Origin: Candidatus Freyarchaeum deiterrae
GTDB taxonomy: Archaea; Asgardarchaeota; Jordiarchaeia; Jordiarchaeales; Jordiarchaeaceae
Assembly: GCA_037305845.1 (NCBI GenBank)
Contig: CP147778.1
Coordinates: 2,048,001-2,112,000, forward strand
Direction of reading: 5' to 3'
Length of the DNA: 64,000 bases
In this document: positions 1 to 64,000 of the stretch, in pieces
Position numbering within the stretch: the first letter of the stretch is position 1
Layout: each line of letters starts with the position of its first letter
Notes under the pieces: generated by a model
Told to the model about the DNA's origin: nothing
Seen by the model: the letters and a program-made list of their open reading frames with translations, nothing else
The model's database searches: none
Translations under genes and position numbers: made by a program

Positions 1-1047
<1,047 letters not shown>

Positions 1048-1385
1048 TTACGATTTTAATCAGATTATTTTCTTCTGACATCGTGGTGATAAATATTAAA
1101 TCTTTCGTGAAGCCATGTTCTCAAAAAATAGCTAAAAGAATACAAATCAATTTAGTAGTCTATTCATACTCTAAACATAAAATAAGGGCTATTTCCATAC
1201 TTGATTTTTTAGGCTTAATTCTATTTGGCTAATTCACATGACTGGCCAAGAATTGGTTTATGAACACTAAAAAATTATTCTTGGAACATGTTTATATATC
1301 CCTGATTTTTAGTTCTGCCTATTTATAAATTAACATACGAAGTTTTATACAAAGGATACTAATAACTAGATTCGGAGGCAAGTTC

Positions 1386-2417
1386 ATGGCAAAATACAAG
1401 ATAGCCCTTATTGAGGGTGATGGTACAGGGCCGGAAGTAATAGGCTGCGCCAGAAGAGTGTTGGAAGCAGCAGAGCTAGATGCCGAATTTATTCCAATAG
1501 AGGCAGGTTATTGGGCTTATAAGCAATTTGGTAAGCAGGTCACTGATTCCGCTTGGGAGATTATCGGCGAAAGCAATTGTATTCTTAAGGGTCCCACAAC
1601 GACTCCGATGGGTGGAGGTGAGACTGGGATGAAGAGTGTTGCGGTTACTCTTCGCCAGAAACTAGACTTGTACGCGAATGTTAGACCCTGTAAAAGCAGA
1701 CCTGGAGTATCTGTGCCTACTAAGTTCACTGATCTTGATTTCGTTATAGTGCGGGAAAACACTGAAGGCCTTTACAAGGGAATTGAGTATAAAATGAGTG
1801 AGGATGAGGTTGTTTCGCTAAGGGTGTTCACTAGGAAGGGTTGTGAGCGGATTTCTCGATTCGGCTTTGAATTAGCTAAGAGAGAAAAGCGTAGGAAGGT
1901 CACTCTTATTACCAAAGCGAACATTTTGCAGCTTACTGACGGATTTTTCACCAATATTTTCAACAAAGTTGCTGAGAGCTACCCGGACTTGCAGCATGAG
2001 GATATATACGTAGACCGGGCTAACATGTACATGATAACCAATCCCGTTTATTTTGATGTTATAGTGACATCCAACCTTTTCGGCGATGTTCTGAGCGATG
2101 CTGCAGCTGGTTTAATAGGCGGACTTGGGCTAGCTCCGGGAGCAAACATGGGTGATAACTTTGCTATGTTTGAAGCGGTACATGGTTCAGCTCCCAAATA
2201 TGAAGGGCAAAAAAAAGTTAATCCAACCGCGATGATTCTAACCTCGGTGATGATGCTTAAATATCTCGGAGAAGGTTCGATGGCTGAAAAAGTAGAGAAG
2301 GCTGTGGAAAGCGTTCTTTTAGAAGGAGCGACGAACAAAGAAATAGTGACCTACGATTTGGATGGAACAGCTACGAATGTTGAAATGACCGATGAAATAA
2401 TAAAAAGACTGGAGTAG
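1386..2417 (+). CDS. Isocitrate/homoisocitrate/isopropylmalate dehydrogenase family protein
   Basis: GDGTGPEV, LRQKLDLYANVRP, VRENTEGLY, NLFGDVLSD and FEAVHGSAP motifs. The KGPTTTP...SVAVTLR segment looks more like IDH/HICDH than LeuB. Confidence 0.9.
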   Translation: MAKYKIALIEGDGTGPEVIGCARRVLEAAELDAEFIPIEAGYWAYKQFGKQVTDSAWEIIGESNCILKGPTTTPMGGGETGMKSVAVTLRQKLDLYANVRPCKSRPGVSVPTKFTDLDFVIVRENTEGLYKGIEYKMSEDEVVSLRVFTRKGCERISRFGFELAKREKRRKVTLITKANILQLTDGFFTNIFNKVAESYPDLQHEDIYVDRANMYMITNPVYFDVIVTSNLFGDVLSDAAAGLIGGLGLAPGANMGDNFAMFEAVHGSAPKYEGQKKVNPTAMILTSVMMLKYLGEGSMAEKVEKAVESVLLEGATNKEIVTYDLDGTATNVEMTDEIIKRLE

Positions 2418-2456
2418 TTCCGCATCAACATAATTTATTATCTTAATTTATAGTGA

Positions 2457-2963
2457 CTATTTTTCCCAGGGAAACCGACCATTTTTCTTGTAATACTCTG
2501 TTAACCCGCCTGACTCTACCATCTCCAGTAGGAAGTCTGGGATAGGTGAGGCGGATATCTCTATTTTTTTGGTTACGTTTACTATTTTTCCCTTTCTTAA
2601 ATCAACTTCTAAGATGTCTCCCTGGTCAACCTTTTCGTTTATTCCTCTGCATATTAGTACTGGAAACCCGACGTTGAACGCGTTTCTGTAGAATATTCGA
2701 GCGAAGTCTTCGGCTATAACAATTGAAACTCCTGCATATTTCAAAACTAGGGGCGCCTGCTCCCGGCTTGAACCCATGCCGAAGTTTTTACCGGCTACTA
2801 TAATGTCTCCATTCTCCACCTTTTTAGCGAACTCTGGATCTATACCCTCCATGGCGTGCTGTGCGAGTTCCTTCATGTCTAATGTTTTAAACTTATACTT
2901 GCCCGGAATAATATAATCCGTGTTAACATCATTTGGGAACTTCCAAACCTTTCCTCTAATCAT
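2457..2963 (-). CDS. leuD: 3-isopropylmalate dehydratase/homoaconitase small subunit (LeuD/HacB family)
   Basis: DVNTDYIIPG, GKNFGMGSSREQAP and FARIFYRNAFNVG motifs. Symbol is family-level; substrate uncertain. Confidence 0.88.
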   Translation of the reverse strand: MIRGKVWKFPNDVNTDYIIPGKYKFKTLDMKELAQHAMEGIDPEFAKKVENGDIIVAGKNFGMGSSREQAPLVLKYAGVSIVIAEDFARIFYRNAFNVGFPVLICRGINEKVDQGDILEVDLRKGKIVNVTKKIEISASPIPDFLLEMVESGGLTEYYKKNGRFPWEK

Positions 2964-2965
2964 AT

Positions 2966-4210
2966 TTATGACCTCGGATCCGTTATCTTCCCCTTGATGG
3001 CAGTGACGGCGGCTGTGTGCGGGGAGGCTAGATAGATTTCTGCTTCGTCGCTTCCCATCCTTCCCTTGAAGTTACGGTTGGCCGTTGAGACCACAGTGTA
3101 GCCCGGAGAGGGGATTCCCTGATGTGTACCTACACAGGGTCCGCATCCTGGATTACAGACCACTGCTCCCGCTTTTACAAAAATTTCGATTAGTCCTTCT
3201 TTCAGAGCTTGAAGATAAATTTCTCTAGATGCTGGTGCTATAATTGTAATTGGTTTCGTTTTTTTGTTTTTCAGAATCTTAGCGGCTATTCTAAGATCCT
3301 CAATTCTACCGTTGGTACACGTCCCTATGTACACCTGATCCACATTTGTTCCTTCTACTTCGGTTACGGGCTTAACATTATCCACTTCATGTGGGCATGC
3401 CACCACAGGTACCAAGTCACTGGCATCGATTTCTAATCGGGAAAGATAATCGGCATCAGGGTCGCTAGAGAGTAATTGGTATTGGCTCTTAGTCAATCTT
3501 TTTTCAACATACTCTATTGTTTTGCCGTCTGGAGCCACGATGCCTGTTTTGCCGCCCATTTCAACCGCCATGTTACAGAGAGTCATTCTCGACTCCACAC
3601 TCAGCTCTTCAACAGTATCTCCTGCATACTCCACTGCCATGTAATTCGCACCAGAGGCAGTCACCTTCCCTATTATTGTTAAAATAATATCCTTTGAATA
3701 AACTCCTTTTGGGAGCTTTCCATTCACCGATACCAATAGGGTTTCTGGAACCCTGAACCATAATTTTCCACTGGCAAAAACCACAGCCATGTCCGTGGAG
3801 CCTAATCCGGTAGCGAAAGCGCCTAGAGCGCCGTATGTACAAGTATGAGAATCCGCACCTACAACAACTCCCCCAGGGGCAACATGTCCCTGTTCCGGAA
3901 GCAGTTGATGACAAACGCCACTACCGACATCGTAAAGAATTACGTCTTGTTTTTTACCCCATTCCCTCATCATTGCGTGTAACTTTGATACGCCTTCATT
4001 TGGACTTGGAGCGTTGTGATCAAAAACAAGAGCAATTCTTTCCTTGTTCCAAACCTTGTCAACGCCCATTTCTTGTAATGCTTTGATAGTGAGGGGAGCG
4101 GTACCATCTTGAGCCATAGCAAAGTCTATGTTTGCTACCACTATTTCTCCTGCGTGAGCGTCGGAGTTTGATGCTTTACTGAGAATTTTTTCCGATATGG
4201 TTTTACCCAT
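2966..4210 (-). CDS. leuC: 3-isopropylmalate dehydratase/homoaconitase large subunit (LeuC/HacA family)
   Basis: MGKTISEKIL start (ATG 4210), DHNAP, GADSHTCTYG, GTCTNGR, PGCGPCVG and STANRNFKGRMG aconitase-family motifs. Symbol is family-level. Confidence 0.9.
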   Translation of the reverse strand: MGKTISEKILSKASNSDAHAGEIVVANIDFAMAQDGTAPLTIKALQEMGVDKVWNKERIALVFDHNAPSPNEGVSKLHAMMREWGKKQDVILYDVGSGVCHQLLPEQGHVAPGGVVVGADSHTCTYGALGAFATGLGSTDMAVVFASGKLWFRVPETLLVSVNGKLPKGVYSKDIILTIIGKVTASGANYMAVEYAGDTVEELSVESRMTLCNMAVEMGGKTGIVAPDGKTIEYVEKRLTKSQYQLLSSDPDADYLSRLEIDASDLVPVVACPHEVDNVKPVTEVEGTNVDQVYIGTCTNGRIEDLRIAAKILKNKKTKPITIIAPASREIYLQALKEGLIEIFVKAGAVVCNPGCGPCVGTHQGIPSPGYTVVSTANRNFKGRMGSDEAEIYLASPHTAAVTAIKGKITDPRS

Positions 4211-4470
4211 ATTACACACCAGCTAAAGACCATTAGAGAATCTGCAATCATGATAGATGTTATTGCTCAGAGGACATATGTCTCTGCCTCTGAGGCTGGA
4301 AACCAGTTTCAATTTCGTGAAAGTACAAATCATTCAACCGCATTTAAATTTTATCGGATGCCTCTGATATTTTTGGAGGACTAAACTATTAGTACAGAAA
4401 TAACTTCATAAACTCTTTAGACTTCGTTAATCTTACCATCGCAAACTGGGATTCTAGAGGTATTATTGGT

Positions 4471-5619
4471 TTGAACGAATATCCAAAGCTTAATGAGATT
4501 TACGATGAAATTATCCGCTGCTACCGCTGCGGTCTCTGTAGGGCAGCATGCCCAGTTTTTGAAAGTGTGGGGGTAGAGTCCTGGAATGCTAGGGGAAGAA
4601 TCATTTTGCTCCGCGCCTTATTAGACAATAAGGCAACAGTCTCAGATTCCTTTGTAGACCGCATATACTCCTGCTCTTTATGCAGAGACTGCAATTGTCA
4701 ATGTCCCCCCGGTGTAAATGTATCAAATATAATTGAGGTGGCCCGAGAGGAGCTAGTTAAGAATGGTTTAGCTCCTCCTGAGGAGCAGAAAGAACTGCAG
4801 AGAAACATTCTCCAAGCGGGGAATGTCCTGGGTAAAAAAACGGAACCGTTAGACTCACTTTTAGGCCCTGTAATAAAAAGCTTCCCCGAAGCCGCACCAA
4901 ACCTGATATACTTTGGCTGTGTTACGTTGTACTCCTATTCACAAATAGGAAAGGTGACTTTGGGAATCCTCAAAAACGCCCCGAATGATTACACTATCCT
5001 TAAAGAGGGAGAGAAATGTTGTGGCGGTTTCCTCAAGATGATCGGTTATAAAGACGATTTTGATTCCTACAGTCGAGGGCGAATAGGCTTCCTAAAAGAG
5101 AGAGGAATAAGTCAAATAACTACAGTATGCCCCATGTGCTACTCGACATTCAAACACGACTATCCGCAAAAAGGGATGGAGATAAAGCACACAGTTAACC
5201 TTTACACGGAATTACTGGACGAGGGAAAAATCAAGTTTAACAATCCTTTGAACGCGAAAATAGCTTTCCACGACTCGTGCCACCTTGGGCGTTACTCAGG
5301 ATTATTCGAAGAACCAAGAAAACTAATAGAAAACATTCCCGGGGCAAAACTGGTTGAACTTTCCAACTCCAAAAAATCTTCAAAATGCTGTGGAGGAACA
5401 ATAAGAGTCTCCTACGCTCAAATAAGAAGCAAAATGTCCCAACGCATAATAGAAGACGCCGCCAAAGCGGGTGCAGACTACATGGTAACCGCATGCCCCT
5501 CATGCTTCCACAACTTGTACTCCACATCAATCCTAATGAACTGCAATGTCAAAATCATCACTCTAGAAGAATTAATTGGTTACGCAACAGGTCAATTAGA
5601 GAAAATACCCCTACATTAA
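4471..5619 (+). CDS. Fe-S oxidoreductase with two [4Fe-4S] motifs and two CCG domains (GlcF/GlpC/HdrD-like)
   Basis: CYRCGLCRAACP and CSLCRDCNCQCP ferredoxin motifs, followed by KCCGG/VCPMC and HDSCHLGR/KCCGG/ACPSC. Confidence 0.88.
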   Translation: MNEYPKLNEIYDEIIRCYRCGLCRAACPVFESVGVESWNARGRIILLRALLDNKATVSDSFVDRIYSCSLCRDCNCQCPPGVNVSNIIEVAREELVKNGLAPPEEQKELQRNILQAGNVLGKKTEPLDSLLGPVIKSFPEAAPNLIYFGCVTLYSYSQIGKVTLGILKNAPNDYTILKEGEKCCGGFLKMIGYKDDFDSYSRGRIGFLKERGISQITTVCPMCYSTFKHDYPQKGMEIKHTVNLYTELLDEGKIKFNNPLNAKIAFHDSCHLGRYSGLFEEPRKLIENIPGAKLVELSNSKKSSKCCGGTIRVSYAQIRSKMSQRIIEDAAKAGADYMVTACPSCFHNLYSTSILMNCNVKIITLEELIGYATGQLEKIPLH

Positions 5620-5772
5620 TAGTAAATATATTTAAGAAGCATTTTCATCCTTAATCTAAGGAAAATTTCCTAGATAAAACTTTAATTAATTATGCATACA
5701 AAATTACATAAGGGTAAAGCTTAATACCGCTCTGTTGTTAATTCAAAAGCATACTAACGGAGGACAATAATA

Positions 5773-6657
5773 ATGTCAGAAATTGAACCAAGTGTTATGC
5801 AAAGTCAGGATAGTAGTAAACTCAAGGCTGGTAAAGGGTTTAGTCTAGGCGAGATACAAGAAGCTGGACTAAGCGTACATGAAGCTAAAAGACTTTCACT
5901 CAGAATAGACCGAAGAAGGAAAACAACCCACAAGGAAAATGTAACCACAATTAAGACCTATATGAAAGAGGGCAAAGATAAAGGGAAAAAGAGGAAAGAG
6001 GAAGAAGCACAAAAGTTACCTACAGAAGCCGAAAAAACAGCCATTGCCGACCTAACAAAAATAGAAGGATTGAATAAAAAACTCGCCAAAAAGCTCATAG
6101 ACCTAAAAATTAATTCACTCGACGCTTTATCCTCCGCGAAGGCGAAAGATTTAGCCAAAAAACTAGGAGTGAGCGAAGTTCGAGCAACACTTTGGGTAGA
6201 GGACGCAGGAATACTTACAGGGAAAATCAAACCCAAACCGAAACCACAACCTAAACCAGAAGTTAAACCCGAGCCTAAACCAGAGAAGGTAGAAAAACCT
6301 AAACCAGAAGTAGCAGAAAAAGTTGTTAAAGAAGAAGCAGTTGACCTGACAAAAATTAAAAGCTTAACGAAGGAAGATGCCAAGAAATTAGCAGAAATAG
6401 GCATCCTCACATTGGAAGATTTAGCTTTGACTGAAGAGAATGAAGTAAAAGAAATATCAGAAATAACCCATATTCCCCAAGACATAATCAGCGTCTGGAT
6501 ACAGGAAGCGAAAAAACTGACAAAGACACCTATAGAAACTGCGAAGCCAGTAAAAGCCAAAGTGTCCAAAGAGGAAGCAAAACCCGTTGAGACCGAAATA
6601 AAAAAAACCGTTAAACCCAAAAAGGCAAAGGCAACGGCGAAGAGTAAGAAAAACTAG
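5773..6657 (+). CDS. rpl13e: 50S ribosomal protein eL13 (L13e) with a long C-terminal extension holding two helix-hairpin-helix-like domains
   Basis: The N-terminal GKGFSLGEIQEAGLSVHEAKRLSLRIDRRRKTTHKENV is the L13e core. It is followed by two DLTKI-x-L...AKKL...I..L..LA...W..EA repeats separated by a KP/EP-rich linker. Confidence 0.85.
   Translation: MSEIEPSVMQSQDSSKLKAGKGFSLGEIQEAGLSVHEAKRLSLRIDRRRKTTHKENVTTIKTYMKEGKDKGKKRKEEEAQKLPTEAEKTAIADLTKIEGLNKKLAKKLIDLKINSLDALSSAKAKDLAKKLGVSEVRATLWVEDAGILTGKIKPKPKPQPKPEVKPEPKPEKVEKPKPEVAEKVVKEEAVDLTKIKSLTKEDAKKLAEIGILTLEDLALTEENEVKEISEITHIPQDIISVWIQEAKKLTKTPIETAKPVKAKVSKEEAKPVETEIKKTVKPKKAKATAKSKKN
6229..6309 (+). repeat. Low-complexity (KP/EP)n linker repeat within the eL13 extension
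   Basis: aaacc(c/g/a/t) units encoding KPKPKPQPKPEVKPEPKPEKVEKPKPE. Confidence 0.8.
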
Positions 6658-6711
6658 AATCCCAATTATTAAACTTCAGTTTTTACAATACTTCAAACTC
6701 AACAAAGTTCA

Positions 6712-9123
6712 TTATCCGAAAAGTCTTTTTATTATTTTTCTTTTCAGCTGATAAGTCTGCTGGTTAATCCTAGAGGCTTCGCTTAGGGCCTCTATTCCTT
6801 TTATCCTGATTACTATTTTATCTTCAGCGTTTATTCGTATCTCATTTTCTCTCCCGTGAATATACTCAATCACCAATGTTTTGTTTTCTTTATTCCAAGT
6901 CGAAACGACTGAAACACTGTTTGGTTTTTTTGGCAGCGTTAGAGAAATGCGACCTTGACTATTCTTATAGCCCCAACATTCTAGTGTTACCGTGGATTTG
7001 CTTTTCTCCAATTTAGAAATTTCGGAAGTAATATAATTGATTCTGGAATTCCCTATTTTCAGCCCCACTGACCAGATCATGGCACTTCTTTTTGGGATAA
7101 CTAGGTTCTCAATCTGAATTTTTTGATTCAAATTGGAAGGAGCACTAAATGTTATGTCACACTTCTGCTCTCTCCAAGCCAAATTGGAGACTAGTAAATA
7201 ACCAATGTTCTCGCCCACCCGCTCACATAATAAAATCTTATCTGAAGAAGAGCAATATCTTTTGGTTATACCTATTTTTTCGAGGATATAACTCAACTGT
7301 TCAGTACTCGGAAGAAATCCTAACTGCACCACGGAGCCTTTTCCATAATTAACTCGAAAACCACAAACCTCACCTTTAAAACGAAATAAAGGTTCAACAT
7401 TATCCGCTTCAAAGGTCACAACTATTGGTGATTTAAAATGCGACCCATTAACATCAACCCAACCCCCATTGTAAGCCTTTTGTTCTCTGACTCTGAGAAC
7501 CTCTTTCATTGATTCTAAACTTTCAAAGTTCTCATCCAACTCTGGAACAAGGGGGAGTACAACCAGAAATCCACCTTTCTCCACATATTCCAATAATCTC
7601 TCAACTACAGCTCTCTCCATAAAATCAAAGCTAAAAACACAGAGAAAAGAAACTTGCAGAAGTTTATCCAAAGTAACCTGTCCTAGGTCTATCAACTCAA
7701 AGTTAAACCCCGATTCCAAAACTATATTCATAAATTTCTCCATCAACCTATATAACGTCCTGTATCCCAGAATATTATTTTTCGAGGATACAAGCCGCAC
7801 GTAAGTATAGGGATGATAGTAACCTAAACCGAACTCAGCTAGTTTTTTAGTTACTTTTTCTGAAGAATTCACAAAATCAGTAAATCTCTTAACAACAGAG
7901 TACTTGCTGGTTTCACCTCCCCTCTCATCCAAGGGGGCGTCATGATAATAAATTCTCTTAGTTGTTCCATACCCCTTCGGATTAGCCCCACCCGAAAACA
8001 TGTAGAAATTAACCCCCTTCAAACCATGAATGTACGCTAAGCGTTCTAAAAAGTGCAACATATTATCTGGAACCCTAGAAACAAACCAACCCGCCTGCAA
8101 CTCTAAAGCTAATGGTGAAGAATTTGGCTGTTCAGCCTTCAAGCGTTCAATATTATTGACAACCTCAGTCAAGGATTCTAGATCATGTATGAGCTGAGGA
8201 TACAAATCTACGGTATCAAAAACCACTTTACTCTTCCTAGATATACTTGCGGGCGGGAGACTATTGTACGGTTCATTTGTGTATAAAGTAACATCAATCC
8301 CGCTACTTCTGAGAACAGAAGAAAGCTTGCTTAGAAAATTAGCAATCATATCTTCCTTGAATTCCATCCAATCAAATATCCAAGGTAAACACCGATTATC
8401 CTTAACCATTCTTCTCGGAGGCTCAACCAATGGAAAAGAATCAAAACCCAAGTGATACCTTCTATTCAAATCTTTAATTGATCGATACCTCTCTCTAAGC
8501 CATTTATGATAAAGTCCCTCCTTATTTCCGGTACCAATAACAATATCATTGTAATCCGTGTCGAAAGGCCAGAAATGGAAACCATAAGAGGACTCATTAT
8601 CAATCTGAACTAGAATGACACTCCCTCCCTTCGTGTACTGGTGCCTTGAGAGTATGGAAGCCACATTCTCAAACCAGTTTCTTGCTTGCTTCAAATAGAC
8701 TGGATGTAGATAAGTTAATACAGGAAACTTCTTAGAAAACCATAAGGTTGGTCTCCCCCTAGAGTTACGCGCCAAAACTTCAGGGTGCTCTTCAATCAAC
8801 CAACTCGGTATACCTCCATTTTTCCACTCCGCACAAATATAAGGTCCCGGTTTCGCTATAACACCTAGTTCTTCCTCCCGGGCGTATTCCAAAAATGTTT
8901 CAAGATCACGCCCTTCGGTGTAGCTTCCTTGAAAATCGAACACACCTGAGCTTAACTCATGCCAGTTCCATGGTATATACGTGGAGACCGCATTCAAACC
9001 CGCATTCTTCAATTTTGCAAGCCTTTCACGCCACTCTTTTTTGGGAACACGAAAATAATGAATCTCTCCACTTAATAGAAAATTCTCTTTATCCGGATCA
9101 AATATTCCCGAGTACGAAGCCAT
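6712..9123 (-). CDS. Glycoside hydrolase family 35 (beta-galactosidase / GlmA-like)
   Basis: LSGEIHYFRVP, GLNAVSTYIPWNWHE, KPGPYICAEWKNGGIP, QIDNE (acid/base) and ELQAGW (nucleophile). Start placed at ATG 9123; upstream alternatives exist. Confidence 0.9.
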   Translation of the reverse strand: MASYSGIFDPDKENFLLSGEIHYFRVPKKEWRERLAKLKNAGLNAVSTYIPWNWHELSSGVFDFQGSYTEGRDLETFLEYAREEELGVIAKPGPYICAEWKNGGIPSWLIEEHPEVLARNSRGRPTLWFSKKFPVLTYLHPVYLKQARNWFENVASILSRHQYTKGGSVILVQIDNESSYGFHFWPFDTDYNDIVIGTGNKEGLYHKWLRERYRSIKDLNRRYHLGFDSFPLVEPPRRMVKDNRCLPWIFDWMEFKEDMIANFLSKLSSVLRSSGIDVTLYTNEPYNSLPPASISRKSKVVFDTVDLYPQLIHDLESLTEVVNNIERLKAEQPNSSPLALELQAGWFVSRVPDNMLHFLERLAYIHGLKGVNFYMFSGGANPKGYGTTKRIYYHDAPLDERGGETSKYSVVKRFTDFVNSSEKVTKKLAEFGLGYYHPYTYVRLVSSKNNILGYRTLYRLMEKFMNIVLESGFNFELIDLGQVTLDKLLQVSFLCVFSFDFMERAVVERLLEYVEKGGFLVVLPLVPELDENFESLESMKEVLRVREQKAYNGGWVDVNGSHFKSPIVVTFEADNVEPLFRFKGEVCGFRVNYGKGSVVQLGFLPSTEQLSYILEKIGITKRYCSSSDKILLCERVGENIGYLLVSNLAWREQKCDITFSAPSNLNQKIQIENLVIPKRSAMIWSVGLKIGNSRINYITSEISKLEKSKSTVTLECWGYKNSQGRISLTLPKKPNSVSVVSTWNKENKTLVIEYIHGRENEIRINAEDKIVIRIKGIEALSEASRINQQTYQLKRKIIKRLFG

Positions 9124-9276
9124 TTCGAAACACAACATCCGAAAATTATTGTAAAAAATCTGTAGAATCTCCCTTAAAAGCCTAAGGTTAGTAACGCATA
9201 ACTTCCGTAAACTTAAATTGCATCGTAAACTTATGTTATAAGTAAAAATAAAAATCATTTCTCGGGGAATTGAAGA

Positions 9277-9504
9277 ATGGCTGTTATAGCTTATATTATG
9301 TTATTAACCACAGTAGGGAAGGAGCATGAAATCGCAGAAGAAATTGAAGGATATGAACACGTCACAGAGGCGAAAGTTGTTTATGGAAGCTGGGATGTAG
9401 TAGTCCGAGCTTCACTAGAAGACCTATCACAATTAGACGGACTAGTAACAAGCATAAGAAAACTGGAAGGCGTTGATCAAACCTCAACACTTGTAACATC
9501 CTAA
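9277..9504 (+). CDS. Stand-alone Lrp/AsnC ligand-binding (RAM) domain protein
   Basis: 75 aa, VYGSWDVVV and IRKLEGVDQTSTLV patterns, no HTH. Confidence 0.85.
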   Translation: MAVIAYIMLLTTVGKEHEIAEEIEGYEHVTEAKVVYGSWDVVVRASLEDLSQLDGLVTSIRKLEGVDQTSTLVTS

Positions 9505-9693
9505 ATCACACCTTACCCTATTTTTTTATAAACATGTTAATAAACTTCTTAGCAGTCAGTTTAGATATTAAAATGATAACTTTACTTATTTATGGCACTA
9601 ATATTGGTTCAGAGAGAGTAGCGTTTAATTAGTTTCACAATTTTCGACCAAAAAAGCTATATTAGTAAACGTTTTAGTTAGAAGAAAAACAAA

Positions 9694-9918
9694 ATGGGTT
9701 CGATCCATATGGCTTATTTGCTACTAGTGTTCCTTCTTATAGTATTATTCGTTTATTTGGGATTACATATGGCAAAACTTGAGCCATACAGACCTAAAAT
9801 ACTCGTCCCTCTAATTTTTGTCAGTGTACTAATCGTGGTGGCGTCAATTGTCATACAAGAACCTTGGTGGGCTAATTATGTCTCAGCGATAAAAAGTATA
9901 CTACCCTTTCCCTTCTGA
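9694..9918 (+). CDS. Small two-TM membrane protein, function unknown
   Basis: Two hydrophobic stretches; the ORF fills a gap between same-strand genes. Confidence 0.55.
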   Translation: MGSIHMAYLLLVFLLIVLFVYLGLHMAKLEPYRPKILVPLIFVSVLIVVASIVIQEPWWANYVSAIKSILPFPF

Positions 9919-10067
9919 ACCAAACTCAGGGCTTCCTTCTAGCCGATCATTCAACGGTATCAAAGTCTCTTACACTAACTCCGATGGTTCTACCCAAAAT
10001 ATTAATCAAATACCATAGTGCTATTAAAAAGAACTACTTTCTCTCAATCACTAAAGGGTGAATCATA

Positions 10068-10967
10068 TTGACCAATCAACAAAACTCAACCGACGAAGTC
10101 ATAGAAAAAGAAATCAATCCAATGATTGAAAGTTTTGCTCAAAAGAAGAAAGTTCAAGGAAAAATGACCAAAATAAAACACAAAATCATGATAATGTCCG
10201 GAAAAGGGGGAGTGGGAAAAAGCACCGTAACCGCCAACCTAGCAACAGCACTAGCAAAAAAAGGCTACAAGGTTGGGATATTGGACTCGGATATCCACGG
10301 CCCCTCAATACCCAAAATACTGGGAATACAAGGAAAACACCTCAAACCCACAGAAACCGGATTCTACCCCATCACCACAAAACAAGGCGTGAAAGTGATT
10401 TCCATGGATCTCCTCCTACTCGACAGCGAAACCCCCCTTATATGGCGCGGACCACTGAAAATGAAAGCCATAAGACAACTCCTATCAGACGCAGAATGGG
10501 GAGAACTAGACTACCTACTGATAGACCTCCCACCAGGCACAGGAGACGAGCCCCTAAACATAATGCAACTCATGCCCGAAATGGATGGAGCAATAATAAT
10601 CACCGCACCCTCCGACCTCTCCCAATACGTAGTCAGAAAAGCGGTATCCATGGCTCGAAAAATGAACATCCCCATAATAGGAATAATAGAAAACATGAGC
10701 GGCTTCGTATGCCCCAACTGTGGAGAAAAATACGATATCCTAGGCTCCGGAGGAGGAAAAAAAATAAGCGAAGAAATGAATCTAAACTTTCTAGGCCAAA
10801 TTCCCATAGACCCCAAAATTACCGAAAACACGGACCAAGGAACCCCCTTCATAATAAACGACCCAGAATCACAAGCTGCAAAAGTATTTAATGAGATCGT
10901 ACAAAAAATCCAGAAAACGGTCGAAGAAGATAAGAAACAAATCAAAAGCAAGAAGCATAAAAAATAG
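10068..10967 (+). CDS. Mrp/NBP35 family Fe-S cluster carrier ATPase
   Basis: SGKGGVGKST, DSDIHGPSIP, WRGPLK, DLPPGTGDE and ENMSGFVCPNC motifs. GGGTGA SD before the TTG start. Confidence 0.93.
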   Translation: MTNQQNSTDEVIEKEINPMIESFAQKKKVQGKMTKIKHKIMIMSGKGGVGKSTVTANLATALAKKGYKVGILDSDIHGPSIPKILGIQGKHLKPTETGFYPITTKQGVKVISMDLLLLDSETPLIWRGPLKMKAIRQLLSDAEWGELDYLLIDLPPGTGDEPLNIMQLMPEMDGAIIITAPSDLSQYVVRKAVSMARKMNIPIIGIIENMSGFVCPNCGEKYDILGSGGGKKISEEMNLNFLGQIPIDPKITENTDQGTPFIINDPESQAAKVFNEIVQKIQKTVEEDKKQIKSKKHKK

Positions 10968-11132
10968 GAATCACCTTATCAACATTCTATACTCTTTTTA
11001 TATTTCTCTAAACAGCAATTAGCTGGAAAACATATCTCCCGTTTTAAGAAAAATTGCTATCAGAATCTCTCTATATTTTCTCATTTTTAAACACTCAAAA
11101 GTGTAATAATTAATTACGACCATCACATTTAT

Positions 11133-11171
11133 ATAGGTCAATTTATCCTCTGTAGGATAAGTTATCCTACA
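11133..11171. promoter_or_regulatory. Tandem DtxR/IdeR-like operator boxes immediately downstream of a TATA box
   Basis: Perfect 10-1-10 inverted repeat TGTAGGATAA-G-TTATCCTACA (11151-11171), preceded by a degenerate copy ATAGGTCAATTTATCCTCT (11133-11151). TATA TTTATATA at 11128-11135. Confidence 0.65.
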
Positions 11172-11209
11172 ATGGGATTTAAAAACCTTTTATAAATGGA
11201 AGTGAAAAT

Positions 11210-12289
11210 ATGGGAACTACCTTGAGAAGCAGGAGAGCTTTAGCAGCAGTACTAATAGTAATAGTAGCAGTTTCGGTAACCGGAGCATCCACTTATGCGC
11301 TTACGAACAACCAAAAAATTAGTCAGCAAAACTACCTACTTAGCTTGGTACTTCTCCAACTGGGGCAAGCCAGAATAGTATCACTTGCACCGAATATCGA
11401 TGAAATACTTGCCGGTTTAGGTCTAGAGAACAATATAGTTGGCGTTACAAGTAATGTTCCTTCTGGCGTCCCTATGGAAGACTATTATTATCCACCTAGC
11501 CTAATCCAACTAATCTCAGAAGGTAAAATAAATAATGGTTTAAACTGGTGGTCGCCCAGCGTAGAATCCGTGCTAGCTCTTAACCCGTCAATAGTTCTTC
11601 TGGATGGAGGTGCGCCAAATCAAGTACAACTGTATAGCAATCTTCTAAGTAGAGGCATATTTTCATATTTAGTGAACGAAGGGAATAATTTCGCTCAAAT
11701 AGAAGGGTCCATTTTACAGATTGGTGGCATATTCGGAAGAAATTCGGAAGCTCAAGCACTAGTAAACGCTATGAACACAAAAATAAGCACCGTTGAAAAT
11801 GATGTTTCAAACCAAACAGTGCTCAACGTGCTCTACGTCGTAGAAATTGATTTCGGAACACAAAACTCCGTATACACCGTCGGAAGTGACACGTTTCAAA
11901 ATGAAATTATTAGTTCAGCAGGCGGATTGAACGTTTTCCCAATTGGAACTGGCTTCCCTCAAAAGAGTTTTGCAGAAGTGGAGACTGCAAACCCAGACGT
12001 CATAGTTATTTCCGCAACTTATAATAACGTAAATACATTGATGACTGAAATAGCGGCCAATCCCCAACTTAGTGCGACAAACGCCTATCATAACAATGCT
12101 ATCTACTTTACTCAAAATCAGGCAGATAACATATTCAGCAGAGCGGGACCAAGAGTCGCCGAGGCAGTTCAAGTCCTAGCTCATCTATTGCACCCAGGAG
12201 CGTTTAACATGACAGCTCTACCAATGGGGTTTACACTAGATAACAGCAATTATCAGAACTACGCGAGTCCACTGTTACCTATAAGTTAG
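11210..12289 (+). CDS. Iron-chelate/corrinoid ABC transporter substrate-binding protein (BtuF/FhuD-like)
   Basis: N-terminal TM anchor, RIVSLAP, SVESVLALNPSIV, AGGLNVF, RAGPRVAEAVQVLAHLLHP. Confidence 0.88.
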   Translation: MGTTLRSRRALAAVLIVIVAVSVTGASTYALTNNQKISQQNYLLSLVLLQLGQARIVSLAPNIDEILAGLGLENNIVGVTSNVPSGVPMEDYYYPPSLIQLISEGKINNGLNWWSPSVESVLALNPSIVLLDGGAPNQVQLYSNLLSRGIFSYLVNEGNNFAQIEGSILQIGGIFGRNSEAQALVNAMNTKISTVENDVSNQTVLNVLYVVEIDFGTQNSVYTVGSDTFQNEIISSAGGLNVFPIGTGFPQKSFAEVETANPDVIVISATYNNVNTLMTEIAANPQLSATNAYHNNAIYFTQNQADNIFSRAGPRVAEAVQVLAHLLHPGAFNMTALPMGFTLDNSNYQNYASPLLPIS

Positions 12290-12330
12290 CAAATTTCATT
12301 TCAAAACAATTATTTTTTTGGTGGTAAATA

Positions 12331-13407
12331 ATGAAAGTAATTAGACGTAAAATTTTTTTGCTAAGCTTATCGGTAGTCATTGGGCTAGTGATATTGGGAA
12401 TACTGGTGCTCGTGTCCCTTACTTTTGGCTCAGTGCAGAGTAATTTTGGGGCTGTTCTTTCATCTCTTCAAAGGCTGTGGATTTTTGGAAGACCTATTCA
12501 AGATTATGGAATCTCTTTACCATCTTATGTTAACTGGAACTTGGATGTTATACTGTATTATTCAAGGATTCCCAGAACTCTTGCTGCCATTCTTATAGGT
12601 GCGGGGCTTTCTGTTTCTGGAAGCGTTATGCAGGCACTTGTAAGAAACCCTCTTGTGGATCCATATATTAGTGGTGTGTCATCTGGTGCGGCTTTTGGGG
12701 CAGTGCTATTTTTACTCGGTTCTTTTTTCATAGGAATTTATGAAACTCTTTCTCTTCCGTTGGTAGCTTTTATCGGGGGACTTGTGGCGTTCGGGATAAC
12801 ATTTCTCATATATAGGAGTGCGGGTGAAACTTCTACAAGTTTTGTTTTGGGAGGAGTAATTGTTGGTGTGACTTTTTCTTCATTAACAACAATCGTCCTT
12901 GTTATTTCTCCTTCTGGAAAGCCGCTCCAAGGCGTTATCTTCTGGTTATTTGGAAGTATAGGATATGTCACTTGGGACGCCATATGGATTCTTATACCGG
13001 TGATAGTAGTATTTTCATTGGTGTTTCTATTTTATGCTAGAGAATTTAATGTTCTCATGTTAGGTGATGAGCAAGCGGCTCAATTAGGTATCAAAATTAA
13101 GTGGTTTAAGAGGATTATGTTGGTCGCTGCTGCGCTTCTTGCTAGCTTTTGTGTTGCTTTCACTGGGATAATAGGATTTGTGGGGCTTGTTGTACCTCAT
13201 TTGATTAGATTAGCTCTCGGCAATGATTACCGGCTTATACTACCTCTATCCGTACTTTTTGGTGCTAATCTTTTGCTTGCTGCGGATATTGTGGCTAGAG
13301 TTGCTATTCCAGGTACAGAACTTCCCTTAGGGATAATCACCTCGTTTGTTGGTGTGCCCTTTTTCGTTTATCTACTTATTAGAAGAGGTAAAAGATATGC
13401 GACGTAA
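12331..13407 (+). CDS. Iron-chelate/corrinoid ABC transporter permease (FecCD/BtuC)
   Basis: RIPRTLAA, RNPLVDPYISGVSSGA, LGDEQAAQLG, GIIGFVGLVVPH and ELPLGIITSFVGVPFF motifs. Confidence 0.93.
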   Translation: MKVIRRKIFLLSLSVVIGLVILGILVLVSLTFGSVQSNFGAVLSSLQRLWIFGRPIQDYGISLPSYVNWNLDVILYYSRIPRTLAAILIGAGLSVSGSVMQALVRNPLVDPYISGVSSGAAFGAVLFLLGSFFIGIYETLSLPLVAFIGGLVAFGITFLIYRSAGETSTSFVLGGVIVGVTFSSLTTIVLVISPSGKPLQGVIFWLFGSIGYVTWDAIWILIPVIVVFSLVFLFYAREFNVLMLGDEQAAQLGIKIKWFKRIMLVAAALLASFCVAFTGIIGFVGLVVPHLIRLALGNDYRLILPLSVLFGANLLLAADIVARVAIPGTELPLGIITSFVGVPFFVYLLIRRGKRYAT

Positions 13408-14278
13408 TCCTAAGGTAATTATTAGTGTTAGAAATTTGGTTTATAGATATGATTCGGTGACTGCTCTTGAAGGTTTAACATTTGAGATTGACAGGGGAGA
13501 ATTTGTTGCACTTGTGGGCCCTAATGGTTCAGGGAAAACCACGCTTCTTAACTGTTTAAGCAAATTGTATACCCCTCAAGAAGGCGATATACAAGTAGAC
13601 GGGCATAATTTGAGAAAGATGTCACCCTTAGATGGCGCTAGAATTTATGCGGTAGTACCTTCAGAATTTCCTGTAGATATAAATGCATCAGTGGTGGATA
13701 CTGTGCTCTTAGGAAGGTATCCCTTTGTTCAAAGTTTATGGTGGGAAAATGAGCAAGACGAGGCAATTGCATTAGGCGCCATGGATAAATTAAATATCCT
13801 AAACTTTGCGAATAGAAAATTTGGAGAATTAAGCAGTGGAGAAAAACAAAGAGTTCTGATCGCTAAGGCCATAGCTCAGGAAGCAAAAATACTTCTGGTA
13901 GACGAACCCGTGGCTCATCTCGACTTAGGATACCAAATGGAAATCATGGAAATGTTAAGGAGCTTGGCTCATAATGGTGTAACGATTCTGGCAGCGATGC
14001 ATGAACTTAATCTTGCAGTCAAGTATTGCGATAAGCTAATAGTACTCAATAAAGGCAAATTTGTAGCCTGCGGTAAACCCGCAGAAATAGTCACACAAAA
14101 GCTTATCGAGGATGTCTATGGGGTAAAGGCAATCATCCAGAATATGCCAGAGGTAGGACTAGTCATAATTCCTCTATCAACTTCAAATAAGGAGGGAATA
14201 ACTGATAAGAAAAACAGTAAGAAAAGAACCATTGAATCAAATAATATCCCCACACAGTGGGGAAGTGCAGAAGTATGA
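13397..14278 (+). CDS. Iron-chelate/corrinoid ABC transporter ATP-binding protein
   Basis: GPNGSGKTT, LSSGEKQR, VDEPVAHLD and MHELNLA motifs. ATG 13397 overlaps the permease 3' end. Confidence 0.92.
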   Translation: MRRNPKVIISVRNLVYRYDSVTALEGLTFEIDRGEFVALVGPNGSGKTTLLNCLSKLYTPQEGDIQVDGHNLRKMSPLDGARIYAVVPSEFPVDINASVVDTVLLGRYPFVQSLWWENEQDEAIALGAMDKLNILNFANRKFGELSSGEKQRVLIAKAIAQEAKILLVDEPVAHLDLGYQMEIMEMLRSLAHNGVTILAAMHELNLAVKYCDKLIVLNKGKFVACGKPAEIVTQKLIEDVYGVKAIIQNMPEVGLVIIPLSTSNKEGITDKKNSKKRTIESNNIPTQWGSAEV

Positions 14279-14807
14279 TACTACTCCTATAAACTTTAGA
14301 TGTAATCTTACTCCCATCGGAGCAGACAAGCTCTCACACGGCACGTAATTCTCCATTAATTAATAAATCTCAGGATTTGAGTCTAAAACAATAATGAGAA
14401 TTAATGACTAAGAAACTGTTTCCACAGGAATTACCGCGATTAGAGAAGAAATGATTACTGGAACAACCCTAAAATAATACTTCAAGGTAAACCTCAAAGA
14501 ATCTGCATTAAACCTAAATCATGAAAAAGGAACTAGAAATAGCAGAAAAACCGCAGAAAGACAAGATATCCAATAAAACTATTCCACAAATTCGAAAAAT
14601 ATTGAATCCAGCCACTAGAAACCCAAACATACCACTCTTTTTATTCTCCAAATCTTGTAACTTAACAAAACATCGAAAAATAATACGCAAATTATCAAAT
14701 TATCCCGCTTCACGTGAAAAACATTAGAACAAATATAATACTTGGCTCAGAAAAAGCTTAATTAATCGATTCTACATTGTTCTTTCCCCACAAGAGGTGT
14801 GAAAACG

Positions 14808-16019
14808 ATGACATTTCTTATTGGAGAAGCGTTAGTCGGCAAAGGACAGGAAGTAGCACACATCGACTTGCTAATAGGAGAAAAAGAAGGCCCCGTAGGC
14901 GCAGCTTTCGCCCAAGGAATGACAACTCTATCCGCAGGTCACACCCCCCTACTGGGAGTTATAAGACCCAACCTTCCGCCCAAACCACACGTGCTAGTTG
15001 TGCCAAAGGTTACTGTTAAGAATTTGGAACAAGCAAACAAAATCTTCGGACCAGCCCAAGCCGCAGTTTCGAAAGCAATAGCAGACGCGGTCGAAGAAGG
15101 AGCAATCCCGGAAGACAAGCTAGACAGTTGGGTAATAATCGCCAGCGTATTCATCCACCCCGAAGCTAAAGATTTTCGAAAAATCTATCACTACAACTAC
15201 TCAGCCACAAAATTAGCTATAAGCAGAGCAATGTCCAACTATCCACCCCTAGATAAGATACTTTACGATAAAGATAGAGCCAAGCACCCCATAATGGGCT
15301 TCCAAGTACCGAGGCTCTGGCGTCCACCATACCTACAAGTTGCATTAGATAATCCTTCCATGGAACAGGCTGTAAAAGTAATTAAGGAACTTCCCAAGAG
15401 TGACCGAATAATCATCGAGGCGGGAACCCCCCTGATAAAGAGGTACGGTGTAAGCGCGGTGAGTAAACTAAGAGAAGTTGCACCGGACACTTTTATAATA
15501 GCCGACCTCAAAACCCTAGACACCGCACAAGTTGAGGTTGACATAGCTTACGAAGAAACAGCGGACGCTGTGGTTGTATCTGGACTTGCCTCAAATGAAT
15601 CCATAGACCGCTTCATTTACGAAACGCGTCGCCTAGGCATCTACTCCATAATTGATTTCATGGAAGTACCTGACCCCGTAGGGAAAATCGGTGAACTGAA
15701 AAAATTGCCAGATGTCATTATACTCCACAGAGCCATAGATACGGAGGAATCAGGCGCGAAACCCCGATGGCATCTCATCAAAGAGATTAAAAGCAAGGTG
15801 GGTAAAGATAGCAAAATGCTTTTCGCTGTCGCCGGAGGCATAACGCCCGAAACCGCTGGCGAGGCTATAGAGGCTGGAGCGGATATCCTAATTATCGGAA
15901 GGTACATCACACAGTCAAAAGACATCGAGCGATCTACGAGAGAGTTTATAGAGGTACTAGCGAAAGAGTTACCAAAGGAACCCGGAGACGTGGACCTCTT
16001 TAGGTACCATGTTGAATGA
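14808..16019 (+). CDS. fae-hps: Bifunctional formaldehyde-activating enzyme / 3-hexulose-6-phosphate synthase
   Basis: Fae domain ([30 protein letters not shown]) fused to HPS domain ([26 protein letters not shown]). GAGGTG SD before ATG 14808. Confidence 0.93.
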
Positions 16020-16200
16020 ATATTTTTTTTATTAAACAAATTTTCAAACTTTTTTTATCTATTCCGCTTAGTTAAAGATCGGTGGGCTTTAACGAAATAT
16101 CCTAAACCAATTACATAGCTCTAATAGGATTCTTCTTTCGACGGAAACGAGTGAGAGAAAAAAAATAGGAGTTTTGAGCATTTTTTAGTTTTTGCTCTTT

Positions 16201-18039
16201 TTAGAGTCCGAGTTCTGCGAGTTTCTTCTTTGTTGGGATTCCCTTTTCGTCCCAGCCTCTCGCCGTGTAGTACTCGTTAAGCATTGGTTCGAGTTCGACT
16301 ACTTGGCCTACTGTGGGACCCTTGGTGTTTTTTTCCTCTGTGAATCTTTTGGGGAGGGTGTCGTCCTTTTCTGATATGCCTTCTCTCACATTGAATAGTC
16401 TTATTAAGTTGAAAGCGCGTTCGCCTATTTTTACTAGTTCTCCTACGGTGAAGTCATATCCTGTTAGTGCGGTAAGCATTTTTGCTAATTCGTCCGGAAG
16501 ATAGGCATATAAATCATAAATGAAGCTACATGAGACCAGCGAATCGACCATGGTTTTGAAGTCCTGTAATCCTTTTATCACTGGTCCCTTGCCCTCAACT
16601 TCGTATGGTCCGGCAACCTTGTTGAAACCTAGTTCTGGTCTTGCCTGAGCCATCAACTCGACCAGCTGTGATGATGGTCTCAAGTGACATGCGCCTCGGT
16701 TTGATGTGGCATAGCCTAAACCTAGACCTTTGTAACCCTTTGGTTCGTGCATCGGTGTTTCAAGACCCTTAACATGCATCGCGAATTCTTCCGATCCCTT
16801 ACCAAGCTTCTTTGAAGCGCTTCTCACACCTTCTGAGATTGTTTTTCCTATTCCCTCTTTCATGCCCATCTTTTCTACAAGTTTCACTATCGCTTCGGGG
16901 TTTCCCCATTTTAATTCCAATCCCTCAGTTTCCTTTTTAGTTAGTATTCCTTTCTCGTAACACTCCATTGCAAACGCTACAATGTTTCCAGCCGATATGG
17001 TATCTATTCCGAGTTGATCGCAGATTATACCCGCCTTGACTATTGTTCCCAAATCGCTATTCATGCACAGCGAGCCGAAGGCGGCAACAGTTTCGTACTC
17101 CGGTCCAGCGCCAGAAGTGCCTGCAAAGGGGCCAGACTTCACTTCCACATGTCCTCTGCCACAAGCCACCGAGCATCCGTAACAAGCAAATTTTCTAGTT
17201 GTTATCTCCATTAAGGCATTTCCATCAATCTTGTCCGCGCCTTCGAAGACTCCCTCTCTGTAGTATTGTGTTGGAAGAGTACCCATCATGTTGAGGCTAG
17301 AAAGTGAGCCATTTGTGCCCTGTTTGGAGACTCCATCAACCAAAAAGTTTGTTTTTAATGCTTCACGGAATTTTTTCGAGTTTTCATTAAATGTTTCTGG
17401 GTCTTCTACTAGGATTGATTGTGTTCCACGCACTGCGATGGCTTTCAATTTTTTGGAACCCATTACCGCTCCTAGTCCACATCTGCCAGCCGCTCTATCC
17501 TTATCGTTCATGATACACGCTATCTTAACCAGTTTCTCTCCTGCGGGTCCTATTGAGGAAACTATTATTTTTTTATCTCCGAGGCTTTCTCTTATCATAT
17601 CCTCTGTTTGATAAACATCCTTACCCCAGATTTTGCTGGCGTCTTTTAGCTCCACTTCGCCGTCTTTAATCCAGAGATACACTGGCTTTTCCGATTTACC
17701 CTCAACAACTATAGCGTCAAATCCCGCGAATTTGAGTTCAGCACCCCAAAAACCTCCTGAGGTAGCCTCGCCCCAGATCCCGGTTAGTGGTGATTTAGCG
17801 GCGATAAGGTGCCTTCCCGAGGATGGAGCTCTAGTGCCTGTTAAAGGTCCTGTGGCGAAAACCAATTTATTCTCCGGACCCAGGGGATCAATTCTTGGTT
17901 TAAGCTCATCATAAAGTATTTTCGCTGCCAGCCCTGATCCCCCTAAATATCTCTTTTGAGTTTCCTCTTTTAGTTTCTCGGTAGTTATCTTCGCCTTTGT
18001 GAGGTCTAATCTCAGAATTTTTTCGAGATATCCGCCCAT
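16201..18039 (-). CDS. aor: Aldehyde:ferredoxin oxidoreductase family (tungstopterin) enzyme
   Basis: KSPLTG, AGRCGLGAVMGSKKLKAI, CYGCSVACG, GPEYET, GIDTISAG and RGACHLR motifs. Confidence 0.93.
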   Translation of the reverse strand: MGGYLEKILRLDLTKAKITTEKLKEETQKRYLGGSGLAAKILYDELKPRIDPLGPENKLVFATGPLTGTRAPSSGRHLIAAKSPLTGIWGEATSGGFWGAELKFAGFDAIVVEGKSEKPVYLWIKDGEVELKDASKIWGKDVYQTEDMIRESLGDKKIIVSSIGPAGEKLVKIACIMNDKDRAAGRCGLGAVMGSKKLKAIAVRGTQSILVEDPETFNENSKKFREALKTNFLVDGVSKQGTNGSLSSLNMMGTLPTQYYREGVFEGADKIDGNALMEITTRKFACYGCSVACGRGHVEVKSGPFAGTSGAGPEYETVAAFGSLCMNSDLGTIVKAGIICDQLGIDTISAGNIVAFAMECYEKGILTKKETEGLELKWGNPEAIVKLVEKMGMKEGIGKTISEGVRSASKKLGKGSEEFAMHVKGLETPMHEPKGYKGLGLGYATSNRGACHLRPSSQLVELMAQARPELGFNKVAGPYEVEGKGPVIKGLQDFKTMVDSLVSCSFIYDLYAYLPDELAKMLTALTGYDFTVGELVKIGERAFNLIRLFNVREGISEKDDTLPKRFTEEKNTKGPTVGQVVELEPMLNEYYTARGWDEKGIPTKKKLAELGL

Positions 18040-18264
18040 AACAATCTTCTCCTAAGATTAACTTCTCTTAGTTTTCATCACGTTTAGATGTTGGTCTCTC
18101 TTTAACCCTACTTACTGCTTCTATGAAAACTTCTAATCAAGTTGAATTGACGATTTCTTATCCCACATATAATTTTGTTGAATTCAAAATAGATACACTA
18201 AGTTCCTTATTATTAGCGAATTTTAATAGAAAAATTATGGATGTCGCTTGTTTTGTGGCGGGTT

Positions 18265-18450
18265 TTAAATTTTCCATCCTCGCATTTGTTGACCTCTGGG
18301 GGATTGGAACTCATGTTTACATTTGGGGCATTTTATATAGCCGCAGTCTCCTAGAGCCGCGCTGGGGCATGGACCGCAGGCGAATGTTCTTGAGTATGAG
18401 AGGTTGAAGGTGAACCCGCATTTGGGACAGGTTACGTTTCCTGAACTCAT
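18265..18450 (-). CDS. Small Cys-rich (Zn-ribbon/Fe-S) protein
   Basis: 61 aa with CPKC...CGPCP...C...CPKCKH. GGAGG SD upstream; same strand as, and downstream of, the blaI-protease pair. Confidence 0.75.
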   Translation of the reverse strand: MSSGNVTCPKCGFTFNLSYSRTFACGPCPSAALGDCGYIKCPKCKHEFQSPRGQQMRGWKI

Positions 18451-18537
18451 TTAAGCGCCTCCATTGAAACTACTTTTTTGTCGTATAATAAGGGTTTCGA
18501 AAAGGAAAGAAGCCAATAAAGAGTTATAACCCTGGTC

Positions 18538-19572
18538 TTACAAAAACTCTCTAATTTCAACTAGGCGCATTAATCTCTTGAGTCTTTCCTCAAGGGGTGG
18601 ATGCTTCTTAAGCAAGAATTTGTAACTCTTGAAAAGGCACAGAACCTTCTGCTTCACCAGTGAGCCGCCAGAGTCTTCAGCGTTCTCAGCTATTTTGATT
18701 AGGGCTGATGCGAGGGCTTCGGGCTTCTTGGTGAAGCGGGCGCAGATCCTATCCGCCAGAAATTCACGTTCACAGTAAATCGCAGACTCTAAAAAGTATC
18801 CCAGAGGATTGTAAAACGTAACTGCTCGAAGGAAAGAGGATACTCTTCTGACAGAGCTATCCCTATTCATTATGTGAGCTAGTTCGTGCCCCAGGCAGGC
18901 TTCCAACTCTTCTGCATCCAGTAATTCAATCAAACCGGTTGAAACAACTATTAAGGGTTTTTTCTTTCTCTCATCTACTGTGAATACTATAGGTCTTTCA
19001 AGATTCAAAACTAGGATTTCTGGGGCAACCACATTCATCAGTTGAACAAGATTTGCAGCAATGTCTCTTATCTGGTCATGCTCTTCACTTTTTTCGCATG
19101 ATGTAAGGAATTTGGATGTGAGGGCTTCGTTGCGATTGCCAACAAGCCTTAATCTTTTGAATGTGAAAATAAATGCAAAACACACAATGATTAACTGTAG
19201 GGCACAGTACGTCAGAAACTCTGTAGCAGAACTGATTTGAAACCCTGGGTCAACAGGGCTATCTGAAATGAGCAAGAAAACTTGAGTAACTAAAAACCTT
19301 AATGGAATAATAATAGTTGGCAGCAAAAGAGTAAATAACCAAATCTTGGTCTTTACAGCGTACGCATCTTCCTTTACTACTTTGCAAACAACAAGAGATA
19401 ATACGGGCATCAAGAGAACTAAAGCCAACAAAAATGATTGCAACTCCTCCAAAGAGGCAGTAAAATGGTTTATAGTAAACAGGATTGTAGCATTAGCTGG
19501 AGAAGTCAAGGAATCGGTTATAAATCTGATAATCGCATCTATAATCCTAAAAATATCAAAAAATATATTCAT
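18538..19572 (-). CDS. Membrane zinc metalloprotease, M56/M48 family (BlaR1-like, no penicillin-binding domain)
   Basis: N-terminal TM helices, VVSTGLIELL, GHELAH (HExxH), EREFLAD, LASALIK, HPPLEERL. Starts 2 nt after the blaI stop. Confidence 0.88.
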   Translation of the reverse strand: MNIFFDIFRIIDAIIRFITDSLTSPANATILFTINHFTASLEELQSFLLALVLLMPVLSLVVCKVVKEDAYAVKTKIWLFTLLLPTIIIPLRFLVTQVFLLISDSPVDPGFQISSATEFLTYCALQLIIVCFAFIFTFKRLRLVGNRNEALTSKFLTSCEKSEEHDQIRDIAANLVQLMNVVAPEILVLNLERPIVFTVDERKKKPLIVVSTGLIELLDAEELEACLGHELAHIMNRDSSVRRVSSFLRAVTFYNPLGYFLESAIYCEREFLADRICARFTKKPEALASALIKIAENAEDSGGSLVKQKVLCLFKSYKFLLKKHPPLEERLKRLMRLVEIREFL

Positions 19573-19574
19573 AA

Positions 19575-20015
19575 CTAGGACCCGCTATGACTCTTTATCT
19601 TTTTCAACTGTTTTTTAATTTCCTCTATCACTTCCGGATTATTTATATTTAAGTTTTCGAGCAAAAACATTATAGTAGGCTCCTCAAAGGATTCAAAAAG
19701 TCCACTCAAAACATGCCTCGCAACCAACTCATCAAATTCCTTCCTGGTCAAGGCAGGAGAATAAACGTAGAATACTCCTTTCTCCCTAATCAGTTCACGC
19801 TTCAAGAATTCTTTCTTATACAAACGGTCCAGAATCGTAGCCACAGTGTTAAACGCCACAGGCCGCCTACATTTTATATCTTCATGAATGTCTCGAACAG
19901 AAGCTTTTTTAAGCCTCCAAACGGTCTCCATAACTTCCGATTCCAGATCACCTAAAACCTTCGACAGATCCTTTTCATGGGGCTTAAATTCACAAACATT
20001 AGGCTTACCGGCCAT
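19575..20015 (-). CDS. BlaI/MecI/CopY family transcriptional repressor
   Basis: LGDLESEVMETVW, SVRDIHE, AFNTVATILDRLYKK, YVYSPALTRKEF. Confidence 0.92.
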   Translation of the reverse strand: MAGKPNVCEFKPHEKDLSKVLGDLESEVMETVWRLKKASVRDIHEDIKCRRPVAFNTVATILDRLYKKEFLKRELIREKGVFYVYSPALTRKEFDELVARHVLSGLFESFEEPTIMFLLENLNINNPEVIEEIKKQLKKIKSHSGS

Positions 20016-20132
20016 AGCTATCCTTCCCTTAGAATTATATTATAAAGCGGGCTTATAAACTTCGGATTAATTTTACACAAATCTTTTTTATATTTACCGT
20101 AATACTTATATAACAGGTCGATATAAAACCTT

Positions 20133-20168
20133 TACTACAAGAAGTAGTTCGTATTACTGGGAGTACTT
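20133..20168. promoter_or_regulatory. Two BlaI-type operators (TACTAC-N5-GTAGTW) before cassette 1
   Basis: TACTAC-AAGAA-GTAGTT (20133-20149) and degenerate TATTAC-TGGGA-GTACTT (20152-20168), between the TATA-like sequence and the start codon. Confidence 0.7.
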
Positions 20169-20196
20169 TAACTAACAAAATGAAAAGGGAAAAAGA

Positions 20197-28560: not shown

Positions 28561-29727
28561 TTGGCTGATCTTCGTCCTTGGGTTTTGGAGAGTCACATAT
28601 CCCAGATTGCTTCTGAGATTCAAGAAGTGGAACTAGGCCGCAAAAGGCTCGCTGAGACGTTCCGTAGGATCAAGGGGAAGGATATTTTCGACTTGGTGCC
28701 GAGTAACATAGTTCTGGATGTATTCGAGAAGAAGTCAACTTATCCTGTCAATCTCACGAATCTTGAGGGATTAAAGGTCGCCGCTGTAGATGGTGGAATG
28801 ATAAGCAGAACTCTTCACGGAGTCGACTTAATGCTTATCAGAGCAGTTGCTGCAATCTTTGCTTACGGATCTGAGGGACGGGTTCAGGTAGAGTATTTTC
28901 CAAAGGAGTATCCCCCCCCAGCAATTGTTTCCAATTTAGAGCCTCTGTCCAGAGGTGACTTTGAAGTATCCGCGTCATTGGAGCGTTTGCAAGCTGAGAT
29001 AAAGGTGGCCATTGATTGCCAGATGCAGCACCCGATGGATATCCTTATTCTGGACGGAGCGATACTGCCTCTGGCGAGTGATAGACCCTCATCACCGTTA
29101 CTGTTTAAGAAATATGAAAATGTAGTAAAATCATACGAAAAACTTTACAAGGTATCTTCTGATAATGGAATTCTCCTCGTGGGAGTAGTCAAGGACAGTA
29201 GAAGCATTAGGTTTATCCAAATACTTTCCCGATTGGCGCCCCTGCTCATAGACAAAGTTGAAGAACTCAGAGAGTTGTTGTCATTCGATTATCGAAGAAT
29301 AATCCAACGTTCCAGAGACACGGAATTTTTGTACCGTTTTCTTGACGTTGGAGAAAGAACACCGATCTTGAAGTACGTGGAAAGCAACGAAAAGTACGCC
29401 CCATTAAAGGACCTCAGACCGGAATGGGCGGAAAAACTCAACATTTTTTACCTTAAACCAGTTGAACTAGACACCCCTCTAAGAATCGAGTACCTCTCAG
29501 ACGAGCCGAACAACCTAAACCCAAAAATAGTCCAAAAAATCTCCTCACTCATCTACTCCCTGTCCTGCCACAATGCAGAACTCGGACTACCCTCAGTACA
29601 GGTTGAAGCCCATTACCAAGCCAGGCTACTAGAAACCGACTTGGACTTTGTATACGATCAAATAATACAGAAAACGGGTATGAATAACATTTCACTTATG
29701 ACGCTCAGAAAAACGTATGGTTTATAA
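28561..29727 (+). CDS. nurA: DNA double-strand break repair nuclease NurA
   Basis: AAVDGG, ILDGAI, VGVVKDSRS and GLPSVQVEAHYQARL motifs; adjacent to herA. Confidence 0.88.
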   Translation: MADLRPWVLESHISQIASEIQEVELGRKRLAETFRRIKGKDIFDLVPSNIVLDVFEKKSTYPVNLTNLEGLKVAAVDGGMISRTLHGVDLMLIRAVAAIFAYGSEGRVQVEYFPKEYPPPAIVSNLEPLSRGDFEVSASLERLQAEIKVAIDCQMQHPMDILILDGAILPLASDRPSSPLLFKKYENVVKSYEKLYKVSSDNGILLVGVVKDSRSIRFIQILSRLAPLLIDKVEELRELLSFDYRRIIQRSRDTEFLYRFLDVGERTPILKYVESNEKYAPLKDLRPEWAEKLNIFYLKPVELDTPLRIEYLSDEPNNLNPKIVQKISSLIYSLSCHNAELGLPSVQVEAHYQARLLETDLDFVYDQIIQKTGMNNISLMTLRKTYGL

Positions 29728-29817
29728 TTCTAACTTCACCAATTTAAGAAGAGAGAGATATCGATAAGATATGTTTAAATTAATTTGCTATTAGAGTTTT
29801 TGTGAGGAGCATCGGGA

Positions 29818-31338
29818 ATGAACTTCATAGGTACTATAATAACTTCAATTTATCCACCTGGCCCAACCACTACAGATTTCAGCTTCGTGGTTACCAATAA
29901 TGAGCCAATTCCTGTTAGGAAGGGTCAGTTTGTTCAAATTAATACTGAAGATGGCTTACTATTGGGCATGGTTCAAGAGATACTTAAAACAAACCGCTTC
30001 TACTCACACCCAGAGTACGTGAAGGAGTATGAGCGCGGAGGCCAACCCTTAACCTCGATTTTTCCCTGTGATAGATGGGATATGCTTATCGCGAACGCGA
30101 AACCCTTGGGTGTTTTCACCAACGGAACTTTTGACAAGGTAAGTTTTCCCCCGTCACCCGGCGAGAAAGTTTACATAGCTGATGACGAAGTTCTTATAAA
30201 TTTACTCGGCCTCGATGTCGAAAACGGACTGAATCTGGGAAACCTGCGTTTCCACGACGTGCCTGCCTCCTTGAACATGACTAAACTGTTGCAGAAACAC
30301 CTAGCCGTTCTGGCTATGAGTGGTAGTGGAAAATCCTATCTCGCCTCGGTACTAATCGAAGAGCTACTATCAAGAAAAGCTGAGAGCGGAAGGGTTGCGG
30401 TGGTCATTATTGATGTTCACGGTGAATACTCCTCACTCGCCAATAAACCCAGTAAAGACAGCCAATTCGATATTTCAGATAAAGTAATTGTTATAAAGAG
30501 CCCTTTCATACAATTCGCTACCCCCCTGATATCCAATAGATGGTTCGGAACCTTCCAGCCGGAAATGTCGCCCATACAAATACGCGAACTAGGCAGAATC
30601 ATTGGTGAAATTAGAAAAGCGCACCGCGAAAAACCGTACTCTCTAACGGATCTGTTAACCCATATAGAAAGTGATGGAAAAATAGGACAGAGGACAAAAG
30701 AGGCACTTCTGGGCTGGTTATACGCTCTCGAGGATACGAAACTCTTTGGAGCAGAAGAAGCCCCTGATTTAGAGAACCTAGTTAAACCCGGCCAAGCAGT
30801 TGTCTTGGACTTAAGTGACACCACCAGTCTCAAGAAAAAGCAGTTAATCGTAACCTACATCGCATCCCGATTATTCGGTCTCAGAAGAAGAGGCAAAATC
30901 CCACCATTCACAATGATTCTTGAGGAAGCGCACCAATTCTGCCCACAGGCCAGGCAGGAACTAGCAATTTCACAAAGCATTATAGAGCAAATAGCAAGAG
31001 AAGGAAGAAAATTCTACGCTTCACTCCTTCTTATAAGTCAAAGACCGGTAAGATTATCGACCACTGTTCTAAGCCAAGCCAATACCCACATTATACTAAG
31101 GATTTCAAATCCCAACGACTTGGACACTATAAAAGCAGGCTCAGAGATGATAACCTCCGATACAGTTGGTATGATCTCCAGCCTTCCCGTTGGAGAGGCG
31201 CTTATTGTGGGAAGCGCTGTTAACTATCCCATTTTTGTTAAAATCAGACAACGCTACACCAAAGAGTCTGCCTACGAAGCGAATCTGGAAAAAGCGGCTA
31301 AAACATACGAAGAATATTCACCCACAGAAGCAAAATAA
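29818..31338 (+). CDS. herA: HerA helicase/ATPase
   Basis: N-terminal HAS barrel, HLAVLAMSGSGKS, IIDVHGEY, LEEAHQF, AREGRKF, ISQRP and SQANT motifs. Confidence 0.9.
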   Translation: MNFIGTIITSIYPPGPTTTDFSFVVTNNEPIPVRKGQFVQINTEDGLLLGMVQEILKTNRFYSHPEYVKEYERGGQPLTSIFPCDRWDMLIANAKPLGVFTNGTFDKVSFPPSPGEKVYIADDEVLINLLGLDVENGLNLGNLRFHDVPASLNMTKLLQKHLAVLAMSGSGKSYLASVLIEELLSRKAESGRVAVVIIDVHGEYSSLANKPSKDSQFDISDKVIVIKSPFIQFATPLISNRWFGTFQPEMSPIQIRELGRIIGEIRKAHREKPYSLTDLLTHIESDGKIGQRTKEALLGWLYALEDTKLFGAEEAPDLENLVKPGQAVVLDLSDTTSLKKKQLIVTYIASRLFGLRRRGKIPPFTMILEEAHQFCPQARQELAISQSIIEQIAREGRKFYASLLLISQRPVRLSTTVLSQANTHIILRISNPNDLDTIKAGSEMITSDTVGMISSLPVGEALIVGSAVNYPIFVKIRQRYTKESAYEANLEKAAKTYEEYSPTEAK

Positions 31339-31457
31339 ATCGGTTCTTTGATTTTAATAGATGCTTTAATTTTAAATTGTGAACAAACCCACAAATTTAT
31401 TTATATTAGCAATCTAACCAAATGTAATAAACTGAAAGACACGGGGAGTTTAATGTT

Positions 31458-32453
31458 ATGAGTCTAGATTTTGGTGAAGGAGTGGACAAAGTCAGAGTTA
31501 GGGTTTTAACGGAAAACACAACCGACATCACGCTTCTAACAGATCAAAAATTCAGAGACAAGGTACAACAACCCGGTCCCTCAACAGTAATGTGTTTAGC
31601 TGAACACGGTTTAGCAATGCTTATTGAGGTAACCGAGGGAGATTCTTTTCATACATTCTTGCTAGATGCTGGTGGTCCATTAGGTTCAATTGCTAACAAC
31701 ACGAAATTTCTACAAATTGACCCCAAAAAGATTGAAAAATTCGTTCTTTCACACGGTCACTTTGATCATTTCGGAGGTCTCAATCATATTATCAATCAGT
31801 TTTCTCAAGGAACAGAAATCATAGTAGCTAAAAACGCGTTTTTGCCCAAATGGGCACTCATGGGTGAATTACTAGACAAATCCATAAAACTTGATAAAGA
31901 AAAATTTGAGCAATTCCAAAAAGAACAAAAAATCAGACAGCTACCCGGGCTCAACAAAGACCTATTCAATGAACAGATAAAAAACAACAATTTAAAATTA
32001 GTAGAAACGAGCAAAACTATCCAGTTGACTCCAGGGGTCTGGACCAGCGGTGAAATAGAAACTCCAATTAAAGAAGAATTAACCACTGGATTATACGTCC
32101 AAAAAAACGGTGAAATTCTCTTCGATGATTTCAGAGACGAAATCTCAATTTTCATTAATGTTAAAAAAAAGGGTCTGATTATCCTTACCGGATGCGGACA
32201 TACGGGAATAATGAACACGGTGAAAATGGCGCAAAAACTCTCTGGAATAAACAAAATCTACTCGTTGATTGGTGGCTATCACATGAATTGGGCAAGTAAA
32301 GAGAGAATTGACAAGACTGTGGGCTTCCTTAAAAAATTGAACCCCGAAATTTTATGCGCAATGCATTGTTCCGGATTCAATTTTACAGCTAGACTTATGA
32401 ACGAGATTCCGAACTCAGTTCTAGGAATAGTAGGTACTGTTTTCAACCTCTAA
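31458..32453 (+). CDS. MBL-fold metallo-hydrolase (MJ0301-like dihydropterin/RFA-P synthase family)
   Basis: AEHGLAM, LLDAG, SHGHFDHFGG, TGCGHTG, IGGYH and MHCSG motifs. Confidence 0.85.
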   Translation: MSLDFGEGVDKVRVRVLTENTTDITLLTDQKFRDKVQQPGPSTVMCLAEHGLAMLIEVTEGDSFHTFLLDAGGPLGSIANNTKFLQIDPKKIEKFVLSHGHFDHFGGLNHIINQFSQGTEIIVAKNAFLPKWALMGELLDKSIKLDKEKFEQFQKEQKIRQLPGLNKDLFNEQIKNNNLKLVETSKTIQLTPGVWTSGEIETPIKEELTTGLYVQKNGEILFDDFRDEISIFINVKKKGLIILTGCGHTGIMNTVKMAQKLSGINKIYSLIGGYHMNWASKERIDKTVGFLKKLNPEILCAMHCSGFNFTARLMNEIPNSVLGIVGTVFNL

Positions 32454-32693
32454 CAATTAGTTAAAAAACAAAAATACACTTCACACTATCTCGATTTTAA
32501 TTTAGACCAAGTTGCCAAGTCACTATATATTATAGAAGCTCTAGAAACAGAAGGGAAGAAGCGAAATTCCCTTATCCAAAAAGGGAACGTATTGCCGTTT
32601 TAATATGGACAGAAGGAAAACTCTAATATAGCGAGGTTCATACTTCAAACGCTGCCCTCCCTTTTTGCTACGCGTTGGGGAAATTTTCTTTTT

Positions 32694-32969
32694 TTAAGAA
32701 ATGATAATTTGAATTTTTTCTATGGCTGGTTCACATACTTTCCTTACGCCGTGTTCCCCAGGTTCATAGTGAGATTTCAGCAGTCCGGCTTTTTCTAAGA
32801 TTTTGACCTGAGCCGAAACATTGGCTTCTGTCTGTTTGAGGGTTTCAGCTATTCTGCTAACGTCCATCTTTTTTTCTCTGAGGAGTCTTAAAATCTCCCA
32901 TCTTGTTTGGGACGCTAGGGCTTTTGCAATTTTAGCTACTTCTTCATTTTTAACAGTCAGTTCTGACAT
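32694..32969 (-). CDS. ArsR-family HTH transcriptional regulator
   Basis: AKALASQTRWEILRLL, ANVSAQVKILEKAGLL, PGEHGVRKVC. GGTGAGG SD before ATG 32969. Confidence 0.88.
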   Translation of the reverse strand: MSELTVKNEEVAKIAKALASQTRWEILRLLREKKMDVSRIAETLKQTEANVSAQVKILEKAGLLKSHYEPGEHGVRKVCEPAIEKIQIIIS

Positions 32970-33459
32970 TATCCTCACCATTTTTTAATTTTACTTAAAA
33001 AGATAGTATATTATAATTCTTTATAAATTTATCCTATTTAACAATATATTTTTAGTATATCCTTTATGTAATACAATTTCTTATGAAATTAGTACTTTAA
33101 ATCCTCAACTTTTTTCTCTTTAGTATACCTTTAAAATTTTCACATATGTTTAAGTATGTTTATTTTACCTTTTTTCATTTGATTAATTTAACTTTCAAAC
33201 CAATTTCTTAATTTGATAATTTGTATACCAAAAGCAAAATTTTTAATTTTAATATTTATCGCTAAGAATTAGCAAAAAAGTCCAATTCATTTAACGCTTT
33301 GGCACTTTAAAATCTAATAATTAGGTTCAACTTCTTTCTCTTTAGCCACGCCGTGTCCCCTACAAAAAAATGGTAATAGAAGAAGTTGATAACTTCCAGA
33401 TTCGATAGAGCTTATCATTTTATTGCTGGGTCTCGCTTTCTTACTTTTCACTAATTAGC

Positions 33460-33969
33460 TTACCAGTGTTCATATCGTACCAGTTCAGACAAATTTTTGC
33501 GTTTCTTCGCCCCCGGCTTATCAGCTGGATACCCTAGAGGTGTGAAAACTATAGGTTCCACTCCTTCAGGCAGTCTCAGCACTTCCCGTGCCGCCGAGGT
33601 GTCGAAGGTAGCAATCCAGCATGTGCCGAGTCCCAGTTCCGTGGCCGCTAGGATCAGGTGATCCATGGCAATGGCCACATCCACCTCGCAGTAGTTCTTA
33701 TCATCCCACCGTGTCCAAGCTTTCGACGGGATTCCACAGGCACAAATGACTACCGGTGCTTTGAAGAAATAATCCGCCTTGCAAATACGCCTCAACTCCT
33801 GTTCCCGTCCTGCTGTGTGTACAGCAATGAACTGAAAAGGCTGCAGGTTAACTGCTGATGGGGCTAGACGCGCCGCATCAAGCACCTGCTGCAGCTTTTC
33901 ATCCTCGACTGGAGTAGTTTGAAACTTCCGAACACTATATCTTTTTTTGATCAATTCACTGAAATCCAT
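33460..33969 (-). CDS. Nitroreductase family protein
   Basis: RYSVRKF, APSAVNLQP, LAATELGLGTCWI and PLGYP motifs. Confidence 0.92.
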   Translation of the reverse strand: MDFSELIKKRYSVRKFQTTPVEDEKLQQVLDAARLAPSAVNLQPFQFIAVHTAGREQELRRICKADYFFKAPVVICACGIPSKAWTRWDDKNYCEVDVAIAMDHLILAATELGLGTCWIATFDTSAAREVLRLPEGVEPIVFTPLGYPADKPGAKKRKNLSELVRYEHW

Positions 33970-34268
33970 TATACTCCTCCTTTTTCAATTCTATTCCACT
34001 TTTGGCTTAGCTTTTCCTTATAATAGTTGATAATAGCATTGACCAGATTGACAGCCCCTAAACATGGATATGCAAAAATCCTCGATTCGATTCTCCCATT
34101 TTGTAACTAGTAAATTATTACATACTTATAGTGAAAAAGAATTTTTTTAACACTTGCCCTTGAATGACTACTGGTAATAGTAGTTTAAACTCACTTTCAG
34201 GAAAAAGGAAAATAAAGAGAAATTTAGAAAAAGTACATTATTATTGAAACTAAAAAAGCTACTATACA

Positions 34269-35609
34269 TTAAAGTACTGGCAGATACTTTGACCACTCCC
34301 AGCTTGTTACCGTCATAGTGAATTCTTTCCATTCTTCCTTTTTTCCTTCGATGAATCTAGTGAAAACATGTTCTCCTAATGCTTCTTTGGCTATCGCACT
34401 TTTTTCTGTAAGTTCTATTGCCTCGCCAAGTGATCCTGGGAGTTGATCGATGTAAAACTCTTTTAATTTTGCTTCATCAAATTCATAAACATCTTCGTCC
34501 ACTGGGTCTGGTGGTTCTATCTTATTTTTCATTCCTTCAAGACCCGCCTTGAGCATCACTGCGAATGCTAGATAGGGATTACATGAAGAGTCTGGACACC
34601 GAAGCTCTACTCTTAGAGATTTTTCTCTTCCTAGGAAGTATTCGGGAACCCTTATCAAAGCCGATCTGTTTCTTCGCCCCCAGCAGATGTAGACTGGTGC
34701 CTCATATCCCGGAACTAGTCTTTTGTAGGAGTTTACTGTAGGTGCTAATATTGATATTATCTCTTTTATGTATTTTAGCTGACCGCCGATGAAGTAAAGT
34801 GCGTTTTCAGAAAGGCTGTATTTTCCGCTTTTATCAAAGAAAGCGTTTTTATCCTTGTTCCAAAGACTCTCATGAACGTGCATCCCAGAGCCATTTATCC
34901 CGAAGAGTGGCTTTGGCATAAATGATGCAAAGAGGTTATGCTTTTTGGCGATGGCCTTTAATACATATTTATAAGTTAATACGGCATCCGCAACGCGTAA
35001 AGCATCACCATACCTGAAGTCGATTTCATGCTGTCCGGGCGCCACCTCATGGTGCCCCATCTCAACCTGTATCCCCATCTCTCCAAGAGTAGCTGCCGCT
35101 TCTCCACGAACATCGAACGCTAAGTCTAGAGGCGCGAGATCGAAGTAGCCTCCTTTGTCTTGAGGCACAGGCTCTAGTCCGTCTAATTGTTTGAATAGGA
35201 AGAATTCTAATTCTGGTCCTACTAAGTAATTAAATCCCATTTTCTTTGCTTCATCTAGGCTTCTTTTTAGAATGTTTCTAGGGTCTCCTTCAAACGGTTT
35301 ACCCTCAGGTCGATACACATCACAAAAAATTGTGGCCACTTTTTTATCTGTTATTCTTGGAGATAGTATCGTGAAGGATGAAGGATCAGGAATTAATCTC
35401 ATGTCGCTTTCATAGATTCTTGCGAATCCCTCTACCGAGGATCCGTCAAAGCCTACACCGTTATCTAAAGCTTCCTCTATTTCTCTAGGAGGAATTGCGC
35501 AAGTTTTTGGGGTGCCGAATATATCTACAAATTGTAAGGTTATGAGACTTATTTCATTTGAACTCACTTTCTCAATTATCTGTTGCTTCAGTTCTTCTTT
35601 GGATTGCAT
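34269..35609 (-). CDS. glnA: Glutamine synthetase type I (alpha-like)
   Basis: FDGSSVEG, GPELEFF, HHEVAPGQHEI, FMPKP..NGSGMH, SYKRLVPGYEAP, NRSALIRVP and ELRCPD motifs. Confidence 0.94.
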   Translation of the reverse strand: MQSKEELKQQIIEKVSSNEISLITLQFVDIFGTPKTCAIPPREIEEALDNGVGFDGSSVEGFARIYESDMRLIPDPSSFTILSPRITDKKVATIFCDVYRPEGKPFEGDPRNILKRSLDEAKKMGFNYLVGPELEFFLFKQLDGLEPVPQDKGGYFDLAPLDLAFDVRGEAAATLGEMGIQVEMGHHEVAPGQHEIDFRYGDALRVADAVLTYKYVLKAIAKKHNLFASFMPKPLFGINGSGMHVHESLWNKDKNAFFDKSGKYSLSENALYFIGGQLKYIKEIISILAPTVNSYKRLVPGYEAPVYICWGRRNRSALIRVPEYFLGREKSLRVELRCPDSSCNPYLAFAVMLKAGLEGMKNKIEPPDPVDEDVYEFDEAKLKEFYIDQLPGSLGEAIELTEKSAIAKEALGEHVFTRFIEGKKEEWKEFTMTVTSWEWSKYLPVL

Positions 35610-35630
35610 TTCTTCCACCTTTATACTAGA

Positions 35631-35741
35631 TTTTGTAATTCTCTTTTTAATGTAGTAACTGATATGATTATATTTTTAAATATTTATCAGGTTCTGTAAC
35701 TTTTTTTTAATGTAGTAACTGGTATAATTATATCTATAAAT
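35631..35741. repeat. About 50-bp direct repeat with 60-bp period upstream of glnA (duplicated promoter)
   Basis: tttttaatgtagtaactg-tat-attatat-t-taaat occurs at 35644-35681 and 35704-35741. Confidence 0.85.
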
Positions 35742-35870
35742 TTCTGTTTTTTCTGAATAAATGTTTACCAATTATGATTTCTACTGAACATATATCCAAA
35801 AAGCCCTTATTGTTTAGATTAAAACGTCTAGTAATTGGGAGTTAAAAGAAGATATAAAAATAGAATGCAG

Positions 35871-36314
35871 TTATAAGAGTTCAAAATTTTCTTTTATAGT
35901 GTTTAAAACCACATGCGTGTTGGCTCTTTGCACGTTAGGGATTGCCAATATACTTTTTGTGAAGTTACTAAGCTCATTTCTATCTCTAAACTTAGCAATG
36001 ATAATTGCATCGACCTCTCCGGTTACATCGTACACCGCGCAAGTGGAGGGATTTTTAGAGATCTCTTTGTCCGCATCAAGCATTTTGCCTTGAGAAACAG
36101 TAATTTCGGTTACCACCGTTAGGTCAAATCCGAGTTTTTCATGATCTAAAACAGCGGTGTAACCTTTAATTACTCCCTCTTCTTCCATCTTTTTAGTTCT
36201 GGATACAACAGTTCCCACAGATACACCAATTTTTTTCGCTATCTCTCTATGAGATTGTCTTGAGTTTTCGAGTATTTCTTTTAGTATTTTCTTATCGATG
36301 TCATCTATAGTCAA
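35871..36314 (-). CDS. Lrp/AsnC family transcriptional regulator
   Basis: IDDIDKKIL...SRQSHREIAKKIGVSVGTV HTH and VYDVTGEVD RAM domain. Confidence 0.93.
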   Translation of the reverse strand: MTIDDIDKKILKEILENSRQSHREIAKKIGVSVGTVVSRTKKMEEEGVIKGYTAVLDHEKLGFDLTVVTEITVSQGKMLDADKEISKNPSTCAVYDVTGEVDAIIIAKFRDRNELSNFTKSILAIPNVQRANTHVVLNTIKENFELL

Positions 36315-36375
36315 GGATTATAACACCCCTAAAACGACTTACCGTATTCAAATACTTAATATTTTTCCGGAATAG

Positions 36376-36389
36376 TGAACAAATGTTCA
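36376..36389. promoter_or_regulatory. Palindromic operator TGAACA-AA-TGTTCA upstream of the Lrp gene
   Basis: Perfect 6-2-6 inverted repeat; degenerate copies lie upstream of both glnA genes. Confidence 0.55.
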
Positions 36390-36600
36390 AAACCAATTCA
36401 TACTAGTTGATTTGATACCTATAATTTTTTTTATTTTAACAATCAGACAGCATAGTGGCTACTGAAATGTGGCAGACTTTTTATCAAGTTTTTAAAATTA
36501 GAGTAGTAGTTATAAACCCTTATTATCTTCATAATTTAGGAGGTTAATATATAAAAGCCCCAAAATAATAGTGTGTTGCTTTTAATTGGAGGTTTTTAGG

Positions 36601-37629
36601 TTGGACGAAGAAATACAGGTGTGGACTGAAAAGTATAGGCCTAAACAGCTGAATCAGATAGTGAATCAGAAGGAGATTAAGAGTCGTTTAGAGAGTTTCG
36701 TTGCTCAAAGGGATCTGCCGCATTGTCTCTTTGCGGGTCCTCCTGGTACTGGAAAGACTACAGCGGCTCTTTGTCTGGCTCATGGAATGTTCGGAGAATA
36801 TGTTCAAGGTAATTTTCTTGAGCTGAATGCTAGTGACGCCCGAGGAATTGATGTGATTAGGACTACCGTTAAAGATTTTGCTAGAACCATGTCTATGGGT
36901 GATATTCCATTTAAGATTCTGGTTTTGGATGAAGCTGACGCGCTCACCACAGAGGCTCAGCAGGCTCTGAGACGTACTATGGAACGCTTCACACGTACAT
37001 GCCGTTTCATTTTAATTGTGAATTATTCCAGTAGGATAATTGAACCCATACAGTCTAGGTGTGCCCTATTCCGTTTTCCTCGCCTTAGTAGAGAGGATAT
37101 CGCAGGTATGCTTAAAACCATCTCTGATAAAGAGGGTGTGAAGCTTGAGGATGATGGGATTGAGGCGGTTTTGTATGTTTCCGAGGGGGATATGCGAAAG
37201 GCGATTAACACTCTTCAGGCTGCTTCCGCTTATGGCGAATCGGTTAATGCGGACTCGGTATACAAAGTTACTGGTAAGGCGAGACCTGAGGAAGTTAGGG
37301 AGATGTTGGAATTATCTCTAAAGGGAGATTTTGTTCAAGCTAGAGAAAAATTACATGAACTTTTGATAAACTATGGTCTCTCAGGAGTTGATGTTGTTAG
37401 ACAGGTGCACCGAGAAACTTTTAACATTGAGATTCCGGAAACTTGGAAGGTGCGTATAGCAAATATTGTGGGCGAAATTGATTTTCGCATGAGTGAAGGG
37501 GCTAATGAGGAGATTCAGCTAAGCGCTTTACTCGCCCAATTCAGTCTTGCTGGTCAGGAAATAGAAGAAGAGGAAGAAGTAGCTGAAGAAGAGGCGGGAA
37601 AGAAGAAGGAGAAGTCGAAGAAGAATTGA
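36601..37629 (+). CDS. rfcS: Replication factor C small subunit
   Basis: WTEKYRP, GPPGTGKTT, LELNASDARG, LDEADAL and PIQSRC motifs. GGAGGT SD before TTG 36601. Confidence 0.95.
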   Translation: MDEEIQVWTEKYRPKQLNQIVNQKEIKSRLESFVAQRDLPHCLFAGPPGTGKTTAALCLAHGMFGEYVQGNFLELNASDARGIDVIRTTVKDFARTMSMGDIPFKILVLDEADALTTEAQQALRRTMERFTRTCRFILIVNYSSRIIEPIQSRCALFRFPRLSREDIAGMLKTISDKEGVKLEDDGIEAVLYVSEGDMRKAINTLQAASAYGESVNADSVYKVTGKARPEEVREMLELSLKGDFVQAREKLHELLINYGLSGVDVVRQVHRETFNIEIPETWKVRIANIVGEIDFRMSEGANEEIQLSALLAQFSLAGQEIEEEEEVAEEEAGKKKEKSKKN

Positions 37630-37657
37630 AAATAATGGGAAAAACTTAGAATAGGTA

Positions 37658-38929
37658 ATGGTGAGTTCAATGAGTTTACCTTGGACTGAAAAGTACAAGC
37701 CTCTCAAAATATCCGAGGTCGCAGGAAACGAAAAGGCGTTGTCTGAACTAGTGAATTTTTTGAGGGCTTGGAAAAGGGATGCGAGAAAAAAGGCTTTACT
37801 GCTGTACGGCTCTCCTGGAACTGGTAAGACGGTTTCTGTTTATGCGGCAGCCAAGGATTTGGGGTTTGAACTTGTGGAAGTAAACGCGAGTGATAAGAGG
37901 AACCTAGAGATGATTCAACGCACTATTGGATCTGCTGCAACCATGAGCTCACTGTTTCCAGTTAAGGGTAAGGTGTTACTAGTAGATGAGGTAGATGGGC
38001 TAAGTGGAACTGAGGATAGGGGAGGAGTCGGTGCAATAATATCGGTGATAAAGAGTTCTGAGTATCCTATTGTACTTACGGCTAATAATCCTTGGGACCC
38101 TAAATTCTCATCACTACGTGCATATTGCGAAATGATATCCTTTGATAAGATAAGAGCCCCTACTGTCCGCAAAGTGCTTCGGAGAATATGTGAGCGTGAG
38201 GGTATTCGAGTGGATGAACCCGTTTTAGAGGCTTTATCTACTAAAGCTGAGGGGGATTTGCGTGCTGCGATTAACGATTTACAAGCTTTGAGTCAGAATA
38301 AAACTGATTTAACAATAAAAGATGTAAAAATATACTCACGAGACAAAATAAAAAGCATATTTGAGGCACTAGGTAAAATGTTTGGGGGGAGTAAAGCCCA
38401 GTTGATTGTTAATGAGGTTTCTTCAACTGATGTGGATTATGAGCTAATGATACACTGGATCAATGAAAACATTCCTCAGCATATGAGCGATGCGAAAGAA
38501 CTGAGTGACGCTTATAATATGATATCTAGAGCGGATGTTTTTCTTGGCAGGATTAAAAGTAGACAACACTGGGGACTACTCTCATACGTTTTTGAACTCA
38601 TGTCCGCTGGAGTCTCTTTATCGAGAACGGTTAGTAAAACACACTATGTTAAGTACCAATTTCCTAGCTGGATAAGGAATTTGAGCAGAACCAGAGTCAC
38701 GCGTAGCAAATTATCATCCATAGGAATGAAGATAGGAAGTAAGTGTCATATCTCTTCATCTGGAGGGGTGGAGTATTATCTCCCGTATTTGGAAATAATT
38801 TTTCAAGCTGACCCTATAAGAGCTGCTAAAATATCTAAATTCTTCGAGTTCGAAGAGGAGCTTATTGAGAAAATTGCAGGCGATAAGAAGACGTACAACA
38901 AGATAATAAAAGAGTTAAAGAAGGAATGA
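37658..38929 (+). CDS. rfcL: Replication factor C large subunit
   Basis: PWTEKYKP, GSPGTGKT, EVNASDKR, VDEVDGL and GDLRAAINDLQ motifs; follows rfcS. Confidence 0.93.
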   Translation: MVSSMSLPWTEKYKPLKISEVAGNEKALSELVNFLRAWKRDARKKALLLYGSPGTGKTVSVYAAAKDLGFELVEVNASDKRNLEMIQRTIGSAATMSSLFPVKGKVLLVDEVDGLSGTEDRGGVGAIISVIKSSEYPIVLTANNPWDPKFSSLRAYCEMISFDKIRAPTVRKVLRRICEREGIRVDEPVLEALSTKAEGDLRAAINDLQALSQNKTDLTIKDVKIYSRDKIKSIFEALGKMFGGSKAQLIVNEVSSTDVDYELMIHWINENIPQHMSDAKELSDAYNMISRADVFLGRIKSRQHWGLLSYVFELMSAGVSLSRTVSKTHYVKYQFPSWIRNLSRTRVTRSKLSSIGMKIGSKCHISSSGGVEYYLPYLEIIFQADPIRAAKISKFFEFEEELIEKIAGDKKTYNKIIKELKKE

Positions 38930-38932
38930 GCG

Positions 38933-39766
38933 TCACCGAGCCTTTTCAAGAGCGTGTATCATTGCTGAACACACTCGGGCTCCTGTTCTCTTGCGAACAT
39001 AGTTTTTGTATAATGTTTTTAAAAACATATTTTTACTGACTTCGTCAACCTGAAAATCGAACGAATATTTAATGTCAAACAGAATTAGACCGTACGGATC
39101 CGCTGGATTCACTCCACCTCTCGGTTTATAATCCGGATCTAACAAATCAATGAGGTATTGTAATGGTTTTTCACCCGAGCCAATTTCACGGAGTGTAGTA
39201 ACCGTTTTGCGTATCATTTTCCAAAGGAATCCTTTGGATGTAAAAGTGAAAATTAGTAGCTCGCCTTCCTTTTCAATTTTTGATTCGTAAAGTGTTCTGA
39301 TAGTTCTTTCGTTTGGTTTTGGAGTGCACAGGTTCTTGAAATTATGAGTTCCTTTTAGTAGGGAGGCGGCTTTCTTCAATGCTCTTAGATTTTCTCTTTC
39401 ATAAACGGCATAATATTTGTAGGTGCGGCGTATGGCATCTCTTCGGGGATTGAACTCTTCTGGGACTTGGGAGTAAGCCCAGCAGCGTATATCCTCTGGG
39501 AGATTGGTGTTTAGGGCGGGTAGAATTATCTTTTCCTGGGTGTTGAATGCTATTGTCTGGCTAAGGGCGTTTACACCCTGATCTGTACGCCCCGCGTTAT
39601 TGTAATTTGATGCTTCGGAGCTGCTAATCCAACCTATTTTCTCTAAAGTTTCGATTAGTACTCCCTCAATAGTTTTCATATTGGGCTGTCTTTGGAAACC
39701 GTAGTAATTTTCACCGATATACGCCAGCCTAACCGCGTATCGCAATTGATTCTCGTCTCCTAGCAT
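38933..39766 (-). CDS. truA: tRNA pseudouridine(38-40) synthase
   Basis: AYIGENYYGFQRQP, AGRTDQGVNA, GTHNFKN and GFLWKMIRK motifs. Confidence 0.93.
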   Translation of the reverse strand: MLGDENQLRYAVRLAYIGENYYGFQRQPNMKTIEGVLIETLEKIGWISSSEASNYNNAGRTDQGVNALSQTIAFNTQEKIILPALNTNLPEDIRCWAYSQVPEEFNPRRDAIRRTYKYYAVYERENLRALKKAASLLKGTHNFKNLCTPKPNERTIRTLYESKIEKEGELLIFTFTSKGFLWKMIRKTVTTLREIGSGEKPLQYLIDLLDPDYKPRGGVNPADPYGLILFDIKYSFDFQVDEVSKNMFLKTLYKNYVRKRTGARVCSAMIHALEKAR

Positions 39767-39829
39767 TATGAATTTAAAACAAGATAAAACTTATTCAGAT
39801 TCCATTTTCTAGAATTCCTTTTTACCAAC

Positions 39830-40621
39830 TCAAATTTTAATATGAATAGATATTTTCTCCGGATTTTCTATATTCTTTAGAGTTGATAGCATTCCTCGGA
39901 TTGTCCCGCTGATAATTCTTTGTACGAAAGGATTAATCACAACCTTTCCCCCATTAACGTACAATACGGTTTGAGCCGCGTTTTGGGGGCATGCGGTTAG
40001 ATTAGCTTCGCCTTGTATAAGAGCCTTGGCGTATTCGTCGCAGTTTGGATATCCACACGCCGCACATGTTTTCTTTTCTAATCGGTTAATCACTTCATCC
40101 ACAAATCTGGATAGTACCAAATTAGCTAGCTCGTCTGCTTTTGAGACTACGGGAATATCCGAATGAGCTTCTCTTATCCTTTCTTTTTCTACCTCATTTT
40201 CTGTTATTGCACCAACTACCGCAATGACTAGATTTTCAGTGAAAAGGTCAAAAACTTGGTCTGCGGTTTCCGCCGCAATTATCCGGGGGTATTTTTCTTC
40301 ACGGAATCCTTCCAAAATTATTATGTCTGCGAACGGTGCGACCATATTCAAAGCGCTGTCTAAAGATTTTCCTGGGGTAATTAAAACAAAACTTCTATCC
40401 GTGAGAGCACCACAAACATCAGCTCCAGCTTCCAGATACCTCTCTGTATCCTTGGAGTCTAGTGCACCTTGTGTATCGTATTTCACTTCATACTCATTAT
40501 ATGAGGATGCATGCTTTATGGCAGCTACACGGAAACCTCTTTTCTTGAATTCTTCGATTAAACTAATACTGGTTGAGGTTTTACCCACATGTCTCTGAAA
40601 TCCAACTATTTGGAAAATCAT
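39830..40621 (-). CDS. mobB: Molybdopterin-guanine dinucleotide biosynthesis protein B with C-terminal Fe-S domain
   Basis: VGKTS, VAAIKH, KDT and ILEGFR motifs, plus CAACGYPNC...ACP. Confidence 0.85.
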   Translation of the reverse strand: MIFQIVGFQRHVGKTSTSISLIEEFKKRGFRVAAIKHASSYNEYEVKYDTQGALDSKDTERYLEAGADVCGALTDRSFVLITPGKSLDSALNMVAPFADIIILEGFREEKYPRIIAAETADQVFDLFTENLVIAVVGAITENEVEKERIREAHSDIPVVSKADELANLVLSRFVDEVINRLEKKTCAACGYPNCDEYAKALIQGEANLTACPQNAAQTVLYVNGGKVVINPFVQRIISGTIRGMLSTLKNIENPEKISIHIKI

Positions 40622-40851
40622 ATTATTCCATCCTTTTTATGAGAGATTAAGCATTAATATTAAAAATTATATTGTTGATTATAAACGTAATTAAACTCCT
40701 TACAATTAAAAGGATAACTCTGATTTATTCCATATGAATCGAAGTTTTAGTGTAGAAACTTAAAGGTGATGGCGACTATTGGAATAGTTTTTATTTCTTG
40801 GAGTTTATGGTTTTCTCTAGATTTAGAGATAAACGTGGAGGATGGAACTCT

Positions 40852-41322
40852 TTGAGTATAGATATGGCGGATATCGGCGGGAAAGAAGACGTTATACGCG
40901 TCGCGCACACTAAGGGTACTATCAAACTTAAATCTGAAACAGTTAAGAGGATTAGAGAGAAAACGCTGGGTAAAGGGGATGTTATTACCACTGCTCAGAT
41001 AGCAGGTATTCTAGCAGCTAAAAAAACTCCGGAGTTAATACCCTTGTGCCATCCGATTCCAATAACCAAAATCGATGTACAACTCTCCGTAGGAGAAAGT
41101 GAAGTTACTGTTGAATCTACAGTCCAGTCATTTTCCAAAACAGGAGTGGAGATGGAAGCATTAGTTGCAACCTCGGTGGCTCTTCTTACAGTGTGGGACA
41201 TGGTTAAACCCTACGAAAAAGACCAAGAAGGTCAGTATCCTGACACGAGTATAGAAGAAATTAGAGTAGTGAGAAAAATCAAGTCTCCAACAAAAAAGCA
41301 GTCTAGGGGAGAAAAGCAATGA
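40852..41322 (+). CDS. moaC: Cyclic pyranopterin monophosphate synthase
   Basis: KGDV, AGILAAKKTPELIPLCHP, TGVEMEAL and WDMVKP motifs. Start approximate. Confidence 0.93.
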   Translation: MSIDMADIGGKEDVIRVAHTKGTIKLKSETVKRIREKTLGKGDVITTAQIAGILAAKKTPELIPLCHPIPITKIDVQLSVGESEVTVESTVQSFSKTGVEMEALVATSVALLTVWDMVKPYEKDQEGQYPDTSIEEIRVVRKIKSPTKKQSRGEKQ

Positions 41323-41852
41323 AACCCAAAAGCCACCACGAAAAGCACAGAGTGTCGACCGGGCCTCTCAATATCGGATTAATAATTATTAGTGATACAC
41401 GCTACCGGGAAATTCAAACTGGTACTCAGTGCAGCGACGAAAACGCTGGTATGGTAGAGAATTTGGTAAAAGAGGCAGGTCATAAATTGGTTTCGGTTTC
41501 TTTTGTTCCTGATGAAGCTGAAGATATACTTAAATCGGTTAATGAGTTGATTGAAAAAGGGGTACAGGTGATAATAACCTGTGGAGGAACCGGCCTTTCA
41601 CCAAGAGATATAACTATTGAAACTCTGAGCCCTCTTTTTGAGAAGAGTATAACTGGTTTCGGAGAGCTCTTCAGATTCGAAAGTTATAAAGACATTGGAA
41701 CGGCAGCTATGATAACCAGAGCAGAGGCAGGAACCTACCGTGGAGCCGTGGTTTTTTGTTTACCCGGCTCTCCTAATGCAGTACACACTGCCTGTACCTG
41801 TTTTATTCTTCCCGAGATTGAACATACAATCAACCATATGAAACAGAAATAA
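41319..41852 (+). CDS. moaB: Molybdopterin adenylyltransferase (MoaB/Mog)
   Basis: VPDE, TCGGTGLSPRDITIE, GFGELFR and LPGSPNAV motifs. Confidence 0.92.
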   Translation: MKPKSHHEKHRVSTGPLNIGLIIISDTRYREIQTGTQCSDENAGMVENLVKEAGHKLVSVSFVPDEAEDILKSVNELIEKGVQVIITCGGTGLSPRDITIETLSPLFEKSITGFGELFRFESYKDIGTAAMITRAEAGTYRGAVVFCLPGSPNAVHTACTCFILPEIEHTINHMKQK

Positions 41853-41886
41853 TAGTTTATGAACTTGAACTGGGAGAGAAATTAAC

Positions 41887-43143
41887 TTGAATGCAAAGAG
41901 TGTACGTATGAGAGGTTTTCCAGAATACATCAAAGTTGAAGATGCGTTAACCAAAATTCTAACAAGAATTCAAAGAACAGAGCCTGAAGCAATACCAGTA
42001 ACGGAATCTCTGGGAAGAATCATCTACGATGATATTCATTCCTCGAGGGATATTCCTCACTTCGACAGAGCTGCGATGGACGGCTATGCGGTCATAGCAG
42101 AAGACACCTTCGGATCCAGCCAGCACAAACCCACCAAACTAAAAGTTATAGGAGAAGTGACTGTTGGGAAGCCTCCCAAACTCAAAGTATCCAGAGGAGA
42201 AGCTGCTCAAATAGCCACTGGAGCGCCTGTACCTTCAAAGGCGAATGCTGTAGTAATGGTCGAATACACAAATCCTATCAATAGTGAAATAGAGGTATAC
42301 AGCCCAGTCACTCCCGGTCAAAATGTCTCCAAAATAGGAGAAGATGTAAAAAGGGGTCAGAAGGTAATAAGCAGCGGGAAACAAATAAGGCCTCAAGAGG
42401 AAGCAATGCTTCTACAGTGTGGAATAACCGAAATGAGAGTGGCTAAGAAACCGCAGGTAGCGATAGTCTCTACGGGAAACGAACTCGTGGATATTAACAC
42501 GCCGCCTGAAATAGGACAGGTGGTTGGCACAAATAGTTACGCCCTAGCATCCCTGGTTAGGGTCTATGGTGGAGAGCCCAAAATTCTCGGAATCTATCCC
42601 GACGTACCAGAGGAACTTGAAAAAGCAATAGATGAAGCATCAAAATACGATGCTGGAGTTTTCACAGGCGGCACTTCAGTAGGTAAATATGATTATCTTC
42701 CTAGCCTCCTTGAAAAAAAGGGAGAGCTGGTTTTTCACGGGGTAGCCATGAAACCGGGAAGCCCTGTCGCGTTTTCTTTTATTGAAGATAAGCCAATATT
42801 TAGCCTCCCAGGGTATCCTGCAGCGACCATAATAGCTTTCACAGTTTTCGTCGCGCCCTCGATAAGAAAGATGCTGGGAGCAGGAAAACTAGATCCCCGT
42901 GTATTTGTTGAAGCGAAAATGTCCGGAAAGGTTGCCTCAACACTGGGTAGGCGAGATTTTGTCCGCGTCAAAATTGAGGAAACCGATGAGGGTATCTTGG
43001 CTGTGCCCCTAAGAGCTAGTGGTTCTGGTGTTATGAGTAGCATGGTGGACGCAGATGGGCTTGTGGAGATCCCGGAGAATGTGGAGGGCATAAACGAAGG
43101 GGAACTAGTAAGAGTTGCTCTATTTCCGCACATTGTTGCGTAA
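41887..43143 (+). CDS. moeA: Molybdopterin molybdo/tungstotransferase MoeA (1)
   Basis: PHFDRAAMDGYAV, IATGAP, STGNEL, GGTSVG, MKPG and LPGYP motifs. Confidence 0.93.
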   Translation: MNAKSVRMRGFPEYIKVEDALTKILTRIQRTEPEAIPVTESLGRIIYDDIHSSRDIPHFDRAAMDGYAVIAEDTFGSSQHKPTKLKVIGEVTVGKPPKLKVSRGEAAQIATGAPVPSKANAVVMVEYTNPINSEIEVYSPVTPGQNVSKIGEDVKRGQKVISSGKQIRPQEEAMLLQCGITEMRVAKKPQVAIVSTGNELVDINTPPEIGQVVGTNSYALASLVRVYGGEPKILGIYPDVPEELEKAIDEASKYDAGVFTGGTSVGKYDYLPSLLEKKGELVFHGVAMKPGSPVAFSFIEDKPIFSLPGYPAATIIAFTVFVAPSIRKMLGAGKLDPRVFVEAKMSGKVASTLGRRDFVRVKIEETDEGILAVPLRASGSGVMSSMVDADGLVEIPENVEGINEGELVRVALFPHIVA

Positions 43144-43158
43144 AGGGAGAAATGAAAA

Positions 43159-44394
43159 ATGGGAGAAGAAACACAAAAGAGCTTTTACACCACAACACCC
43201 CTCGAAGAGGTGCTTAGAGAATTATCCAAAATCAGCATAAAAAGAAGAATTGACGAAGTTAGTATAAACGAGGCCTTTGGGCGGGTTCTCTCTGAAGATT
43301 TCTTTTCACCAATTAATGTGCCACATTTCAAAAGAGCCTCAAAGGATGGGTACGCTGTCAAGGCAATTGATACGTTTGGATCGGAAGAAAACGAGCCAAA
43401 AACACTGAAAGTTCTAGGAGAAATAAGAGCGGGAGAAAAAAGTAATCTAGCCACAGAGAAGGGAGGATGTATTAAAATTGCCACAGGAGCTCTCATGCCT
43501 GAAGGTGCGGATGCTGTTGTGATGGTAGAGTTTACCGAGGAGGAAGAAAACCAAGTTCGCATTTACCGCCCCGTCTCTCCAGAGGAAAACGTGATAAAAA
43601 TTGGCGGAGATATAAAAGAAAAACAGAAAGTGCTTGAAAAAGGAACTATCTTAAACATCCAAGACTTGGGGGTGCTCTCAGCAACCGGTGCTACCGAGGT
43701 AAAAGTTTACTCCAAACCATTAGTAACGGTTGCGAGCACAGGAAACGAAATAATAAATCCCGGGGACAATCTGGAACCAGGAAAAATTTATGACATCAAC
43801 TCTATTACGATAACCCAAGCCGTCAGGCAATCAGGGGGAGAGCCTACCTATAGGGGAGTCATTCCTGATGATAAAGATGAATTAGTAAAAGCCATCAAAT
43901 ACTCTCTGGAAAACGCTGACATTGCAGTATTCTCGGGGGGAACTTCAAAGGGTCCCGGTGATACCGTGCCTACCGCACTACATCAAGTGGGTAAACCGGA
44001 CTTTCTAATACACGGAGTTTCAATCAAACCCGGAAAACCAACAGCAGTAGCCGCCTACAACGGGAAACCAGTCTTTATGTTGCCGGGGTATCCTACTTCT
44101 GCGCTTATGGTATACTACATCATTGTAGATCCCCAGATTCGGAGATGGGCGGGTCTACCTCCGAGAAGCAGACCCCGAGTAAAAGCTATAGCTGGACAGA
44201 GAATATACTCAGAACGTGGAAGATTAAACTTACAACCAGTCCGACTTGAAAATGAGAAGGGAGAACTCAGAGCTTATCCGGTTCCCACGGGTTCTGAAGC
44301 CATAACCACACTGGCATCTTCACAGGGATATATAGAGATAAAACCAGAAATTCAATTCATAGAAAAAGGAGAAGAAGTTTTGGTCTATATTTGA
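43159..44394 (+). CDS. moeA: Molybdopterin molybdo/tungstotransferase MoeA (2)
   Basis: PHFKRASKDGYAV, STGNEI, SGGTSKG, IKPGKP and LPGYP motifs. Confidence 0.92.
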   Translation: MGEETQKSFYTTTPLEEVLRELSKISIKRRIDEVSINEAFGRVLSEDFFSPINVPHFKRASKDGYAVKAIDTFGSEENEPKTLKVLGEIRAGEKSNLATEKGGCIKIATGALMPEGADAVVMVEFTEEEENQVRIYRPVSPEENVIKIGGDIKEKQKVLEKGTILNIQDLGVLSATGATEVKVYSKPLVTVASTGNEIINPGDNLEPGKIYDINSITITQAVRQSGGEPTYRGVIPDDKDELVKAIKYSLENADIAVFSGGTSKGPGDTVPTALHQVGKPDFLIHGVSIKPGKPTAVAAYNGKPVFMLPGYPTSALMVYYIIVDPQIRRWAGLPPRSRPRVKAIAGQRIYSERGRLNLQPVRLENEKGELRAYPVPTGSEAITTLASSQGYIEIKPEIQFIEKGEEVLVYI

Positions 44395-44471
44395 TCGTAG
44401 AGGAACTTTTGTAGGTATTTTCAAGAAATATTAAATAATTTATGTTACACGCGTTATAAAATGCAATAAAT

Positions 44472-44606
44472 ATCTGGGAAGATATGATTCACGTATTTCC
44501 TGCATTTGCTGGGTTTGCACCAGAGGGTCGCCAGGCTATTGAGCAAATCGGAGAATTCATACAAAAATTTTTCATAGAGAAGAAAACATCTACAAGGATA
44601 TCCTAA
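44472..44606 (+). pseudogene. C-terminal remnant of an alpha/beta hydrolase (HSL-family esterase)
   Basis: Translates to IWEDMIHVFPAFAGFAPEGRQAIEQIGEFIQKFF..., the catalytic-His segment and last helix of Abhydrolase_3 esterases. An in-frame TAA lies just upstream (44457-44459) and the rest of the gene is absent. Confidence 0.7.
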
Positions 44607-44640
44607 ATGAGCAGAATTTATCTTTGCTTCGATAAGTTAT

Positions 44641-45951
44641 TTAACATTTAAATTTTTCAAGTTCAGGGCTGTTAAGCACTTCTGAGATTATCTTCATGGC
44701 GCAGAACTCCCCGCACATGGTGCAGGATTTTGGTTCCTTAGCTTCCCTCCTTTCATGGAATAACTTTGCTTTTTTAGGATCTAGGGATAACTCGTATTGT
44801 TTTTCCCAGTCTATGGCTATTCTGGCTTGAGCCATTTCGTTATCCCGTTTGGATGCCTTGTTTCCAAGTTTTGCGATGTCTGCTGCGTGAGCTGCTATTT
44901 TTGAGGCGATAACACCTTCTTTAACATCTTCTTCATCAGGGAGACCTAAGTGTTCTGCGGGAGTGACGTAGCAGAGGAAGTCAGCTCCTTCCATAGCTGC
45001 TATAGCGCCTCCGATAGCGCTTGTGATGTGGTCATAACCCGGTGCTAAATCTGTCACCAGGGGGCCTAGCACATAGAACGGTGCACCCTTGCACAAGGCT
45101 TTTTGGATTCGAACATTTGGTCCAATCTGGTTGATTGGCATATGCCCCGGCCCTTCTACCATTACTTGTACCTCTTTTTCTCTTGCTCTCTCCACGAGTT
45201 CACTGATTGTTAAAAGCTCCTGCATCTGGAGCTGGTCGCTTGCATCATTGACACAGCCGGGTCTGAAGCCGTCCCCAAGGCTGAGTGTGAAATCGTACTC
45301 TTTTGCTAGTTCCAGTAAGTATTCGTAGTTGGAGTATAATGGGTTTTCTTGTTCGTTGTGTAGTATCCAAGCGGCGTGGAAGGTTCCTCCCCGGCTTACC
45401 ATGGGTATTATTCTTCTACGCTTGGTCAGAATTTCTACTGTTTTTCTTGTAACGCCCACATGGACTGTCATAAAGTCTACTCCGTCTTCGGCGTGCTTCT
45501 CGATAGCTTTGAACATATCATCCTCGTCCATGTCCACTATTGCTCCCTTTTTTTTGATTGCTTCGATTCCCGCTTGATAAATGGGCACGGTGCCTAGAGG
45601 TACGTCGGTGTTTTCTATTATTGTTCTTCTAATGGCGTTAATGTCTCCTCCAGTGCTTAGGTCCATTATGGTGTCTGCTCCATACTCCACCGCGATCTTG
45701 GCTTTTCTTAATTCATAGTTTGAATCGGTAAAATCTACGGATGAACCAATGTTTGCATTTATCTTTGTACGGAGGCCTTCACCTATTCCAAGCGGCTTAA
45801 CATTCTCCCGCTTAATATTTCTGGTTACGACCACCCTCCCGGATGCAATTAGTTCCAATAATTTTTCCACTGGAATCTCTTCGTTTTCTGAAACTTGTTT
45901 CGCTTCGTCCGTTGCAATTCCTTTTCTGGCTGATTGAATCTGAGTTGTCAA
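44641..45951 (-). CDS. thiC: Phosphomethylpyrimidine synthase
   Basis: TKINANIGSS, DTIMDLSTGG, GTVPIYQ, SRGG, EGPGH, YVTPAEHL and CTMCGEFC motifs. Confidence 0.95.
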   Translation of the reverse strand: MTTQIQSARKGIATDEAKQVSENEEIPVEKLLELIASGRVVVTRNIKRENVKPLGIGEGLRTKINANIGSSVDFTDSNYELRKAKIAVEYGADTIMDLSTGGDINAIRRTIIENTDVPLGTVPIYQAGIEAIKKKGAIVDMDEDDMFKAIEKHAEDGVDFMTVHVGVTRKTVEILTKRRRIIPMVSRGGTFHAAWILHNEQENPLYSNYEYLLELAKEYDFTLSLGDGFRPGCVNDASDQLQMQELLTISELVERAREKEVQVMVEGPGHMPINQIGPNVRIQKALCKGAPFYVLGPLVTDLAPGYDHITSAIGGAIAAMEGADFLCYVTPAEHLGLPDEEDVKEGVIASKIAAHAADIAKLGNKASKRDNEMAQARIAIDWEKQYELSLDPKKAKLFHERREAKEPKSCTMCGEFCAMKIISEVLNSPELEKFKC

Positions 45952-46053
45952 ATGTTTAACACTCCATTAACCATCAAAAAGTAGTTGATTGCTCCAAATT
46001 TTCTGGTTCAAATCTTTACGTAAGTAAATAATTACAAAATTAAAAAGATTTCC

Positions 46054-46074
46054 GATAACAAAGAAACAGTTATC
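46054..46074. promoter_or_regulatory. Palindrome GATAAC-N9-GTTATC upstream of thiC (candidate repressor site)
   Basis: 6-9-6 inverted repeat next to a minus-strand TATA-like TTTTTAA (46040-46046). Confidence 0.4.
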
Positions 46075-46316
46075 AAATGTAAAAAATATTACTTTTCACC
46101 AGAAATTTTGGAAGTAAAAAAGCGTTTGAAAATTACAGGGATTGAAGAAGCTCTAGAAAGAAGAGCGATGAGCTTTTAAATGTTTCAGTCTACAACTAAA
46201 AGGAACCCTAAATTTTATTGTGGAAATTCGAGGCGGTCAGCAAACATTTTTAAGTAAAAGGATAGTTTAAAGAATTATAATCGAGTGTTATTCCCAGTTA
46301 TCTGGAGTTGAAATGT

Positions 46317-46607
46317 ATGTCTGAACGTCAACCGTTACAAATTCTCCTAAAAGCAATTAATAACGTGGTCCAGGTTAAACTAAAAGATGGTAAAATATTC
46401 AAAGGTAGACTGTCTCATTGCGACTCCTATATGAACCTGTGTCTTACGAGCGCCGAGGAACTGGATGGCGATGACCCAGTAGCTAGATATGGTGAAGTTT
46501 TTATACGCGGTAATAATATTCTATTCATTAAACCAGACGCCGAGGCTCTCGATTTCTCAGAAACAGAACCTAGAGAAAAGGCAAGAGAGACCAAAGGTAA
46601 AAAGTAA
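46317..46607 (+). CDS. Sm-like archaeal protein (Lsm/SmAP)
   Basis: VKLKDG..FKGRL..CDSYMNLCL (Sm1) and YGEVFIRGNNILFI (Sm2); charged C-terminal tail. Confidence 0.92.
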   Translation: MSERQPLQILLKAINNVVQVKLKDGKIFKGRLSHCDSYMNLCLTSAEELDGDDPVARYGEVFIRGNNILFIKPDAEALDFSETEPREKARETKGKK

Positions 46608-46678
46608 AAACAGAAGATTATTACACCTTTATGGATAGAATTACTTCGTCATGTTTTGCTTGCAGCTGGGGAGGGACG

Positions 46679-48760
46679 TTAATGATCTTCTGATAAATCT
46701 CGTTGCCGTTCTTCTCTGTACTGCTTGACAACAGTGTCCAATAATTGCTCTGCTTGAACTTTCTTCTGCTCTTGTGCCGCTTCTCTGTATTTGGCTAGTA
46801 CTCTCTCTAATTCTTCCTTATCTATAACTGCGAATTCATCCACTTGTTTTATGTTGACATCTTCGCAGGGAATAACAGGTATGTCCGCCTCTACAAACCG
46901 TTCTAGCGCAGTGTGCGACATTCCGGAACCGCAGATAACCGCAGAGATTTGTTTCTGTGCAAGAAATTCAGCTGCCTGACGTCCTCCACCTGTGGAATCT
47001 TTGAGGAATATTATATCTCCGGCTTTTATTCCTAGGAGTTCGTCTGCCTTGCGAATTTCTTCTTGTGTGAAGGCCTTCACAGTTTTTAGGGGGTATAAGA
47101 TTCCTCTGGATTCCATAAGCTTCATTCTTCTAAGACCTGATAATTGAAGCCTAGTAGTGGATAATTCATTTTTTAATTTAGCTAATTCGGATTTCAATCT
47201 GGCGTTCTCCTCTTGGTATCTTTTATGCATACGGTCGAGTTTAATTTCAGCAAAATTTTCGGAACGTAGAGTTTCTAGTTTATTATTCAGAGAATTAATC
47301 TCTTCCTTCAAGGTTTGGTTAGTGTTCTGTGATTCTGAAAACAGTTCTTCTAGTCGTTGAATCGTTTCTCTCTGTCTTTTTAATTTCGAGCGGTACTGAT
47401 CTAGTTTTTTCTTAAGTTTATCAGTGACTTCTTCAGGAGGTTCCTCTAATATCGTCGCTTCTTCCGTTTCGTCATCTTCCTCTTCTTCTAAAAATGACAT
47501 TATTGCCTCATTCATTGTAGCCCCTCTGGCAACTGAGGCTTTGACTTGATCTAGAGGAACATCAACATTCATTTCTTTTACATGCGCCTCAACTTGCTCA
47601 AATTTATTTTTGAGAGCTTGGTACGCCTTTATAGCTGAAGCCAAAGCGTCACGCTGGTGTGAATCCCTGACTTTTAGATTCTTTCCCTCCAGAAATTTTC
47701 TAGTAATCTCTCTTTTCTCAGTAACACTCATTGTATGAGAGGGAGAAAATAGTTTGGCGTTAACGGATTTAGCTAATTTTTTTACAAATTCAGGTGGTGG
47801 ATAAACATCTGAGCATATATATACTGGGACACCAAAATTCGAAGTTTCTTTTATAATATCTTTACGGGTTAGTTCCTTTTGGCTGCGGAGAGAGAGCAGG
47901 TTTGCGTTTAGGTCTAAAACGGCTAGACCGCAGGTTACACCGGGATCTATTCCCAGAATCAGGCTCCTCTTGGATACTGGTGTGCTGACTTTTGGAATTA
48001 GAGGTATCCACTCTAATTTGTCAAGAACCACTGGTTCAAACTTAACTTGAATATCACGACTTCTGGTCGGTTTTACAACTCCCTCTAGTTTTGCTCGTTC
48101 GGTATATACAAGAAACTTGGCTTGCTTTAAACCATGTTCAGATTCTTTGATGTAAAGGTCATAATCTATTTTGGCATCGTCCAAGTTATTTTTAATCTTT
48201 TGAGTAATCTGCAAAACGAAAGAATGCAGTCTCCTCCGAAATCTCTCTGAGCTGGAGCCACCAGGTCCTAGAGTTCTACCTCTTGAAACAATAATCTTAG
48301 TTTCGTTCTCAAAAGCGGAAACAATGTAGCCTACTTCCTTGGCAGCGAGTCGTGCACAAACTTCTGCAGCGCCAGTTGGACTCAATTTTGAAGATGTAGT
48401 TAATTCATACCTTGCCGCGATAGCGGCTAGTGGCTCCATCCCCCCTGCTGGTGAACCAGTAACCTGCACCAGCTTCGTACGCGCCGGAAAACGCCTAATA
48501 AGATATATTATCCCCTTTGCATCTGAAGCAAATTCGAAAATATTATCGGAGGCAACAATGTCAGGCTCAATCTCATTAATAGTTTCCAAGAGCTCTCTTA
48601 GGCTAAGCTTTTCAAAGCTTTTATTACCGTTGCTACTTAACAAAAAAGCTGCGTATTTTTGAATTGTAGATAAGGGGGAGCCCATTGGCAAAATGTCTAC
48701 GCCAAGAATAGTGGAATTTGATGAGCTTTTTAACAATTTTAGACCACCGCTCGGATTCAA
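46679..48760 (-). CDS. DUF460 domain protein (RNase H-like domain plus coiled coil, COG2433)
   Basis: ILGVDI, IVASDNIFE, LVQVTG, ILGIDPGVTCGLAVLDL, HQRDALASA, then a long coiled coil. Confidence 0.85.
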   Translation of the reverse strand: MNPSGGLKLLKSSSNSTILGVDILPMGSPLSTIQKYAAFLLSSNGNKSFEKLSLRELLETINEIEPDIVASDNIFEFASDAKGIIYLIRRFPARTKLVQVTGSPAGGMEPLAAIAARYELTTSSKLSPTGAAEVCARLAAKEVGYIVSAFENETKIIVSRGRTLGPGGSSSERFRRRLHSFVLQITQKIKNNLDDAKIDYDLYIKESEHGLKQAKFLVYTERAKLEGVVKPTRSRDIQVKFEPVVLDKLEWIPLIPKVSTPVSKRSLILGIDPGVTCGLAVLDLNANLLSLRSQKELTRKDIIKETSNFGVPVYICSDVYPPPEFVKKLAKSVNAKLFSPSHTMSVTEKREITRKFLEGKNLKVRDSHQRDALASAIKAYQALKNKFEQVEAHVKEMNVDVPLDQVKASVARGATMNEAIMSFLEEEEDDETEEATILEEPPEEVTDKLKKKLDQYRSKLKRQRETIQRLEELFSESQNTNQTLKEEINSLNNKLETLRSENFAEIKLDRMHKRYQEENARLKSELAKLKNELSTTRLQLSGLRRMKLMESRGILYPLKTVKAFTQEEIRKADELLGIKAGDIIFLKDSTGGGRQAAEFLAQKQISAVICGSGMSHTALERFVEADIPVIPCEDVNIKQVDEFAVIDKEELERVLAKYREAAQEQKKVQAEQLLDTVVKQYREERQRDLSEDH

Positions 48761-48912
48761 AATCCAAACACTAAATAACCCTTCCTCAGTTTAACAATTG
48801 GTATCGTGATATTTTTACCTTTATCTTCTGGATAAACGTTTTTTTGATTATATATTTTAAATCCTAAGCTTAAATTCCTCAGGAAAGGTGTTTATGTTAG
48901 CGAAATTACAAA

Positions 48913-49788
48913 TTACGCGGCTTGCTCAATCGTTTTTAAAACTTCTTCCAAATCTTTTTTTATTCCAAACTGCCTTTCAAAAAAGTGGAGAATATTAAAA
49001 ATATCTCTCCGCAGATTCTCTGAAGCGTTTATACTATTTGATTTTACCCACTGGGGCCAATCTATTAAAACTATATGAAGATCGGGTTTAACGATGACGT
49101 TATGTTCGCTAAGATCGGAATGCACTACACCAATCTTATACGCCTGCTTTACATTATCCAGAATTTCATTGAGCACCCGGAACGAATAAGGTAATTTTCT
49201 GACTAGAATGAGTTCATCGCCCTCCACAAAATCCATAACAACAACATGTCGATTATGACCCTTTGGTCTGGGTACGCTAATCCCCGCTTCGAAAAGAATT
49301 TTGAGCGCCTCATACTCTTTTTCAGCTGAAATCCTACTGGCATTAAACCATGAATGAATTTTATTACGGGTATAACTGCGTGTTCTACGTATTTGTCTGA
49401 AGCTGGTTAAACCAAGTCTATGAATTTTAATTATAACTCTTTCTTTGGATGGGGTTAAGCCATCGTAAACATCCGATTCTTTTCCAACACCTATTTGGTG
49501 GCCGAATGCTTCAATAATGTTTGAAGAAACAAGTGAACCGAGAGCTAAACAATCATATCCCGGAATTGTTAATCTATAACCAATGTAAGAAACAGACCAT
49601 CGAACGAAAAGATTCAGCTTGTGAAGATGATCCAGTCTATTAATAACTTCATCCGAACGCCTGTTATAAACTTTCAAAATGTAATCAAGGGGAACATGCT
49701 CATATTTCCCCATCCCTTTTTCTACAATTGACAGGATTCTAAAATCTTCAGCCTCTAACTGCTTGAAAGAATTGATTGTTTTTTCCAT
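48913..49788 (-). CDS. rio2: RIO2-type serine/threonine kinase
   Basis: N-terminal winged helix, IGVGKESDVY, KIHRLGLTSF, HSDLSEHNV and IDWPQ motifs. Confidence 0.92.
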   Translation of the reverse strand: MEKTINSFKQLEAEDFRILSIVEKGMGKYEHVPLDYILKVYNRRSDEVINRLDHLHKLNLFVRWSVSYIGYRLTIPGYDCLALGSLVSSNIIEAFGHQIGVGKESDVYDGLTPSKERVIIKIHRLGLTSFRQIRRTRSYTRNKIHSWFNASRISAEKEYEALKILFEAGISVPRPKGHNRHVVVMDFVEGDELILVRKLPYSFRVLNEILDNVKQAYKIGVVHSDLSEHNVIVKPDLHIVLIDWPQWVKSNSINASENLRRDIFNILHFFERQFGIKKDLEEVLKTIEQAA

Positions 49789-50286
49789 TTGTAACACCGA
49801 AAGGATGTTAAAAGGCTTGAAGCTCATTAAAAAGTAATACATCAACTACTTTAAATTATTTTTATCATTTCAAAGGCACGTTTTTCCAAATCTATCGGCA
49901 TATTAAACATTGTTTGAGGATATTTGCTTGGATATGATATAAATCTATTTGAGAAAGTTTAGTAAAATATATGAAAACCCACAAATCCATTAAAAATTTG
50001 GAAGGGCGCCGGAGCAGTTGTTATTCTTATGTGATTTTTTAATATTTAACTTAAAAAAAAGCAAGTGCAGGATTTTTTTCTGAATCCACTCTGGTTCTAC
50101 AGGATCTTTTATGTGTGATCGTGGACACATGGTTTATGTTCAATTAAACTAAGCATTTCTGAATATATGTCAACTTGGTACTGGATTTTAAATACAAAAA
50201 CATAATTTATCATAACTTTTATGAACAAATCACAATAAGATTTATATTCTGTTAAAGTAATTTGTATAAAAAAAAGAGGTTGAACT

Positions 50287-51753
50287 ATGCCAAAAGCTAA
50301 TATCAGATCCAGTGAGGATTTGAATAGAAAAATTTTAGAGACGATAAAGGAAGATCAAGTTAGATGGATAGATCTACAATTTCTGGATGTACCCGGCTTT
50401 CTTCAACACATCACGGTGCCTTCGCACACGTTAGATGAGGCGAGTTTCATCGATGGCATAGGTAAGCTAGACGGTTCCTCGATTAAAGGCTTCAAGGAAA
50501 TCTACGAGTCTGACATGCTTCTGATACCGGACTCAAGCACTTTTGCAATGATTCCATGGACGCAACAGAAAACTGCAAGAATGTTCACAGACCTGAGAGA
50601 AGCGTACGGCGGCCCAAGATTCTCAAGAGACCCACGCTACATCGCGCAGCAAGCAGAAGAGGCGGTCAAAAAAGCAGGATTTGATGTTTCCTATTGGGGA
50701 CCCGAGGCGGAGTACTTTGTATTCGACTCGGTGAAACTGCTTCCGAGCTATCTGTCTGCAAGAGATTCATGGGCTGGTACAGGTTACGCCATCGAATCTA
50801 AGGAAGCAATCTGGTCACAGGGTGGCATAAATTTTCCCATAAGAAATAAAGAGGGTTACTACCCTGCACCGCCTGAGGATACGCTTCAAGATTACCGTTC
50901 AGAAGTATGTTCGATTTTGGAAGATAACTTTGGTATATCTCTTGATGCTCATCACCATGAGGTAGCCACTGCTGGGCAAATAGAAATCGACATGGAATAC
51001 GATGAACTGTTGAAAATGGCAGACAATCTGGTTTCCTACAAATTTGTTGCAAAGAATGTTGCCTATATGAGAAAGATGATAGCTACATTTATGCCAAAGC
51101 CAATTTTTGGAGACAACGCAAGCGGAATGCACGTACATCAGAGCTTGTGGAAGGGTGGAAAAAACGTATTTTTCGACCCAGACGATGATTACGCAGAAAT
51201 AAGTCAAGTTTGCAGGTATTACGCAGGCGGCTTAATGGAACACAGTAGAGCTTTGGCAGCTATTGTTGCGCCAACGACAAATTCCTACAAGCGATTGGTG
51301 CCAGGATATGAGGCGCCGGTCTATGTTGCTTGGTCAAAGAGAAACCGCTCTGCCAATGTAAGAGTGCCTGTGTACCATAAGGGTGGCGAGTATGCAATGA
51401 AAACCAAGCGTGTTGAATTCCGTCCTCCTGACACAAGCTGCAATCCATACTACGCCTTTGGTGCAATGTTAGCCGCTGGTCTGGATGGTATAAAAAAGAA
51501 AACCGACCCTGGCGATCCAACGGATGAAAACATTTATCACCTAACCCCGAGTAAAAGGAAAGAGTTAGGCATAAAAGAGCTTCCTGGTTCGCTGAAAGAG
51601 GCGTTAGAAGAACTCAGCGGTGACAGAGAGTTTCTGGAGCCGATATTCCCAAGCGATTTAATAGATACTTGGATTGAGTTAAAGATGGAAGAGTATACGC
51701 AGAATTCAATCAGACCAACGCCATATGAATTCTACAGGTACTTTGATATTTAA
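50287..51753 (+). CDS. glnA: Glutamine synthetase type I (second copy, beta-like insertion)
   Basis: LDGSSIKGF, GPEAEYF, HHHEVATAGQ, FMPKP..DNASGMH, SYKRLVPGYEAP, NRSANVRVP, EFRPPD and ENIYHL motifs. Confidence 0.95.
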   Translation: MPKANIRSSEDLNRKILETIKEDQVRWIDLQFLDVPGFLQHITVPSHTLDEASFIDGIGKLDGSSIKGFKEIYESDMLLIPDSSTFAMIPWTQQKTARMFTDLREAYGGPRFSRDPRYIAQQAEEAVKKAGFDVSYWGPEAEYFVFDSVKLLPSYLSARDSWAGTGYAIESKEAIWSQGGINFPIRNKEGYYPAPPEDTLQDYRSEVCSILEDNFGISLDAHHHEVATAGQIEIDMEYDELLKMADNLVSYKFVAKNVAYMRKMIATFMPKPIFGDNASGMHVHQSLWKGGKNVFFDPDDDYAEISQVCRYYAGGLMEHSRALAAIVAPTTNSYKRLVPGYEAPVYVAWSKRNRSANVRVPVYHKGGEYAMKTKRVEFRPPDTSCNPYYAFGAMLAAGLDGIKKKTDPGDPTDENIYHLTPSKRKELGIKELPGSLKEALEELSGDREFLEPIFPSDLIDTWIELKMEEYTQNSIRPTPYEFYRYFDI

Positions 51754-52113
51754 AAGAGAACGGTGAAAAATAGGGTCTACAAAGTTACAAGTGACGAAGA
51801 ATAAGTTTATGTTTCCAGAGAAAGGGTACTCGATGGTATAAACGTTTTGGGATTAGCCTTTTAGAGAGCTGTATGTCTTTTTCCTCTCCATCCTTTCTTT
51901 ATTTGAACTCATTGCAGTTTGTCCTGATACTATTTGAGAAGGCTTAACTTTGGCGGGCGTTCCTTTATTTCCTATGGTAACTCTGTTACAAAGAAATGAG
52001 GTAGCTACTAAAAATCAGAATAGAAAAACCGCAAGCTTTTTTAGTTTCTTTTGTTTTTGTTTTCGAAATCCGCGGAAAAATATGCTTCGTCTGTAATTTT
52101 TATAGGTGGTTTA

Positions 52114-53409
52114 ATGAAGTTTGCATTGTTTTTGGGATGTTTGATTCCTTTCAGGCTTCCTTCATTAGAAAGCACTGCTAGAAAAGTGTTAAACCGATTA
52201 GGTGTGGAACTGGAGGACATATCGGAATTCTCCTGCTGTCCGAACACTATAGCAGTGGAGGCTGTGAATGATGAATATTGGTACTTTCTAGCAGCCAGAA
52301 ATCTTGCACTGGCGGAAATGAGGGGGCTTGATATTCTGTGTCTCTGCAGTGGTTGTTCTGAGAGCCTTAAGAAGGCAAACTTTGAGTTGAAAAAGAATCC
52401 TGCTTTAAGGGAGAGAGTAAACTCTAAACTGTCAGAGATAGGTTTAAAGTACAATGGGACAGTTGAAGTAAAACATTATGTGGAAACCTTAATCGAAATG
52501 GGGTTAGACACTATAAGAGAGAAAATTGTTTATCCCTTACGAGGTTTGAAGGTGGCTTGCCATTATGGTTGTCATCTTCTTAGACCCAGCGAAGTAATTC
52601 TCTTTGATAATCCGTTGAACCCAGTATCTCTGGATAAGTTAGTTCAAGTTCTGGGAGCGGATACAGTTGACTATGAAAATAAAATGCTTTGCTGCGGTAG
52701 CGGTCTTAGTTTAGTGGAATCAAAAGAGGCGCTACAGTTATCTAAGAAGAAACTGGACGAGGTCAAGAAAAAGGCTGACTGCTTGGTTGTTGTTTGTCCT
52801 TCATGTTTCCAACAGTATGATGCGGCTCAGAAGCTGATGGTAGAAAAGCCCAATGTTCCAGTATTCTATTACCTAGAATTACTGGGACTAGCGCTGGGGA
52901 TGGAGCCCGAAAGCTTAGGGCTATCCACTCACAAAATAAGTGTTTCAGACCTGGTAAATAGAATTAATGAACGTGTAGAACCATTAAAGGATTTGTCCGA
53001 AATTTTTGATCTAAACGTACTCAAAAACTGTGCCAGATGCGGCGCTTGTTCTTCTAGTTGCCCGGTCGCTGATGAGAACTTCAACCCTCATCAGATAATT
53101 AAAATGTTGATGGAGGGAAAGATGAAAGAAGTTTTGGATGCAGGAGAATTCTGGCGCTGCACCGATTGTTATACTTGTCACGAGCTTTGCCCCCAAAATA
53201 TGGGACTTGTAGAAATTTTCTCAAAATTAAAAAGTATAGTCTCGGAAAAAAAGCTCATTCCAGAAGATATAAAAAACCAGGTAGCCAATGTTCTGAACAA
53301 TGGTTTTGCTATCCCACCATCACAAGCGCTAAGAAAACGTTTTGATCTTCCCGAACCGCCCAAGCCGAACATAGAAAAGATCAAGAAGTTGGTAAAAAGC
53401 GATGTCTAA
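52114..53409 (+). CDS. Heterodisulfide reductase subunit B-subunit C fusion (HdrB-HdrC)
   Basis: HdrB part: LFLGCLIP, FSCCP, CLCSGC, CHYGCHLLRP, LCCGSG, VCPSCFQQYD. HdrC part: CARCGACSSSCP and WRCTDCYTCHELCPQ. GGTGG SD before ATG 52114. Confidence 0.88.
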   Translation: MKFALFLGCLIPFRLPSLESTARKVLNRLGVELEDISEFSCCPNTIAVEAVNDEYWYFLAARNLALAEMRGLDILCLCSGCSESLKKANFELKKNPALRERVNSKLSEIGLKYNGTVEVKHYVETLIEMGLDTIREKIVYPLRGLKVACHYGCHLLRPSEVILFDNPLNPVSLDKLVQVLGADTVDYENKMLCCGSGLSLVESKEALQLSKKKLDEVKKKADCLVVVCPSCFQQYDAAQKLMVEKPNVPVFYYLELLGLALGMEPESLGLSTHKISVSDLVNRINERVEPLKDLSEIFDLNVLKNCARCGACSSSCPVADENFNPHQIIKMLMEGKMKEVLDAGEFWRCTDCYTCHELCPQNMGLVEIFSKLKSIVSEKKLIPEDIKNQVANVLNNGFAIPPSQALRKRFDLPEPPKPNIEKIKKLVKSDV

Positions 53410-54463
53410 AGTAATAGATGGATGTGGTATAAGTGGAATTATCAGTACGAAGAAAAATCTGATTCCCGGAAGTGAAATAGTTACTTCCATAGATTCAATG
53501 AACTTTAGATATAATGGGCTGGGCGGAGGATTTGCGGGTTACGGCATTTACCCAGATTACAAGGATTATTACGCATTTCACATGAATTTTGAGAATCAGG
53601 AAGCAAAAAATAAAGCAGAAAACTTCTTTTACGAGAGTTTGAGCGTTATAGACGATGAAGAGATACCGATAAGAAAATCTGAACTCATAGACGACACCAA
53701 ATCTATAAGCTGGCGTTATTTCGTAGGACCCCCAAAAGACATGGAAAATATTGATGACTACATCGTTAAGGTTGTTATGCACGTAAATGAGAATATTCCA
53801 GGAGCCCACGTTTTTTCGAGTGGAAAAAATATGGGTGTTTTCAAGGCGGTAGGCTACCCTAAAGCGGTAGCGGATTATTTCCGAATAGAAGATTATTCCG
53901 CGTACATTTGGACAGCTCACGGAAGATACCCAACCAACACCCCCGGATGGTGGGGTGGAGCTCACCCCTTTAACATACTAGACTGGTCAGTGGTTCACAA
54001 CGGAGAGCTTAGTTCTTATGGTACTAATAAGAATTTCTTGGAAATGTGGGGATACAAGTGCACCTTGCTCACTGACACCGAGGTTTTAGCATACTTATTT
54101 GATCTGCTAGTGAGAAGACATAAGATCCCTGTAGAACTTGCATGTAATGTTCTGACTCCCAAGTTTTGGAGCGAGCTTAAAACTGATGATAGTTTGAAAG
54201 GGAAGGCTCTTAAGGCATTAAGAATGACCTATGGAGGAGCAATTGTTAATGGACCATTCAGCATAATTGTGGCAACTAACAATTTCATGTTTGGATTAAC
54301 GGATAGGGTTAAGCTCCGCCCATTAATAGCCGCGAGAAAGGATGATCGCCTCTACCTTGCGAGTGAAGAGTGCGCTATAAGAAGCGTTTGCGAAAACCCA
54401 GACCTTGTTTGGGCTCCTAGGGGCGGAGAACAAGTGATTGCATATATACAAGAGGTGACCTAA
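53402..54463 (+). CDS. Glutamate synthase, glutamine amidotransferase domain subunit (GltB1)
   Basis: CGISG, RYNGLGGG, SSGKNMGVFK, AHGRYPTNTPGWWGGAHPF, VHNGEL, TDTEV and DRVKLRP motifs. Confidence 0.92.
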   Translation: MSKVIDGCGISGIISTKKNLIPGSEIVTSIDSMNFRYNGLGGGFAGYGIYPDYKDYYAFHMNFENQEAKNKAENFFYESLSVIDDEEIPIRKSELIDDTKSISWRYFVGPPKDMENIDDYIVKVVMHVNENIPGAHVFSSGKNMGVFKAVGYPKAVADYFRIEDYSAYIWTAHGRYPTNTPGWWGGAHPFNILDWSVVHNGELSSYGTNKNFLEMWGYKCTLLTDTEVLAYLFDLLVRRHKIPVELACNVLTPKFWSELKTDDSLKGKALKALRMTYGGAIVNGPFSIIVATNNFMFGLTDRVKLRPLIAARKDDRLYLASEECAIRSVCENPDLVWAPRGGEQVIAYIQEVT

Positions 54464-55956
54464 TGTTTCCCCCTCAATTTAGCGTGGTAATCGATAGTGA
54501 CAAGTGTGAAAAGTGCAAGAGATGCACAATAAATTGTTCTTTTGAAGCCCTATCCTACGATGAGGAGGAGGATAGAATAGTTGCTAAAGACCAAAAATGT
54601 GTTGCATGCTTAAGATGCGCCAGTAAATGTCCCAATGGTGCCATAACGATTAAGAAAAACGAAATCACTTTCTCTCCACATCCAACTTGGACTCCTGAAA
54701 TAAGATCAGACATAATTAAACAAGCTGAAACTGGTGGCATGATAATCGCAGGCATGGGAAACGATGTGAACTATCCCTGCTTGTTTGACCAAATAGTTAT
54801 CGATGCCTGCCAGGTAACAAACCCTTCTATAGATCCCTTAAGGGAACCGATAGAAGTCGACACCTATCTTGGTAAAAAATCCAAACAATTAAAAATCAAC
54901 GAAGATTTCAGTTTGGAAACTCAAATAACGCCCAACATTATGATTAATACCCCTATAATCATAGGTCATGTATCATATGGTGCAATCAGCCTCAACGCCC
55001 ACAAAGCCTTAGCCATGGCGGCAAGTAAAGTGGGAACCCTAATGGGATCCGGCGAAGGGGGATTACACCCCGACCTCTATGAATTCGGAGACCATATAAT
55101 CGTACAGGTGGCTTCGGGACGCTTCGGGGTTTATTCCAAGTATTTAGATGTTGGCGCCGCCGTAGAAATTAAAATAGGGCAGGGTGCAAAACCCGGGATA
55201 GGAGGCCATTTACCAGGAGAGAAGGTTACTGAAGACATTGCGGAAACTAGAATGATACCGATTCACACAGACGCCCTGTCGCCAGCTCCCCATCACGATA
55301 TTTACTCAATAGAAGATTTGTCTCAGCTAATCTACGCCCTTAAAGAAGAAACCGATTACACGAAACCAGTTTTCGTTAAGATAGCGGCGGTTCACAACAG
55401 CGCAGCCATTGCCAGCGGAATCGCCCGGGCTGGTGCAGACGCAATAACGATTGACGGTTTCAGAGGGGGAACTGGAGCTGCTCCTCAAATAGTTAGAAAC
55501 CATTTGGGTATACCTATAGAGGTCGCTCTTGCTAGTGTGGACAAGAGGTTGCGAGACGAGGGAATAAGAAACGAGGTCTCACTCATTGCCAGCGGAAGCA
55601 TCAGATTTGCTGCAGATGTTGTCAAGGCCATAGCTCTCGGAGCTGACGCTGTAGCAATAGTCACGCCAACCCTCATAGCAATGGGTTGCACGGTGTGTCA
55701 ACAATGTTATAGAGGGACATGCGCCTGGGGAATATGTACAACCAGACCAGATCTGGCTAGGAGACTTGATCCAGAAGTCGCTTCCAGAAGAGTTTACAAC
55801 TTGTTCAGCGCTTGGACCATGGAGATTAAGGAAGTCTTAGGAGCCTTGGGAATGAATGCGATTGAAAGCCTCAGATACAACAGAGAACGTTTGAGAGGAA
55901 TCGGAATAGACCAAAAGACCCTAGAAATCTTGGGAATTAAAGCGGCGGGTGAGTAA
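54463..55956 (+). CDS. Glutamate synthase, FMN-binding subunit with N-terminal 2x[4Fe-4S] (GltB2)
   Basis: Two CxxCxxCxxxC motifs, SYGAIS, GEGG, QVASGRFGV, EIKIGQGAKPGIGGHLPGEKV, SPAPHHDIYSIEDL and GCTVCQQC motifs. Confidence 0.94.
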   Translation: MFPPQFSVVIDSDKCEKCKRCTINCSFEALSYDEEEDRIVAKDQKCVACLRCASKCPNGAITIKKNEITFSPHPTWTPEIRSDIIKQAETGGMIIAGMGNDVNYPCLFDQIVIDACQVTNPSIDPLREPIEVDTYLGKKSKQLKINEDFSLETQITPNIMINTPIIIGHVSYGAISLNAHKALAMAASKVGTLMGSGEGGLHPDLYEFGDHIIVQVASGRFGVYSKYLDVGAAVEIKIGQGAKPGIGGHLPGEKVTEDIAETRMIPIHTDALSPAPHHDIYSIEDLSQLIYALKEETDYTKPVFVKIAAVHNSAAIASGIARAGADAITIDGFRGGTGAAPQIVRNHLGIPIEVALASVDKRLRDEGIRNEVSLIASGSIRFAADVVKAIALGADAVAIVTPTLIAMGCTVCQQCYRGTCAWGICTTRPDLARRLDPEVASRRVYNLFSAWTMEIKEVLGALGMNAIESLRYNRERLRGIGIDQKTLEILGIKAAGE

Positions 55957-56692
55957 AATGCAAATAGACGCTAAGGGACTTAACTATAAAGAGTTAAACA
56001 AGAAATTAAAAGAGATTGTACTAAAAGACGACACCAAAGAGATAGAAATAGTAAATGTTAACGGACACCGCTACATAGGAACTGGACTGGAAAATAGTAA
56101 CGTAATTATCAGGTTGCATGGTATTCCCGGGAACGATTTGGCCGCCTTCATGAACGGCGCCTCCATATTTGTTTACGGAAATGCTGAAGACGGTGTGGGA
56201 AACACCATGAACGCGGGATTAGTGGTCATCCACGGAGACGCAAGAGATGTAGTAGGTTACTCCATGAGAGAAGGAAAAATTTTTATTAAAGGAAATGTCG
56301 GCTACCGGGCAGGTATCCATATGAAAGCCTATAAGAACCGTTTTCCAAGCATAGTGGTTGGGGGAAAAGCTGAAGATTTTCTTGGGGAATACATGGCTGG
56401 CGGAATAATAGTTATTCTGAACCGTAATAACGAGGAATACCCCGTGGGAAAATTCACTGCAACCGGTATACATGGGGGAACGATATTCGTTAGAGGTAAA
56501 GTTTCAGAAGAAACTTTGGGGATTGGTGCCGAAATAGATGTTCCCAACGAGGAAGACCTAAAACTTCTGAATGAATTAATTTCTGAATTTTCCTTTTATT
56601 TCCAAGTTAGCGAAGATTTAGCAGGTTCAGAATTTACCAAAATTCACTCGAAAAGTCACCGCCCATTTGGAAAACTTTACATCTTGGAGTAG
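55949..56692 (+). CDS. Glutamate synthase, GXGXG domain subunit (GltB3)
   Basis: NVNGHRYIG, GIPGNDL, GNTMNAG, GYRAGIHMK and GEYMAGG motifs. Confidence 0.92.
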   Translation: MSKMQIDAKGLNYKELNKKLKEIVLKDDTKEIEIVNVNGHRYIGTGLENSNVIIRLHGIPGNDLAAFMNGASIFVYGNAEDGVGNTMNAGLVVIHGDARDVVGYSMREGKIFIKGNVGYRAGIHMKAYKNRFPSIVVGGKAEDFLGEYMAGGIIVILNRNNEEYPVGKFTATGIHGGTIFVRGKVSEETLGIGAEIDVPNEEDLKLLNELISEFSFYFQVSEDLAGSEFTKIHSKSHRPFGKLYILE

Positions 56693-56781
56693 TTTTCTAA
56701 AACAAATAATGCGACAATTAAACAAGAATAAAAAATAAATTAGGTATTCCTTCGAAAATCACCGTTGTTGGGAGGGCTTTT

Positions 56782-57033
56782 TTATTTTTGAATCTTTCTG
56801 GGAAAAATTGTATCCATGCATAAGTAGCATTTAATATGTTTCACGCTTGGCAGAGTACGTGTTTTAGCAAGCCATTCATATGCTGAATTATATTCAGGAA
56901 GACTCACAATAGTTACTAGATCATGTTCTCCCGCAATCACGTAAATATCTCTAACTGCCTCGTCGCCCTCTAAAGTTTCTAAAATCTCTTTTTCTGCTCC
57001 AGGGGCTATGTCAAAAATCATAAATGCCAACAT
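56782..57033 (-). CDS. Stand-alone Lrp/AsnC ligand-binding domain protein
   Basis: 83 aa, IYVIAGEHDLV pattern, no HTH; GGAG SD. Confidence 0.8.
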   Translation of the reverse strand: MLAFMIFDIAPGAEKEILETLEGDEAVRDIYVIAGEHDLVTIVSLPEYNSAYEWLAKTRTLPSVKHIKCYLCMDTIFPRKIQK

Positions 57034-57049
57034 TTCTCCTCATCACCCT

Positions 57050-57304
57050 CTACTCATTTATCAAAGCTGATTTCCAAACTTTAACCACTGGCAGGGTTTT
57101 GGTTTTCACTATTTCTCGGAGCTTTCTTATATTCATAACAACATCGTAAATTCTCTTGAGACTATCAGCAGCAATAACTGCAATAATATCATGATCTCCT
57201 GTAACCAAATGGGACTCCTTTACTTCCGGCGCGGCGTGAATCTTCTCGAAAACCGCTTCCTCAGTTCCGGGTATAATATCTAATTCCAGCAAAAGAAAAT
57301 ACAT
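57050..57304 (-). CDS. Stand-alone Lrp/AsnC ligand-binding domain protein
   Basis: 84 aa, HLVTGDHDII and IRKLREIVKTKTL patterns; GAGGAG SD. Confidence 0.83.
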   Translation of the reverse strand: MYFLLLELDIIPGTEEAVFEKIHAAPEVKESHLVTGDHDIIAVIAADSLKRIYDVVMNIRKLREIVKTKTLPVVKVWKSALINE

Positions 57305-57401
57305 CTAAATCTCCTCAAGAAATGATATATTTCATAAACAATATTCCATTTAATATGCATTTCTAAAGAATTTTTTAAAAGAAGGAACCTAAAATAGAGT
57401 T

Positions 57402-58202
57402 CTAAGCAATCGTGGTTTTCAAGTATCTGGGATTACGCATTAATCCAATCTCCTCAATATCCGGTTTAATCTTCAGCTTCCCATTCTCCATTTCACTCAA
57501 AATGTTTAAAACACGCTTTTCAATATCACCCTGAAACCCTATAGTAGTCGCAAACAGTATAAGAGTCCTGATAAAGGCATCGTTCCCGAATAGTGTTGGT
57601 TCACTTATGATTATTTCACATTTTCCACCAATATTGGCTACTTTGGTGTTGATTGCCGCGACTTGCTTATTCTTTTCTGCGCTAAAAACCTTGTAATCCG
57701 AGCCTATAGCTATCCTTTCCCCAATAATTTTGTAAGCATCAGCAACTCCGTTGTCCTCATTATACATACTCAAAGCGTAGGTATCAGTTTTAATCATCCC
57801 TCGATAAACCTTCTCCACAGTATGAACAAGCTTATCAAGATCCAATATTACCGCAAATACAGGGAGCGGGTCGCCTGTACCAAAAGATTTAGCGACCGAT
57901 CTTCCAACCAGTTCCTCAATGCTTCCCCACCATGAAAAATTCCCCGCTGACTCTGAAAAAGCTTTTATCACAAGTCTCTGACCAAAAACACTTTTCCCTC
58001 CAATACTAAGCTCTTCCTCATCCCAAATAGATTTTCTATACCCTATTACACCAAATTTATCCTTTTCCTTCTTCATTTCTCCAAAAAGATCCATGTCCGC
58101 GTCGAATTGACGGCTTTGGCTCATAAGGACTTCTCTCTGTCGAATCCCAACTTTTTCCCCGTGAAGCGACGAGGCCCAGTAGTCAATTTCATATTTTACC
58201 AA
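57402..58202 (-). CDS. Hypothetical protein (possible tubby/LURP-one-like beta-barrel)
   Basis: 266-aa ORF with GGAGG SD; alternating beta-strand pattern ending in a hydrophobic helix (DAFIRTLILFATTIG). Confidence 0.7.
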   Translation of the reverse strand: MVKYEIDYWASSLHGEKVGIRQREVLMSQSRQFDADMDLFGEMKKEKDKFGVIGYRKSIWDEEELSIGGKSVFGQRLVIKAFSESAGNFSWWGSIEELVGRSVAKSFGTGDPLPVFAVILDLDKLVHTVEKVYRGMIKTDTYALSMYNEDNGVADAYKIIGERIAIGSDYKVFSAEKNKQVAAINTKVANIGGKCEIIISEPTLFGNDAFIRTLILFATTIGFQGDIEKRVLNILSEMENGKLKIKPDIEEIGLMRNPRYLKTTIA

Positions 58203-58436
58203 TTTTTAATTTTCCTCCATCGATTCTTATTCTCACAACTATCGCACCAGAAATCGATTTCATAGTCTACTGTTTTCGAAATTATTTTTAACCAAACAAA
58301 AATTAATATTGCTTAATAATAATAGAACAAAACCAATTTATAAAACGTTTCGACTGCAATTAAAAACTACGTTAATTGTCTTAAATATTTTAGAAGTGAA
58401 GGTTGGTTATCTAATCTATGATATGTTTGGAGGGTT

Positions 58437-59897
58437 TCACAACTTATTTTTATTTAAGTACTCCTTGTATTCAAACATCTTGCGAAGACATTTAGCCGCT
58501 CTCCTTGGGTCCACATATGCTGGGACGCTCCGGCTTACGAGCATTTCGGTAAACTCTGTGTCTCTTGTGATACAGAAAACTGGTTTTTTATATTTCTCCA
58601 CCATTTTTGCTGTATCAATGGCTATTTCGTGCATGAATTGCTTCCACCTCTGCGTCATTGTTTCAATCATTTGTTCATCCACTTTTCCAGTATTTTTCCA
58701 ACCCTTGATTATTGTTGAGAGGTTACCAGCGAAAAACTGAATGATTAATGCGTCAGCCGCATCGTTTTCAAGTAGAACATTTCCACTCCACGTGAGCAAC
58801 TCAATGTTGTATGTCGCAACAAGATCCACGGGATTACCGTGGCTCCAATAGGGAGGGGCCTTTTCGCTTATCTTATCAATAATGCTCTGAGATAGTTTAG
58901 AAACCTCCAAGCCATACTCCTCACACGCATCAGCCGCAAGTACTCCCCAGCCTCCTCCGGGGGTTATTATACCCACCCTTTTACCCTGTGGTAGGGCTCC
59001 CATTGAAAAGGCTACTGCATAGTCTATGAGCTCTTCCGTGCTCTCACACGTGATAATATTGTTCTGCTTCGCAACTGCGTTAAAAATTTGGTTTGATCCA
59101 GCGATGGAAGATGTGTGGGAGTGTGCCGCTTTAGCACCAGCACTGGTTCTGCCGGCTTTGACAACTATGAATGGTTTTCTTTTGGTTAACTCCTTTGTGA
59201 CCCTTAAAAACTTTTCACCGTTACGAATACCCTCTATGAAGGCTGCCACTACCTTCGTGTCCTTGTCGTATGTAAAATACTCTAAGAAATCATCCAGCTT
59301 CAGAACCGCTTCGTTTCCACTACTAACAAATTTGGAAACCCCGCCGCCCATGTCCGCCATTGCTCCCATAAGCACCAGACCCACAGTACCAGATTGACTC
59401 ACCATAGAAATATTTCCTCTAGTTGGAAGATTGCGGGTCATCAGGGTGTTTAAACCAGTGGAAGTATTAACAATCCCCATGCAGTTGGGACCTACTACCG
59501 CTATTTCATTTTCCCGCGCTATTCGAACAATCTCCTCCTGCATTTTCTTACCCTCCTCTCCCGCCTCACCGAAGCCAGCGGTGATTATTATACATGCTTT
59601 TACCCCCTTCTCAGCGCATTCTTTGAAGACTTGAAGAACATGCTCTGCGGGAATAACAATAACCGCTAAATCTACTTCTTGAGGTATATCCGTAATCTTT
59701 GGGTAAGCCTTAAGTTCAGAGACCTTTTGAACGTTAGGATTTACCGGGAAAATCTCACCCTTAAATCCGCTGAAAATCAGGTTACCCATAACATTATTTC
59801 CTATCTTATTCGGAACGTCCGTAGCTCCGATTACCGCAACGTTTCTAGGCTCAAAGAGCGGTTTCAGGGCATGGTCGCTTCTCATAGGGTTCACCAC
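58437..59897 (-). CDS. Acyl-CoA synthetase (NDP-forming) alpha subunit
   Basis: VAVIGA, ITAGFGE, GPNCMG, SQSGT, SSGNEA, AAHSHTSSIAGS (phospho-His) and NPVDL motifs. Confidence 0.92.
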   Translation of the reverse strand: MVNPMRSDHALKPLFEPRNVAVIGATDVPNKIGNNVMGNLIFSGFKGEIFPVNPNVQKVSELKAYPKITDIPQEVDLAVIVIPAEHVLQVFKECAEKGVKACIIITAGFGEAGEEGKKMQEEIVRIARENEIAVVGPNCMGIVNTSTGLNTLMTRNLPTRGNISMVSQSGTVGLVLMGAMADMGGGVSKFVSSGNEAVLKLDDFLEYFTYDKDTKVVAAFIEGIRNGEKFLRVTKELTKRKPFIVVKAGRTSAGAKAAHSHTSSIAGSNQIFNAVAKQNNIITCESTEELIDYAVAFSMGALPQGKRVGIITPGGGWGVLAADACEEYGLEVSKLSQSIIDKISEKAPPYWSHGNPVDLVATYNIELLTWSGNVLLENDAADALIIQFFAGNLSTIIKGWKNTGKVDEQMIETMTQRWKQFMHEIAIDTAKMVEKYKKPVFCITRDTEFTEMLVSRSVPAYVDPRRAAKCLRKMFEYKEYLNKNKL

Positions 59898-59994
59898 AAA
59901 GGAGCTTATACAACTACGTTATAAATGCCTTTTCAACAATGAAATTAAATCAATATAAAACAAAACTGTAGAATCCCTACATAACATAATTTAT

Positions 59995-61455
59995 TTATTT
60001 TTCTGCCTCTGCGTTCCTCTCCCGGTACTCCTGGTACTCCACCATTTTTGCAATACACTTTACCGCCCTGATAGGACTTCCAAAAACTGGGACACTACTA
60101 TTCCTCAGAAAATTAGCTATTTCAGCGTCTCGGGTAACGAAGAAAACAGGTTTCCTGTACTTCTCATATATACCCAAAGCAATATCCGCAAAAGATTTCA
60201 CAAAGCCCTTGTACACCTCTTTAATCATCCCCATTTCTTCTTCGCGGAAAAGCGATAGCTTAGATAGGGGATACAATGCGCTTGAAAAGTCATACGCAAA
60301 ATAAGCATATAGCAATACATCAACAATATCCTTCTCAAAAAGAATCTCACAGCAGAACCTAAAGAGGTTCGTGTCTATGCTGGAGGTGAGGTCAATCGGA
60401 TTTCTTTTACTCCAGTAACTCGGCGCCCTCTCACTGATTTTGCTCACCACATCTGCTGGTAACTCAGGTACTTCCAGTCCATATTCCTCACAAGCATCAG
60501 CTGAGAGCACCGCCCATCCTCCGGCACCGCTCAAGATTCCTACTCTTCTTCCTCTTGGTAAAGGACACTTGGAGAAAGCTGTTGAATAATCTACGAGTTC
60601 ATCACTGTTATCTGCTAATGTGATTCCCGTCTGTTTTGCAATCGCGCGGAAAACCCGAATTGAGCCAGCTACTGAACTCGTGTGAGAATGAGCCGCCTTA
60701 GAACCCGCTTTGGTTTTTCCCACCTTAATTGCTATAAAGGGTTTCCTCTTGGTTAGTTCCCTCGCTACTTCAATAAACCGTCTACCATCACGAGCCTCCT
60801 CAATAAAAGCAACAACCACTCCCGCTTCGGGATCTTCACCATAATATTCCAAGTAGTCCTCTAATCTTAAGACCGCTTCATTCCCACTACTAACAAATTT
60901 TGTAAAACCAGCACCAGCCTTGGATATAGAATCCATAAGCACCATACCAAGAGTTCCGCTCTGAGAAACCATAGCAACATTTCCCTTACTGGGATAAAGA
61001 GGACTCATTAATGCAATGAGATTTCTAGAAGCACTGTAAACACCCATACAGTTCGGGCCAACTATTTTCATTCCGCTCCTTCGACCAATCTCCGAAATCA
61101 CATCCTGCATTTCCGCCCCTTCTCCACCAACCTCCCTAAAACCTGCAGTTATCATAATACATGCCCTAACCCCCTTCTTCTCACAATCCCTTAAAACCCC
61201 AAGAGCAACAGAAGCGGGAACCGTGATAACCACCAGATCAACGTCTCTCGGAATTGACGTAACACTGGGATAAGTTTTGAGCCCGAAAACTTTATCCTCA
61301 TTCGGATTCACCGGGTAGACTTCACCCTGATACTCCCCGGAAAGAATTGCAGCCAGAGTAGCCCCCCCAATTTTTCCAAAATTGTTAGAGGCACCAACCA
61401 CGGCAACACTTCTCGGATTGAACAAACTTTCAAGACCACGCTCTTGCTTGCTCAT
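59995..61455 (-). CDS. Acyl-CoA synthetase (NDP-forming) alpha subunit, tandem paralog
   Basis: Same motif set: GPNCMG, SQSGT, AAHSHTSSVAGS, NPIDL. Confidence 0.92.
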   Translation of the reverse strand: MSKQERGLESLFNPRSVAVVGASNNFGKIGGATLAAILSGEYQGEVYPVNPNEDKVFGLKTYPSVTSIPRDVDLVVITVPASVALGVLRDCEKKGVRACIMITAGFREVGGEGAEMQDVISEIGRRSGMKIVGPNCMGVYSASRNLIALMSPLYPSKGNVAMVSQSGTLGMVLMDSISKAGAGFTKFVSSGNEAVLRLEDYLEYYGEDPEAGVVVAFIEEARDGRRFIEVARELTKRKPFIAIKVGKTKAGSKAAHSHTSSVAGSIRVFRAIAKQTGITLADNSDELVDYSTAFSKCPLPRGRRVGILSGAGGWAVLSADACEEYGLEVPELPADVVSKISERAPSYWSKRNPIDLTSSIDTNLFRFCCEILFEKDIVDVLLYAYFAYDFSSALYPLSKLSLFREEEMGMIKEVYKGFVKSFADIALGIYEKYRKPVFFVTRDAEIANFLRNSSVPVFGSPIRAVKCIAKMVEYQEYRERNAEAEK

Positions 61456-61661
61456 ATTATCGCCAAAAGCGAATATCTAGCTCCGCTATAAATAATTTTG
61501 GGAAAGCAATTCTCGAGGAAAAAATTCTGCGTTATTCAATACTGAACCTTTTTGTCATCGATTAAAGAGGTAAAGAAACCCTCGATATAAGTGGTTAAGA
61601 TAGTAAAACACTTAACATAAAATAAGATTATAGTATATTAAGGCTTTATGGAGGCAGTTTC

Positions 61662-62153
61662 TTGCCTGATAAATCAAAAAAAGAGGCAGTAGAGGCTGGA
61701 AAGCGAAGCGCCGAGCGTAAAACCGCCAAGGCTGCGGCAAAAGCAACCCCCGAAGACTCGAAGAAAGCTGCAGACAAGCTCTTAGAAGCTGAAATTAAAG
61801 GAAATATGTCAGCAGATACAGGTGAGCCCATGGAAATGGCTATCCGCTGCTACGAGCTTTTACGGAAGGGAGACCACTCGGCGTGGGTTAAAACGCTATC
61901 ACTTTATTTACAAGAGAAGGCCGACGTAAATGGATCAAGCGCATACTTTTGGTGGAAGACGGGACGGCACTACGTCGAGGATTATGGGGTCTACTATGAA
62001 TTCCTAAAAGAGGACAAAACCCCGTACCCAAACACGAGAAAATTCTTCTTTAAACGCAAGAACGCTGACGGTAGTGATAGAGGTTTACCAGTACCATGCA
62101 CACTACGCATCGATAACGACGGGGTTTGGAGAGTAGACCAACAAAGCGTCTAA
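61662..62153 (+). CDS. Hypothetical protein
   Basis: 163-aa ORF with GGAGG SD before TTG; Lys/Ala-rich N-terminus and an aromatic-rich globular domain. Confidence 0.7.
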   Translation: MPDKSKKEAVEAGKRSAERKTAKAAAKATPEDSKKAADKLLEAEIKGNMSADTGEPMEMAIRCYELLRKGDHSAWVKTLSLYLQEKADVNGSSAYFWWKTGRHYVEDYGVYYEFLKEDKTPYPNTRKFFFKRKNADGSDRGLPVPCTLRIDNDGVWRVDQQSV

Positions 62154-62173
62154 TTAGCTTACCATTATCTTTT

Positions 62174-62677
62174 TTAGTAAATAGAAACCTTTGCTACCCC
62201 TTTTATTTGCAAAAATTTTGGGATCAATTCTCCTGGTATTTTTCTTTCAGCTATTAGTGTTAGTCTGGGTTCGGGGCTGAGTTCGGGATCATCTGTGAGG
62301 GCCTGTCTGATACTTATTCCTTCATTAGCGAGAATCGTTGAGGCGTTGGCTAGTATTCCAACATTCCGAGGATCGTCAGGCGTGATCTCAAGCACCCCCA
62401 GATTAAGGTAGCGTGCTATCTCTCTCAGAGAGAGACCTGCGGATCTCATGAGAGTATAAATGTTTCTGAGCTCCTCGTTTTTGTTAATCATTTTTATGGT
62501 TTCAATAACAGTTCTTCTATCGACTTTTGCTGCCTGAGCAATTCGAACTACTGGAATCTCAATCTCGTTGCAGTAAACACTTTCATTCTTGATATTCAAA
62601 CCGTTCTCCACAAGTACTTTGGCCACGGCAAGTCTTTCTGGGTGGTCTGCAAAATATTCGGAGGTTTTTCGCCACAT
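62174..62677 (-). CDS. trpY: Tryptophan-responsive regulator TrpY (HTH plus ACT domain, COG2150)
   Basis: MW start, IAQAAKVDRRTV, GILA...GISIRQA..DDPEL...PRLTLI...IPG...V.KVSIY as in methanogen TrpY. Divergent from trpB2 with TRP boxes. Confidence 0.85.
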   Translation of the reverse strand: MWRKTSEYFADHPERLAVAKVLVENGLNIKNESVYCNEIEIPVVRIAQAAKVDRRTVIETIKMINKNEELRNIYTLMRSAGLSLREIARYLNLGVLEITPDDPRNVGILANASTILANEGISIRQALTDDPELSPEPRLTLIAERKIPGELIPKFLQIKGVAKVSIY

Positions 62678-62715
62678 ATTTATCTAATCCTCCACTCTGC
62701 TATACCATGGTTATA

Positions 62716-62731
62716 TGTACATTTATGTACA
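62716..62731. promoter_or_regulatory. TRP boxes (TGTACA-N4-TGTACA), TrpY operator
   Basis: TGTACA at 62716-62721 and 62726-62731, between divergent trpY and trpB2; matches the TrpY box described in Methanothermobacter. Confidence 0.8.
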
Positions 62732-62851
62732 CGTAAGATTTAAATTTAACCTAATTAACAATTAATGTTCATATAAGTATTTAAGATTTATCAAATGCAC
62801 AACTCCTAACATACGGAGAGAGTATCAAAACAAAATTGAAAGGTGAAAAAC

Positions 62852-64000
62852 ATGTCTCAAAGGAAGATACTTTTAGATGAGGAGAATATACCCAAGCAGT
62901 GGTACAACATAGCGCCAGATCTGCCAAAGCCGTTACCACCCCCAATAAGCCCCGAAACCAGGGAACCAGTAAACCCCTCAGCACTAGAACCCATATTCGC
63001 CAAAGAACTCATAAAACAAGAAATAAGCCAAGAACGTTGGATAAAAATACCCGAAGAAGTACGAGACATTTACCGAATCTGGAGACCAACTCCACTCTAC
63101 AGAGCAACCAGACTTGAAAAAGCCCTAAAAACACCAGCAAAAATCTACTACAAATATGAGGGAGTGAGCCCTCCTGGAAGTCACAAGCCCAACACAGCAG
63201 TAGCCCAAGTCTATTACAACATGAAACAAGGCATAGAAAGAATAACAACAGAAACCGGAGCCGGACAGTGGGGCTCCTCACTGGCATATGCTTGTTCCAT
63301 GTTTGGATTGGAATCTGTAGTCTATATGGTCAAAGTTAGTTATCAGCAGAAACCCTACCGAAAAATCATGATGGAAATCTGGGGCTCGCAGGTTTACGCA
63401 AGTCCAAGTAATAACACAGAATTCGGCAGAAAAGTATTAGAGGACGACCCCGACAATTCGGGAAGTCTCGGGTTAGCAATAAGCGAAGCTATGGAAGACG
63501 CTGTAACCCATGATAATACAAGATACACTTTAGGAAGCGTACTCAACCATGTGCTCCTACACCAAACAGTTATTGGACAGGAAGCTATAAAGCAGTTCGA
63601 ACAAATTGATGATTACCCCGACATTATCTTCGGCTGCATTGGAGGCGGTAGCAGTTTCTCAGGAGCATTCTATCCCTTCTACTATGATAAGGTTTCCAAA
63701 CATGCCCCCAAAGATTGCGAGTTTATGGCGGTTGAACCTACAGCATGTCCCTCCATGACAAAGGGCACCTATATGTATGACCATGCAGACGTAGCCCGAA
63801 TGACTCCACTATTCAAAATGTATACACTTGGCCACACATTCATCCCACCTCCGATACACGCAGGAGGCTTACGTTATCACGGGAAAGCTCCCACACTGTG
63901 TCTACTCCATAAGGAAGGAAAAGTGGGGGTCAAAGCTTACAATCAGCTTGAAGTATTCGAAGCTGCTACGCTATTCTCCAAGACTGAGGGCATAATCCCG
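62852..64000 (+). CDS. trpB2: Tryptophan synthase beta chain 2 (TrpB-like PLP enzyme; 3' end runs off the window)
   Basis: Manual translation from ATG 62852 (AGGTGA SD): [37 protein letters not shown] (PLP-Lys), [16 protein letters not shown] and HAGGLRYHG. Confidence 0.94.

Follow-up and report, generated by a model that had tools for sequence, protein, structure and literature searches.

A glutamate synthase operon with a probable HdrB-HdrC input module in an Asgard archaeon, and a dihydrolipoyl carrier protein as its likely electron donor

In thiol:fumarate reductase TfrAB, a biosynthetic flavoenzyme receives thiol-derived electrons through a CCG/Fe-S subunit, TfrB having the Fe-S domains first and the CCG domain last and using HS-CoM/HS-CoB, while the sHdr-LbpA system is marked by an shdrC1B1AHC2B2 cluster with sulfurtransferases and LbpA. 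The NAD(P)H-type GltB/GltD (1EA0, 2VDC and 6S6S) and ferredoxin-type (1LLW and 1OFD) glutamate synthases share an Ntn glutaminase, an FMN barrel with Fe-S cluster and a GXGXG domain with the locus reported here, and the putative F420-dependent FGltS(I)/(II) of methanogens likewise pair a split archaeal GltB with a swappable input gene (PMC3448663, PMC3087415, PMC9012536). Thiol oxidation without HdrA has been demonstrated for HdrB2 and HdrB2C2 of M. acetivorans (PMC5296606), and no disulfide substrate has been assigned to HdrB of non-methanogens, Freyarchaeia included (PMC11291895, PMC9723716).

The window, that is, the whole 64-kb stretch of DNA that was analysed from Candidatus Freyarchaeum deiterrae, harbours a four-gene operon that starts with an HdrB-HdrC fusion, with the following features:

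27957..28388, + strand: GcvH-like lipoyl carrier outside the operon, with a lipoyl lysine of the ETGKW type; the host genome has several such candidate carriers
50287..51753, + strand: glnA, type I glutamine synthetase, which would supply glutamine (TIGR00653, 575.6 bits against a cut-off of 429)
52104..52109, + strand: Shine-Dalgarno-like AGGTGG ahead of the ATG at 52114, read from the sequence
52114..53409, + strand: hdrB-hdrC fusion (hdrBC), 431 aa, ATG start
52114..52968, + strand: HdrB domain of the fusion (Pfam CCG twice; TIGR03288 below cut-off)
52969..53409, + strand: HdrC domain (aa ~286-431), a 2x[4Fe-4S] relay (C306, 309, 312, 316, 349, 352, 355 and 359)
53402..54463, + strand: gltB1, class II glutamine amidotransferase (PF00310 / GATase_2)
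54463..55956, + strand: gltB2, 2x[4Fe-4S] ferredoxin domain (Fer4) plus FMN synthase barrel (Glu_synthase PF01645, E=4e-137)
55949..56692, + strand: gltB3, GXGXG beta-helix domain (PF01493)

The four open reading frames and their overlaps (8 nt for hdrBC/gltB1, 1 nt for gltB1/gltB2 and 8 nt for gltB2/gltB3) were all found as originally predicted, and so was glnA, 360 nt upstream of hdrBC; a transcript shared with glnA is putative, and a glnA homologue is present again at 26 of 107 related loci. A TTG at 52051 was rejected as the hdrBC start, since homologues are equal in length to the ATG-started fusion. A promoter and terminator scan with a sigma-70 model, which is unsuited to archaea, returned hits at chance level. 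Also in agreement with the prediction, none of the four frames encodes GltD, FrhB or a ferredoxin, and the window holds no full-length hdrA, though several hdrABC operons are found elsewhere in the host genome (3,576,204 bp), which has a single gltB set.

Judged from sequence, GltB1-3 is a predicted glutamate synthase that has the glutaminase cysteine, the FMN barrel with its Fe-S motifs and the GXGXG domain. The nucleophile of GltB1, Cys8, lies behind a 7-aa pro-peptide, and its motif is present in 91 of 96 homologues, with four of the remaining five still having a cysteine. The first subunit of N-methylglutamate synthase MgsABC has no catalytic N-terminal cysteine, and that identity was ruled out by the conserved one of GltB1. 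The top sequence and fold matches of GltB2 are the glutamate synthases 1EA0, 2VDC and 1OFD, and its C-terminal four-cysteine cluster motif (C409, 412, 415 and 420) has cysteines invariant in 66 homologues. Assignment to NAD(P)H-dependent glutamate synthase or to FGltS was rejected as well: the operon has no GltD-like or FrhB-like input gene, whereas relatives sharing the core have them.

The fusion belongs to the HdrB/CCG superfamily, with two CCG motifs of five cysteines each plus His154; its HdrB domain is 41% identical to 5ODC_B, on which the model superposes at 1.6 Å. The cysteines, predicted to be intact, are so: all ten of HdrB and eight of HdrC are present and, like His154, (near-)invariant in 66 family members. 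On the TIGR03288 model, the HdrB of the window (287.9) and the Methanoperedens fusion (291.6) fall short of the cut-off (345.15), against 470-471 for canonical HdrB neighbours.

Linkage between hdrBC and gltB is beyond chance. For the 72 evaluable metagenome loci, an unbiased sample chosen by the fusion alone, gltB was found within 3 kb of the fusion in every case (72 of 72), and the linkage recurs in Asgard archaea (families f1, f2, f9 and f16), Methanoperedens, Bacillota and Armatimonadota; the system thus ranges far past Asgard archaea, and the gene overlaps have been maintained in archaea and bacteria alike. In a FastTree phylogeny the fusions group in a single clade (support 0.94) with one solo HdrB nested inside, and the distances of HdrBC and GltB2 are correlated (r=0.91). 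Close relatives place an NAD(P)H oxidoreductase in the hdrBC position beside a 58-60%-identical GltB2, or FrhB in that position (genome G514), which makes a role of HdrBC as the electron-input subunit of the glutamate synthase very probable. Five genomes retain gltB1-3 with no fusion in any of them (0 of 5) and no adjacent input module in four, thus the core can be fed otherwise. A genome-contig scan with a single fusion protein returned only two close loci, a plasmid search found no full-length fusion, longer HdrBC fusions with GltB or lipoyl domains were absent at E<=1e-60 (which carries little weight), and prediction of the GltB2 plus HdrBC complex scored 0.23 against a mark of 0.32, a value that counts neither for nor against an interface. 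The placement of HdrBC in the electron-input slot, as first proposed, is supported by this conserved linkage, the slot swaps, the intact ligands and the closed Armatimonadota genome G301, where the operon occurs and hdrA was searched for and not found.

It is improbable that the fusion engages no thiol at all and acts only as an Fe-S wire, either docked on an HdrA from another locus or supplied by ferredoxin. Several HdrA are encoded in the host and in many carriers, ferredoxin donates electrons to HdrB2C2 (PMC5296606), and some genomes have gltB1-3 with no input gene; yet G301 has the operon with no HdrA found, the thiol-reactive cluster ligands and His154 are strictly conserved, GltB2 already carries a ferredoxin domain of its own, and the lipoate genes described below would be left unexplained.

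Which thiol would be oxidized is best approached through the pocket and the neighbouring genes. The CCPAPG and CCGAGG loops hold the CoM-binding Gly46 and Gly198 of 5ODR (PMC13261682); neither CCPAPG nor CCGAGG(G) was found in any of 106 fusions, yet canonical HdrB proteins of the same operons and of the host genome have both, and pocket residues vary widely across the fusion family. CoB-binding Arg14 is kept in 64 of 66 fusions and an Arg201-like residue in 42 of 66 (the window protein being one that misses it), while Arg240 is missing even from canonical HdrB neighbours; an argument from loss of all CoB-binding arginines was dropped, since many fusions retain the Arg201-like residue and the state of Arg240 does not discriminate.

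A donor role for HS-CoM plus HS-CoB in the manner of thiol:fumarate reductase, at least in the host archaeon and ANME, is unlikely. It has in its favour, besides the retained arginines, a comDE-comA-comB cluster in the host and, in the same order, in its four relatives, the presence of both coenzymes in Methanoperedens, a canonical hdrCBA adjoining some archaeal operons and a favourable reaction at an E0' of -281 mV (PMC12054007); moreover, M. acetivorans HdrB2 has a diverged sequence and still uses CoM/CoB (PMC5296606), so that the missing loops do not settle the matter. Nevertheless, comA was not found in 17 of 21 fusion carriers, nor comE in seven (98-100% complete genomes and closed G301 included, the latter with neither found), the host has no mcrA, and lpdA, lipB, lipA and a carrier gene in the operon would stay unexplained. 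The original prediction of a thiol-fed HdrBC hence stands in part: thiol oxidation is most likely, while HS-CoM/HS-CoB as a family-wide rule is not upheld, given the missing loops and several near-complete carriers without known CoM synthesis.

Lipoate genes are the only thiol-system genes that recur near the operon, in bacteria and archaea alike, no other recurring across 107 loci. In Bacillota, four loci (L105, L263 of Syntrophomonadaceae, L267 and L269) have the order gltB3-lpdA-lipoyl carrier-hdrBC-gltB1-gltB2. The L270 operon, ordered gltB1-2-3-lpdA-lipB-lipA-carrier-hdrBC, brings together a carrier with a lipoyl lysine, lipoylation enzymes and the reductase, which in the host are scattered over the genome, and L171 reads gltB1-2-3-lpdA-lipA-hdrBC. 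The fusions of these operons are only 49-77% identical, and the Bacillota lipoate operons may stem from a single recruitment. In archaea, L197 and L198 read hdrBC-gltB1-2-3-lplA-hdrCBA-gcvH, and L253 and L254 likewise have lplA downstream of gltB3. The carrier is an E2-type domain in Bacillota and GcvH-like in archaea, with many Lokiarchaeia-like carriers of the fusion having canonical GcvH only.

Furthermore, among 301 genomes of Methanoperedens' class, GcvH-like genes occur in 49 of 49 fusion carriers versus 11 of 252 others (Fisher test, p ~5e-46, a value overstated by the relatedness of the genomes), and LipS2 in 38 of 49 versus 10 of 252. As the carriers fall in two or a few clades, the 49 of 49 do not represent 49 independent events. 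Glycine decarboxylase was found in just 4 of the 301, so that most of these GcvH-like carriers have no glycine-cleavage partner. Closed G301 has LpdA and GcvH along with the operon, while G009 (94% complete) has the operon and no LpdA match.

Operon content and co-occurrence together point to a protein-bound dihydrolipoyl dithiol as donor, and the best explanation, with a probability of about 0.62, is a glutamate synthase whose HdrBC input would oxidize the dihydrolipoyl group of a small carrier protein. The lipoyl donor is quite probable for the Bacillota operons. For the host it is favoured to a lesser degree, its own donor being less certain because lipoate machinery and CoM synthesis (comD, comE, comA and comB) are both encoded. 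The host lipoate set comprises LplA-like ligases, LipS1, glycine-cleavage P and T, five GcvH-family matches and a PRK06292-type dihydrolipoyl dehydrogenase above cut-off (genome position 451950-453347); a second LpdA candidate was rejected as MerA. The window operon itself has no lipoate gene.

It is likewise unlikely that HdrBC is a thiol input whose donors are broad or differ between lineages, with lipoyl serving in Bacillota and another low-molecular-weight or protein thiol in the host. Such breadth would fit the variable pocket, the absence of donor genes from most loci (among the 72 evaluable metagenome loci, only three, L132, L151 and L171, include lipoate genes), the several non-native disulfides accepted by methanogen Hdr (PMC13261682) and a CoA-disulfide-reductase-like flavoprotein of the host, but not the recurrence of lipoate genes and no others in both domains.

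Under the dihydrolipoyl reading, electrons could pass from NADH through LpdA to the dihydrolipoyl carrier and on to HdrB, HdrC and GltB2, the carrier being reduced by lipoamide dehydrogenase (NAD(P)H), by glycine cleavage or by another Hdr complex. The two non-cubane clusters of HdrB would oxidize the dithiol and turn a two-electron donor into single electrons, which would run via HdrC, and then through the GltB2 ferredoxin domain and cluster, to FMN, where 2-iminoglutarate made from 2-oxoglutarate and glutamine-derived ammonia would be reduced. The computed energy of the lipoamide-driven reaction is ~-42 kJ/mol, with the acceptor couple at ~-70 mV by our own estimate. The E0' of lipoamide is -0.29 V (PMC6067878).

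Operation in reverse (glutamate oxidation with electrons passed onto a disulfide), or mere co-regulation of the genes, is very improbable. The step from glutamate, with an oxidation potential of ~-140 mV, to lipoamide (-290 mV) would be uphill, the glutaminase cysteine is retained, many loci are flanked by glnA, amtB/glnK and ANTAR regulators, two glutamate dehydrogenases are encoded in the host that would serve catabolism, and the overlapping genes are conserved across two domains of life. These outweigh the facts that disulfide reduction is the usual direction of HdrB and that Asgard archaea degrade amino acids (PMC11291895).

A glutamate synthase with a heterodisulfide-reductase input module is apparently widespread and undescribed: in line with the claim that no thiol-type donor had been reported for this enzyme, a search of the non-subscription literature on glutamate synthase together with Hdr, lipoate, Asgard archaea or Methanoperedens returned no account of such a system. 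On balance, it would represent a new donor class that Asgard archaea have in common with anaerobic methanotrophs and with several phyla of anaerobic bacteria, where a free lipoyl protein serves as a pure electron carrier, HdrB splits its dithiol into single electrons and lipoamide is a non-methanogen HdrB substrate. If true, a core nitrogen-assimilation enzyme gains a new class of donor and lipoic acid a new role, lipoamide would be the long-sought substrate of non-methanogen HdrB, and the GcvH-like proteins and LipS1/S2 of anaerobic methanotrophs without glycine cleavage would be explained. The question of the non-methanogen HdrB disulfide also becomes testable: the Bacillota operons L270 and L263 appear soluble and self-contained, and they predict that glutamate would be formed at the expense of NADH and only with the carrier in its lipoylated form.

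Compared with GltB/GltD, the locus has three split genes, an extra 2x[4Fe-4S] domain on GltB2 and, in place of GltD, the probable HdrB-HdrC input; compared with FGltS, whose input is FrhB/FdhB-like, the input here is a CCG-family module that is putatively thiol-oxidising. The fusion shares fold, cluster ligands and His154 with the HdrBC of methanogen HdrABC (5ODC) and with HdrB2C2 (PMC5296606), yet is fused B-then-C, falls in a separate clade, scores below the family cut-offs, lacks the CoM/CoB loops and is linked to gltB rather than hdrA. Identity with the bifurcating HdrABC complex was rejected, as hdrA is missing from the operon, lying at other sites in the host, and was not found in G301. 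With TfrAB the fusion has in common a CCG/Fe-S module of the thiol-drawing type, but the domain order of TfrB is opposite and the match to NF004898 (TfrB-type) weak (81.7 bits against a cut-off of 385). In sHdr-LbpA (PMC6067878), Hdr-like genes are likewise accompanied by those for a free lipoyl carrier and for the enzymes that assemble it, and for the Ehe cluster of Culexarchaeia (PMC9723716) a GcvH/HdrB proposal likewise suggests lipoamide as redox partner of HdrB; the sHdr-LbpA identity itself was rejected, its shdr, sulfurtransferase and LbpA genes not being recurrent in the 107 loci. Those two systems serve sulfur oxidation or hydrogenase-linked catabolism, whereas here, with no HdrA, the carrier would donate electrons for nitrogen assimilation.

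The glutamate synthase genes of the window follow a glutamine synthetase gene and are led by an HdrB-HdrC fusion:

50287-51753, glnA, upstream of hdrBC-gltB1-gltB2-gltB3
52114-53409, HdrB-HdrC fusion (hdrBC, 431 aa), first of four overlapping genes, followed by gltB1, gltB2 and gltB3

Successive overlaps of 8, 1 and 8 nt bear out the four-gene layout of the original prediction; this is the only gltB set in the host genome, a single contig of 3,576,204 bp. Its closest homologues carry the labels Freyarchaeota or Jordarchaeia, which places the host among the Asgard archaea. Judged by sequence, the parts of the operon look intact: GltB1 keeps its nucleophile cysteine behind a short pro-peptide; GltB2, with an added N-terminal 2x[4Fe-4S] domain, matches solved glutamate synthases in both sequence and fold; the HdrB half superimposes on 5ODC_B, from a methanogen HdrABC structure, at 1.6 Å; and, across 66 family members, conservation is complete or almost complete for ten HdrB cysteines, His154 and eight HdrC cysteines. 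By membership tests the system belongs to the glutamate synthases and the CCG family and falls outside the CoM/CoB-specific HdrB family.

A second glutamine synthetase gene in the window (34269-35618, minus strand), 40% identical to the first, adjoins an Lrp/AsnC regulator (35871-36314, minus strand), and such a second copy often flanks the hdrBC-gltB operon in relatives. Two small AsnC-type ligand-binding proteins (56782-57304, minus strand) converge on gltB3, two acyl-CoA synthetase (ADP-forming) alpha-like genes lie in tandem at 58437-61455 (minus strand), and a four-gene cassette (two secreted/membrane proteins, ABC ATPase and permease) is tandemly duplicated at 20197-27624.

The linkage of hdrBC to gltB is conserved, with this four-gene set also present in four Asgard families (fusion identity 38-85%), in Ca. 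Methanoperedens, in one Armatimonadota genome and in others. Among 80 metagenome loci picked by the fusion alone, 72 had flanks long enough to evaluate, and gltB lay within 3 kb of the fusion in all 72. In an HdrB phylogeny, a check proposed with the original prediction, the fusions form a single clade that excludes canonical HdrB, and fusion distances correlate with those of GltB2 (r=0.91). The converse fails, as the GltB core is not always accompanied by HdrBC: an NAD(P)H oxidoreductase serves the same core in three Asgard families (f16, f28 and f23), FrhB lies beside it in one genome (G514), and in four genomes an adjacent input module is absent. This argues that HdrBC is one of several swappable input modules, and such interchange is the strongest argument for the main claim made earlier, that HdrBC fills the electron-input slot of glutamate synthase.

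On one contig (G047:C4), two gltB1-3 operons lie 26 kb apart (L059 and L064), one led by HdrBC and the other by an NAD(P)H oxidoreductase. In yet another type of Asgard GltB, the third (L084, L085, L092 and L093), GltB1 and GltB3 are fused and GltB2 is duplicated; etfB-etfA follows, which suggests ETF as a further input module. Other Asgard loci (L079-L081, L086-L088 and L096) carry hdrA (or an hdrA-mvhD fusion), frhB-like, gltB3-like and gltB2-like genes, often with hdrC-hdrB; their GltB2-like proteins are 37-39% identical to that of the window, the gltB1 glutaminase is absent there, and this second Hdr-linked system may be an F420/Hdr-coupled FMN enzyme acting on ammonia or another substrate.

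The donor first put forward, HS-CoM/HS-CoB as in methanogens, is unlikely to serve HdrBC-GltB generally. In the structure 5ODR, backbone atoms at Gly46 and Gly198 bind the CoM sulfonate, and Arg14, Arg201 and Arg240 bind CoB (PMC13261682). The arginines are not diagnostic; the loops bearing the two glycines are found in 0 of 106 fusions but are kept in canonical HdrB of the same operons and of the host genome. Moreover, comA was not found in 17 and comE in 7 of 21 fusion carriers (some of these genomes being rated 98-100% complete), and a closed Armatimonadota genome (G301) has the operon while comA, comE and hdrA were not found in it. On the other side, the divergent HdrB2 of M. acetivorans works on CoM/CoB (PMC5296606), and the host encodes comDE-comA-comB. 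This coenzyme M synthesis cluster (comD-comE-comA-comB, host positions 1777478-1780454) belongs to an Asgard archaeon in whose genome mcrA was not found, and comA and comE also occur in four same-order relatives tested.

Gene order in other genomes points to lipoate as the partner of HdrBC-GltB:

L270 (Bacillota), gltB1-gltB2-gltB3-lpdA-lipB-lipA-carrier-hdrBC
L171, lpdA-lipA-hdrBC
L197 and L198 (archaea of Methanoperedens' class), hdrBC-gltB1-2-3-lplA-hdrC-hdrB-hdrA-gcvH

The Bacillota operons include a dihydrolipoyl dehydrogenase scoring above cut-off and, immediately before hdrBC, an acidic lipoyl domain of 76-85 aa with its lysine retained. L270 reads as a complete predicted pathway for assembly, reduction and use of a lipoyl carrier. 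The fusions of these operons and of L171 are only 49-77% identical to one another, and the gene orders differ. Another lipoyl carrier within an Hdr operon is seen at L245 (G047:C6, 2877-8162), where hdrA-gcvH-hdrC-hdrB, with a non-canonical HdrB, adjoins glcD/glcF-like genes; at L189 (genome G304, 17098-19925) a GcvH-like gene directly follows flxAB-like genes, and the contig also carries hdrA close by.

Because lipoate genes stand in the operon, co-occurrence was tested in 301 genomes of Methanoperedens' class, 49 with the fusion and 252 without. Methanogens normally lack GcvH, and the control M. acetivorans was negative. GcvH-like genes were present in 49/49 carriers versus 11/252 non-carriers and LipS2 in 38/49 versus 10/252, with glycine decarboxylase in only 4 of the 301. 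As the carriers fall into two or a few clades, the result counts as a prediction that held and not as 49 independent events. Each of the 22 further fusion carriers tested has a GcvH-family gene, such genes being common in those groups anyway. Anaerobic methanotroph-class loci (L186, L199, L204, L205 and L246) encode paired GcvH-like proteins, LipS1/S2 and ligases with no glycine decarboxylase, sometimes with a CoA-disulfide-reductase-like flavoprotein.

The window operon itself contains no lipoate gene. The host genome encodes LipS1 and two lipoate ligases, together with the P and T proteins of glycine cleavage and a gene of the dihydrolipoyl dehydrogenase family that scores above the NF004947 cut-off. 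It also has five matches to the GcvH family, of which one lies at 27957-28388 of the window and one adjoins a ligase. A lipoyl route is thus predicted to be available to the host, and a CoM route may likewise be.

Gene content, conserved ligands, module swaps and co-occurrence in operons and genomes are direct observations. In the route proposed, the lipoyl carrier would be reduced by NAD(P)H/LpdA, glycine cleavage or another Hdr complex; a CoA-disulfide-reductase-like gene adjoins gcvH in two ANME genomes, and others encode canonical HdrABC alongside. HdrB would oxidise the carrier dithiol at its non-cubane clusters, and electrons would pass through HdrC and, by a putative HdrBC-GltB contact, the GltB2 clusters to FMN. 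We estimate the acceptor couple at ~-70 mV. With this estimate and lipoamide at -0.29 V (PMC6067878), the computed reaction yield is ~-42 kJ/mol. Thiol oxidation without HdrA is documented for HdrB2C2 (PMC5296606).

The HdrBC-GltB system is real and conserved, and apparently undescribed so far. Glutamate synthases are known to take electrons from NADH, NADPH or ferredoxin, and F420 is a proposed donor; for a hydrogenase cluster, a link between GcvH and HdrB has been put forward (PMC9723716), and no paper linking glutamate synthase, HdrBC and lipoate together was found. The system is a variant form of a known enzyme, and its proposed donor can be tested directly: it resembles FGltS/GltD-type enzymes in architecture and thiol:fumarate reductase in logic, and the use of a free lipoyl protein, as in sHdr-LbpA, is likewise proposed for it.
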